A stretch of DNA of 64,000 bases from Macrostomum lignano (Eukaryota), in contig NIVC01000350.1 in the NCBI GenBank assembly GCA_002269645.1, positions 1 to 64,000 of the forward strand, in the 5' to 3' direction. The notes below the pieces were generated by a model, which worked only from the letters and a program-made list of their open reading frames with translations, had not been told where the DNA came from and ran no database searches. Position 1 is the first letter of the stretch, and each line of letters begins with the position of its first letter. A program made the position numbers and the translations under genes. Below are positions 1 through 64,000 of this stretch, in pieces.

Positions 1-139
1 TTTTCTGGTAAATGTAAAATTGATTCCGTCTTTTGTTTCACTTATTGTAGCCGCGAACGGCTGAGGACTCGTTTGTGGGCTAGACTAGATGGCCGAAGCT
101 GTTTTGCGGCTATGGATAATTGAAACAAGCCATGCAGGA

Positions 140-470
140 AAAATACTCGTATGTTTCTGTATAGTCCATGGCCGGGCAAAAGTGGGAATAAATTACATGT
201 TCGTTTCTGTAGACTATGGCCGGGCCCAAGTGGGAAATAAAAACGTTTCTGTAGTCTATGGTTGGGCCCAAGTGTGGAATAAAAACGTTTCTGTAGTCTA
301 TGGTTGGGCCCAAGTGTGGAATAAAAACGTTTCTGTAGTCTATGGTTGGGCCCAAGTGTGGAATAAAAACGTTTCTGTAGTCTATGGCTGGCCCAAGTGG
401 GGAATAAATACACATCTCTGTAGTCCATGGCCCGGGCCCAAAGAAGACGCTTCTGTAGTCTCATCTATAG
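140..470. repeat. 42-bp minisatellite (AAAAACGTTTCTGTAGTCTATGGTTGGGCCCAAGTGTGGAAT)
   Basis: About 4 near-perfect units plus degenerate flanking units. Confidence 0.9.
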
Positions 471-907
471 CCCCAAAACAATACGACGTAATTGCATTGA
501 ACCATAGATATACATAGAGCGGCCAAGTGAAGGAGAAATAATGTAACCGCGATTTATCTCCAGATTACAAACTCTATTGGCAAAATTGCAATCAAGTTTG
601 GCCTTATAAGTTCGGAATTCCACGGCAACTGGCCCAGCATTCCTCGCTCCCGGCAACCCACCCCACGTTTTTCTGGCCGATAGCGAATGAGGCAGCAGCA
701 GCGGAGAGCCCAATCCAGTTTTATCCGCCAGCCGCCGCGCGCCCGCTATCTGAGCCGCACCAAGCTCTCTACACGGACAAGACCAGCTTCTTTGAAGTTT
801 CAGAAATTTGCGCCAAACTCTTAACTTTGTGTAGGCTTGGCATGAAGCGATCTCACGACTTTTTGGGGCAGACCCGGTCGCCTCCTATTGGTGAGTTAAA
901 CAGACTA

Positions 908-1850
908 ACAATCCATTCTATCCCTGTATCCATGATGTAGGTTAGATCAGCAATCCATTCTATTCCTTCATCCATGATGTAGGCTAGATTAGCAATCCAT
1001 TCTATTCCTGCATCCATGATGTAAGCTAGATTAGCAATCCATTCTATTCCTGCATCCATGATGTAGGCTAGATTAGCAATCCATTCTATTCTCATACATG
1101 ATGAAGACTAGATTAGCAATCCATTCTATTCCTGCACCCATGATGTAGGCTAGATTAGCAATGCATTCTATTCCTGCATCCATGATGTAAGCTAGATTAG
1201 CAACCCATTCTATTCCTGCATCCATGATGTAAGCTAGATTAGCAATCCATTCTATCCCTGCATCCATGATGTAGGCTAGATTAGCAATCCATTCTATTCC
1301 TGCATCCATGATGTAGGCTAGATTAGCAATCCATTCTATCCCTGCATCCATGATGTAGGCTAGATTAGCAATCCATCCTATTCCTGCATCCATGATGTAG
1401 GCTAGATTAGCAATCCATTCTATTCCTGCATCCTTGATGTAGGCTAGATTAGCAATCCATTCTATTCCTGCATCCATGATGTAGGCTAGATTAGCAATCC
1501 ATTCTATTCTGCATCCATGATGTAGGCTAGATTAGCAATCCATTATATTCCTGCATCCATGATGTAGACTAGATTAGCAATCCATTCTATTCCTGCATCC
1601 ATGATGTAGGCTAGATTAGCAATCCATTCTATTCCTTCATCCATGATGTAGGCTAGATTAGCAATCCATTCTATTCCTGCATCCATGATGTAAGCTAGAT
1701 TAGCAATCCATTCTATTCCTGCATCCATGATGTAGGCATGATTAGCAATCCATTCTATTCCTGCATCCTTGATGTAGGCTAGATTAGCAATCCATTCTGT
1801 TCCTGCATCCTTGATGTAGGCTAGATTAGCAATCCATTCTGTTCTAATCA
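908..1850 (-). repeat. 42-bp minisatellite family W (ATGGATGCAGGAATAGAATGGATTGCTAATCTAGCCTACATC), reverse orientation
   Basis: About 22 units; reverse complement of the array at 14962-16191. Confidence 0.95.
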
Positions 1851-3387
1851 GGGCCTTTTTGTCGCAGGGATGTCCAGACATTCTGATCATGCTCATCATT
1901 TCGTTGCTCCTCCTCACTCTTCGAAATTCAACTGTCAATTGCTGGGTTTGTTAGCGATCAAGTCGACCTGGGATCAAATTGAATACTAATTTTCTAAGAA
2001 TTTCGTGGTCAAGATCAGCCAGATTGCAGACCTAGCTGTAATCTCCTATCTCCCTCCGTGGTCTTTGTGGCCGCCAGTCTTTGTCCGGCGTTAACGGTCC
2101 ATCAAATCTCTGTCTGCGGCGGCCTCCCCTCCCGCCGCTTGTTTTCCGCCAAACCTGTCATCAGGCAGGACCATGGGAGAAATCGAATTTAGGGATCGAA
2201 TCATGTCTGCTCTGTGCCCCATCCCCCGACGCGCTTCAAGTGTCTGCATGCACCGGCGGCAACTTTTCTTTCCCATCTTTCTCTTCTTTTTTCCCCAGCC
2301 CCCTGGTTTCCTCTCTTTTCATCGCAGTTGCCAAGGGCGCCTCCATTCATCCTTGACGGTTGTGGCAACCCCCCTCTCCACCTCACTGATTCTTCCCAGA
2401 TCTGCCAGCTTCCCAGAAGGCCAATTATCTCCCAAAGCTTCATCGTGAGCAATCGCTTTATGTAAGATGCTTCGCAGCTACGGTGTCCCGGGTGCCGCTC
2501 CGCCCCCCGTCCCCAACACCCCCCCCTGGCGCTTGTGTTTACCCTCCGCCAGGTTCCTCTGATCCCATCCTCCGCTGCCTGCATCAGGCTGCTTCATCAT
2601 TTTGCCAGCTTCCCCCTTCACTTTCCCGCGCTTTCGGTTAGCAACTAAAATCCTGCCAGAGGCCACACTGAATGATGATTATTATTAAGATGATGGGACT
2701 TATCACTGCGCGCATCTATACACACACTTATACACACGGTACGTGACAAGTCTGACCGCCTTAGCAAGTGGGTTCGAATCGCAGAAAATCCCTGAAAATT
2801 TATTGCCCAATACTTGGCTAATTATTGCAGGGTGAAATCGAGCTGCACTAACTAATCAAAATCGTTTCTTGTCAAGATTTCTGTTTCTCCTGCAACTTGT
2901 TCAGCTTCAGAGAAATGTCTGCTTATAGTAGTTTGCTGCGTCGGTGCAGTGCGTGCTGCTTGCAGTGATCCCTGTCCATACATTGGCCGCGGTAATCCAT
3001 CACCGCGAGAGCCGCGTGGGCTTCGGGCTGCCACCTCCGCCCACCCGAGTTTTCAACACGCGCCGATCTAGTCCGAGGGAAAAAAAGAGGAAAATAGGCT
3101 CCTACGTTTATCCTTTTGATTTCCTGCCTATTTTTCTGCTTCTTTATTCGATAATCAATTTGCGTCTTGCGCGGCGCGCTTGCGCAATTATTTGCTAGAT
3201 GATCTTCGCTGTGCATCACAGATTGTTAGCGACTGCTGGTTCGGTTCTTTGCGAACTTTTTTTTTACTGATAAACTCACTGCTGTGGGCTACTTTGGACC
3301 CCTTTGTTTATCATTTTAACTGGGTTGCTTCTTAGTTCCAGCTACCGCCTCCTCTGCCGCTTCTGTCCGCAGCTTTTCCACCTGCCC

Positions 3388-6383
3388 TCCTCTCTCCTCT
3401 CCTCTCTCCTCTCATCTCCTCTCCTCTCCTCTCCTCTCCTCTCTCCTCTCCTCTCCTCTCCTCTCTCCTCTCCTCTCCTCTCTCTCCTCTCTCTCTCTCC
3501 TCTCCTCTCCTCTCCTCTCTCCTCTCCTCTCCTCTCCTCTCCTCCTCTCTCCTCTCATCTCCTCTCCTCTCCTCTCCTCTCTCCCCTCCTTTCTTCTCTT
3601 CTCTCTCCTCTCCTCTCCCCTCTCCTCTCATCTCCTCTCCTCTCCTCTCCTCTCTCCTCTCCTCTCTCTCCTCTCCTCTCCTCTCCTCTCCTCTCTCCTC
3701 TCTCCTCTCCTCTCTCCTCTCTTCTCTCCTCTCCTCTATCCTCCTCTCTCCTCTCCTCTCCTCTCCTCTCCTCTCCTCTCCTCTCCCTCTCTCCTCTCCT
3801 CTCCTCTCCTCTCTCCTCTCCTCTCCTGTCCTCTCCTCTCTCCTCTCCTCTCCTCTCCTCTCCTCTCTCCTCTCATCTCCTCTCCTCTCCTCTCTCCCCT
3901 CCTTTCTTCTCTCTCTCTCCTCTCCTCTCCCCTCTCCTCTCATCTCCTCTCCTCTCCTCTCTCCTCTCCTCTCCTCTCCTCTCCTCTCCTCTCCTCTCCT
4001 CTCTCCTCTCTCCTCTCCTCTCTCCTCTCTTCTCTCTCTCCTCTATCCTCTCTCCTCTCCTCTCCTCTCCTCTCCTCTCCTCTCTCCTCTCCTCTCCTCT
4101 CCTCTCTCCTCTCCTCTCCTGTCCTCTCCTCTCTCCTCTCCTCTCCTCCCTCCTCTCTCCTCTCTTCTCTCCTCTCCTCTCTCCTCTCCTCTCTCCTCTC
4201 CTCTCCTGTCCTCTCCTCTCTCCTCTCCTCTCCTCTCCTCTCCTCTCCTCTCTCCTCTCATCTCCTCTCCTCTCCTCTCTCCCCTCCTTTCTTCTCTTCT
4301 CTCTCCTCTCCTCTCCCTCTCCTCTCATCCTCTCTCTCCTCTCTCCTCTCCTCTCCTCTCCTCTCCTCTCCTCTCCTCTCCTCTCCTCTCCTCTCTCTCT
4401 CCTCTCTCCTCTCCTCTCTCCTCTCTTCTCTCCTCTCCTCTATCCTCTCTCCTCTCCTCTCCTCTCATCTCCTCTCCTCTCCTCTCCTCTCTCCCCTCCT
4501 TTCTTCTCTTCTCTCTCCTCTCCTCTCCCCTCTCCTCTCATCTCCTCTCCTCTCCTCTCCTCTCTCCTCTCCTCTCCTCTCCTCTCCTCTCCTCTCCTCT
4601 CCTCTCTCCTCTCTCCTCTCCTCTCTCCTCTCTTCTCTCCTCTCCTCTATCCTCTCTCCTCTCCTCTCCTCTCCTCTCCTCTCCTCTCCTCTCCTCTCCT
4701 CTCTCCTCTCCTCTCCTCTCCTCTCTCCTCTCCTCTCCTGTCCTCTCCTCTCTCCTCTCCTCTCCTCTCCTCTCCTCTCTCCTCTCATCTCCTCTCCTCT
4801 CCTCTCTCCCCTCCTTTCTTCTCTTCTCTCTCCTCTCCTCTCCCTCTCCTCTCATCTCCTCTCCTCTCCTCTCCTCTCTCCTCTCCTCTCCTCTCCTCTC
4901 CTCTCCTCTCCTCTCCTCTCTCCTCTCTCCTCTCCTCTCTCCTCTCTTCTCTCCTCTCCTCTATCCTCTCTCCTCTCCTCTCCTCTCCTCTCCTCTCCTC
5001 TCTCCTCTCCTCTCCTCTCCTCTCTCCTCTCCTCTCCTGTCCTCTCCTCTCTCCTCTCCTCTCCTCCCTCCTCTCTCCTCTCTTCTCTCCTCTCCTCTCT
5101 CCTCTCCTCTCTCCTCTCCTCTCCTGTCCTCTCCTCTCTCCTCTCCTCTCCTCTCCTCTCCTCTCCTCTCTCCTCTCATCTCCTCTCCTCTCCTCTCTCC
5201 TCTCCTCTCCTGTCCTCTCCTCTCTCCTCTCCTCTCCTCCCTCCTCTCTCCTCTCTTCTCTCCTCTCCTCTCTCCTCTCCTCTCTCCTCTCCTCTCCTGT
5301 CCTCTCCTCTCTCCTCTCCTCTCCTCTCCTCTCCTCTCTCCTCTCCTCTCCTGTCCTCTCCTCTCTCCTCTCCTCTCCTCTCCTCTCCTCTCTCCTCTCA
5401 TCTCCTCTCCTCTCCTCTCTCCCCTCCTTTCTTCTCTTCTCTCTCCTCTCCTCTCCCCTCTCCTCTCATCTCCTCTCCTCTCCTCTCCTCTCTCCTCTCC
5501 TCTCCTCTCCTCTCCTCTCCTCTCCTCTCCTCTCTCCTCTCTCCTCTCCTCTCTCCTCTCTTCTCTCCTCTCCTCTATCCTCTCTCCTCTCCTCTCCTCT
5601 CCTCTCCTCTCCTCTCTCCTCTCCTCTCCTCTCCTCTCTCCTCTCCTCTCCTGTCCTCTCCTCTCTCCTCTCCTCTCCTCCCTCCTCTCTCCTCTCTTCT
5701 CTCCTCTCCTCTCTCCTCTCCTCTCTCCTCTCCTCTCCTGTCCTCTCCTCTCTCCTCTCCTCTCCTCTCCTCTCCTCTCCTCTCTCCTCTCATCTCCTCT
5801 CCTCTCCTCTCTCCCCTCCTTTCTTCTCTTCTCTCTCCTCTCCTCTCCCCTCTCCTCTCATCTCCTCTCCTCTCCTCTCTCCTCTCCTCTCCTCTTCTCT
5901 CTCTCCTCTCCTCTCCTCTCCTCTCCTCTCCTCTCTCCTCTCTCCTCTCCTCTCTCCTCTCTTCTCTCCTCTCCTCTATCCTCTCTCCTCTCCTCTCCTC
6001 TCCTCTCCTCTCCTCTCCTCTCTCCTCTCCTCTCCTCTCCTCTCTCCTCTCCTCTCCTGTCCTCTCCTCTCTCCTCTCCTCTCCTCCCTCCTCTCTCCTC
6101 TCTTCTCTCCTCTCCTTTCTTCTCTTCTCTCTCCTCTCCTCTCCTCTCTTCTCTCCTCTCCTCTCCTCTCCTCTCCTCTCCTCTCCTCTCCTCTCCTCTC
6201 TCCTCTCCTCTCTTCTCTTCTCTCTCCTCTCCTCTCTCCTCTCTCCTCTCCTCTCTCCTCTCCTCTCTCCTCTCATCTCCTCTCTCCTCTCTCCTCTCTC
6301 CTCTCCTCTCCTCTCTCCTCTCCTCTCTCCTCTCCTCTCTCCTCTCCTCTTTCCTCTCCTCTCTCCTCTCCTCTCTCCTCTCA
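3388..6383. repeat. About 3-kb (CCTCT)n polypyrimidine/polypurine tract
   Basis: Almost only C/T on the + strand, with recurring landmark variants (CTCCCCTCCTTTCTT, TATCC, TGTCC, TCATC). Confidence 0.97.
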
Positions 6384-6547
6384 ACTCTTATCCTTCTTCT
6401 TTAATCATTTGTCTCATCTTTCCTTTTCATCTCTCCTCCTAAGTCGAATCTTCTCTCTTTTCTTTCATTCTTCCCTTCCAACTGACCCAGCAGCTGCACG
6501 CATCCACACCAGACTCGAAGTCCTTTTACTGTCTGGCAATATGCGAC

Positions 6548-6593
6548 ATGAATTCATCATGCAATGCAGCTCTGCCGATGACAGACAGTCAGG
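6548..6593 (+). CDS. Candidate first coding exon of the T-box gene (GC-AG intron)
   Basis: ATG at 6548 reads MNSSCNAALPMTDSQ+G and ends at G|GCAAGT (phase 1), which matches the phase-1 acceptor at 7937. This is inference only. Confidence 0.3.
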
Positions 6594-7294
6594 GCAAGTA
6601 AAAACACTTTAAAACCTTTTTAAAAAAACTTCTGCTAGTACTTTTAGTTAAAAGTTAACTATTTCTGCAAAGCCCATCACGCAGGCTTTGCTACTAGAAG
6701 AAAAAATTACTAGAAATCTTGAATCTCAGCTTGCATTGGGAGCATGGCTATACTAAATATTATAATATTTTCGAAGCCCGTCTTTAAAGGAACAGATGAG
6801 GAAGGGAACCTTGCTGATTGGGGGGGGGGGCTAACAGAGTTTGGTAGGAGGAGAAAGCGGCAAACTGTGTGAAGTAGAAAACAAAAAGCTTGCGGTCTTC
6901 ACTTTGGTGGGAGGGGTTTGGTCATAAATATTCGCACCTGGGCCGCCAATCGTAAAGCTGACAGGAGCAGGCTAGGCCCGCCGGGTTATTTTCCACGCGC
7001 GGATTTCGCTTTTATTATTGAGAGACCACCAGCTTTTATGATGCTCATATCTGCTGCGCAACGGGGGGAGAAAGGAGTTTAGCAGTGTTATTATTCCGTA
7101 AAATCTTCCGCATTTCTGGCATCAATTTATGCCGATCGGGTTTTTTGATTCTTTCCTTCTTTGAAAAAGACGCGTAAACAACTTTGAAAATTTTATCTTT
7201 CACAAGGGGGGAGATCGAACTGGGATCTGGGATCTTTTTGGCGGCTTAAAAATGCAATATTCCGGGAGCGAGTTGGTAGCTTAGTCTTGACTCC

Positions 7295-7870
7295 GCCACT
7301 CTCATCCTATGCTTGCCCTACTCTCATCCTATGCTTGCCCTACTCTCATCCTATGCTTGCCCTACTCTCATCCTATGCTTGCCCTACTCTCATCCTATGC
7401 TTGCCCTACTCTCATCCTATGCTTGCCCTACTCTCATCCTATGCTTGCCCTACTCTCATCCTATGCTTGCCCTACTCTCATCCTATGCTTGCCCTACTCT
7501 CATCCTATGCTTGCCCTACTCTCATCCTATGCTTGCCCTACTCTCATCCTATGCTTGCCCTACTCTCATCCTATGCTTGCTCTACTCTCACCTTGCCTAC
7601 ACCACTCTCACCTTGCCTACTCTACTCTCACCTTGCCTACTCTACTCTCACCTTGCCTACTCTACACTCGCCTTGCCTACTCTACTCTCACCTTACCTAC
7701 TCTCACCTCTCATCCCATGCTTACCCTACTCTCACCTTGCCTACCTCACTCTCATCTTACCTACATCACTCTCATCTTACCTACCCTACTCTCACCTTAC
7801 CTACCTCACTCTCATCATACCTACCCTAGCTCGTACTCTCACCTTACCTACCTCACTCTCACTCAGCCCA
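7295..7870. repeat. 22-bp minisatellite (CTACTCTCATCCTATGCTTGCC), decaying 3'
   Basis: About 12 perfect units, then degenerate CT/A-rich units, just upstream of the exon at 7937. Confidence 0.93.
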
Positions 7871-7936
7871 CCACACTGTCAACCTACCCAGTCTAACAGT
7901 GAATAAACAGTTATTTTTCAAACAAACCAGTTTCAG

Positions 7937-14463
<6,527 letters not shown>

Positions 14464-14961
14464 AAAACAGTATTTTTCAGAACAAATCAATCCTGCAAGT
14501 CTTTATTGAAGTCCTAATCTCTTAAAATACATAATCGAACGGATTTTCTCAGAGTAATCTATTACAGTACCTATAAAAAACTTTAGCTAAAAGGAAACAT
14601 GTTCAATTTTAAGGGCCAAGTCAAGGCGTCAGTTCCCACATTATCATGATATGCCCTCTCAGTAATCAGCTAATAATAGTAGTACTAACAGCAAGATAAT
14701 AGGTAAACAACTGTAACTGTCTGGGTAAAATTGCTCCATGGCATATTGAAATGTATCTCATTTAATCTGCCATAACTTATTCAAACGCTTCCTAACCTCT
14801 GAAATCGCTCGTACCTGTAGCTTGTGTCCGCTTGTGACAGCTTCTAGTTAAGATTCTCCATTTATCATATAAACTCTGTTATGCATATAAATAAAAGATT
14901 TGTGTAAAGTGCCTCTGTACTCTAACTTTGCTATGTACTTAAGGCTTGCAAAATATTCACA

Positions 14962-16191
14962 ATGGATTGCTAATCTAGCCTACATCATGGATGCAGGAAC
15001 AGAATGGATTGCTAATCTAGCCTACATCATGGATGAAGGAATAGAATGGATTGCTAATCTAGCCTAGAAATTGGATGCAGGAACAGAATGGATTGCTAAT
15101 CTAGCCTACATCATGGATGCAGGAATAGAATGGATTGCTAATCTAGCCTAGATAATGGATGAAGGAACAGAGTGGATTGCTAATCTAGCCTACATCAAGG
15201 ATGAAGGAACAGAATGGATTGCTAATGTAGCCTACATTATTGATGAAGGAATAGAATGGATTGCTAATCTAGCCTACATCATTGATGCCGGATAGGATGG
15301 ATTGCTAATCTAGCCTACATCATGGATACAGGAATAGAATGGATTGCTAATCTAGCCTACATCATGGATAAAGGAATAGAATGGATTGCTAATCTAGCCT
15401 ACATCATGGATGCAGGAATAGAATGGATTGCTAATCTAGCCTACATCATGGATGAAGGAATAGAATGGATTGCTAATCTAGCCTACATCATGGATGAAGG
15501 AACAGAATGGATTGCTAATCTAGCCTACATCATGGATGAAGGAATAGAATGGATTGCTAATCTAGCCTACATCATGGATGCAGGAATAGAATGGATTGCT
15601 AATCTAGCCTACATCATGGATTCAGGAATAGAATGGATTGCTAATCTAGCCTACATCATGGATGCAGGAATAGAATGGATTGCTAATCTAGCCTACATCA
15701 TGGATGAAGGAATAGAATGGATTGCTAATCTAGCCTAGATAATGGATGAAGGAACAGTGTGAATTGCTAATCTAGCCTACATCATGGATGAAGGAACAGA
15801 GTGGATTGCTAATCTAGCCTACATCATGGATACAGGGATAGAATGGATTGCTAATCTAGCCTACATCATGGATGCAGGAATAGAATGGATTGCTAATCTA
15901 GCCTACATCATGGATGAAGGAATAGAATGGATTGCTAATCTAGCCTACATCATGGATGCAGGAATAGAATGGATTGCTAATCTAGCCTACATCATGGATG
16001 CAGGAATAGAATGGATTGCTAATCTAGCCTAGATAATGGATGAAGGAACAGAGTGAATTGCTAATCTAGCCTACATCATGGATGAAGGAACAGAGTGGAT
16101 TGCTAATCTAGCCTACATCATGGATACAGGGATAGAATGGATTGCTAATCTAGCCTACATCATGGATGAAGGATTAGAGTAGATTGCTAAT
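14962..16191 (+). repeat. 42-bp minisatellite family W, forward orientation
   Basis: About 29 units of the same consensus as 908-1850. Confidence 0.95.
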
Positions 16192-16418
16192 CAGGCCAAG
16201 GCATTATACATACCCGGTAACTTATTAAACAACTTAATAAGGACTCCGCATCAAGATGACTATTTAGAAGCGTCTATCACATCCAGTAACCAGTTGTTCT
16301 TATTGTTCTATGGCAATTAGCTGTTCTCACTAGAAGCTAACAATTATTTTAACAACCGCTGTAAAAGTACATGTATAGTTCTGCGCAGCAAGAAATTCAC
16401 ACAGCCAGCCAGCCAGCC

Positions 16419-17359
16419 ATGATTCGCATCAGCAACCAGCAGGAGTTCGCCTCCATAGCGCTGGGCTCGGACGCCAAGCTGTGGATCGAGCAGTCGTCAA
16501 GCGCCGCGCCGAACGGCGAGATGCGAATCCGGTTCCGCGCATTCCGCCCCGCCCCCCTGGACGTCCTGCCTACGTACGCCGCCGCTGACGGAGTCGCCTC
16601 TACCGCTTGGCCACCCGTCCCGGTGGCGGCCACCCTCTACCTGTCGCCCAATCACGAGGACGTAGAGGAGGCCAGGTGCAAACGGATACTGGTGACTCGG
16701 CGAAGCGGCAACGGAGAGTCCTGCAAGGTGCGGCCGCGGTTGTGGCTGTGCGAGAATCTTTTGGAGGAAAGGGGATGTCTGGAAGTGCAGTGGGATCTCT
16801 GGATGATAGTGGGATCTCTAAGAGGGTAATGGGGTCTCTAGAAAGGTAGTGGGATGTCTGAAAGGTAGTGGGGTTTCTAAGAGGGTAGTGGGATCTGTGG
16901 AAAAGTAGTGGAATCTCTGGAAGGGTAGTGGCTAGTGGGATCTCTTGAAGGTAGGATCTCTGGAAGGTAGTAGGATCTCTGGAAGGGCAGTGGAATCTCT
17001 AGGAAGGTAGTAGGATCTCCTTAATGGTAGTGGGATCTCTGGGATGGTAGTGGGATCTCTGCGAGGGTAGTGGGGTCTATGGAAGGGTAGTGGCATCTCT
17101 GGAATGGTATTGGAATCTATATGATAGAGGGTAGTGAATTGTAAAATGTACTCGATACATGTACATGCAACTGTAAATCACCCAATCCAATCAGGATCTG
17201 TTGGGCTTCGTGCCAGGACGCGACAGCGACACTGACGACCTGGTGCTTGTGCAGCTGGAGCAGATAGAGGAGCGGGCGCAGGCCACCGATGTACCGGTGG
17301 GTGTGGAACTTCTGGTCAGCTCGCATACCAGCTCATCCGTCACTGGCCTGGTCGACTGA
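16419..17359 (+). CDS. Two-exon hypothetical protein, 157 aa, no recognised domain
   Basis: Exon 16419-16727 (ATG to AAG|GTGCGG) and exon 17195-17359 (atcag|GAT to TGA) join in phase 0. Both are GC-rich islands in AT-rich or repeat sequence, and the intron holds a degenerate repeat of about 20 bp. Confidence 0.6.
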
Positions 17360-18519
17360 GCTTTTGAGCTCAATTTTTTACCTGTTTTGCAGAAACTCCA
17401 TTGAAGCAAACAATCGACTTTGGCGCGTAAATTCATTACCGACGTTTTTTGAAAGTTGAAATTTAGCAATACAGTAAACATATAGCGAATCATTAAAAAT
17501 CCGTGTCTTGCTACTAACAGTAGTAGCTATACCCAATGAAACGATTGTACCTATTAAAGTCTGCGACTTTGAAACGGGGCGCTTCTATGACGTCTATCTG
17601 AGGCGTGCCAGAGTCGCCAAACAATCACTGAGTTGTGTCTAAAGCGCATCTGCGTCACTGTGAATTAGAATCGTATTTCGGATTTACAACTCTATTTAGT
17701 CTACTTGAGTTAGTAGAAAGTTAAGCGCAAACACAACGACGCTTTTACGATTCTACAACTCAACGCATTACAGTAGTGTTTGAGTCGTTGAAAATTCACC
17801 AAGAGTCGCCCCAGACTCACTAGTGAGTTGCTTGCAATGAATCTTTAGCGATTCTTGTCACGGTAACGTTTTCAACGGTATGGCAGGTAGAATTAAAGAA
17901 TGAATTCAAAACAATTATATAAAACACAGATATACTATTCGCACTTAGTAAATTATTAATTAATTAGTACAAGGTCATAAATAGGTATAGTATATTTAGA
18001 TAACCACAGTATATTATTAGTTATTTAAAGTTTATATCTGCGAAGTTTTACGAAGCGAACAAACGACTGCATCAGGGAATTGCTCTAAATCGTTAAATTA
18101 ATTAAATAATTATTACATACTTACTAACTAGCTTACTACGTATATAATCATTACAATTAGCAATCATATATGTAGTACTATATATATATATAATATAACA
18201 ATATAAAAAGCGACATACAAAGTCACCCACCTCTCTCTCACTTAAACAAGTAGGCGATAGACAAGCAGTAGTATATATTGATGATAAAAACACGGTACAG
18301 TACACGCGCACTCAATAAGTAAAACGGGACCAACTCTTAAGTGGACAAAGGAGAGGGGAGAAACGGCGAACGATGGAGAACAACTGGGAGCGGCGGCTGC
18401 GGAGAGGTTCAGCGCAATTTTAAGCTAAAAAGGAACTCAATCATCATTATCACTGTCTCAGTATTGTAGGGTTCACGCCTCTACTGCGTTCACGGATATT
18501 CAATTCCAAAATTAACGGC

Positions 18520-19726
18520 CTAGCGTTTCGCGTTACCATAGGAACCGCGCGCGGGCGGCACTTTAAAGCTGGCGGCGGCCTGGTACTGCAGCTGATAGGC
18601 CAGTGGGTGCACTTTGAAGCCGTACAGGCGCGGCACGAACTGATTGGCTGGCCGCTTGGGCCGGTATTCCGGGTGGACTAAAAATAGCATATGGGGAAAC
18701 CCCGTGCCGAAATAGGCCCCGTCGGTGTGGTGGTGCCGCGAAGACTTCGGCGTGTAGACGTCCTGGCATTTGGGGCAGTACAGCTTCACCATGGCCTCGC
18801 CAGGCACGTCGGATAGGCCTGCAGGGTGAGGGCGATGGGGAAGGAGTGTTGTGACCCACCCCGTTCTTATCAAACCAGCGCCCACCCCCTTTCTTATAAA
18901 AAACGCACCCACCCCCATTCTTATCAAACCCGCACCCACTTCATTCTTATTAAACCCGCACCCACCCCATTCTTATCTTAAACCCGCACCCACCCCATTC
19001 TTATCAAACCCGCACCCACTTCATTCTTATTAAACCCGCACCCGCACCCCATTCTTATCAATTCTTACCCGCACCCACCCCATTCTTATCAAACCCGCAC
19101 TCACCCCATTCTTATCAAACCCGCATACACCCCATTCTTATCAAACCCGCACCAACCCCATTCTTATCAAACCCGCACTCACCCTATTCTTATCAAATCC
19201 GCACCCACCCCATTCTTATCAAACCCGCACCCACCCCATTCTTATCAAACCCGCATCCACTTCATTCTTATCAAACCCGCACCCACCCATTCTTATCAAA
19301 CCCGCACCCACCCCAACCTCCTCAACACACGCGGCAGAACACACAAGAGTCCAATCGCTCACCAATGGGCATCACTGGCTGATTCTCACAATAGACCCGA
19401 GGACAGTAGCTGAACTCGCCATTCTGCCATTTCTCAATCATCTGGGCGATGCCGCGGTTAGTCATGATGTAGCGAGCGTGGATGAGGCCGTACAGCATCT
19501 CGGCGGCCTGCTCAATGATGTCGGATTGGTTGGCATCGGACAGGTTGTCATCGGCTTCAAGATCGAGAATCATGTCCAGCGCCTGGTGATAGTGGGGCAC
19601 CTGTTCGTTCAGGCCGGTCAAGTTGAACTTGTCCTGAATGTAGTCTTCATCGACTTCGCAGAAGAATTCGTTGCCGCGAAGGCCGCAGAACCAGGAGATC
19701 CAAGACACTTCTTCACTGGAGCTCAT
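18520..19726 (-). CDS. CSNK2B: Casein kinase II regulatory subunit beta, 220 aa, 2 exons
   Basis: Exons 19726-19363 and 18818-18520 join in phase 1 (PI-G-LSD). Sequence has [39 protein letters not shown], the zinc-ribbon CPRVYC/CPKC and [26 protein letters not shown]. Confidence 0.98.
18855..19316. repeat. 26-bp intronic minisatellite (AAACCCGCACCCACCCCATTCTTATC)
   Basis: Fills the single CK2beta intron. Confidence 0.92.
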
Positions 19727-20559
19727 GGCGCTTTGTTATAATTAACGGCGCACGGGCTGCAATATGAATAATGTAAATTGATAACTTGCAGCTGGCTACT
19801 AACAGTAACAGGTAACGGCTTGTCTTGTTCAGAAAATAGTAAACAAAGTGCTTTGTCACTGCGTTTGTCAAGTGAAACTAACCAATTAATTTTTTATTTG
19901 GTAATCCTTTAAAACATCGGCCACATGAAGTATTGTTCAAATAGTCTAACAATTTTTAGGGGAAAATCGCCAGAAACTAAAAGCAACTGCTGGGTAAGAG
20001 AAGCAAAAACAAGAGTACAAAAAATATCTGCGATTATAAAAAGAAGAATAAAATGTCTCAATCATGCTATCAGTAGTACTGTACAGATATATATATTGAC
20101 TATGTAAAGAGCTCATCATAAACTCTCGAAACGAATACCAAATTAAAAACAATATGGGCGTGAAAGTGCTCAGAAATATACAGACTATTAATGGAAGATT
20201 AACTCTTAATAAGAGACAAAAGTGCATTAAATAACGCTTGAGCGTTTCAGTGTAACCATGGCAACAAAACAGGCTGGGAAGCGTCGAAAAGAATAAAACA
20301 AAATAATAAAGCTGACTAAAAATATCAATGAAACCATCAGTATTGCAACGTAGTAGATGACAATGGAATGAGGAAAAAGTATGAATAAACGTGAAAACTT
20401 GACATGAAGAATCTGTGCGCCTTAGCAGCATAACAATATTAACAATAAGAGATAAGTGACCTTGGAGTATGCACATATTGCATAGCATAGCTAGTGAGAA
20501 AATGTTATGTCTATAACATCAAAGGAATCTATTAGCTAGATTTTTGTATAGATGGCCCA

Positions 20560-20870
20560 CAGCTCATGGATAGATGCTATCTAGATATCAGAGATAGCAT
20601 CTATGTGCGAGTTACGAGCGTAATACTCTATAATAATAATAATAATATAGATACGATAGACAGATGCTGCTTAGATATCATATAGATACAATAGATAGGT
20701 GCTGTCTAGATATCATATAGGATACAGTAGGTAGATGCTGTCTAGATATCATATAGATACGGTAGGTAGATACTGTCTAGATATCATATAGATAAGGTAG
20801 ATAGATACTGTCAAAATATCATATAGAAACGATAGCTAGATACTGTCTAGATACGGTAGATAGATGCTGG
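20560..20870. repeat. Degenerate repeat (TAGATACTGTCTAGATATCATA-like)
   Basis: Imperfect tandem units visible by eye. Confidence 0.7.
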
Positions 20871-21002
20871 GTGGGTAGTGTGCAGTTGCCATCTATATCT
20901 AGACGCCTAAGTACTAAATTCTCTACTACAAGTAGGCAATCGCAATTTTGTCCCTAACTAGTGCGGCAGCTTCGTATCAGACCGGCTGCACCGTCGCAAG
21001 AG

Positions 21003-21311
21003 ATGAAGGACGAGGCTGGGCCGATGGCAACAGTCGATGGCGGGACGCCAGCAGCCGGACCAGCCGAGGCTGAAGCGGCGGCAACTGATGATGCGGTGGG
21101 CCCCAGCTTAGCCAAAGCAGACCGCCGTCTAGCCATGACAGCTAGCAACAGGCAGAGCGGTAAAGCCGCTGCAGCCAGAAGCAGAAAACGGTCTTTGTTG
21201 GGTGACGCTGCTCGAGATGATGTTGACACAGAAGATCGGATGCTGCTAGGAATAAAACGAAACCAACGAAGCAGCAAAGAGCCTGCAAATGCAATTAAGT
21301 TAAACAAATAA
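21003..21311 (+). CDS. Possible small low-complexity protein or exon (about 102 aa, basic RSRKR patch)
   Basis: GC-rich open frame MKDEAGP..AIKLNK* preceded by an acceptor-like ttttgtccctaactag. No recognisable domain, and the opposite strand is also open. Confidence 0.3.
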   Translation: MKDEAGPMATVDGGTPAAGPAEAEAAATDDAVGPSLAKADRRLAMTASNRQSGKAAAARSRKRSLLGDAARDDVDTEDRMLLGIKRNQRSSKEPANAIKLNK

Positions 21312-21549
21312 TTGGTAGAAATTGATTGCTATCATATACATAGAACTATAAAATAAAATTGAGTTTGCAATCAGCTTCCATACAGCATCATGCCTTAGTA
21401 TTTTCTTGATTTCAAATTCATTTGGTCTGCGAATGCTTGATTAGGATAAAAAGCTCCGCATATGTATACATGTATGTATTAATGTTGTGTACTTTCTCAA
21501 TCTCATTAATTAATCCGCTTTCCCTTTGCCTTTCTTGGCAACTCTTATC

Positions 21550-21900
21550 TAGTCCCTGACAGTCTTATATTCTCCCTGACAGGTCTCATCATATCGCTGA
21601 CAGGTCTTATCTTGTCCCTGAAAGGTCTTATCTTGTCCCTGACAGGTCTAATCTTATTCCTGACAGATCTTATCTTGTCCCTGACAGGTCTAATCTTATT
21701 CCTGACAGATCTTATCTTATCCCTGTCAGGTCTAATCTTATTCCTGACAGAACGTATCTAATCTCGGACAGATATTATCTTGTCCCTGAAAGATCTTATC
21801 TTGTCCCTGAAAGATCTTGTCTTATCTCTGACAGATCTTATCTGGTCCCTGACGGATCTTATCTTGTCTTTAACAAATCCATCTTGTCCCTGACAGGTTG
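21550..21900. repeat. Degenerate 21-bp repeat (CTTATCTTGTCCCTGACAGGT)
   Basis: About 16 imperfect units. Confidence 0.8.
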
Positions 21901-22018
21901 TATCCGTCTCGTCTCTTGTCTAGACACACCTAGCTTTCCGCCTACACGCTTAACATTGTCCTAACACACCAATATTGTCCCAACACACTAACTCCTGCCC
22001 ATACACCCCACAACCACA

Positions 22019-24998
22019 TCAGCGCAACTCACTCCGCAGTTTAGACAGCCAGCTCGCAGACTCGCTCCCGGAGTTGCCGGGACAAGGCCGGTCATCTGAC
22101 GAGCCAACAGTGGGCGCAGCGGCGGCAGCCAGAGGACTGGACTGAGCGGCAACATCCTCATCATCAGCAGCAGCATCGGCCATATGCTCAATAGTAGAGA
22201 ATGCTGTAGAATCCGATGCAGTCAGATTCAATAGCAAATCGTTGCCCAGACTAGTTTCATACTGTTCAGCGTATCGCAAATCTAATCGAGCTGTCAATCT
22301 ATCAGAGTCTGTCAGATCCGAGCCGCGATGTAAAACAGGATTATCCATCTGGCCAGATGCCTCCTCCAGCACAGCGGCCACTCGGCGAGTCTCGGCCGGG
22401 CCAACTGGGCCGCTAAAGCTGTTATTATTGGAATTGCGACCCGCAGGCAGCAGAGCGGCAAACTGTTGCATTGGCAGGCGTTGCCAGGCAACCCGATCAA
22501 CAGCATTAGTCGGTAGGCGGATTACGCTAGCCGAAACTGCGGCTGCTGCGTCGCCGAGGTCAACCTCGTCCGGGCCGAGGCACAGCACCACCAGCGACGG
22601 ACTGCCCGACGCGGCAGCTCGAAGAACGCGCCGACATTCGGCGGCCGATTCGCGGTAGCAACCAACGCCAGGCAACGGCAATTCCCTGGGAGCAGCTCGC
22701 CGCCGCTGCCACTCTGACTATCAATCGAGTCCCAAGCGGTGAGCGAGTAGCAACAGAGTCCGAGCTGCAGTCGCAGTCGCCTACTAAAGTAAGCGGCAAA
22801 CTGAACAGCCAGCCAGTCGTCAGTGTCGCCAGAATAGTACAGCGAACTGGCCAATATAATATCGTAGCAAGCGGCCGGATCATAGCCGATCTCGCTAACG
22901 GTCGATAGTCATCAATTGGAGTCCAAGTGACGCGCAGAATACGCGCCAGGGCGCGCCAACCGGCGCTATCAGTATCTAGAATAGTTGAGCCGGCGCCAAA
23001 CTGTAACAACGGATAGGCCAGAAAGTCAACCTCCGCCGGGCTCAACAATCCGGCATCGGTGTCGCCGTCGCCAACGTCCAGATTGGTCACCAGATAGCGG
23101 CCGCTCCAGGCGGGCCGGCGGCTGACCAGGTGTACAAATAGGCGAGGTAAGAAAGCGCGGAACAATCTGACAGTGCTAGGAGTGACCAGGAACATGCAGT
23201 ACTCAGCATCGGCTAGCGGGTCATCGGAGTCTTCATCGTCGCCATCTAGCCGACTGAGAAGCTGCTCAGCTGGCAGGCTCAGACAGCGGCAGGAGCGACG
23301 CTCGGCCTCCAACGCTAAACTGAGCCGTTGAACGAAGTCTTTCACCGAGCCAGCGGCCGCATCGCCCTCACTGAATAAGAGCCCGTCGGCGCTAACCAAT
23401 GCCAGTTTGAAATCGCGCCGGCGGCCGTAACAGCTGCCGGATTCGAACTCGCTGGCCAGCTGGCCGACGTTAACGCCGGCCAGGCTGTCGTCTGAGAAGG
23501 CGCCGCCTGACTGCGGGGAGTTTCGGCATGGCGGGGAGTTGGGGTGATTTTTAATAATCCCAAAAGCGTTGCCCTGACGGAACTAAGAGCCTGTATAGGA
23601 GAATATTCCATAGGGGATAGGGACATGATACCCCTCATGGGATCTTTTGGGCGATTTGCTACTCTATACTCGTACTCTAAATAATCTTTGGGCGTATCTC
23701 CCACTCCCTACAGATTCCTACGGTACAATCTGCCACTCCCTACAGGTTCCTACGGTACAATCTGCCACTCCCTACAGGTTCCTACGGTACAATCTGCCGC
23801 TCCCTACAGAATCCTACGGTACAATCTGCCGCTCCCTACAGAATCCTACGGCACAATCTCCCACTCCCTACAGAATCCTACGGTACAATCCCCCACTCCC
23901 TACAGAATCCTACGGCACAATCCTCCACTCCCTACAGATTCCTACGGCACAATCTGCCACTCCCTACAGAATCCTACGGTACGAGCTACAATCTACCACT
24001 CCCTACAGAATCCTACGGCACAATCTGCCACTCCCTACAGAATCCTACGGCACAATCTGCCACTCCCTACAGAATCCTACGGCACAATCTGCCACTCCCT
24101 ACAGAATCCTACGGTACGAGCTACAATCTACCACTCCCTACAGAATCCTACGGTACAATCTCCCACTCCTTACAGAATCCTACGGCACAATCTGCCACTC
24201 CCTACAGAATCCTACGGCACAATCTGCCACTCCCTACAGAATCCTACGGCACAATCTGCCCCAATCGAGCAGGTCTGCCACTCCTTAATTCCAGCAGAAA
24301 ATAACATTTACCCCGGACACATCGGGTGAGACGCTGCGCGTCTCAAATTCGTCTACAACCCGTCGGACGCGCCCGGATGCCGCCGAGTCGAACTCGTCGC
24401 CGGCGGCACCCAAGTCTTCAGGCGACTCGTTCAACATTAGGAAGATCGCCTTCCAGCACTCGGACTCCGCTAGCCAGATGGACTCAGCCTCGGACTCATC
24501 GAAGGTGTCGCCAGTCAAAGCTCGGAAAACAATCGGCTCTTGAGCCGAGGCCGCCTCGAAATCTAAGCCGTTAGTTAGGCCTTCAAATTCTTCCATAGCA
24601 ACAAAGATTAAACGCCGTCGGCAGCGTTGGCGACACCTGGCCCCACCGAGACCGGCCAGAAACTTTTTCAATGGTACTAGAGAGCGCGGACTGACTACTA
24701 ACAGGCAGTAGTCAGATAGGGACAGCAAATTAGATAGATAATTTCCAACTTCGTTTTCATTCTCAGCTACTGAGGCGGAGGACACGGCTGCGGCAGCGAC
24801 ATCGAAGGCCGAACAGCTGGCAGGCAGCGGACTGGCGCAGCCCAATAATTCATCGATTCGCCGTTTCAACAGGGCAGCGAATCGTTCAGCCAGACGGTCG
24901 GGCCTGGCCGGCACCACAGATTTCAAGGCGCGGCCATAGTCCGAGGGCGAGACCACGGTGAACCGGTGAGGCCTGGCCTGGCCGCTGTCCGCTGCCAT
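22019..24998 (-). CDS. Protein with three tandem TIR-like domains, about 726 aa after repairing two 1-nt frameshifts
   Basis: Exon 24998-24312 (GGG|GTAAAT) splices in phase 0 to ccccgcag|23510, which reads to the stop at 22019 if one C is restored at 22908 and one at 22654-22655. Three units share TIR-like spacing: betaA RFTVVSP/DFKLALVS/YDIILASS; alphaA LAERFAALLKRR..LLG vs LAVQFAAYFSRR..QLG; betaC DYCLLVVSP/EYCMFLVTP/RCLALVAT; terminal CWKAIF/GWRALA/AWQRL. Fold assigned by eye, not by HMM. Confidence 0.7.
23700..24260. repeat. 32-bp intronic minisatellite (CCTACAGAATCCTACGGCACAATCTGCCACTC)
   Basis: Fills the intron of the TIR-like gene. Confidence 0.92.
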
Positions 24999-25475
24999 GC
25001 CAGCAATAATTGTGTTTTATTGCTGAAATTATTTGTCAGTTTTGGGATGGAGAAGTAGAAAAATAAGCTGTTCGTCCTTGACCTGTCACTGCTTGAAATC
25101 CTAAAAATTCCTACATGTATTTAGGTTTATCTGCAATTTCCAACAATCTTAAAGTTATAAATCTTTGTAGGTTGTCTTTTGTTTTTTACCCTTTCAGCTT
25201 TAGGTTTTCCAATATTGCATGTTGGATTTATAAACTTTATCTGAGCTATATAAATTTCTCATTTTTGCAAGTACAATTAAAACCAAGTTGCAAAATTGGG
25301 GTACACATAGCAGGGGTTTCCACTGTAGCTATAGGAAGTTAAAGATGTGGATGTTTTTACGCAGAACATATGGATATGGGTATGGTTACAGGACAAGAAC
25401 ATACAATTCCTATTTCTTACAACATTGGCCATGCAAGTTGAAATTTTGGCTCTAATTAGGGGAACTGACTTTTTG

Positions 25476-25917
25476 GCAAAGATACTAGAAAAACTAGATG
25501 GGCCACTCAGCATATTTGCCTGTAATCTACTTTCAGTTCAGTAGAGTTATTAAACAGAAAAATTTTATTTTGTTTTTTATTTTTATTTTAAAGCCAAGGC
25601 TTGTTTATTGGCTCTTAACCCCCAGCTTAAACCTTCCTGACTTTCCACACTAACCCTACCCTGTAACAATTTTTATTGCCTTTCTTAGAATATCAGCCTA
25701 AAGCTGCTATGTACATTTCAGTGGACTGGCTAATGTACATTATGGCTGAACCAATTAGCAAGCTGTTTACACCAGCAAGCTTGGGCTTCTAAACTTATCA
25801 AAGCTGCCTTTTTATAAAATAGCTTATGTATTCTTTTTTGCTACTGAATTGAAAATAGAAAGCTATTTTACTAGGTATATACCTGAGTGGCCCATCTAAT
25901 CATTTAAATATCTATGC
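25476..25917. mobile_element. MITE copy B, same family, more decayed ends
   Basis: TAGATGGGCCACTCAG..CTGAGTGGCCCATCTA inverted ends; internal blocks such as gtacatttcagtggactggctaatgtacatt and gctgaaccaattagcaag are shared with 40183-40681. Confidence 0.75.
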
Positions 25918-27384
25918 TTTTTGGCACATCCCCTCTTTGTGGCCATTTGTAGTTGGCACAAGGTGTGGTTAATATTGTTACCTATAGGCAACAAAGATAT
26001 TTGATACCATGTACACTTAATATGAATAGGATCATAAAGACTAAAGTTAAGATGAATAAATTCACTTTCAATATAAAGGGAACTTTTAAGTCCCTATGGT
26101 CAAGGACTCAAGCAACAAAGATTTTTTATTTCATTTGCATACTGTATGATTGGCATAATTAAAAGTTATAATAAGTTATAGGAAATTAATTAGTTATAGA
26201 TATGGATATATTGTTAGAAAAAATAGATTTGGCAATTGAATATAAATGTTAAAAACTTTAGTTATGGCAAAATAGTAAATTATGCACTTTAAGCCACATC
26301 ATTACACAACTAGCTAGAAAGATTATTGACTATCCTGTTAATTTCTTAAGTAGGTATATAAGTATATAGACTATATTTTTAGTATACAAGATATTCAATT
26401 ATATATATATATGCACATATGGTGTCATATACATAGGAGTATATATTTCATTATTAGATATGCATATTTCCATGCTTAAAAACAATAAATTAATAATTAT
26501 TTATTAAATAGAACATATTAGAATAGTCTTGGACAAATGAAAAATTGATTGGGTATACCTGTATACTTTAAATTAAATATACTAAAAATCTTTAAATTGA
26601 CAAATCATTAATTTTAAATTGCATAAAATCCTACCTTTGCTACTCAATAAGCAAAAAAAGAATAAAGTTAGTTTGGTCAACTTAGAATATATATTTTTAT
26701 GATCTTATATAGCTATGCATTTAGGATCAAAGTTTGCTTGCACAATTGCATTCTTGATACTTGTATATCTAATATATCTTTTAGATTAATTCTAATAAAG
26801 AATATATTATCTAAATTAAAATCTTATTTTTGCCCTAAATTAATATAATTATACTTGGATTCAAGTCTAGACTGCTAATATAAGCTATATAAGAGCTATA
26901 TTAAAATGCTAAATGATACTCATTTACTTTAGCTTGACATGTAAATGATCTAATAGGAAAATAAAAATTTTGATAGCTATTATTTATTATTATATAGCTA
27001 AATGGTTGAAACAATTGCTAAATTTAGAATTATAATCAAGCCTTAGTTTGGATTGTATATTAGTATACACTAGGTTTAATGCTAGAAAAAATGATGAGAC
27101 CTTGTTTATATGCCGAGCTTGTGTGCCAATACAAAAAAATTATCATCTGACACAATGTATCTGCTGTGTTATGTATGCCGGGATATATCCTAATGTCTGC
27201 TAAAAAATGATAAGACCCTTGTTGTACACCGGGAAATCCTGGCATACATGTTGCCTTCCAAACTATGGTAATCAAGTAGCCAATTATCTCTTATAATATA
27301 TAGCTAATTGACCTTATCATTAGTAATTAAAAGCTAGCAAGAAGACCCAACTAGGCCTTATGACTGGATGGATACATGCAAATT

Positions 27385-28488
27385 TGGCGATAAACAAATT
27401 TGGCAACAGAGATTCACAATGGACTAATTAGGCAAAAGTGAATTCCGCAAAAATCTAGGCAAATTTGGCGACACGTCTTTTATCTTTTAGCTAGCCTAAT
27501 TAAAGACAAGTTAAAGCAAATGAGGTGGGGGTGGAGAAAGAAAATTAAACTTGGGGTTTGACTTGAAATCAGTTGGTTGCTGACACACATGAAATGAGGT
27601 GGGGCGGATTTCACAGTTGAATTCCTACTAGTGTTGCATTTGCACAAATAAATCCGGAGATGTTGTGCAGACAAATCACAATGAAATTCTTTCTCCTATT
27701 TTACTCTGATTGCCAGGGTCCTCAAATTCCAGGGGAGGGTAGTCGTATCATAGCGGAGTGGTTGTGTAGCAGCGCGGTCGTTCAAATGGTAGACACTGAG
27801 ATTTTGACACCATAGATTAATGCATTAATTTGCTGAGCTTGTTACTTTCAGTAGGATAGAGCTGCCACTACCACAATTTACAGTATATTTGAGCCTTATA
27901 TACTCGAAAGGCCATCCAAGTGATGAATAAAAGAGATTCACGCATTGGAACAAGGCACCACTACCAGTCACCACCCCACATGTACTCTTTGGTGAGCACA
28001 TACAGAGATATGGTGGGTGACTAACAGTGGAGTAATAAAACATAGATAGCCGCAAAAAGGGGGTTAAAATTAGAATGAATTGGGTGCCTTAAATGGCTCA
28101 CATCAAATGGGGGGGGGGTAGTTAAAGGCTGAATTCCTTCCCCGACATTGTAACAATGGAAAGACCTTATTTGGCATACAAGAAATCATTTTTCTCATTT
28201 TTTCCAAGTCCCATAGGTTTTTGCTTACAAGGCCACTCAACCTGAAATTAGAACATTTCTTGAAAAGGACTTAAAACTCACTAAGAATAAATGATAGATA
28301 AAACAAACTCAGTTAAAAAGGGAAAGCTAATCTGCATTATAGAATACCATTCTACAAAAGGAATTATTCAAATCATACACAATTGTTTTTCCTTCATTAA
28401 TTGTTGCCGAATTTGCCTAGATTGTTGCCAAATTTGCTTTTGCCGAATTAGTCCATTGTGAATCTGTTGCCGAATTTGTTTGTCGCTG
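27385..28488. mobile_element. About 1.1-kb element bounded by roughly 95-bp imperfect inverted repeats
   Basis: 27385-27475 (aaacaaatttggcaacagagattcacaatggactaattaggcaaaag..aatctaggcaaatttggc) is the reverse complement of 28400-28488. No transposase ORF inside, and termini/TSD are not resolved. Confidence 0.55.
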
Positions 28489-30724
28489 AACTGGTCAGCA
28501 CCCTGACTGGACCACCCTATCAGCTATCCTCAGTAGGCCTATTGTGAAACACCTGGTCCAATTGAACATAAGCAAAGAAACTAAAATTGGAATTTTGTCA
28601 AAATTTTGATTGACAAATTTGACATCAATTAGGCTCTACTGAATATGATACACCCACTTTATTATGTCCACTGTCCAGCCCAGTGCAATTAAGGTCTATC
28701 GTGCAGAACTGTTTATAAAAAAATTAACATTGTTGAAGTGATTATTCGCATTTAAGGAGTCCAAAAAAGCTTACTAAACTTAGCTTACTGTACTAGACCT
28801 ATATGTAACGTAACGTGCACTGTGCATGTGCGCAAGACAAGCATATAAAATAATTAATAAAACAGGAACTATACACGATACATACTAAGCCTATGATGAG
28901 CATTCTAGTCCACAAGTACAGGCGTGTAAAAATAAAAAAATTATTACAAAATAAAGCAACCATAATAAAGAATAGGCGCCTGGTACGCCACACAAGTTCC
29001 ATAACTTCCATATGCAAACAATGGGAGAAAGCGGCAAGTATTTTCTACTCCCATAAAGCATTTTAGCCGTAAACTTTATTACAAGAAAAAGCTGTTTCAA
29101 AAAGAAACCGTAAAAATCAAGAAAAATGAAGGGAATAGAAATATATGTTTCTTGCAACCAAAATTTAGTTTTTAAATACATATTTGTCTTTTTAGGTCCA
29201 ATTTGTTCACTATTTTGTTTCACTTCATGACGTTATTTCAAAAGCAGCATTAGCGGTATTCTGCACAAGAACCACAGTCGAGTCTATACACTTTAATAAC
29301 CTTTCATAATGCACTGTATTATGCTACTGTAATACTACTATACTTACTAAAGTGGTCCTTGATTCTGAAATTTCGAATGAAGCAGAGCATATTGTGCTGT
29401 GCTACTTAGCTGAACTTCTTGAATCAAGTAAACTTGTAATAAAAATGGTGCATGCAGGTAACTCTTAAGCAATTATGTTAAGCAATTATAATTCCATTTT
29501 AATGCAAATGCATACAACTTGGCATATGAAATAAAAAATGAAAATGAAAATGATCCTTTCACTACTACACAGCTAACATGTACTGTATTTTGTACAGTTT
29601 TGTACGTAATATTTACTCTATTACGTAGATTATGGGTACTCGTACACATACAGCATAGTAACATGCTGTGCATGCTAAATTTTAAGAATAGTACTCTTCA
29701 CTACCCCGGATGAAATTCAATAATTGATTATATGATGAAGACATTATTTGTTTCGATTGTCTTCGCAGTGTATTTTTCCACCAAATTGGCCTCCAAAATA
29801 ACACATTTTTAGTTTGACGTTCGTTCAGATACTACAGTGGTCCTTGATGAAATATTCAGTTAAATCTGAAAACTTTCGAACTCACTAATGATATAGCAGA
29901 ATTTGCAATCGCACTTTGCTTTTTTTATTTCTCTAAATGGCGCTTTGCCCATTACCGTATAATCCAAAGCTTATAGAGAGGATCGAGCTATAAGAAGTGC
30001 TTTATAATTACGTACTTTTATCAAACGTTTCCGTGAAAGCATCAGAGACTCCTGCAAGAGAGATGCACAGACCAGCCCTTCTCTTTATTTTCCATGTTTA
30101 GTTTCCATGCGTGGGTCATCCATTGCTATAGCCTATAGCGTAGGCTGAAACAGACAAAAGTTGACGGCTCAGAAATCGCATTGATAATTTGCCCCGTTCC
30201 TCGCGTGGCTAGCAGTTTGCATCTGATCAATCGGGGCTAGAAGTTTTTTAAAAATTAATTTGCTGCTTCTCCCCTCATAAAAAGTTGCAGTGTCTGAAAC
30301 TGCATGAGGGGCCATTGTTTCAAGCGAGCCCTCGTAACCTTGGTGCATTGTGGGAGTCAAATGGCTTTAAAAAGATGCTGGTCCATATGATGGCGATTGT
30401 TATAATCTGCGAGCCTATTGGACAGGGGTTTTCCTCCCCCCAGCTAGAGGAGACATCCCCAGCAACAGAGCTGCCACTGCTGGCTATAGCAAACGCGATG
30501 GCGACAACCGCCTGTGCAGCCGCATGGTGGGTGCCGTGTGGTCAAAGAGAGGTTGGGCAGTGGTGTCGGGGAACAGGCCAGCTAAATTCAGTGTTTCCCT
30601 CCTCTAATAAATATCGGCTAGCTCAAGCAGCAATTTCCAGCTTCGATTTGCGACCATCAATAGAGTGTTAGCTAGAGCTGCTTCATCAAGACGATCACTA
30701 TCAGCATTGTTGCATTGCACGGCA

Positions 30725-31909
30725 ATGGCCGACAAAGCTCGGACAGTTAAGAAGCCTGGCGCTCCCACCGCTGTCACCAACGGCAAGGCTAAGCCGGCTA
30801 AAGCGTCTGACATGAACAAGCAGCAGCAGCCGAAAGCTTCGTCTACCGGAAATGGAACGACCGGAAACGATGAAGAGATAAATGGCGCCATAACTGACAT
30901 GCTGGCTAAACACGAGCTCGAACTGCTAGCGGTCGCGTCCGATCTCACAGCGGAGACGAGTCACTATGACAAAGAGTTGCGCAATCTCAAAGAGAAGCTC
31001 GAAGCGGCCAACAGGCGCCTGATTCAGCTGGAGTGGCGCTTTCCAACTACGGCCCTGTGGCGAATCGGTGACTTCTTGGAGCGCATGAAGGAGGCCAAGA
31101 AAAACAAATCCATACTGGAGAGTCCGCAGTACTATCTGAGCAGGCAGGGCTATCTAATGAGCATGTCTATCGCACTGTATGGCTCTGGAGAAGGTGAGAA
31201 ATTTGTTTTACTATTCAATTAGTTTAGTTATGTGATTGTCAAGAACACCTATAAAGTGAAGATGAATTGTTATAAGTTCAAGTGTAATAGTAAACGCACC
31301 TCCGAAATCCATGATTGTCGTCGTATGCATAATCAGCACAAACCAAACGCATCGCTCAACCGCAGGAAAAGTACGTTTAGAACTTTTGAATTGAAAGAAA
31401 CAAACGAAACAAGTTGACATGCAGAAAATTGATAATAACAAAATTTGGGTGATGGGGATTAGTAGGATGATATGAATAAAGCGATATGAAGTCTCAAAGT
31501 GTACGATATGACTAGTTGGATGTCACTAAATTTTTGACCTGCTGACCGCCCCCCCCCCCGGCCAGCCCGCGGAAAGTACATGTCGATATTCGTGAGCGTG
31601 TGCAGAGGCGAATTCGACGGCAACCTGGCCTGGCCGTTCACCATGCGGCTGTACCTCAGCATCCTGGACCAGACCGATGACGAATCGCCGAGGCGCAACC
31701 TCACCAAGATGATCATCCCTCGGGTGTGCCGGGAGAACCTGGCCTTCCTCGGCCGACCCAGAGGCCGGCCCAGGAATCCGCAATTCGGCCTGGAGCAGTT
31801 CGTCAGCCTGGAAGACGTTCTGCGCAACAGCGACGAGCGACAGTACGTGCGCAACGATGCCTTGTTTGTACGGCTGGAGGTGCCCAATGAGGACCTGGTG
31901 CCGATGTGA
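30725..31909 (+). CDS. TRAF-family protein: low-complexity N-terminus, coiled coil, MATH domain; no RING or zinc finger seen (270 aa)
   Basis: Exons 30725-31193 (GAA G|GTGAG) and 31566-31909 (ggccag|CC) give ALWRIGDF..SPQYYLSRQGYLMSMSIALYGSGEARGKYMSIFVSVCRGEFDGNLAWPF..LDQ..FG..F..YVRNDALFVRLEV, the TRAF-C pattern. The heptad ELRNLKEKLEAANRRLIQLE precedes it. Upstream exons cannot be excluded. Confidence 0.92.
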
Positions 31910-31949
31910 GTCATCTCTGCAGCGCCTGCCAGCCAACTGGGTGACCCGT

Positions 31950-32075
31950 GACCAGTGACCAGTGACCAGTGACCAGTGACCAGTGACCAGTGACCAGTGA
32001 CCAGTGATCAGTGATCAGTGACCAGTGACCAGTGACCCGTGACCAGTGACCAGTGACCAGTGACCAGTGACCAGT
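31950..32075. repeat. (GTGACCA)n heptamer repeat
   Basis: About 17 units just 3' of the TRAF stop. Confidence 0.92.
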
Positions 32076-32489
32076 GCAGCTGCAAGCGAGTAGAGATAAA
32101 AATTAGACGATGTTAAAGTTTGAGACCGGTTCTTATGCCATTATGCACTGGCTAGGTAGGAGGTTTTCAGTTTTTTTTCAGTAAATCCACAATACGTCGC
32201 CTTCTAAAATTATTTACTCAAATTTTTTGGTCAACTTTTTCCCGAAAAAAATCTGCGAATTTAGCTCTTGTAAAAAACACGTACGCTTGCTTCATATGTA
32301 TATTCAGAAATTTATAGAAGGCTAGAGATGTTGGGGATTTAGGGCTAAAAAAACTTTTAATGTTTGAGAAGTTCTCAGTCCCCTGCAAAAGCTTGTTTTC
32401 TTAAAAATTGTCATGTTTCCGCTTTGCGTGTTAATTTTTTTGAAAACTTCAGAATTATTAGAGTTCAGTAAGGAACTTTTATTAAAAGG

Positions 32490-32860
32490 GGTGCTAGATA
32501 TGGGGACGGGTTGAGATAAGGGTGCTAGATAGGGGGACGGGTTGAGATAAGGGTGCTAGATATGGGGACGGGTTGAGATAAGGGTGCTAGATAGGGGGAC
32601 GGGTTGAGATAAGGGTGCTAGATATGGGGACGGGTTGAGATAAGGGTGCTAGATAGGGGGACGGGTTGAGATAAGGGTGCTAGATAGGGGGACGGGTTGA
32701 GATAAGGGTGCTAGATATGGGGACGGGTTGAGATAAGGGTGCTAGATAGGGGGACGGGTTGAGATAAGGGTGCTACATATGGGAACGGGTTAGATAAGGG
32801 TGCTAGCTAGATATGGGGACGGGTTGAGATAAGATGTTAGATAGGGAACGGGTTACGAGA
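32490..32860. repeat. 31-bp minisatellite (GGTGCTAGATA(T/G)GGGGACGGGTTGAGATAAG)
   Basis: About 11 units. Confidence 0.92.
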
Positions 32861-33009
32861 AGGGTTCGAAGTTATCCTACTCATCTCAATCTTTGCGCAC
32901 AAAATATTTATAATGAATACTGTTTATGACTTTCGTATATTTGTTCTTTAAGAAAATTTTTAGATATGCATGCACATAATCAGGTATTGAAGGATGTAAA
33001 CTCGCAGAT

Positions 33010-33190
33010 AATGATGTAGACTGACACAGAATGATGTAGACTGACACAGAATGATGTAGACTGACACAGAATGATGTAGACTGACACAGAATGATGTAGA
33101 CTGACACAGAATGATGTAGACTGACACAGAATGATGTAGACTGATACAGAATGATGTAGACTGACACAGAATGATGTAGACTGACACAGA
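33010..33190. repeat. 20-bp minisatellite (GAATGATGTAGACTGACACA)
   Basis: About 9 units. Confidence 0.93.
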
Positions 33191-33690
33191 GTGGCAGCAA
33201 ACAACCAAATATAAACTCTTGCTTTTTTTACCATTTTAGGCTCCAATATTCAATTCTGATATCTAGTTAATATAATTCTTTCCACAGTATATATTTATAG
33301 CTACAGTTAGTAACTCACTGAAGGCATACAAGTTGGCTTTTAAAATTTTTTAAAAACAATTATACATAAATTTTTGGGGGAAAGAAAGTGAGAAACAGAA
33401 AAGAGATCAGCAATTCAAGCTGATGGTGCGATTATTTTGCAAGTAGAAATAAACAAACAAAAGCTTTTTAAAGACGTCAAAGAGATTTATAGAAATTGCA
33501 TACGTGCATACGTTTTCATAGAATTGGGTGAGCTAAAAGTACAAATCCATAAAAGAAAAATCTCCTGTGGTAATGATACAACTCTCAATTACTAATTGTT
33601 GTTAGGTTTTCTCTCAAGACAATTATCAGATCAGTTTATTATCGATCACTTTAAGCATAATTAGGTATAAGCAATGACTAATTATGTTAA

Positions 33691-36600
33691 TTAATCTTTG
33701 CCAACCAGGGCCTGCAGCAGCTTCTTGTAGTCGCCAGATGTGTCATTCTTAATCCAGCGCCAGAGAGTCTGCTTGGTGAGCTCCAGAAAGCATTTCTTGA
33801 TCTGCACCATGTCAATCTGCACAATTGTGTTCGAGAGTTGTGAGTAAGATTGCGTTGGGAAAGGAAAAGTCAATTTCAATAACGTCCTCAATCAATGTGT
33901 CCCCATCTCTCAAAGTCACCGCTTCACTCACAACACTTCTTCCCCTACCTTACTCTTCCCCACCTCACTTCTGCCCCACCTCACTCCTCCACCACCTCAC
34001 TCCTTCCCCACCTCACTCTTAACCCACATCAACTCCTGCCCCCACCTCACTCTTCCACCACCTCACTCCTTTCCCCACCTCGCTCCTTTCTTCACCTCAC
34101 TCCTTTCTCCACCTTACTCTTTTCCCCACCTCACTCCTTCCCCACCTCACTCCTCCCCACCTCACTTCTTCCCCCACCTCAATCCTTCCCCCACCTCACT
34201 CCTTACCCCACCTCACTTCTTTTCTCGCGTTACTCTTCCTCCCAACCTCACTCCCCCACCTCGCCTCTTCCCCACCTCACTCCTTCCCCCACCTCACTCC
34301 TTCCCCCACCTCACTCCTTCCCCCCACCTCACTCCTTCCCCCACCTCACTCCTCCTCCCCACCTCACTCCTCCTCCCCACCTCACTCCTTCCCCCACCTC
34401 ACTCCTTCCCCCACCTCACTCCTCCTCCCCACCTCACTCCTTCCCACCTCACTCCTCCCCCACCTCACTTCTTCCCCACCTCACTCCTTCCCCACCTCAC
34501 TCCTTCCCCCACCTCACTCCTTCCCCCACCTCACTTCTTTTCTCGCCTTACTCTTCTTCCCAACCTCACTCCCCACCTCGCCTCTTCCCCACCTCACTCC
34601 TTCCCCCACCTCACTCCTCCTCCCCACCTCACTCCTCCTCCCCACCTCACTCCTCCTCCCGACCTCACTCCTCCTCCCCACCTCACTCCTCCTCCCCACC
34701 TCACTCCTTCCCCCACCTCACTCCTCCTCCCCACCTCAATCCTTCCCCCACCTCACTCCTTCCCCACCTCACTCCTTCCCCCACCTCACTCCTTCCCCAC
34801 CTCACTTCTTTTCTCGCCTTACTCTTCCTCCCAACCTCACTCCCCCACCTCGCCTCTTCCCCACCTCACTCCTTCCCCCACCTCACTCCTCCTCCCCACC
34901 TCACTCCTCCTCCCCACCTCACTCCTCCTCCCCACCTCACTCCTCCTCCCCACCTCACTCCTTCCCCCACCTCACTCCTCCCCACCTCACTCCTTCCCCC
35001 ACCTCACTCCTAATTCAATTCAATTCACACAGCCCACTCCCCAACTCCACCGCCTCGCACCTCGGCCCTGCTGATAATAATCCTGATCAGAGTCTTATCA
35101 TCAGTGCCAAGGCCCTTCATAGCGTCGCGCAGTCGCTCGGCAAAGTACATGGGCCGGCAGCGGATATTCATGACGATGCCGCGAAGCGCCCGCTTATAGT
35201 CGCCGCTGTCTCCCGATCGATTGAGTTCAAAATGTCGCGCTGGGCAATCTTTGAAGTTTAACAACGGATTTGAATAGGTTTAGTTTGGCGTTTCTTGGGA
35301 GTACTTTTTAGACTGCATAGGGACGTACTTTGCCAGAATTTACCTCAAGCTTAATTAGACGCTGGATAAATTTTGACCCTCTGTTGTATTCTAAAAGAAT
35401 TTACATCTCATTGCCATTTAAATAGCCTTACCAATTAACATTTCTAGCAATCTATATAATTATAACTAATCCAGGGTATCGGCTCTGACTGCATGGTTTG
35501 TGTCTGTCAAAACGCTCTCGGTTCTGCTTTTAATTAATCATTTGCAGGTAGTGTAGCTGCATGTGACCAAGCTTCTCTTATTCAACAATTTTAAATTAGT
35601 TATTTATTATTAATAACTGCTCAGCCTCCGGGCAAAGCTAGACAAGAATGATGAGGTAGAACTTTATTAAGCGTTTATGAACCAGCTGAGAGGCAAAAAA
35701 CGAGAGGCAGAGAAGTAGAAAGAGACAGAGAAGTAGAGAGAGACAGAGAAGTAGAGAGAGGCAGAGAAGTATAGAGAGGCAGAGAAGTAGAGAGAGACAG
35801 AGAAGTAGAGAGAGGCAAGAGATTTAGAGAGAGGCAGAGAAGTAGAGAGAGGCAGAGAAGTAGAGAGAGGCAGAGAAGTAGAGAGAGGCAGAGAAGTAGA
35901 GAGAGGCAGAGAAGTATAGAGAGGCAGAGAAGTAGAAAGAGACAGAGAAGTAGATAGAGGAAAGAGAAGTAGAGAGAGACAGAGAAGTAGAGAGAGGCAG
36001 AGAAGTAGAGAGAGCCAGAGAATTAGAGAGAGACAGAGAAGTAGAGAGAGACAGAGAAGTAGAGAGAGACAGAGAATTAGAGAGAGACAGAGAAGTAGAG
36101 AGAGGCAGAGAAGTAGAGAGAGGCAGAGAAGTAGAGAGGCAAGAGATTTAGAGAGAGACAGAGAAGTAGAGAGAGGCAGAGAAGTAGAGAGAGACAGAGA
36201 ATTAGAGAGAGACAGAGAAGTAGAGAGAGACAGAGAAGTAGAGAGAGACAGAGAATTAGAGAGAGACAGAGAAGTAGAGAGAGGCAGAGAAGTAGAGAGA
36301 GGCAAGAGATTAGAGAGAGACAGAGAAGTAGAGAGAGGCAGAGAAGTAGAGAGAGGCAAGAGATTTAGAGAGAGACAGAGAAGTAGAGAGAGGCAGAGAA
36401 GTAGAGAGAGGCAGAGAATTAGAGAGAGACAGAGAAGTAGAGAGAGGCAGAGAAGTAGAGAGAGCAGAGAAGTAGAGAGAGGCAGAGAAGTAGAGAGAGG
36501 CAAGAGATTTAGAGAGAGACAGAGAAGTAGAGAGAGGCAGAGAAGTAGAGAGAGGCAGAGAAGTAGAGAGAGGCAGAGAAGTAGAGAGAGGCAGAGAATT

Positions 36601-39389
36601 AGAGAGAGACAGAGAAGTAGAGAGAGGCAAGAGAATTAGAGAGAGACAGAGAAGTAGAGAGAGGCAGAGAAGTAGAGAGAGGCAAGAGAATTAGAGAGAG
36701 ACAGAGAAGTAGAGAGAGGCAAGAGAATTAGAGAGAGACAGAGAAGTAGAGAGAGGCAGAGAAGTAGAGAGAGACAGAGAAGTAGAGAGAGGCAGAGAAG
36801 TAGAGAGAGCCAGAGAATTAGAGAGAGGCAGAGAAGTAGAGAGAGACAGAGAAGTAGAGAGAGGCAAGAGAATTAGAGAGAGGCAGAGAATTAGAGAGAG
36901 GCAGAGAATTAGAGAGAGACAGAGAAGTAGAGAGAGGCAGAGAATTAGAGAGAGGCAGAGAATTAGAGAGAGGCAGAGAAGTGGAGAGACAGAGAAGTAG
37001 AGAGAGGCAAGAGAATTAGAGAGAGGCAGAGAATTAGAGAGAGACAGAGAAGTAGAGAGAGACAGAGAAGTAGAGAGAGACAGAGAAGTAGAGAGAGAGA
37101 GGCAAGAGAATTAGAGAGAGGCAAGAGAAGTAGAGAGAGGCGGAGAAGTATAGAGAGGCAGAGAATTAGAGAGAGGCAGAGAAGTAGAGAGAGACAGAAA
37201 AGTAGAGAGAGGCAAGAGAAATAGAGAGAGACAGAGAAGTATAGAGAGGCAGAGAATTAGAGAGAGGCAAAGAAGTAGAGAGAGGCAGAGAAGTAGAGAG
37301 AGGCAGAGAAGTAGAAGGACACAGAAGTAGATAGACAAGGATAAATTTGTTGGTAGTAATGCAAATGTTGCACCTTAACGTATTCGGTCCAGATCTCTCT
37401 CAGAGAGTAGTAGTCCCTAGTGGAGAAGATCAGGTTAAACGTCTCCTCGTCGGTACCCAGCGTTCTTCACCGGCTTTAAAAAGCCTGTTGGCGTCGTTCT
37501 TAGCCTGGAATGTGTGGGCAGTTGGTGAGATTTGTTCATCAAATGATACTACCTGTGTCCTGTGTGCATTTTTACTGATAGTAGTGTAGTTAAAAAATTA
37601 TAGGAAAATCTCCACGATCGCCACTCACCTTCTGCATGTCCACCAGCTTCTGGTAGTTAATGTCGAACATTCCAGTCGGCTTGTCGTTGGCGATCACCTC
37701 CTCGACAGCCTGCTCAAGGCGCTCGCGGGTGATCTCATAGCGACCGCCCTGCATTGAAGAGTTTGGGGTTGGGCTCCAGCTCCGTCTCTTGTTTTCATCT
37801 CCACTCTCTCTCAAACTCCACTCTCTTTTCCACTCTCTCCCATCTCCTCTCTTGCTCATTCCCACTCTCTCTCATTTCCACTCTCTCATTTCCACTCTCT
37901 TCATCTCACTCTCTCTCCATCTCATCTCTCTCATCTCACTCTCTCTCACTCTCTCCACTCTCTCTCATCTCGAATCTCTCTCAACTCCACTCTCATTTCC
38001 ACTCTCTCTCATCTCGAATCTCTCTCAACTCCACTCTCATTTCCAATCTCTCTCATCTCGAATCTCTCTCAACTCCACTCTCATTTCCACTCTCTCTCAT
38101 CTCGAATCTCTCTCAACTCCACTCTCTCTCATCTCGAATCTCTCTCAACTCCACTCTCTCTCATCTCGAATCTCTCTCAACTCCACTCTCATCTCCACTC
38201 TCTCTCATCTCGAATCTCTCTCAAACTCCACTCTCTTCTCCACTCTCTCCCATTTCCTCTCTCTCATCTCCACTCTCTATCATCTCCACTCTCTCTATCA
38301 TCTCCACTCTCTCCCATCTCCTCTCTCTCTCATCTCCACTCTCTCTCATCTCCATCTCCACTCTCTCCCATCTCCTCTCTCTTATCTCCACTCTCTCTCT
38401 CATCTCTACTCTCTCTATCATCTCCACTCTCTATCATCTCTACTCTCTCTATCATCTCCACTCTCTATCTCACCTCCATCTTCACACTCTGTCCTCTCCA
38501 TCTTCAGCCTCTCTTTCACCTCCCGATTCCAATCCCCTGCACACCTGTGAGGCAGCCACGAGCAGCTTCTTGAAGTTTCCGCTGGTGTCCCCGCGGATGT
38601 CGTCTTCCAGCAGCGACTTGGACGCCTTCCTGTTCGGGCTGGCCACGTCGGTGTAGACCTCCTTCATCTCGCGAATCTGCGCGTTGGTCCGCGTCATGAA
38701 GATCTCGATGAGAGCCTGCTCGTCCGTGCCCAGGCCGTAGATGGCCTCCTTGACCGACCAGGCGTCGTAGATTGCCGGCTGCACGAAGCAGGCCATGACG
38801 GCTTCGCGAAATCGCCCGACAGCTCGCTCTTGATGTCGGTGATGAGATCGCGGCCGTACATGGTCTTGAACATCTCCTTGAGGCGCTGGCGCTGGGCGTT
38901 GCACCGCGTGGCCACGACATGGATGATGGCGTCTTCGTCAGTGCCCAGGCCTTTCATCGCCTTGCGCAGGTATTCACAATCGGCCTCCGGATCCCACGGC
39001 TTGTCAGCGAGGTCCTGGCTGCGTTCCTTTCTGTAGAAGTCCGCGACCGGATCATCGGCAGGATAGTTGCCGAACGGCTTCACGGTGCCCTCTGTGATCT
39101 CGAAAGTCCCGGACACTGACAGCCGCCGCATCAGCTCGTCGACGAACATTTTCTTGATCTCGGCTTTCAGCGTGTCGCTTTTGGCGACCTCATCCTGGGC
39201 GGCGGTGCTGGCTGCGGTTGGGTGGGGAGAGAGCGCGAACCCGATTTAACTAAGGGTAACTAAGGGTATCGTGAAGAAAATTCTATTAGAGAAAAATGAA
39301 GCTTTAATCCACAAAAATCCACGATATGGAGCGAGAGGGAAAAACAGCAATCCTAGCAATCCATAAAAACCCTTCCAACCCGAGGGAGA

Positions 39390-39468
<79 letters not shown>

Positions 39469-40809
39469 GAAGCTTCAATCCACAAAAATCCACGAGAGAG
39501 GCGAACAACAATCCACAAAAATCCACGAGAGAGGCGAACAACAATCCACAAAAATCCACGAGAGAGGCGAACAACAATCTACAAAAATCCACGAGAGAGG
39601 CGAACAACAATCCACAAAAATCCACGAGAGAGGCGAACAACAATCCACAAAAATCCACGAGAGAGGCGAACAACAATCTACAAAAATCCACGAGAGAGGC
39701 GAACAACAATCCACAAAAATCCACGAGAGAGGCGAACAACAATCCACAAAAATCCACGAGAGAGGCGAACAACAATCTACAACAACCCACGAAAGACAGA
39801 CGAAGCTCCAGTGCACATAACCCACGAGAGAGGAACAGACGAAGCTTCAATCACAACAACCCAACGAATGCAGAGGAGCTCCAGTAAGACTGACTCACCG
39901 GAGCGGTGGGCGCAGCTGCGATCTGCTGCGGCTCCTGCTGGTACATGGCGCCGCCGGCCTGCATGCGCTGATGCTCAGCCGCCATGGCCGCCATCTGGCG
40001 CTGCATCTGCTGCATGGCGAACGTCTGCTGATCGTATATCTGCGTGTTCATGTGGTTGATGTAGGAACTGTACGGCATTGACTGCGGCTCCACTGGGACG
40101 GGTGCCGGCATCTGAAATTCGAAATTCGGTATTTGATTGTCTTATTAAAACTTTCTTCATAGCGTGAAAAGGTTAGTATATTCCACAGATACTGAGAATA
40201 ACTCACAGATACTAGAATAATAGTTATTCTTCTAGTATCTGTAGAATAGCTAGATGGGCCACTCAGCACATTTGCGTGTAAGCTACTTTCAGTTCAGTAG
40301 CAGGGTTAGACAGAAGCATTTTAATGTATTTTTAAAGCCAAGGCTCATTGATCGGCTCTTACCCAGCCCCCCGGGTTAAACCCTCCAACCGCGCCTTTCC
40401 ACACTACCCCCGCCCCAATTTTTATTGTCTTTCTCGGAATTCCAGCCTAAAGCTGCCATGTACATTTCAGTGGACTGGCTAATGTACATTATTGCTGAAC
40501 CAATTAGCAAGTTGTTTACGCCTGCAAGCTTGGGCTTCGAAACTTTTCAAAGTCATTTCAGCTGCCTTTATTTTTATATAATAGCTTATGTATTCTTCTT
40601 TGCTACTGAACTGAAAGTAGAAAGCTGTTTTACTAAGTATATATGCCTGAGTGGCCCATCCAGTTATTTTAGTATCTGTGGTATTACTCATACTCATACC
40701 ATCTGCGGCTGGGCACCATAGTGCTGATTCATTTGCTGCACCGCCGGTACCGACTGGAAGGAGGCAAAAGCGTGACTCTGCTGCCAGCCAAGGCCGCTAC
40801 CCGGAGGGG
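33691..40809 (-). CDS. Annexin (4 repeats, long Q/M/A/P-rich N-terminus); 5'-partial; carries 1-nt frameshifts
   Basis: Exons 40809-40700, 40111-39899, about 39212-38545, 37748-37629, 37504-37374, 35248-35061, 33816-33691. Motifs are [39 protein letters not shown] and SGD(F/Y)KKLL. Single-base deficits at 38808, 37456-37458, about 35208 and probably the 39899 junction. No premature nonsense codon remains once repaired. Confidence 0.93.
33940..35012. repeat. C-rich intronic repeat (CCTCACTCCTTCCCCA-like)
   Basis: Fills the last annexin intron; G-rich on the sense strand. Confidence 0.92.
35695..37330. repeat. 18-bp purine-rich intronic minisatellite (AGAGAGAG(G/A)CAGAGAAGT)
   Basis: About 90 units in an annexin intron. 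Confidence 0.95.
37785..38490. repeat. CT-rich degenerate intronic repeat (TCTCTCTCATCTCGAA/CAACTCCAC)
   Basis: Fills annexin intron 38544-37749. Confidence 0.88.
39385..39790. repeat. (AG)n microsatellite followed by a 33-bp minisatellite (ATCCACAAAAATCCACGAGAGAGGCGAACAACA)
   Basis: (AG)n at 39385-39467; about 9 units of 33 bp at 39476-39790; annexin intron. Confidence 0.93.
40183..40681. mobile_element. MITE copy A (non-autonomous DNA transposon) in an annexin intron
   Basis: Termini CCACAGATACT..AGTATCTGTGG, inner 14-bp perfect inverted repeat GATGGGCCACTCAG/CTGAGTGGCCCATC, flanked by TATT on both sides, homologous throughout to 25476-25917. Confidence 0.8.
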
Positions 40810-43221
40810 CTGCGGTGGTTTTTGAAGAGTTTAATTATTTTTTAATCGTCTAAAGCTGTATCCTTATTGGGTAAAATCAGAAAAAAACAGCTACATTCGA
40901 ACCAACATTACCCTGCTGACCATAGGCCTGACCATAATTGACATTGTAAGACGAACTCATTGCACCGTAGGCGTTCTGACTGAACACGCCTCCTGATGGG
41001 GGATAGTTACTTCCATACTGAAAATTTAATTGTTAGGTGCTTTGTCTAGATTTTAATTTAGAATTAGTAATATACATGTAGAAAGTTTTATGTAGGCAGA
41101 TTTTGTCAATTTACTTTGTGAATTACAGTGCAAGAAGACAATTTGTAAACGGAAAATTGAATTCCGTTTGTATAGGATAAGTTTGCTGATATTTTATTTA
41201 TAGTGTTGTATCATGTATCATTTTTATTCTTTAACATCTTAACATAAAGCTTCATTGCAAACAACCAATAATCTATACAACAAATCACATTATGACTTAA
41301 TAAACTCTGAATACTTTGAGCAATCATTAAATAAGGGAAAGTTTACAAAAAACCTAAAGGTTTTAGCCTAAACACACTACAATATTATTAAAATATATAT
41401 TTAAAAAATAATATTGTCATTTCGAGACAAATTTAGTCATTGTAAAATCTAAGGTCCTATTATTCGTAGCAATGACTGACTCATATGAATTGGCAAAATG
41501 TATGCTTTACTTACGAATGCCATGTTGTTTAAGCTCAGGATACCGTGGTAATAGCTAAAGTTTCTTTTTGAAAATCACCAGTACCAGTGCATACCAGAAA
41601 AATTATTTGAAGCACTAATAACTAACTTGAAGCTGGAACTGTTTACATTAGACATTTGTATACAGTAACACTTACGTTTCAGAAAAATATTTAACTGATT
41701 ATTTAATAAAAAGAAAATAAATTTTGCTTGGTAATTAGTCTTTTCAAATATTTTTATTACAAGTACAAAAGTTTTGATTTAATTCTTTAAGTTCATCGAA
41801 CGTTCGAATTCTGTTAAGTCCGGACAATGCAAACTTATACTGTACAAGCTACTCAGAAACTTAACTTTCATAGTTCGCCGTTTTTTGAAAGTTTTTTTAT
41901 GATCTGCTGAATTGTTTTAAAACAAATATTGTTTGTAAAAATGTGAGCTTCAAGGACTACTAGACTAACATTTAAACATTTCAGTGGTCCTTGTTGGTGA
42001 GCTTTTGCAGTGAAGCCCTATACTTTGATTGTTTTGTGTTTTTTCACTAGACGTGAAAACTCTTAGTATTTCTTTTTTATGAATGCGAAATCTTTTTGCG
42101 ATTTTTATTTAGAGTATGTATTTAATTTTTACTCATTTTGCATTACGAGTACATGTATAAATTTCACAGATATTTGCATGGAAATTTGGAACAATTCATG
42201 CATGAATACATGCGCATGTACTAGCAAGCATGCTTCTCAATTTAATTAAATTTAAGATACAGACAGCATGCAGGAAAAAATAATCGATCGTAATTAAATC
42301 GAGCAAAATAATATCGCAAAACAAAAACTGCATATGTAATTTGTAAGATGTACTACTATTCACTATTTTACTATTTTACTTACATTATTACTTGAAGTAG
42401 AAAATTTTTCCCGGGGTTGCGTTGATTAGCGTGGCTTTCACTTGAAAACGATCAAACGTGGCCTTAATTGGACTCCTCCCCCACAAGATCCTTAAGGCGG
42501 CAATACACACTTTATGCTATATGGTTTCTATTTCATTAAAAAGCGACCAGATGCCCATGTCAAATCTTATCTGCCCCAACGGCTGTTTATTCCCCAATTG
42601 TTCCAAGAATATATCATGCTTTCAATATGTCTTTAAGCGCGCGACCCCCCGACGCCATTCATCATGCGCCCTTGACCGCAGTTAACTCTGGAGCTCGCGC
42701 GGCTGCAGCTGTTGCGAGCGCCTGGAAAGGAAAGGATGGCGCGGGGAGGAGAATTGGTAAAAAAACGGGATGGTAGATACGCGGCCGAGAAGAAAAAGCA
42801 GGCAAATATGGTCAAGCTGAAAGCAACTTCCGGGAAGAAGGAATCAGAAGGAATAAAGAAAATGGACCGACAGAAAACAACAAGCCGGCAGCTTATGCCT
42901 TTGTCGGAATATATCATCTCTGCATTTGCGAGGCCGAATGTAGTTTGCTATTTCTGGGGCAATTCCATGCACTCCACCCTTTTCCAATATCTTATCAATA
43001 AAATCTGCAACCAGAGGTCTAGAAAGATCCCATAGGGATCCCACATTTGCATTGCTTCAAACACTAATCTGTATGTCTAGCAGCTCTGTAAACTCTGAAA
43101 TTGCATTAAGGCTACTTATATAGACTTTGGATGTTAATTAGAAATTTCTAATTACCTACCTATTGATTCTGCATTGCACCTCATCAATAGTTCTAGCATG
43201 TAGTCTGACACTTGTACATGT

Positions 43222-43442
43222 ACTGTAACACTTGTTTGATTGTGTCTGTTGGTTACTGTAACACTTGTGTGATTGTGCGTGTTGGTTACTGTAACACTTG
43301 TGTGATTGTGCGTGTTGGTTACTGTAACACTTGTGTGATTGTGCGTGTTGGTTACTGTAACACTTGTGTGATTGTGCGTGTTGGTTACTGTAACACTTGT
43401 GTGATTGTGCGTGTTGGTTACTGTAACACTTGTTTGACTGTG
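43222..43442. repeat. 33-bp minisatellite interrupted by the LTR element (GTTGGTTACTGTAACACTTGTGTGATTGTGCGT)
   Basis: About 6.5 units; the last unit resumes at 50187-50212 after the 3' LTR. Confidence 0.93.
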
Positions 43443-43728
43443 TGTTTGGGAGGTAGATTAGTAGCATTGATTTTCTTTCCAATTCCACTGCGTGATTTAA
43501 TGTACGTGTTTATTATTCAATTTTCTATGTACGCTGATTTAGCCCAGGCCCATCTCACCCACCCCCCTCCACGCTGGCTGATTCTGACTGACTGCAATAA
43601 ATATATCATCGAGAGGGCTTATTAGCCCTGTGTACGGTTTACGCTTTTCGTTTTGTTAGCGTCTCGCTTGAGCCTCAGCTCCAAAATAGTTATTGGCGGA
43701 CCATCGGTCTTTTCATTTCTATAGTACA
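43443..43728 (+). repeat. 5' LTR
   Basis: TGTTTGGGAGG..CTATAGTACA, a direct repeat of 49901-50186; contains AATAAA. Confidence 0.97.
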
Positions 43729-43731
43729 TTT

Positions 43732-43749
43732 TGGTAGCAGAGCGTGGTT
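43732..43749 (+). promoter_or_regulatory. Primer-binding site, complementary to the initiator tRNA-Met 3' end
   Basis: TGGTAGCAGAGCGTGGTT lies 3 nt after the 5' LTR; it is the reverse complement of ..AACCACGCTCTGCTACCA. Confidence 0.8.
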
Positions 43750-43814
43750 GGACAAGCCTAACTTACCACTGACGTGGCAAGCAATAGAACCCTACTGTGA
43801 AACGAAGGACCAGG

Positions 43815-46800
43815 ATGGACAGTGACGACGCCAATGAGCAGCAGCAGCAGGAAGCCCAAGACGATGCCGGCGCCCTACGTTTAGAGAAGCTGCGCTTCGA
43901 GAAATCCCGAAAAAAAGCAGCGTTCACTCGTTGCAAAAACAAGCTGTCTTGGCTGTTAAAGACGCACGCCTCTGATGACGAAGTGCAAGTTGCCTGTGAC
44001 GCTCTGTCAGACCTGCAAGATCTGGTCAGCGCCATCCAGGAAGAACTGCATGAAGGCTACGCCGACGCCAAGGACAACGAGAGGCGACAGCGCCTACTAG
44101 ACGAAATGGAGGAGACGGAGCGCGACTACCAAGCTGCCATGCAGCGCGTCGAAAGCGCCAGAAACCGGAGATTGCAGCGCGCCAAAGAAGCTCCTCCTGC
44201 CGCGAGCTCAAGCGGTGAGAACGCTGCGGGTGACCAAGAAGAAGCAGCTGGTGAGTTACACAAACTTTCTGGCAGTGCTGCGTCCAGCAAAGGATCCAAC
44301 CCGAAGGAGCTTTCAAAGGATTTGTGGAAGATGCTGAAGCGTGTTGAAATCCCAACGTTTAGTGGAGAAAAGCAGAAGTATGAAAACTGGAAGGCAGCCT
44401 TTGTTGCGTGCATCGACAGCGCCCCTGCAACACCAGAATTCAAGTTGCTGCAGCTTAGGCAGTACCTCAGCGGTGAAGCTTTGAAGGTTATAGAACATCT
44501 AGGACACTCTGCTGCGGCATATGAAGCTGCAAAAGAGAGATTAGAGAGAGAATTTGGTGGACAGCGTAGGCAACTTGCTCTGCACTTGGAAGAGCTGGAC
44601 AGCTTCCCGATCGTGCGAAATGGAAACGCCAAGGATCTGAAAAGCTTTGCTAATCTACTGGATGTGGCTGTCGTTAACCTTGAGGATGCGGGTAAAGAGG
44701 CAGAGCTTCAAGATGGGATGTTGTATGTGAGGCTGCAGAAAAAGTTGCCTGAGCAGATGGTTGCCAGCTACCGGAGGTGGATCTTTGAGCAGCGGAAGCC
44801 GGAGAGTGTTAGAAATCTGAGAATTTGGGTGCTGCAAGAAGCAGAGTTTCAGACTGAAGCGTCAGAGATTGTGCAGGGCGTTGCCACCATGCAGCAGGAG
44901 CGTCAAAAGCGAGAGCAGCGACCAAAGACTTTCGTTACTACGGACAGTGACAAGAAGGTACAGCGAAAGATTTGCATTGTTTGTCAAGGTGATCACGAGC
45001 TGTGGTCCTGCAGTGAGTTCAAGGAGCTTCCGGTGGAAAAACGCTGGGACGCGGCGCAGAGCTCGAAGTGTTGTTTCCGGTGCTTGGGCCAAGGACATCT
45101 TGGTAGCCAATGTCGGCGTGGTCGTCGGTGCGGCATCAGCAGCTGCACAAAGTTCCATCATCGCCTGCTTCATGCAGAAAAAGTGTTGGCCAAGTCTGGT
45201 GAAGCGAAGCAGACTGCATCCAAGGACGCTAAATCCGCTTCCAGTTCAGGAAAGACTGGACCGGTGACGCTTCTGTCGGCTGGTGAAACGGCAATCTCGC
45301 TACGAACGGTACCTGTAGTCCTACGGAACGGGTCCCGGAAGCTGAAGGTGAATGCCTTGCTCGACGATGCCAGTACCAGGAGCTACGTCAACATCGGGAT
45401 AGCAGAAGCGCTTGGAGTGCATGGAGCGCTCGAAAAGGTGAAAGTCGGAGTCATCAATGGCCAAACAGAGACCTTCATGACAGCCCCAGTCTGCTTTAGC
45501 TTGGAAAGTCTGGATGGTCAGACCAGCTCAATGATCGTCGCCTTCACCGCTGATCACGTGACTGGGTCCCTCAAAGGCGTCGACTGGCACGAAGAAGCGC
45601 AGCAGTGGCCTCATCTGAGAAATGTGCCGTTTCCGAAGCTGTGTGAGCCTGCAGTAGTGGACTTGCTGATTGGTGCTGATCACCCGGATCTTCACGTGTC
45701 TCTCAAAGAAATCGTCGGACAGCCGCTGGAGCCAAAGGCGCGCCTGACTCCCCTGGGTTGGACGTGCATCGGTCGCACAGAGCAGGACAATTCTGAGATG
45801 CAGAACGCCCATTTTGCTGCCACTTTCTTCAGCTGCGATTCCGAATCTGGTCAGGTGGCTAAGATCCTGCGGCAGTTTTGGGAGATCGAGAACGTCTCAG
45901 AAGGTGCCAATCGAAGTCCGCTGACCGCCGATGAGGAGAGAGCCGTCCAGCAAGCCAAGTCGTCGCTAAAGTACACGAAGGGCCGTTACCAGATCGGGAT
46001 TCCATGGAAAAAGGATCGGCTGGCTCCAGCAGGCACTTTCTCAATGGCCTTGAAGCGACTAAAGAACACCGAACAGCGGCTGATTAAGGATATGAACGTC
46101 TGCAAGCAGTATCAGGAGATCCTTGAAAAGTATGAACAGCAAGGTTATATCCGAAAAGTGTCGCAAGCTGAGACTGAAGGCCGCTGTTTCCTGCCGCACT
46201 TCCCAGTGCTGCGGCCAGACAAGGCTACGACAAAAGTGCGAATAGTCTTTGATGCATCGGCTGCCAGATTGAACGACCAGATCCTCCAGGGCCCCAAACT
46301 GCAGAGGGATTTGGTTGACGTGCTGCTTCGGTTCCGCCGACACCCGATTGCGATCGCATGCGACGTAGCGGAAATGTATCTCCAGATCGAGATGGACCCG
46401 AAGGACAGGCCGCTGCACAGTTTCCTTTGGCGGGACGCCGATCCTTCAAAGCAGCCGGATGTCTACGAGTTCAACAGAGTGGTGTTCGGCGTCACCAGCT
46501 CTCCGTTCTTGGCACAGTTCGTTACCCGCTGCCATGCTGAAAAGTCAAAAGTGAGCTTCCAGAGGCGGCCGAGACAGTACTGCACTCTACCTATATGGAT
46601 GACAGCCTGGACTCTGCGCCCACCGAGGCAGCCGCCTGCAGGCTGTACGATCAACTCAGTGAGCTCTGGAGGCGCGCCGGCATGCACGCGCGCAAGTGGG
46701 TCTCGAACTCGAGAGCTGTGCTCGATAGAATCCCACCTGAAGACCGTGCAGCCGAAGTTACCTTGGACAGCAAAGAACTACCAAGCACCAAGACACTGGG

Positions 46801-49174
46801 TGTCACGTGGCAGAGTGAGCAGGACGAATTTACCTTTAAAGATGAAAACGAGTCGCGTCAGGTGACCACAAAAAGAGGTCTGCTGAAGAAGCTAGCGAGC
46901 GTCTTTGATCCACTTGGACTGATCTCTCCATTTGTCGTGCAGGCGAAGATTCTGATGCAGGAGCTTTGGCAGACAGGTCTTGATTGGGATGAACCGCTGA
47001 ATGCAGAACTTAGTGCAAAAGTGAGCGCCTGGTGCATTGACCTGAAGCATTTAAGCGAGATTCGGCTTTCCAGGGCGCTTGAAGGAGAAAATTCCCTGTC
47101 GGGTAGTGTGCACGTGTTCGTTGACGCATCCGAGAAAGCTTACGGAGCTGTATGCTACTGGAGAAGTGAAACGGCAACTGACAGTGAACGTTCCGTTCGA
47201 CTTATCATCTCGAAGACTCGAGTAGCTCCAATCACAACCATGAGTACACCGAGGTTGGAGCTGATGGCAGCAGTTCTGGGAGTCCAACTCGCAAGCAAAG
47301 TCGCGCAGTCATTGCAAGTGCCGCTTCGTGACGCAGTTTTTTGGTCTGACAGCTTAAACGTGTTGTACTGGATTCGTGGCCGAGGAAAAATGTTCAAGCC
47401 GTTTGTCTCCTCTCGAGTGGGCGAGATCCAAGCTTCAACAGAGCCGAACCAGTGGAGATATGTTTCGACGGAAAAGAATCCAGCAGATCTGCTCTCTCGA
47501 GGACTATCGATCAAGGCAGTGGCGGCTAGCCAGTTGTGGTGGCATGGACCTCAGTTTCTCTTAGAAGAGGCAGAGAATTGGCCAAAGAACAAAGTGCAGG
47601 TTCCTGAGCAGGTGGAAGAGAGACGCAGATGCGAGGATCAGTCGCCGGCCGGTGAGAGCCAGAGAACGTATGTCACCGATGTGCTAGAGCGCAATCATCG
47701 ACTGGAGCCAGAGCGCTTCTCCAGCTGGATCAGAGCTGTCCGTGTTCACGCTTGGGTGGCCAGGTTCGCTAACAACTGCCGTTTGATGAAGGAGCACCGA
47801 GATACTGGCGAGCTATCACCAGCAGAGATTGAAGCAGCTGAATCGAAGATCATCCAGAGAGCCCAGCAAGAAACGTTTGCGGAAGAGATCGCTTGTCTGC
47901 GAGCAGGAAAGCAGTTGCCGGGACGCAGTGTGATTTCTAACTTGAACCCGAAGCTCGACGTCAACGACCTGCTTCGCGCTGATGGGAGACTAAAGTTCGC
48001 CGATGTGCTACCGTTTAGCACTCGATTTCCTATCATTCTGCCACGATCACACCGCGTGACGGAGCTCATCGTGAAGCATCACCACGAAAGTGTCCAACAT
48101 CTAGGCACAAACCAAACTCTGGTGGCACTGTCAAACCGATTTTGGATCGTCTCGGCCAGAGAAGCCATTAAGTCTTGGGAAGCAAAGTGCGCCGAATGTC
48201 GCCGACGGAAAGCCAGACCAGCCAGCCAGATTATGGCCCCCTTGCCCGCTTGCCGATTCAAGGAGCCGCTTCGTGCCTTCGCTCGTGTCGCTGTCGACTT
48301 TGCCGGTCCATTCATCACTAAGCAGGGCCGTGGCAAGGCTCGGCAGAAAAGGTACCTGGCATTGTTCACCTGCTTGGCAACGCGAGCTGTACATCTGGAA
48401 GTGGCATTCGGCATGGATACCGATTCCTTCCTACGGACTCTACAGCGGATGATCAGTCGACGAGGCCAACCGATCGAGCTGTTCTCGGACAACGGCACGA
48501 ACTTCGTCGGTGCGGCGCGCGAGCTTCGAGAACTAGTCGACGTCTTGGATACCCAGAAGCTTCAACAGCGAACGGCTTCTCAGCAGTTGCGATGGCATTT
48601 CAACCCGCCCGCTGCGCCGCACTTCGGTGGGGTGCACGAAATCATGATCAAAGCAGCGAAGAAGGCAATCTGGGCAATTCTGAAGGAGGCGGACGTCACG
48701 GATGAGGAGCTGCTAAGCGCGTTTGCTGGAGCGGAGGCACTTCTGAATTCAAGGCCGTTGACGTACCAGACGGCGCATCCGAGTGATGATGTGCCGCTGA
48801 CGCCGAATCACTTCCTCATCGGGCAAGTCGGCGGGAAGTTTGCACCGGAGGTCGACGCTGCCATCGCCCGCAGTCCTTCAAGAAGATGGCGTCACGTCCA
48901 GCAGCTGGTGTCGCAGATCTGGCGCCGGTGGTTGCGCGAGTGGCTGCCGGGACTCGCACCGCGGAGCAAGTGGCGCCGCGAGCTGCCTGACCTACAACCT
49001 GGAGACGTGGCGCTGCTGGTGAGCCCGGACTCGCCTCGGGGTCACTGGCCGCTGGCTCGCGTGCTGGAGGTCATGCGCGGTTCGGACGGTCACGTGAGAG
49101 TCGCCTCAATCAGAGTCGGTGATCGCACAATGACGAGACCAATAACAAAGTTGTGTCCAATATCTGCAGGTTAG
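43815..49174 (+). CDS. gag-pol: BEL/Pao gag-pol polyprotein (one 1-nt frameshift at about 46560)
   Basis: Gag with three zinc knuckles (CIVCQGDHELWSC, CFRCLGQGHLGSQC, CGISSCTKFHHRLLH), protease LLDDAS, RT (KVRIVFDAS, DVAEMYLQI, YMDD), RNase H FVDASEKAYGA, integrase HHCC plus DFAGP/SDNGTNF/E. Frames 43797-46865 and 46595-49174 join if TTC-CAG is read as TTC-CCA-GAG. Confidence 0.95.
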
Positions 49175-49887
49175 TTTGCGAACCTTTGCTAGAGAATTAG
49201 ACTTTGTCAGGTTTCGCAATTTTTCTGATGAGTTGTTCAATTTTCCTGTTTGTTGCATTGTTCGTAAAGTCTTCTTTCCCTTTCATGCTAATAGGAATCA
49301 CCCTGTTTTTGCCGTCTTAACCCAATTTTCGCTTTCAGTGTTCAACGCGATTAACATTCATTATTTAGCTATTTATTTTCTTGCGTGAATTTTTGCTGAA
49401 TAGCAGTCGTTACGGTTTAGTGAATTTGTCGGCAAGTTTGTCTTTTGCGTTTTTTGAGTTTTTTACGAGCGATGTTTGCATTATTTGAGCTCTACTTAAT
49501 ATTGCTTGATTTTCTGCGCTTAGAAGTACCATAGTTTATGCGCCAGTTCCGACCTTTTGATAGCCCAATGCTTACAATTTTTGTTTCAGTTTTTGTTTCA
49601 GTTGCGTTTGGTGGCGGAAGTCTGCGTTCGTGTTCAATTTTGAAATTTTATATGATAGCTGACGTACTTCTGCAAAATTTTCGATTGTCATCTACGATCT
49701 GCGTACTTATCTTCACCTTTTGCTCTAATTTTCTACCATTCACAATGTCGCCATCAATGTTTCATGCAACGTTGCTTTTTTGCTTTTTGAGTTCGATTTT
49801 GTATCACGCATCGTTTTCGAATATTTTCCTATTACGTATTCGTTTTCATTGTTTCATCCCTCGAATAGTTTTTGTCATTGTTATGCC

Positions 49888-49900
49888 AAGGTGGGGGGTA
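49888..49900 (+). promoter_or_regulatory. Polypurine tract
   Basis: AAGGTGGGGGGTA directly abuts the 3' LTR. Confidence 0.8.
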
Positions 49901-50186
49901 TGTTTGGGAGGTAGATTAGTAGCATTGATTTTCTTTCCAATTCCACTGCGTGATTTAATGTACGTGTTTATTATTCAATTTTCTATGTACGCTGATTTAG
50001 CCCAGGCCCATCTCACCCACCCCCCTCCACGCTGGCTGATTCTGACTGACTGCAATAAATATATCATCGAGAGGGCTTATTAGCCCTGTGTACGGTTTAC
50101 GCTTTTCGTTTTGTTAGCGTCTCGCTTGAGCCTCAGCTCCAAAATAGTTATTGGCGGACCATCGGTCTTTTCATTTCTATAGTACA
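49901..50186 (+). repeat. 3' LTR
   Basis: Direct repeat of 43443-43728, preceded by the PPT. Confidence 0.97.
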
Positions 50187-50964
50187 CTGTGTGTGTTGGT
50201 TACTGTAACACTCCCAAAAAGGCCTATTACGGAGTACTTCAGGGTCAGCTCAACCCCTCCCCCCGCGACCCCATATTGATCTACCATTGCTGGCGCTTTT
50301 GCTTAGTTTCTTTGGATTTTGGCGTCCGACAGTCGAACCCATTGCAGCAGGAAGTTCCTCCCATTCCAACTGGGTCAGCTTGACTTTCATTCATCTAAAA
50401 AAAGGTCTGCAAGCCTCCAAGCGAGACCGAATTCGATAAATACAAAAATTAATCGCGTGTTTAGCCTTATGGAAGTTTTTGGGAATCCAGTTTTTTTATC
50501 TGCAGCGTCTAAAATTGCTGTCTCTGAATGAAGATTCTTGTTATCTATTGGGCGTTTTTGTTTGCTAGATAGTCGGTCGGCTTCGGGCCCCCTCCGTTCC
50601 TTATAGCTATGTTGGCATTTTTTAAAGCAAAACTTTGCTAAAAAGGCAATCGAACACTGGAAACTGGATTTCCCATCACGCAGGCGCCAGTCTTCCGCGG
50701 GGATCCTGCCCCCCCCCCAACCTGCAGAGCCGGGGCTGCGCGAGGACTTCAAACAAAACATGTCCTGGACATTTTGGGCTGCACAATGCACCGCTTTCGA
50801 TGCTATAAATTAGAATTGAAATTCTAAAGTCTGGGGCGTAGCCAGGGGGGACCCCCATGCCGGCAGCTGTGGCCCCCTGGTGCTGCACCCTCCCCCTCAA
50901 AGATGCATTATTAGAAGCTATGATCCCTTGAACAAGTCTGCATGAGCCCGCGTGACAGTCAGAG

Positions 50965-51860
50965 AGATCTAGTCTTAATGACCGAAAGTCAATGACCGAG
51001 ATCTAGTCTCAATGCCCGAGATCTAGTCTCAATGCCCGAGATCTAGTCTCAATGCCCGAGATCTAGTCTCAATGCCCGAGATCTAGTCTCAATTCCCGAG
51101 ATCTAGTCTCAATGCCCGAGATCTAGTCTCAATGCCCGAGATCTAGTCTCAATGCCCGAGATCTAGTCTCAATGCCCGAGATCTAGTCTCAATGCCCGAG
51201 ATCTAGTCTCAATGCCCGAGATCTAGTCTCAATGCCCGAGATCTAGTCTCAATGCCCGAGATCTAGTCTCAATGCCCGAGATCTAGTCTCAATGCCCGAG
51301 ATCTAGTCTCAATCACCGAGACCTACATGTAGTCTCAATGACTGAGATGTAGTCTCAATGACCGAGATTTAGTCTCAATGCCCGAGATCTAGTCTCAATG
51401 CCCGAGATCTAGTCTCAATGCCCGAGATCTAGTCTCAATGCCCGAGATCTAGTTTCAATGCCCGAGATCTAGTCTCAATCACCGAGACCTACATGTAGTC
51501 TCAATGACTGAGATGTAGTCTCAATGACCAAGATCTAGTCTCAATGACTGAGATATAGTCTCAATGACCGAGATCTAGTCTCAATGACCGAGATTTAGTC
51601 TCAAGGACCGAGATCTAGTTTCAATGAACGAGATCTACATGTAGTCTCAATGACTAAGATCTAGTCTCAATGACCAAGATCTAGTCTCAATGACTGACAT
51701 TTGGTCCCAATTACCGAGATCTAGTCTCAATGCCCGAGATCTAGTCTCAATGACCGATATCAAGTCTCAATAACCGAGATCTAGTCTCACTGACCTAGAT
51801 CTAGTCTCAATAACCGAGATCTAGTCTCAATAACCGCGATCCAGTCTCAATGACTGGGAT
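50965..51860. repeat. 20-bp minisatellite (GAGATCTAGTCTCAATGCCC)
   Basis: About 16 perfect units, then degenerate units. Confidence 0.94.
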
Positions 51861-52394
51861 TTAAGAAACAGCTGCTAACTAACTCAATTAGTTTCGGTAT
51901 GAACCAATGATCAAAGTTGACACACTGCAGTGCAGCAATCAGTCTGGGGTGTACAATTAAATTTGGAAATGAGGACAGGGCCAGTTTTTCTAAGGAACCA
52001 AATGTTTTCATGCCTAAAATGAAACTCCGCTGGACGGTCAGTAAGGCCTAGTTGGTTGTAATTGAGTTTAGCAATTTTTGCGAGCTCTTATCTTATTGAC
52101 TACCTCGTCTGTTGCGGCAGAGAAATGTTTTAATAAGATTTAACAGTAAAGTTTCAAGATGCAGGTAACACCCAACCTCTCCCCTTTTCCCTCTGGGCTG
52201 GTTATTGCGCCTGGGACTGCAGCACATTTACATGGCTGCGATAACAGCTGCTTGTATAGTTCAAATATTAGCTCAAAAACTAATTCTCAACGGATCAGAT
52301 AGTGTATGTTTTGAGTTTTTTTCAAAAACAGTCCCGGAGCTTTTTATACGTAGTTAAAAATAGCTGGCTCTTGTTGACAGCTAGAGGCCAGATA

Positions 52395-53015
52395 CACACA
52401 TACAATATACACGCACATACAATATACACGCACATACAATATACACGCACATACAATATACACGCACATACAATATACACGCACATACAATATACACGCA
52501 CATACAATATACACGCACATACAATATACACGCACATACAATATACACGCACATACAATATACACGCACATACAATATACACGCACATACAATATACACG
52601 CACATACATACGCATACAATATACACGCACATACAATATACACGCACATACAATATACACGCACATACAATATACACGCACATACATACGCATACAATAT
52701 ACACGCACATACAATATACACGCACATACAATATACACGCACATACAATATACACGCACATACATACGCATACAATATACACGCACATACACACCACACA
52801 TACAATGTACACACACATGCACATACAATGTACACACACACGCACATACAATTTACACACACATGCACATACAATTTACACACACACGCACATACAATTT
52901 ACACACACACGCACATACAATTTACACACACACGCACATACAATTTACACACACACGCACATACAATTTACACACACACGCACATACAATGTACACACAC
53001 ATGCACATACACACA
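52395..53015. repeat. 17-bp minisatellite (ACGCACATACAATATAC)
   Basis: Tandem units grading into CA-rich variants. Confidence 0.93.
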
Positions 53016-54314
53016 CATGGCGCTGCAATGCAAGAATACACAATAGATTAACTTAACAAGGCAAAACTTAAAGGCGGAGGGCTCAATGCCAGGTGTGCAG
53101 GACTTGAGCACACGACCATGCTTGCATGAATAATAGAAGTGAAAAGTTGAAAAAACTGTCTCAACGCTATTGAAAAGGTGTAGGAAAGCCAGAAATTGTA
53201 AGCAAGCCGATGGCTGCTGTACATGCATGTCAGCAAAGGGAGAAAAACTTGAATATTCACCTCTTGTGCCTCTGCCTCCTCTCTGTTGCGTCCGTCAGCC
53301 TGTCTGCCTAGTAGGAGCACTTGGCTCCCCCTTTCCCCGACTAAGAAGACAAGAAAGCTTCAAAATTGCAAAAGCAGCAATATTGTTAAAAGAATTTTTT
53401 GTTCAAAAGTCAAACAAAAATTCAACAGAGAGAGAGAGAGGGAGAGGGGAGGAGCCTTGGCAACTGAGCTGTGGTGCCAGGCCGGGGTTTGGCGCCAATC
53501 AGCTCGCTCGCGCGCCAATGAAGCAGAGCCTTATTTAACAGTTACATACAGAGACCTTATTGCGCAAACAAAGCGGCAAACAATTTAATGAAAGTGTCAC
53601 TCAAAAATGCACTCAGACTGATAGGGGATTCTCAAGACTGTCTGTAGGATTTCTCAGCAATTCATAGGACCGCTGGCGGCCATGCAGTGCAATGCAAATA
53701 CACTGACTGGTGCTGCATCTGGCATGGCATGGCACTGAGACCGGCTCGCCATTTCAATAAGTTAATGGGCCATATAAAATAAACATTAATGTGTTCTCAA
53801 AGCCTATTAAATGGTATTATGAGACAGGCAGGTCGTGCAGACATCTTGGCGTATAATAATTGAATATTTTTTTCAACACTAGAAATATTTCAGATAGTAA
53901 AATTGTGAAAGCCAATTTCTCTGTACTGTCACGCTTGACTGACAGCAAGGGAGAAGGAAGAAGTGTTGAAAAAAATCTCAGAGGTTTTTATCAATTGTGC
54001 ATTTTGGAGCTGCAGTGGATGACAGGCAAATATAGTTAATTGAAGGCCTGATAACACCTGATTATGCTGCATTTCGCGTGAAGACATGCACTTCAGCACC
54101 AAAATGTCTGTCACACCCAAGCTTTCAAGTGTGTGTGCTGTGTGTGTGTGCCCCTGCCAAACAATTTTATGCTGAAGAGTATAACAGTGACATCTTTGGA
54201 TTGTTGTTCAAGTTTAATTTATTAAATATGAATTACTTGGTTTTCTACGGCACATTGTACTGCAGAGCCAACCGGTTGGAATTGAGGAGTTTATGAAGTA
54301 AAAATGAATATTCG

Positions 54315-54520
54315 GGCGCCAAGTTGAATGTTTTGGCGCGAATTTGAGTGTTTTAGGCGCCAATTTGAGTGCTTTGGGCGCCAATTGAGTGTTTTGGGCG
54401 ATAATTTTAATGTTTTAGCGCCAATTTGAGTATTTTGGCGCCAATTTGAGTGTTTTTAGCGCCAATTTGAGTGTTTTTAGCGCCAATTTGAGTGTTTTTA
54501 GCGCCAATTTGAGTGTTTTG
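54315..54520. repeat. About 21-bp repeat (GCGCCAATTTGAGTGTTTTT)
   Basis: About 10 imperfect units. Confidence 0.85.
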
Positions 54521-54807
54521 GTCGGAATCAACTTATTTATTGACTTAAAACGTTGTGAATTAATAAATGAGCGAAATTGACACTTAAAAATACAATTGCT
54601 GATTCCAGCACGAAATTTACACGTGATAAATGAGACACTATGAAGTGCAGTTCTGCATGACTAAACATTGCTTAACTCCTTCTCCCATCCCCCTCTGCAA
54701 CTCTCCAAAGCCGTTGCTTGAGCTTGAGAACTTAGGAGCAAGATGAATTCAATAATATAGATTAAAATTTGCTACTGCTGGCTCGTGCGGCACATTTATA
54801 TTCTGGT

Positions 54808-55135
54808 ACACAAGCTTCACAATCCCCAAGCTTCACAACCCAAAAGCTTCATAATCCCCAAGCTTCACAATCCCAAGCTTCACAATATCCAAGCTTCACA
54901 ATCCCCAAGCTTCACAACCCAAAAGCTTCATAATCCCCAAGCTTCACAATCCCCAAGCTTCACAATATCCAAGCTTCACAATCCCCAAGCTTCACAATCC
55001 CCAAGCTTCACAATCTCCAAGCTTCACAATCCCCAAGCTTCACAATCCCCAAATCTTCACAATCCCCAAGCTTCACAATCTCCAAGCTTCACAATCTCCA
55101 AGCTTCACAATCCCCAAGCTTCACAATCCACAATC
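54808..55135 (+). repeat. 16-bp minisatellite family H (CAAGCTTCACAATCCC), forward
   Basis: About 20 imperfect units; reverse complement of 62655-63355. Confidence 0.92.
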
Positions 55136-57256
55136 AATGATTCACAATTGATTCACAATCAATGCTCAAGACTCGTTTCCAATCTAGGTGTGTTTAGGAG
55201 TCCTTGGTTCAATATAGTCCGATATCAAAGTTAATTGTGATATCGAAATGCAGTTTTCGCCAAGTTTATAACTGTCAAGGTTATTATTATCTGCACAATG
55301 CCTGGAATAAAGTTGGCTTATGTATCGATAAGAAATTGAATTTCAAGATTTAGATTTCCAAGTAAAAATTAAGCAAAACTATAAAGCTACAAAACGTTAT
55401 CTGTATGAGACAGTTACATATAGATAAGCCTTAATTAATATGCAAGGTTGGAATTACGAACTAGAAATGGTGAATCGCGTCATCCGTAACTTTTAATTGG
55501 CCTTACATGGATAATTTTTTGTCTACGAGCGTATTATACGAGCGTATGTATAATAATACACTGAAACGAGGAGATACTAAATTGTAGTTGACTACAAATG
55601 CATCGCCCTCAAATTTGTGTTATTTATTCATGCGTTTAGTGCCTTAAAAATTTGTTTTGTTGTCGATAGTATATAAAAACTTAAAAATCTAACTCTGTGT
55701 TTTATGTCTATGGTAGAAATACATCCTGGAAAATTTGAAAATCTAACTATGTGTTTTATGTCTATGACAAAAATACAACCCGGAAACTTTAACATCAAAC
55801 TCTGTGTTTATGTCTGTGGTAGCGGAGATAAGCTACTGATAATTTCCGCAAGTTTTAACACTAGGGAATAGACAAGGCAAACAGGCAGAGTGTATTACAT
55901 GGTATATGATACACTCAGCAACATTTAAAACGCGACTCGACGTGGCATTCCAAGAACGACTGCTCGCCATCTTTCCGCGTCTGTCATCTGTTGAACCATT
56001 CTCTCAGCTGGATCACTCTATCTGAAAACAGTCCATAGTCATCGCCCTGTTACTTGCGAGAGGAAGCTACACGCGTTTCTGAAGCTCGATTTGAACCATA
56101 GACTATGCGCTTTGACTCTTCTGAGTGAGTTGATTTTTCTTCTAGTTAGAGTGTTGCGTTTTAAATGTTGCTGAGTGTATATTCACCCATCACATAGTAA
56201 ATCTTAATATACAATTCAGCTTTCGCACAGCCTCACCAATGGAAATCTGCAATGAAAATTCTGAACAATTTGGGCTCACAAGTGTCCAGAAGTTTCCTGT
56301 GTGGGGATCTGTGTGGGTTGGGGTAATTATCAGGGCAGGTCTCTGAACCCTCGCAATTAAATAAGCTAGCAAATTGGCCTTATAAACTGAGCAATTTTTC
56401 TTCTTTCGACGGGCGAAAACATGGCAAGATGTTTTTTTGTGAATTTCCCTTTTTGATTCGGAACAATCACCATCATCATCACCATCTTTTCTATCGGCTG
56501 AAGTCCAATTAAAAGTGCCAATCACTGCATCCGCGCGTCCTCGATTAAGACTCGGGTGTGGGGGGTGGTCTTCGATTATGCAATCATTTTGCGAATCGAT
56601 GCACAAAAACAATTTTCAACCCTTAGTTCCGCCTTCTTTTTCTTGATGTTTTCAATGAGTAAAAAAGGGGAAACTTAGTTGCCAAGACATTTCGGCCAAA
56701 AAAGAGGGTATTGGGACGGTGAAATATTGCAGATTGGGGGGGGTGCAGCTGGTTTCCATCAAAACTTTTATGGACAGCAACAAATTGAAATCTTTCTTTC
56801 GCTTGTTGATCTCTCTCCTCTCCTCCTCCTCCTCCTCCTCCTCCTCCTTCTCCTCCTCCTCCTCCTCCAATTTGAATCGCTGAACGCTTGCAGTCGAAGC
56901 TTAACTTAAGCAGCCAGTCGGTCATTATTCGGCCACTAGCAGATTCGTCCGGATTCGAAAATACACAAAGCCGATTTTCTTTTAGTCTCAGTGCGCTGTA
57001 GTGTAATAATATATTGTGGATATATTTGCATTTATGCTTGCTTTAGAGCTGCATTCTAAATTTATGCATAGATATATGCTTATTGTTTGTAAGCTTATGG
57101 ATGCGCTGTTGTACAAGAATGAAAAATATAAAAACAAGCTGAATAAAAACGGAGGGTAATATTATTTTAAAAAACACTTCTTGTGCGTTAAAGCCTTCAG
57201 ACTGACTCCGCTGCTTAGGGGCAAGCAAAATCAAGGCTCGTCTGGCCTCCGACTCC

Positions 57257-57305
<49 letters not shown>

Positions 57306-57710
57306 GGCGACAGGTGCTGACGGACAGACAGGCAGACAGGTGCTGACAGACAGACAGACAGACAGGTGCTGACGGACAGACAGGCAGACAGGTGCTGACG
57401 GACAGACAGGCAGACAGGTGCTGACAGACAGACAGGCAGACAGGTGCTGACGGACAGACAGGCAGACAGGTGCTGACGGACAGACAGGCAGACAGGTGCT
57501 GACGGACAGACAGGCAGACAGGTGCTGACGGACAGACAGGCAGACAGGTGCTGACGGACAGACAGGCAGACAGGTGCTGACGGACAGACAGGCAGACAGG
57601 TGCTGACGGACAGACAGGCAGACAGGTGCTGACGGACAGACAGGCAGACAGGTGCTGACGGACAGACAGGCAGACAGGTGCTGACGGACAGACAGGCAGA
57701 CAGGTGCTGA
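57257..57710. repeat. (AGAC)n followed by a 26-bp minisatellite (GGCAGACAGGTGCTGACGGACAGACA)
   Basis: About 12 AGAC units, then about 15 units of 26 bp. Confidence 0.93.
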
Positions 57711-58031
57711 CATATTCATCTCATAGGTGTAGTAGCGCATTGCTAGCCTTGCAGATAAAAAAACATGACATAATCAGCTGCCAGCTCTGCTACTAAGAGA
57801 AATTGCTTGAACAACAAAATATTTGAGAAAAAACGGCACAATAATTTTACAAACAAACAGACAAACAAAGACAAGAATAGACGCTAGCTAGACTAAGGGC
57901 TTAAAAAAGATCCACATTTTCTCTGGCTTGACACTCTGGCTGGTTCGGCTGGACAAAGACACGGACAAACAAATTGAAAACAAGCTGAGGCTGAAGGGCT
58001 GAATGAATTGGCTTCATCTCTGCAGTCCAGC

Positions 58032-58662
58032 TCAGCACGATGCCTGAGAGCAGGAGAGTTGGCACTGTTGAGGCCGCTCCGCCTGCGGCTGGCAGTCAGC
58101 GCTCTCCGCTTCCTCATCCTCAGCCTCTTCGTTGACGCTCAGCGGCCGCTCCTCGTTGCTGTCTCGATCCTCCATCGGCTGAGTTGGCGAGTTTTCCTCT
58201 GCCGTTGTCGACAAATTCAACGGCGAGGCCACTTCGGCGGCGCGGCCGGCGTCTGCGGTGAATTCACAGCGGCGGGCCGACTTGCTCGCCGCTGCTGCTG
58301 TCGCCGCTTCGGCGTCATCATAGTCTGCGGCGGCCTCCTCGGATGCGGCGCGGCGCTTCCGGCTTCCAGACTCCGTTGGATGCGACTGCAAAGATGAGTA
58401 TGTATGCCGACGGATATTACCAAGTGTACGACGTACATGTGTACATAGCGACTGTAAATTGTGTAGATATCGGCTGTACATTGTTTACATAGCGGCTGTA
58501 CATTTTGTACATAGCAGCTGTATATTTTGCACATAGCGGCTGTACATTTTGTACATAGCGGCTGTATATTTTGCACATAGTGGCTGTACATTGTTTACCG
58601 TACTTAGCGGCTGTAAATTTGTTCATATAGAGGTTGTACATTGTATGCATAGTGGCTGTACC

Positions 58663-58709
<47 letters not shown>

Positions 58710-58981
58710 AATAGCGACTGAACATAGTCTGTGTACATAACGAGTGTACATTGTGTGTGCATTTTCTGAGTACATAAACAATATACAACTAATACAAAGC
58801 TCCCAGCTTCCAGATACACACAGCTTCCTTACCTGCTCCAGATGGCGATGCAGCTGCTCCTGACTGGGGCACAGCAAGCCGCAACTGGGGCAGGGGCACA
58901 TGTCCAGCGGCTGGAACTCGCCTCCGCTAAGGCTGATTTCGGCAATCTCGTCATTTTCGGAGCCGAACTTTTGCTGCTGGA

Positions 58982-59016
<35 letters not shown>

Positions 59017-62000
59017 GACACGGGAGCCCCGATGCCATGCTTGTTCAGCCGGTGAACCCGCAGGAAGTACTTGTTGCACACCTCCTTGCCACAGACGTCG
59101 CAACGGATCCTCTGCTGCGCCGGCGACCCGCCGGCTGGTCGAGTCGCCAACGATGACGAAGGCGATGCAACGGCGACGCTGGCGCTGGTCGGCGACGAGG
59201 TCGGAGATGCTGGAGGAGGTTTTGAAGATGCCAATATGAGCTTATCTATTGATGCTCAGAGCACTGACTGCTCAGACTCACAGCTTATCTATTGATGCTC
59301 AGAGCACTGACTGCTCAGACTCACAGCTTATCTATTGATGCTCAGAGCACTGACTGCTCAGACTCACAGCTTATCTGTTGATGCTCAGAGCACTGACTGC
59401 TCAGACTCACAGCTTATCTATTGATGCTCAGAGCACTGACTGCTCAGACTCACAGCTTATCTATTGATGCTCAGAGCACTGACTGCTCAGACTCACAGCT
59501 TATCTGTTGATGCTCAGAGCACTGACTGCTCAGACTCACAGCTTATCTATTGATGCTCAGAGCACTGACTGCTCAGACTCACAGCTTATCTATTGATGCT
59601 CAGAGCACTGACTGCTCAGACTCACAGCTTATCTATTGATGCTCAGAGCACTGACTGCTCAGACTCACAGCTTATCTATTGATGCTCAGAGCACTGACTG
59701 CTCAGACTCACAGCTTATCTATTGATGCTCAGAGCACTGACTGCTCAGACTCACAGCTTATCTATTGATGCTCAGAGCACTGACTGCTCAGACTCACAGC
59801 TTATCTATTGATGCTCAGAGCACTGACTGCTCAGACTCACAGCTTATCTATTGATGCTCAGAGCACTGACTGCTCAGACTCACAGCTTATCTATTGATGC
59901 TCAGAGCACTGACTGCTCAGACTCACAGCTTATCTATTGATGCTCAGAGCACTGACTGCTCAGACTCACAGCTTATCTATTGATGCTCAGAGCACTGACT
60001 GCTCAGACTCACAGCTTATCTATTGATGCTCAGAGCACTGACTGCTCAGACTCACAGCTTATCTATTGATGCTCAGAGCACTGACTGCTCAGACTCACAG
60101 CTTCTATTCATTAGTTCCCCGAGGCCCCAGCAACCCACACGCGAAAATTTTCCCATTCGAAGGCCAGGTTTTGTCAAAAGGCAACTGAGTCTTTCGAGTC
60201 GACAAGCAGAGCTTGGCTGCAATTTCTGCTGCAATTATATAATAACTTCAGTAGAAAGAGACAAAAACAGCCCTTAAATTGATACTCTTGTGCTCGATGC
60301 GGCTTCTGTTGTCTTTTCCTAACAAACTCCCTTCGGCGCTGGGGACGCAAAAGTTTTTTTGGAAATTCCATCTCATTGCCAAGAAGGAATTTCTTTTAAT
60401 CTATGCAGCCCCTTCTGCTTGGGATTTCAATGCTTTGGAGAATGAAAGAGAAAACTTTATTAGAAGATGAAAAACTCATGGCCCATCAATCCTCGGGTTT
60501 TTTGCATCCTAAAACTCACCAAGCCTCTGTTCTTTGTTCGCCTCTTTGACTTCTCCTTCATTCCCTCCTTTTTTGACTGCAGGATCTTCTGCTTCAAGTG
60601 GAAGAAAGCGGACAGACAGGGGGTTAGGGCAGGAAGAACAGAAGCCAGGGGAGGGGAGGTATTCCGAATTTCACTCAATAGCAACATCGCAACTTTCATT
60701 TCGTGTCCTCAAAGAAAAGAAGGCAGGGTCGGGTGAGAGAGCTGCCAGGCAAGCAGGGCCTCCTCGCCTTTCACCCCACCCCACCCCCATCATTCACGTT
60801 TGAAACCGGACAGGGAATAAAGCAAAGGGACAAACAAAAAAAGTAAATTTTTTATGATTGAAATTCCCCGAGTCACGTCTGTCTCCGGCTAAGAACAAAA
60901 AATTATGAGGAAGGGAGGCAGCTGGGACCAGGGTTTTCAAGGCTGAATGGACTCACGAAAAACTTTCAGTCGGAAGTCCGTCCGCCCCGCCTACCCGGGG
61001 GGGGGGGTGAATTTGTCTAAAAACTGGCTTTGTCTTAAACTCTGCTATTATCTACCAGACCTGGGAGACCCCGGAGTCCATGAAGGGCCCGAGACGCGTG
61101 CAGGTCTCTCAACAATTTCAAGCGCACGACTGAATAAACAGATGCTCCTTGAATATTTATAACTCCCCCACCCCTAAATTATTGGTTGATTCTCTCTCTC
61201 TCATCAGTCAAGCATGTTTCACCTCTCACACTCACCCCTTTCTCTTCTCACTCTCCCCCTGCCTTTTCTCACTCTCACCCTGTCTCCTCTCACTCTCACC
61301 CTGTCCCCTCTCAATCTCATCCCTGTCTCCTCTCACTCTCCCCCCCTGCCTCTTCTCACTCTCCCCCTGCCTCTTCTCACTCTCCCCCCTGCCTCTTCTC
61401 ACTCTCACCCTGTCTCCTCTCACTCTCCCCCCTGTCACCTCTCATTCTCCCCCTGCCTCTTCTCACTCTCACCTCTGTCACTTATCACTCTCACCCCTGT
61501 CACCTATCACTCTCACCCCAGTCACCTATCACTCACCCCTGTCACCTCTCACTCTACCCCCTGCCTCTTCTCACTCTTACCCCTATCACTCTCACCCTGT
61601 CTCCTATCACTCTCACCCTGTCTCCTCTCACACTCACCCCTGTCTCCTCTCACTCCCACCCCTCTTCACCCTCTCGCTTCTAAATTCAATGTTTACCTCT
61701 GGCCGGCACTCATTCCCTCCTCGCGCGCTGTTTCAGAATTATAAACGGAGAGTTTTCTAAAAGTCAAAAAACACAAAAGCCCTTTGGCTGACGATGTTGG
61801 CAAGCGCAGTTCCCTTTGTCCCCAGCCTCCCATGCAGCTTTCGCTTGTCAGAAAGAAAGCGAAATTATAGCTTTCTTTATTAATGTTTTGCCTGGCGATG
61901 AGTAGCCAAAACTTTTCTTGCTCTCAATTCAGTGTTTAGAACTGCTCAGTTTTTGTCGTATTGAGTGAAGCCAGACAACTGACATGGTCAGTCAGCTATT

Positions 62001-63978
62001 GCCTGCCTGCCTGCCTGCCTGCCAAAACAGCCAGTTGCAGTTCAACAAAAAGAAACACAGCACGAAATAGAAAAAAAACTGGATGCAATTTTCTGGCTCA
62101 AAAACTGCAGCAGCACTGCGATTTGCTTCAGTTAGCCCAGACCGGGAGCCAGTCGCTAAGTGGCGCGTGTTAATAGGAAATTCAAGATCCCAACCCTCCA
62201 TCTTGCCCCCCCCCCTATTCCCAGTAGGCATAAACATGACAATTCTGCTAGATAAGTCTTGTGTAAGATGTTCATGCCTCACAGAAATTTGTTTCTGCTC
62301 AACTGCTTTTCAATATAATTGTCAATGGAGTCTGCCCCCCCCCTCCTAGAAGAAGAAGACTGCAGCGGAGAGAAACAGGTGCGAGAAAATTTTATCGCGA
62401 TTAAAAATGGAGAGCGCAGCTGATGAAAATAACTTTTTTGTGCTCTGCCGACAACTCTTTCATCTCATTATGTCTTTTGAAGGCCTTCCCGGTGCCGCAG
62501 GCTTCCACATTTCAGCTTCGATATCCCTTGTTGCCACCCTCAGCTGTGCCGCTCTTTAACTTCCCCAACCATCTTGAGACTGAGATAAAAGCATTTCTAC
62601 CCACCCCAAAAGGCAGAGAACAGGAGGTAGCTACTTCACAAACTAGACACTTCAGAATTGGGGATTGTGAAGCTTGGGGATTGTGAAGCTTGGGGATTGT
62701 GAAGCTTGGGGATTGTGAAGCTTGGAGATTGTGAAGCTTGGGGATTGTGAAGCTTGGGGATTGTGAAGCTTGGAGATTGTGAAGCTTGGGGATTGTGAAG
62801 CTTGGGGATTGTGAAGCTTGGGGATTGTGAAGCTTGGGGATTGTGAAGCTTGGGGATTGTGAAGCTTGGGGATTGTGAAGCTTGGGGATTGTGAAGCTTG
62901 GGGATTGTGAAGCTTGGGGATTGTGAAGCTTGGGGATTGTGAAGCTTGGGGATTGTGAAGCTTGGGGATTGTGAAGCTTGGGGATTGTGAAGCTTGGGGA
63001 TTGTGAAGCTTGGGGATTGTGAAGCTTGGGGATTGTGAAGCTTGGGGATTGTGAAGCTTGGGGATTGTGAAGCTTGGGGATTGTGAAGCTTGGGGATTGT
63101 GAAGCTTGGGGATTGTGAAGCTTGGGGATTGTGAAGCTTGGGGATTGTGAAGCTTGGGGATTGTGAAGCTTGGGGATTGTGAAGCTTGGGGATTGTGAAG
63201 CTTGGGGATTGTGAAGCTTTGGGATTGTGAAGCTTGGGGATTGAGAAGCTTGGGATTGTGAAGCTTGGGGATTGTGAAGCTTGGGGATTGTGAAGCTTGG
63301 GGATTGTGAAGCTTGGGGATTGTGAAGCTTGGGGATTGTGAAGCTTGGTGATTGTGCATTGGGGATAGCGAAACGTCCCCAAATTTTCGAAATGATTCGA
63401 GAAAGCCTCGTACAAAATGACTTTCTCACCATCCGGCGTCTCAAAAGCGCCCCCGTGCTGACGGAAATTTGCCGAGTTGCCAGTTGCCATGGCAACGCGC
63501 TGCCCGTTAGAGTTACCGACTCCATGCGACGATTGAGCCTGCGGCTGTGGCGGCTGCACAGACTTGGGCACGCCGTGGACTTTCTCCTTGTGCGTCCGCA
63601 GGAAATACTTGTTGCAGACCTCTTTGCGGCAGATGTCGCACACGACTCTGTCTGCCAGCTTGGCGGCCACCATCGAGGACTGGAATGCGTCGAGCTGGTG
63701 CTGGTGATGCGGCTGGTACGCCGGCGGCTGCTGGTGCTCGATCGAATCCAAGCTGGCCGACGACTGCGGCTGAGGCGGCGGCAGCGGCAGCGGCAGCGAG
63801 GCCTGAGTTGGCGGGGGTGGCGGTGGCGGCGGTGGCGGCGGTGGCGGTGGTTGCTGTGCAGTGGCAGCGGCCAGCTGCGCATAGGGGCCCATCAGCGCCG
63901 GGCCCAGAGCCAGCGGAAACGATCCCAACAGAAAGGGATTTAATCCCATAGCGGCTAGCAGAGGATTGGACACTGCAG
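58032..63978 (-). CDS. C2H2 zinc-finger protein, 3' part (5' end lies beyond the window)
   Basis: Exons 63978-63430 (GAT G|GTGAG), 59209-58833 (cctcctccag|CA to CAG|GTAAG) and 58385-58032 have matching phases. Two near-identical fingers CDICRKEVCNKYFLRTHKEKVH and CDVCGKEVCNKYFLRVHRLNKH, a third CPSCGLLCPSQEQLHRHLEQ(SH), and a PLNLS CtBP-like motif. The true C-terminus is uncertain. Confidence 0.85.
59238..60105. repeat. 43-bp intronic minisatellite (CAGCTTATCTATTGATGCTCAGAGCACTGACTGCTCAGACTCA)
   Basis: About 20 almost identical units. Confidence 0.96.
61195..61680. repeat. CT-rich degenerate repeat (CTCTCACTCTCACCCTGT-like)
   Basis: Low-complexity tandem units in a zinc-finger gene intron. 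Confidence 0.85.
62655..63355 (-). repeat. 16-bp minisatellite family H, reverse, intronic
   Basis: About 43 near-perfect GGGATTGTGAAGCTTG units in a zinc-finger gene intron. Confidence 0.95.
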
Positions 63979-64000
63979 CTAGAGATGACAGGTCCTGATG

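What the first reader, a model, noticed from the sequence alone, without database searches (positions are those of the whole stretch)
22019..24998. Hidden gene encoding three tandem, divergent TIR-like domains and no receptor or death domain
Seen: the ORF track splits this locus into four pieces. One phase-0 intron plus two restored Cs join them into a single protein of about 726 aa with three homologous units (LAERFAALLKRR..LLG vs LAVQFAAYFSRR..QLG; DYCLLVVSP/EYCMFLVTP/RCLALVAT; terminal W-x-x-L) and an acidic disordered tail. No LRR, TM, death or NACHT domain is visible. Established: NADase-active TIRs such as SARM1 use a Glu in the alphaC C-x-x-E-L motif. Here unit 3 reads AECRRVL, and units 1-2 show no Glu at the equivalent position. 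Inference: a catalytically dead, self-contained TIR scaffold or adaptor of a type not in the standard Toll toolkit.
Basis: partly seen in the sequence, partly recalled or inferred. Interest (0 to 1): 0.75.

Follow-up and report, generated by a model that had tools for sequence, protein, structure and literature searches.

The report
Flatworm orphan gene, three TIR-like repeats
This is a real gene of the flatworm Macrostomum lignano, already deposited as a "hypothetical protein", that encodes three tandem repeats whose predicted fold resembles the TIR immune-signalling domain only weakly; the two frame breaks in this copy are most likely sequencing errors.

Summary
The window is 100% identical to Macrostomum lignano contig NIVC01000350.1 (Mlig_3_7). 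The locus is gene Mlig033572.g1, deposited as a 545-aa hypothetical protein.

**Gene model.** The phase-0 intron (24311..23511) is used by all public models. Two sibling copies in the same assembly carry one extra base at each frame break. Site 2 is exact (CC at 22655-22654). Site 1 lies at 22885|22884, not 22908. All four indels among the three copies are one-base losses in short C/T runs, so assembly error is likelier than pseudogenisation.

**Repeats.** The three units are real. A 31%-identical paralogue (Mlig018063/030938) has the same three units, and it too sits upstream of a CK2-beta gene.

**TIR call.**
- Against: Pfam, PADLOC, NCBIfam and PDB sequence searches find nothing.
- For: an AlphaFold model of unit 1 (pLDDT 78) gives only weak Foldseek hits (E ≥ 0.047), with six different TIR proteins among them.
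- For: a profile-profile comparison with real TIRs is colinear. It beats all shuffles and the CheY and flavodoxin controls (P 0.016; 0.0013 for the paralogue).
- The TIR catalytic Glu column aligns to Arg/Gly.

Verdict: a lineage-restricted family of probably TIR-like, probably non-catalytic domains. Function is untested and interest is modest.

The parts
24312..24998 (-). Exon 1 (ATG at 24998; 229 codons). It holds unit 1 (about 24974..24408) and the start of the acidic linker.
   Evidence: ORF and translation. Identical N-terminus in public models P0001, P0003, P0004 and P0005.
23511..24311 (-). Intron 1, GT..AG, phase 0. It is filled by a 32-nt tandem repeat (23696..24260, about 17 copies).
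   Evidence: Sequence. Junction used by all public models. Tandem Repeats Finder.
22019..23510 (-). Exon 2, which in this copy reads in three frames (0, then 2, then 1). It holds the linker, unit 2 (23420..22908), unit 3 (22872..22439), the acidic tail (22438..22022) and the stop at 22021..22019 that applies if intron 2 is retained.
   Evidence: Three-frame translation. Alignment with public models. Unit alignment A2.
22884..22885 (-). Frame break 1. One base is absent between 22885 and 22884 (window GGC-TAT; siblings GGCTTAT and GGCCTAT).
   Evidence: DNA alignment of the three genomic copies.
22654..22655 (-). Frame break 2. The window has CC where both siblings have CCC (CTACCGCG versus CTACCCGCG).
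   Evidence: DNA alignment of the three genomic copies.
21283..22032 (-). Intron 2 of the public full-length models (donor GTGAGT at 22032, acceptor ...tttgcAG at 21283). It contains a 21-nt tandem repeat (21543..21898).
   Evidence: Sequence. Junction ...SKLRS|SLLLRW... in P0001, P0002, P0003 and P0005. Tandem Repeats Finder.
20954..21282 (-). Terminal exon of the public models (108 aa). It includes the hydrophobic stretch FLLLAAAALPLCLLLAVMA followed by RRR. Coding status is doubtful.
   Evidence: Translation and Kyte-Doolittle 2.68 over 19 residues. Codon-usage log-likelihood is 0.012 per codon against 0.18-0.30 for exons 1-2, and the overlapping + strand ORF scores 0.109.
18520..19726 (-). 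Casein kinase II beta-subunit gene, the next gene downstream on the same strand. Older UniProt models fuse it to this gene.
   Evidence: Called gene with PF01214 in L001, converted to window coordinates through the 100% match. Fused models P0001 and P0005.

Best explanation
The locus is one copy (Mlig033572.g1) of a protein-coding gene restricted, as far as the databases show, to Macrostomum lignano.

**Product.** The protein is about 726 aa, or 831 aa if the annotated last exon is coding. It consists of three tandem, strongly diverged alpha/beta domains of about 150-190 aa with a (beta-alpha)5, flavodoxin-like pattern. An acidic linker follows unit 1 and an acidic, probably disordered tail follows unit 3.

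**Domains.** The domains are most likely very distant members of the TIR superfamily (inferred). The column of the TIR catalytic glutamate holds Arg or Gly, and no acidic residue is conserved across the six units. The protein is therefore more likely a non-enzymatic interaction or oligomerisation scaffold than an NAD(+)-cleaving enzyme (inferred, not shown).

**Frame breaks.** The two breaks in this copy are single-base losses in short homopolymers. They are more likely uncorrected PacBio consensus errors in a triplicated region than real lesions. In either case, an uninterrupted reading frame exists elsewhere in the same assembly.
For: **Identity and annotation.**
- The window is 100% identical to NIVC01000350.1.
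- Public models exist for this copy and its siblings.
- The annotation of that assembly is a genome-guided RNA-seq transcriptome (PMC5730564), so the gene family is transcribed.

**Long-term constraint on the ORF.**
- The paralogue P0006/P0007 matches at E 4e-47 and 31-33% identity, and is colinear over all three units.
- It is encoded as an uninterrupted 1054-codon ORF.

**Fold.**
- Unit 1 modelled with the six-unit alignment gives pLDDT 77.8 and pTM 0.79, with alternating strands and helices.
- In the low-confidence full-length model, unit 2 is predicted as five strands alternating with five helices.

**TIR.**
- Foldseek's top 50 for unit 1 include TLR10, PdTIR, oyster TIR-STING, C. elegans TIR-1, BtTir and a Brucella TIR protein. 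No CheY or flavodoxin appears.
- hhalign of the family profile against eight TIRs scores 20.4 (P 0.016) and is colinear from beta-A to alpha-E. The TIR sequences were verified against PDB.
- None of 200 column-shuffled TIR profiles and none of 150 column-shuffled family profiles reaches that score.
- CheY scores 10.6, flavodoxin 9.7 and reversed TIR 12.3.
- The paralogue's units alone score 26.5 (P 0.0013).
- The Glu column aligns to R/G of FLxRL.

**Frame breaks.**
- Siblings have one extra base at both sites.
- Sibling L003 has its own two one-base C-run losses in exon 1, where the window is intact.
- That makes four indels against about ten substitutions among copies that are 99.5% identical or more.
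- The assembly is Canu PacBio polished with Pilon and holds 180 Mb of blocks duplicated at 95% identity or more (PMC5730564).
Against: **TIR.**
- No TIR, TIR_2, SEFIR or other family is hit in Pfam, PADLOC or NCBIfam at E <= 10.
- No PDB chain is hit by sequence or by profile.
- No Foldseek hit reaches E <= 0.001. TM-scores are 0.25-0.45, and the best single hit is the Tm-1 N-terminal domain, not a TIR.
- The low-confidence full-length model hits CheY-like and flavodoxin domains as readily as TIRs.
- hhalign probability is only 2.8-18%, and the window's own three units score at null level (12.5).
- Beta-B is not predicted as a strand in the unit-1 model.

**Function.**
- There are no functional data of any kind.
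- The few differences among recent copies are 7 nonsynonymous to 2 synonymous, so they give no sign of purifying selection on that time scale.

**Frame breaks.** Without reads, real frameshifts in this copy cannot be excluded.
Confidence: 0.5

Rival explanations
1. The three units are a lineage-specific flavodoxin-like alpha/beta domain with no common ancestry with TIR, or too remote to call. The weak TIR signal then reflects shared fold class only. Function would lie elsewhere, for example as a partner or substrate of the CK2 regulatory subunit encoded next door.
For: - All HMM and sequence searches are empty.
- Foldseek E-values are all >= 0.047, with the Tm-1 domain first.
- The full-length model hits MenD, TadZ (CheY-like), flavodiiron flavodoxin domains and TIRs alike.
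- The gene lies directly upstream of a CK2-beta gene at both paralogous loci.
Against: - hhalign singles out TIR over CheY and flavodoxin and over 350 shuffles.
- The alignment is colinear over the whole domain.
- Six different TIR proteins appear in the unit-1 top 50, but none of the far more numerous CheY or flavodoxin chains.
Confidence: 0.3
2. The window copy is a true, recently disabled duplicate. The two one-base deletions are real, the product is truncated or garbled after residue 437, and only the sibling copies make full-length protein.
For: - The deposited sequence carries both deletions.
- The DV1 line is a neopolyploid with redundant copies free to decay (PMC5730564; PMC10733133, abstract).
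- Substitutions among copies are mostly nonsynonymous.
Against: - All four indels among the three copies are single-base losses in short C/T runs. They fall in different copies, against only about ten substitutions. That ratio and context are typical of long-read consensus error.
- Polishing is unreliable where reads map to several copies.
Confidence: 0.3
3. The domains are enzymatically active TIR-type hydrolases that use non-canonical residues. This would parallel the recently described Raw/OLRN-1 family, in which two cryptic TIR domains together form a cADPR hydrolase pocket.
For: - Raw shows that cryptic tandem TIRs in invertebrates can be enzymes with family-specific residues (PMC13455253).
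- Unit-specific acidic residues are conserved between the two paralogues, for example EFEGL after beta-D of unit 1 and EVDFL in unit 2.
Against: - No residue other than one Phe and one Leu is invariant across the six units.
- phmmer over 1.84 billion representatives found no Raw-like relative.
- Unit 3 of the window protein has lost seven residues of the alpha-C region.
Confidence: 0.08

Closest known systems
TIR domain superfamily (Pfam TIR PF01582 / TIR_2 PF13676; e.g. TLR1/2/10, MyD88, SARM1, plant L6/RPS4)
   Same: - Predicted alternating beta/alpha pattern of similar size.
- Weak but colinear profile-profile match from beta-A to alpha-E.
- A hydrophobic beta-A with aromatic residue-x-hydrophobic residues, like box 1.
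- A Trp-x-x-Leu/Ile helix at the end, like box 3 (FW..L).
- TIR proteins are the most varied family among the Foldseek hits.
   Different: - No HMM match.
- No RDxxPG-type BB loop, except ARD in unit 3 of the paralogue.
- Arg/Gly where NADase TIRs have the alpha-C Glu.
- Long insertions between beta-B and alpha-B.
- Three copies in tandem with nothing else attached.
Raw / OLRN-1 (Drosophila, C. elegans): cryptic double-TIR cADPR hydrolases (PMC13455253; PMC2213652)
   Same: - An invertebrate, non-receptor protein.
- Its TIR folds escaped standard domain searches.
- More than one TIR-fold domain per chain, with long disordered loops.
- A possible membrane-association segment in some members.
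   Different: - Raw is DD1-TIR1-DD2-TIR2 with conserved Glu/Asp residues and measured cADPR hydrolase activity.
- Here there are three mutually homologous units with no conserved acidic residue.
- No detectable sequence similarity was seen in a full phmmer scan.
- A direct profile comparison could not be run, because no Raw sequence was obtainable with these tools.
Mollusc Toll-2 receptors with tandem TIR domains (PMC4929906)
   Same: More than one TIR domain in tandem in a spiralian protein.
   Different: Those are canonical, Pfam-detectable TIRs at the C-terminus of LRR-TM receptors. This protein has no LRR, and flatworms lack TLRs altogether (PMC8609888).
Flavodoxin-like fold in general (CheY receivers, flavodoxins)
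   Same: (beta-alpha)5 three-layer sandwich. These folds appear among hits of the low-confidence full-length model.
   Different: hhalign scores against CheY and flavodoxin alignments are at null level (10.6 and 9.7, against a shuffle mean of 10.7). They are absent from the top 50 of the confident unit-1 model.

Membership tests
TIR domain (Pfam PF01582 / PF13676 / SEFIR) | Significant match to the family's profile HMM | tested here: not met
   There were no Pfam families at E <= 10 for the four pieces, the joined 726-aa protein or any of the six units. The one exception was a chance LytTR hit at 0.065. PADLOC and NCBIfam were also empty.
TIR domain (Pfam PF01582 / PF13676 / SEFIR) | Structure superposes on solved TIR domains (five-stranded parallel sheet, order 2-1-3-4-5, flanked by five helices) | tested here: inconclusive
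   - The unit-1 model has pLDDT 77.8.
- Foldseek against PDB gives TLR10 at E 0.059 (TMq 0.31, TMt 0.39), PdTIR at 0.19 (TMt 0.45), and TIR-STING, TIR-1 and BtTir at 0.2-0.6.
- Nothing reaches E <= 0.001, and beta-B is not modelled.
- Strand order could not be read, because coordinates are not returned.
TIR domain (Pfam PF01582 / PF13676 / SEFIR) | Profile-profile similarity to TIR alignments, specific relative to other flavodoxin-like families | tested here: inconclusive
   - hhalign gives 20.4 (P 0.016, probability 2.8%).
- The paralogue's units give 26.5 (P 0.0013, probability 18%).
- None of 350 shuffles reaches 20.4.
- CheY, flavodoxin and reversed TIR are at null level.
- The window's own units alone score 12.5.
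NADase-type TIR (SARM1, plant TIRs, bacterial TIRs) | Catalytic Glu in alpha-C (W/C-x-x-E-L context) | tested here: not met
   In the hhalign alignment the Glu column falls on R (four units) or G (unit 1) of FLxRL, and in a seven-residue deletion in unit 3. The alignment confidence is low.
Raw / OLRN-1 TIR family | DD1-TIR1-DD2-TIR2 architecture with conserved F/C/E/E (TIR-1) and D/R/Y/D (TIR-2) residues; detectable homology to Raw | not testable with these tools
   No Raw or OLRN-1 sequence could be fetched, and the paper's supplements are not held. Indirectly, phmmer over 1.84 billion representatives found only the M. lignano paralogue.
CheY-like receiver / flavodoxin | Profile similarity; acidic phospho-acceptor pocket or FMN loop | tested here: not met
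   hhalign gives 10.6 and 9.7, equal to the shuffle mean. No conserved Asp pocket is present in alignment A2.

The most novel reading that the evidence does not exclude
A flatworm-specific family of triple cryptic TIR domains has been kept next to a CK2-beta gene through an old duplication. It acts as the missing TIR adaptor or regulator in an animal lineage that has lost Toll-like receptors. Alternatively, like Raw/OLRN-1, it is a non-canonical nucleotide-signal hydrolase working with the flatworm SARM homologue.
Probability: 0.1. Interest if true: 0.7.

Novelty: new variant of a known kind. Interest (0 to 1): 0.35.

Why it matters
Flatworms have no Toll-like receptors yet retain TIR-domain proteins whose roles are unknown (PMC8609888, PMC7958881). 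The recent Raw/OLRN-1 work shows that TIR folds invisible to standard searches can be important enzymes in invertebrates (PMC13455253).

If these three units are true TIR folds, the family would add a TIR-only, three-domain, apparently non-catalytic architecture. M. lignano is the only flatworm with stable transgenesis (PMC8717057 abstract), so the idea is testable there.

If they are not TIR folds, the locus is simply a fast-evolving orphan gene.

The practical result is more certain. The deposited 545-aa product of this copy is an artefact of two one-base gaps, and the older UniProt entries named 'Casein kinase II subunit beta' are fusions of two genes.

Tried and rejected
1. **A 53-nt intron (22899..22847, GT..AG, right length class) instead of frame break 1.** Rejected. 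Both sibling copies keep one open frame through this stretch with one extra base, and all public models read through it.

2. **Word-indexed protein searches with the six-unit profile and with the paralogue.** They returned nothing, not even the proteins the queries came from. They are uninformative, not evidence of absence.

3. **BLASTP self-comparison of the protein.** No internal hit.

4. **Full-length AlphaFold model.** pLDDT 39, unusable. Its Foldseek hits count only as a hint of fold class.

5. **Foldseek against viral structures.** Nothing below E 0.19.

6. **PADLOC and NCBIfam scans for divergent bacterial TIR models.** Empty.

7. **Literature search for the gene identifiers.** No paper in the library.

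8. **A C-terminal membrane anchor from the annotated last exon.** Not adopted. The frame has a near-zero codon-usage signal, and the opposite strand is equally open and scores slightly better.

9. **Transposon or repeat-derived ORF.** Rejected. Only two protein clusters exist, the three-unit architecture is maintained at 31% identity, and the neighbour gene is conserved. The + strand ORFs at 23647..24329 are merely translations of the intron's tandem repeat.
Full report
**Where the window comes from**

It was UniRef A0A1I8HRW8 of Macrostomum lignano, named 'Casein kinase II subunit beta', 1037 aa.

The cluster holds five public models. One of them, PAA85030.1 (BOX15_Mlig033572g1, 545 aa), is encoded on contig NIVC01000350.1 of assembly GCA_002269645.1 (Mlig_3_7). 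The fetched locus is 100% identical to the window over 4201 bases. This very copy is deposited as a hypothetical protein.

**Gene model**

- On the minus strand, exon 1 runs 24998..24312 (229 codons).
- Intron 1 runs 24311..23511. It is GT..AG, phase 0, and is filled by a 32-nt tandem repeat.
- Exon 2 starts at 23510. All five public models use this junction.
- Downstream, the frame in the window goes from 0 to 2 to 1.
- PAA85030.1 is simply the frame-0 read-through, ending in about 100 out-of-frame residues.
- Two sibling copies in the same assembly each carry one extra base at both places. They are L002 (NIVC01001871.1, Mlig023861g1) and L003 (NIVC01000609.1, Mlig033572g3).
  - Site 1: siblings have GGC[T or C]TAT where the window has GGC-TAT, between 22885 and 22884.
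  - Site 2: siblings have CTACCCGCG where the window has CTACCGCG, at 22655-22654.
The first is 23 nt off, which changes eight residues.
- I had considered a 53-nt intron at the first break, but the siblings make it unnecessary.
They splice from a GTGAGT donor at 22032 to an acceptor at 21283 and add 108 residues.
- That exon would supply a hydrophobic 19-mer followed by RRR.
- Its codon usage is near zero on a scale where exons 1-2 score 0.18-0.30, and the opposite strand is equally open. I leave its coding status open.

**Are the frame breaks real?**

- Window and siblings differ by only 4-6 substitutions over 2.2 kb.
- L003 has its own two one-base deletions in exon 1, again in C runs, where the window is intact. 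This is why its public model starts at Met135.
- That makes four indels, all single-base losses in short C/T runs and spread over different copies, against about ten substitutions. The pattern looks like long-read consensus error.
- Mlig_3_7 was built with Canu from PacBio data and polished with Pilon. The genome has 180 Mb of blocks that are 95% identical or more (PMC5730564), and polishing is weak in such regions.
- I put assembly error at roughly two to one over a real pseudogene copy. Only reads can settle it.
- The annotation of that assembly is a genome-guided RNA-seq transcriptome. The family is therefore transcribed, although near-identical copies cannot be told apart.

**The repeats**

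- Within the window protein alone the three-unit similarity is marginal. Smith-Waterman scores were reached by 6, 20 and 68 of 300 shuffles for the three pairs, and BLASTP self-comparison found nothing.
- A full HMMER scan of 1.84 billion representative proteins found exactly one other relative. It is PAA64332.1/PAA77530.1 (Mlig018063g1, Mlig030938g1), at E 4e-47 and 31-33% identity.
- That paralogue has three much clearer units, colinear with the window's, followed by a different low-complexity tail.
- All six units align (alignment A2).
- The shared pattern is, in order:
  - a hydrophobic strand;
  - a helix with an invariant Phe;
  - a short strand;
  - a variable insert;
  - [S/A][E/D]YC plus a hydrophobic strand;
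  - a helix carrying F..FL.RL;
  - a strand R.I.....G;
  - a short acidic segment;
  - a final helix W..L/I.
- The three-unit observation is therefore real at the family level.

**Is it TIR?**

Against:
- Pfam finds nothing at E <= 10 for the pieces, the joined protein or the six units.
- PADLOC and NCBIfam find nothing.
- PDB sequences are not hit by the protein or by the unit profile.

Structure:
- The full-length AlphaFold model is unusable (pLDDT 39). Its secondary structure for unit 2 is nevertheless a clean five-strand, five-helix alternation.
- Unit 1 modelled with the six-unit alignment gives pLDDT 77.8 and pTM 0.79.
- Foldseek against PDB gives no hit at E <= 0.001.
- The list is headed by the Tm-1 N-terminal domain (E 0.047) and the TLR10 TIR (E 0.059).
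- The top 50 contain six different TIR proteins, mixed with short matches to DHODH, GIMAP and others. No CheY or flavodoxin appears.
- The poor full-length model hits CheY-like, flavodoxin-like and TIR domains alike. It supports only the fold class.

Profile-profile test:
I checked them against PDB, and they match their entries at about 2.2 bits per residue.
- hhalign of the family profile against it scores 20.4 (P 0.016).
- With a permissive threshold the alignment runs colinearly from beta-A to alpha-E.
- None of 200 column-shuffled TIR profiles reaches that score (mean 10.7, maximum 18.6). None of 150 column-shuffled family profiles does either.
- CheY, flavodoxin and reversed TIR score 10.6, 9.7 and 12.3.
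- The signal comes mainly from the paralogue (26.5, P 0.0013) and the unit-1 pair (23.2). The window's own three units alone score 12.5.

My reading is that a flavodoxin-like fold is likely. TIR ancestry is the best available hypothesis at a little better than even odds, and the window's protein is the more eroded member of the family.

**Catalysis**

- In the hhalign alignment the column of the TIR catalytic Glu falls on Arg (four units) or Gly (unit 1) of the FLxRL motif.
- Unit 3 of the window protein lacks seven residues there.
- Across the six units only one Phe and one Leu are invariant.
- Raw/OLRN-1 shows that cryptic TIRs can use other residues (PMC13455253).
- I could not obtain Raw sequences to test that relationship.

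**Context and evolution**

- In all three copies the next gene downstream on the same strand is CK2-beta. The older UniProt models fuse the two genes.
- The paralogue is encoded without introns. It also lies upstream of a CK2-beta paralogue that is 53-66% identical to the window's.
- The gene pair was therefore duplicated as a block and has stayed together. Over the same period the three-unit gene diverged to 31% identity.
- Among the recent copies, substitutions are 7 nonsynonymous to 2 synonymous. That is too few for a test, but it is consistent with fast evolution.
- Flatworms lack Toll-like receptors (PMC8609888) but do have TIR proteins (PMC7958881).

**Verdict**

One coordinate needs correcting, and the 3' end is probably longer at the transcript level.
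- The TIR interpretation is plausible but only weakly supported.
- 'Catalytically dead scaffold' is an inference without functional evidence.
- The gene is already in the databases as a hypothetical protein.

Noticed in passing
window 18520..19726 (-) and L004 13724..15165: The three-unit gene sits directly upstream, on the same strand, of a casein kinase II beta gene at both paralogous loci. The two CK2-beta copies are 53-66% identical, while the three-unit genes are only 31% identical. Older UniProt models fuse the pair, so a shared precursor transcript resolved by trans-splicing is possible.
   Followed up: partly
window 20954..21311, both strands: The terminal exon of the public models (minus strand, 108 aa with a hydrophobic 19-mer) overlaps an equally long open frame on the + strand (20961..21311, 116 aa, hydrophilic). 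The + strand frame has slightly better codon usage. Which frame is translated, if either, is unclear.
   Followed up: partly
L003 (NIVC01000609.1) exon 1, alignment columns 52 and 191: The sibling copy Mlig033572g3 has its own two one-base C-run deletions in exon 1. This explains why its deposited protein starts at Met135. One-base gaps at different places in two of the three copies point to a systematic assembly artefact in this GC-rich gene.
   Followed up: yes
window 3387..6382: A 3-kb pure pyrimidine (CT-rich) microsatellite on the + strand, with periods 5, 12 and 17. GC skew is -0.98 and AT skew is -0.96.
   Followed up: no
window 902..1844 vs 14961..16192; 54811..55133 vs 62658..63356: Two pairs of minisatellite arrays have consensus units that are reverse complements of each other (42-nt and 16-nt units). 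The same satellite is therefore present in inverted orientation 13 kb and 8 kb apart.
   Followed up: no
window, whole length: The window is extremely dense in minisatellites with 16-44-nt units (about 30 arrays). Both introns of the gene contain one (23696..24260 and 21543..21898). The long + strand ORFs at 23647..24329 are translations of the intron repeat, not genes.
   Followed up: partly
window 16371..17359 (+): A called gene of 173 aa with no Pfam hit lies here in the public annotation. It overlaps a 20-nt tandem repeat (16772..17118), so it may be repeat-derived.
   Followed up: no
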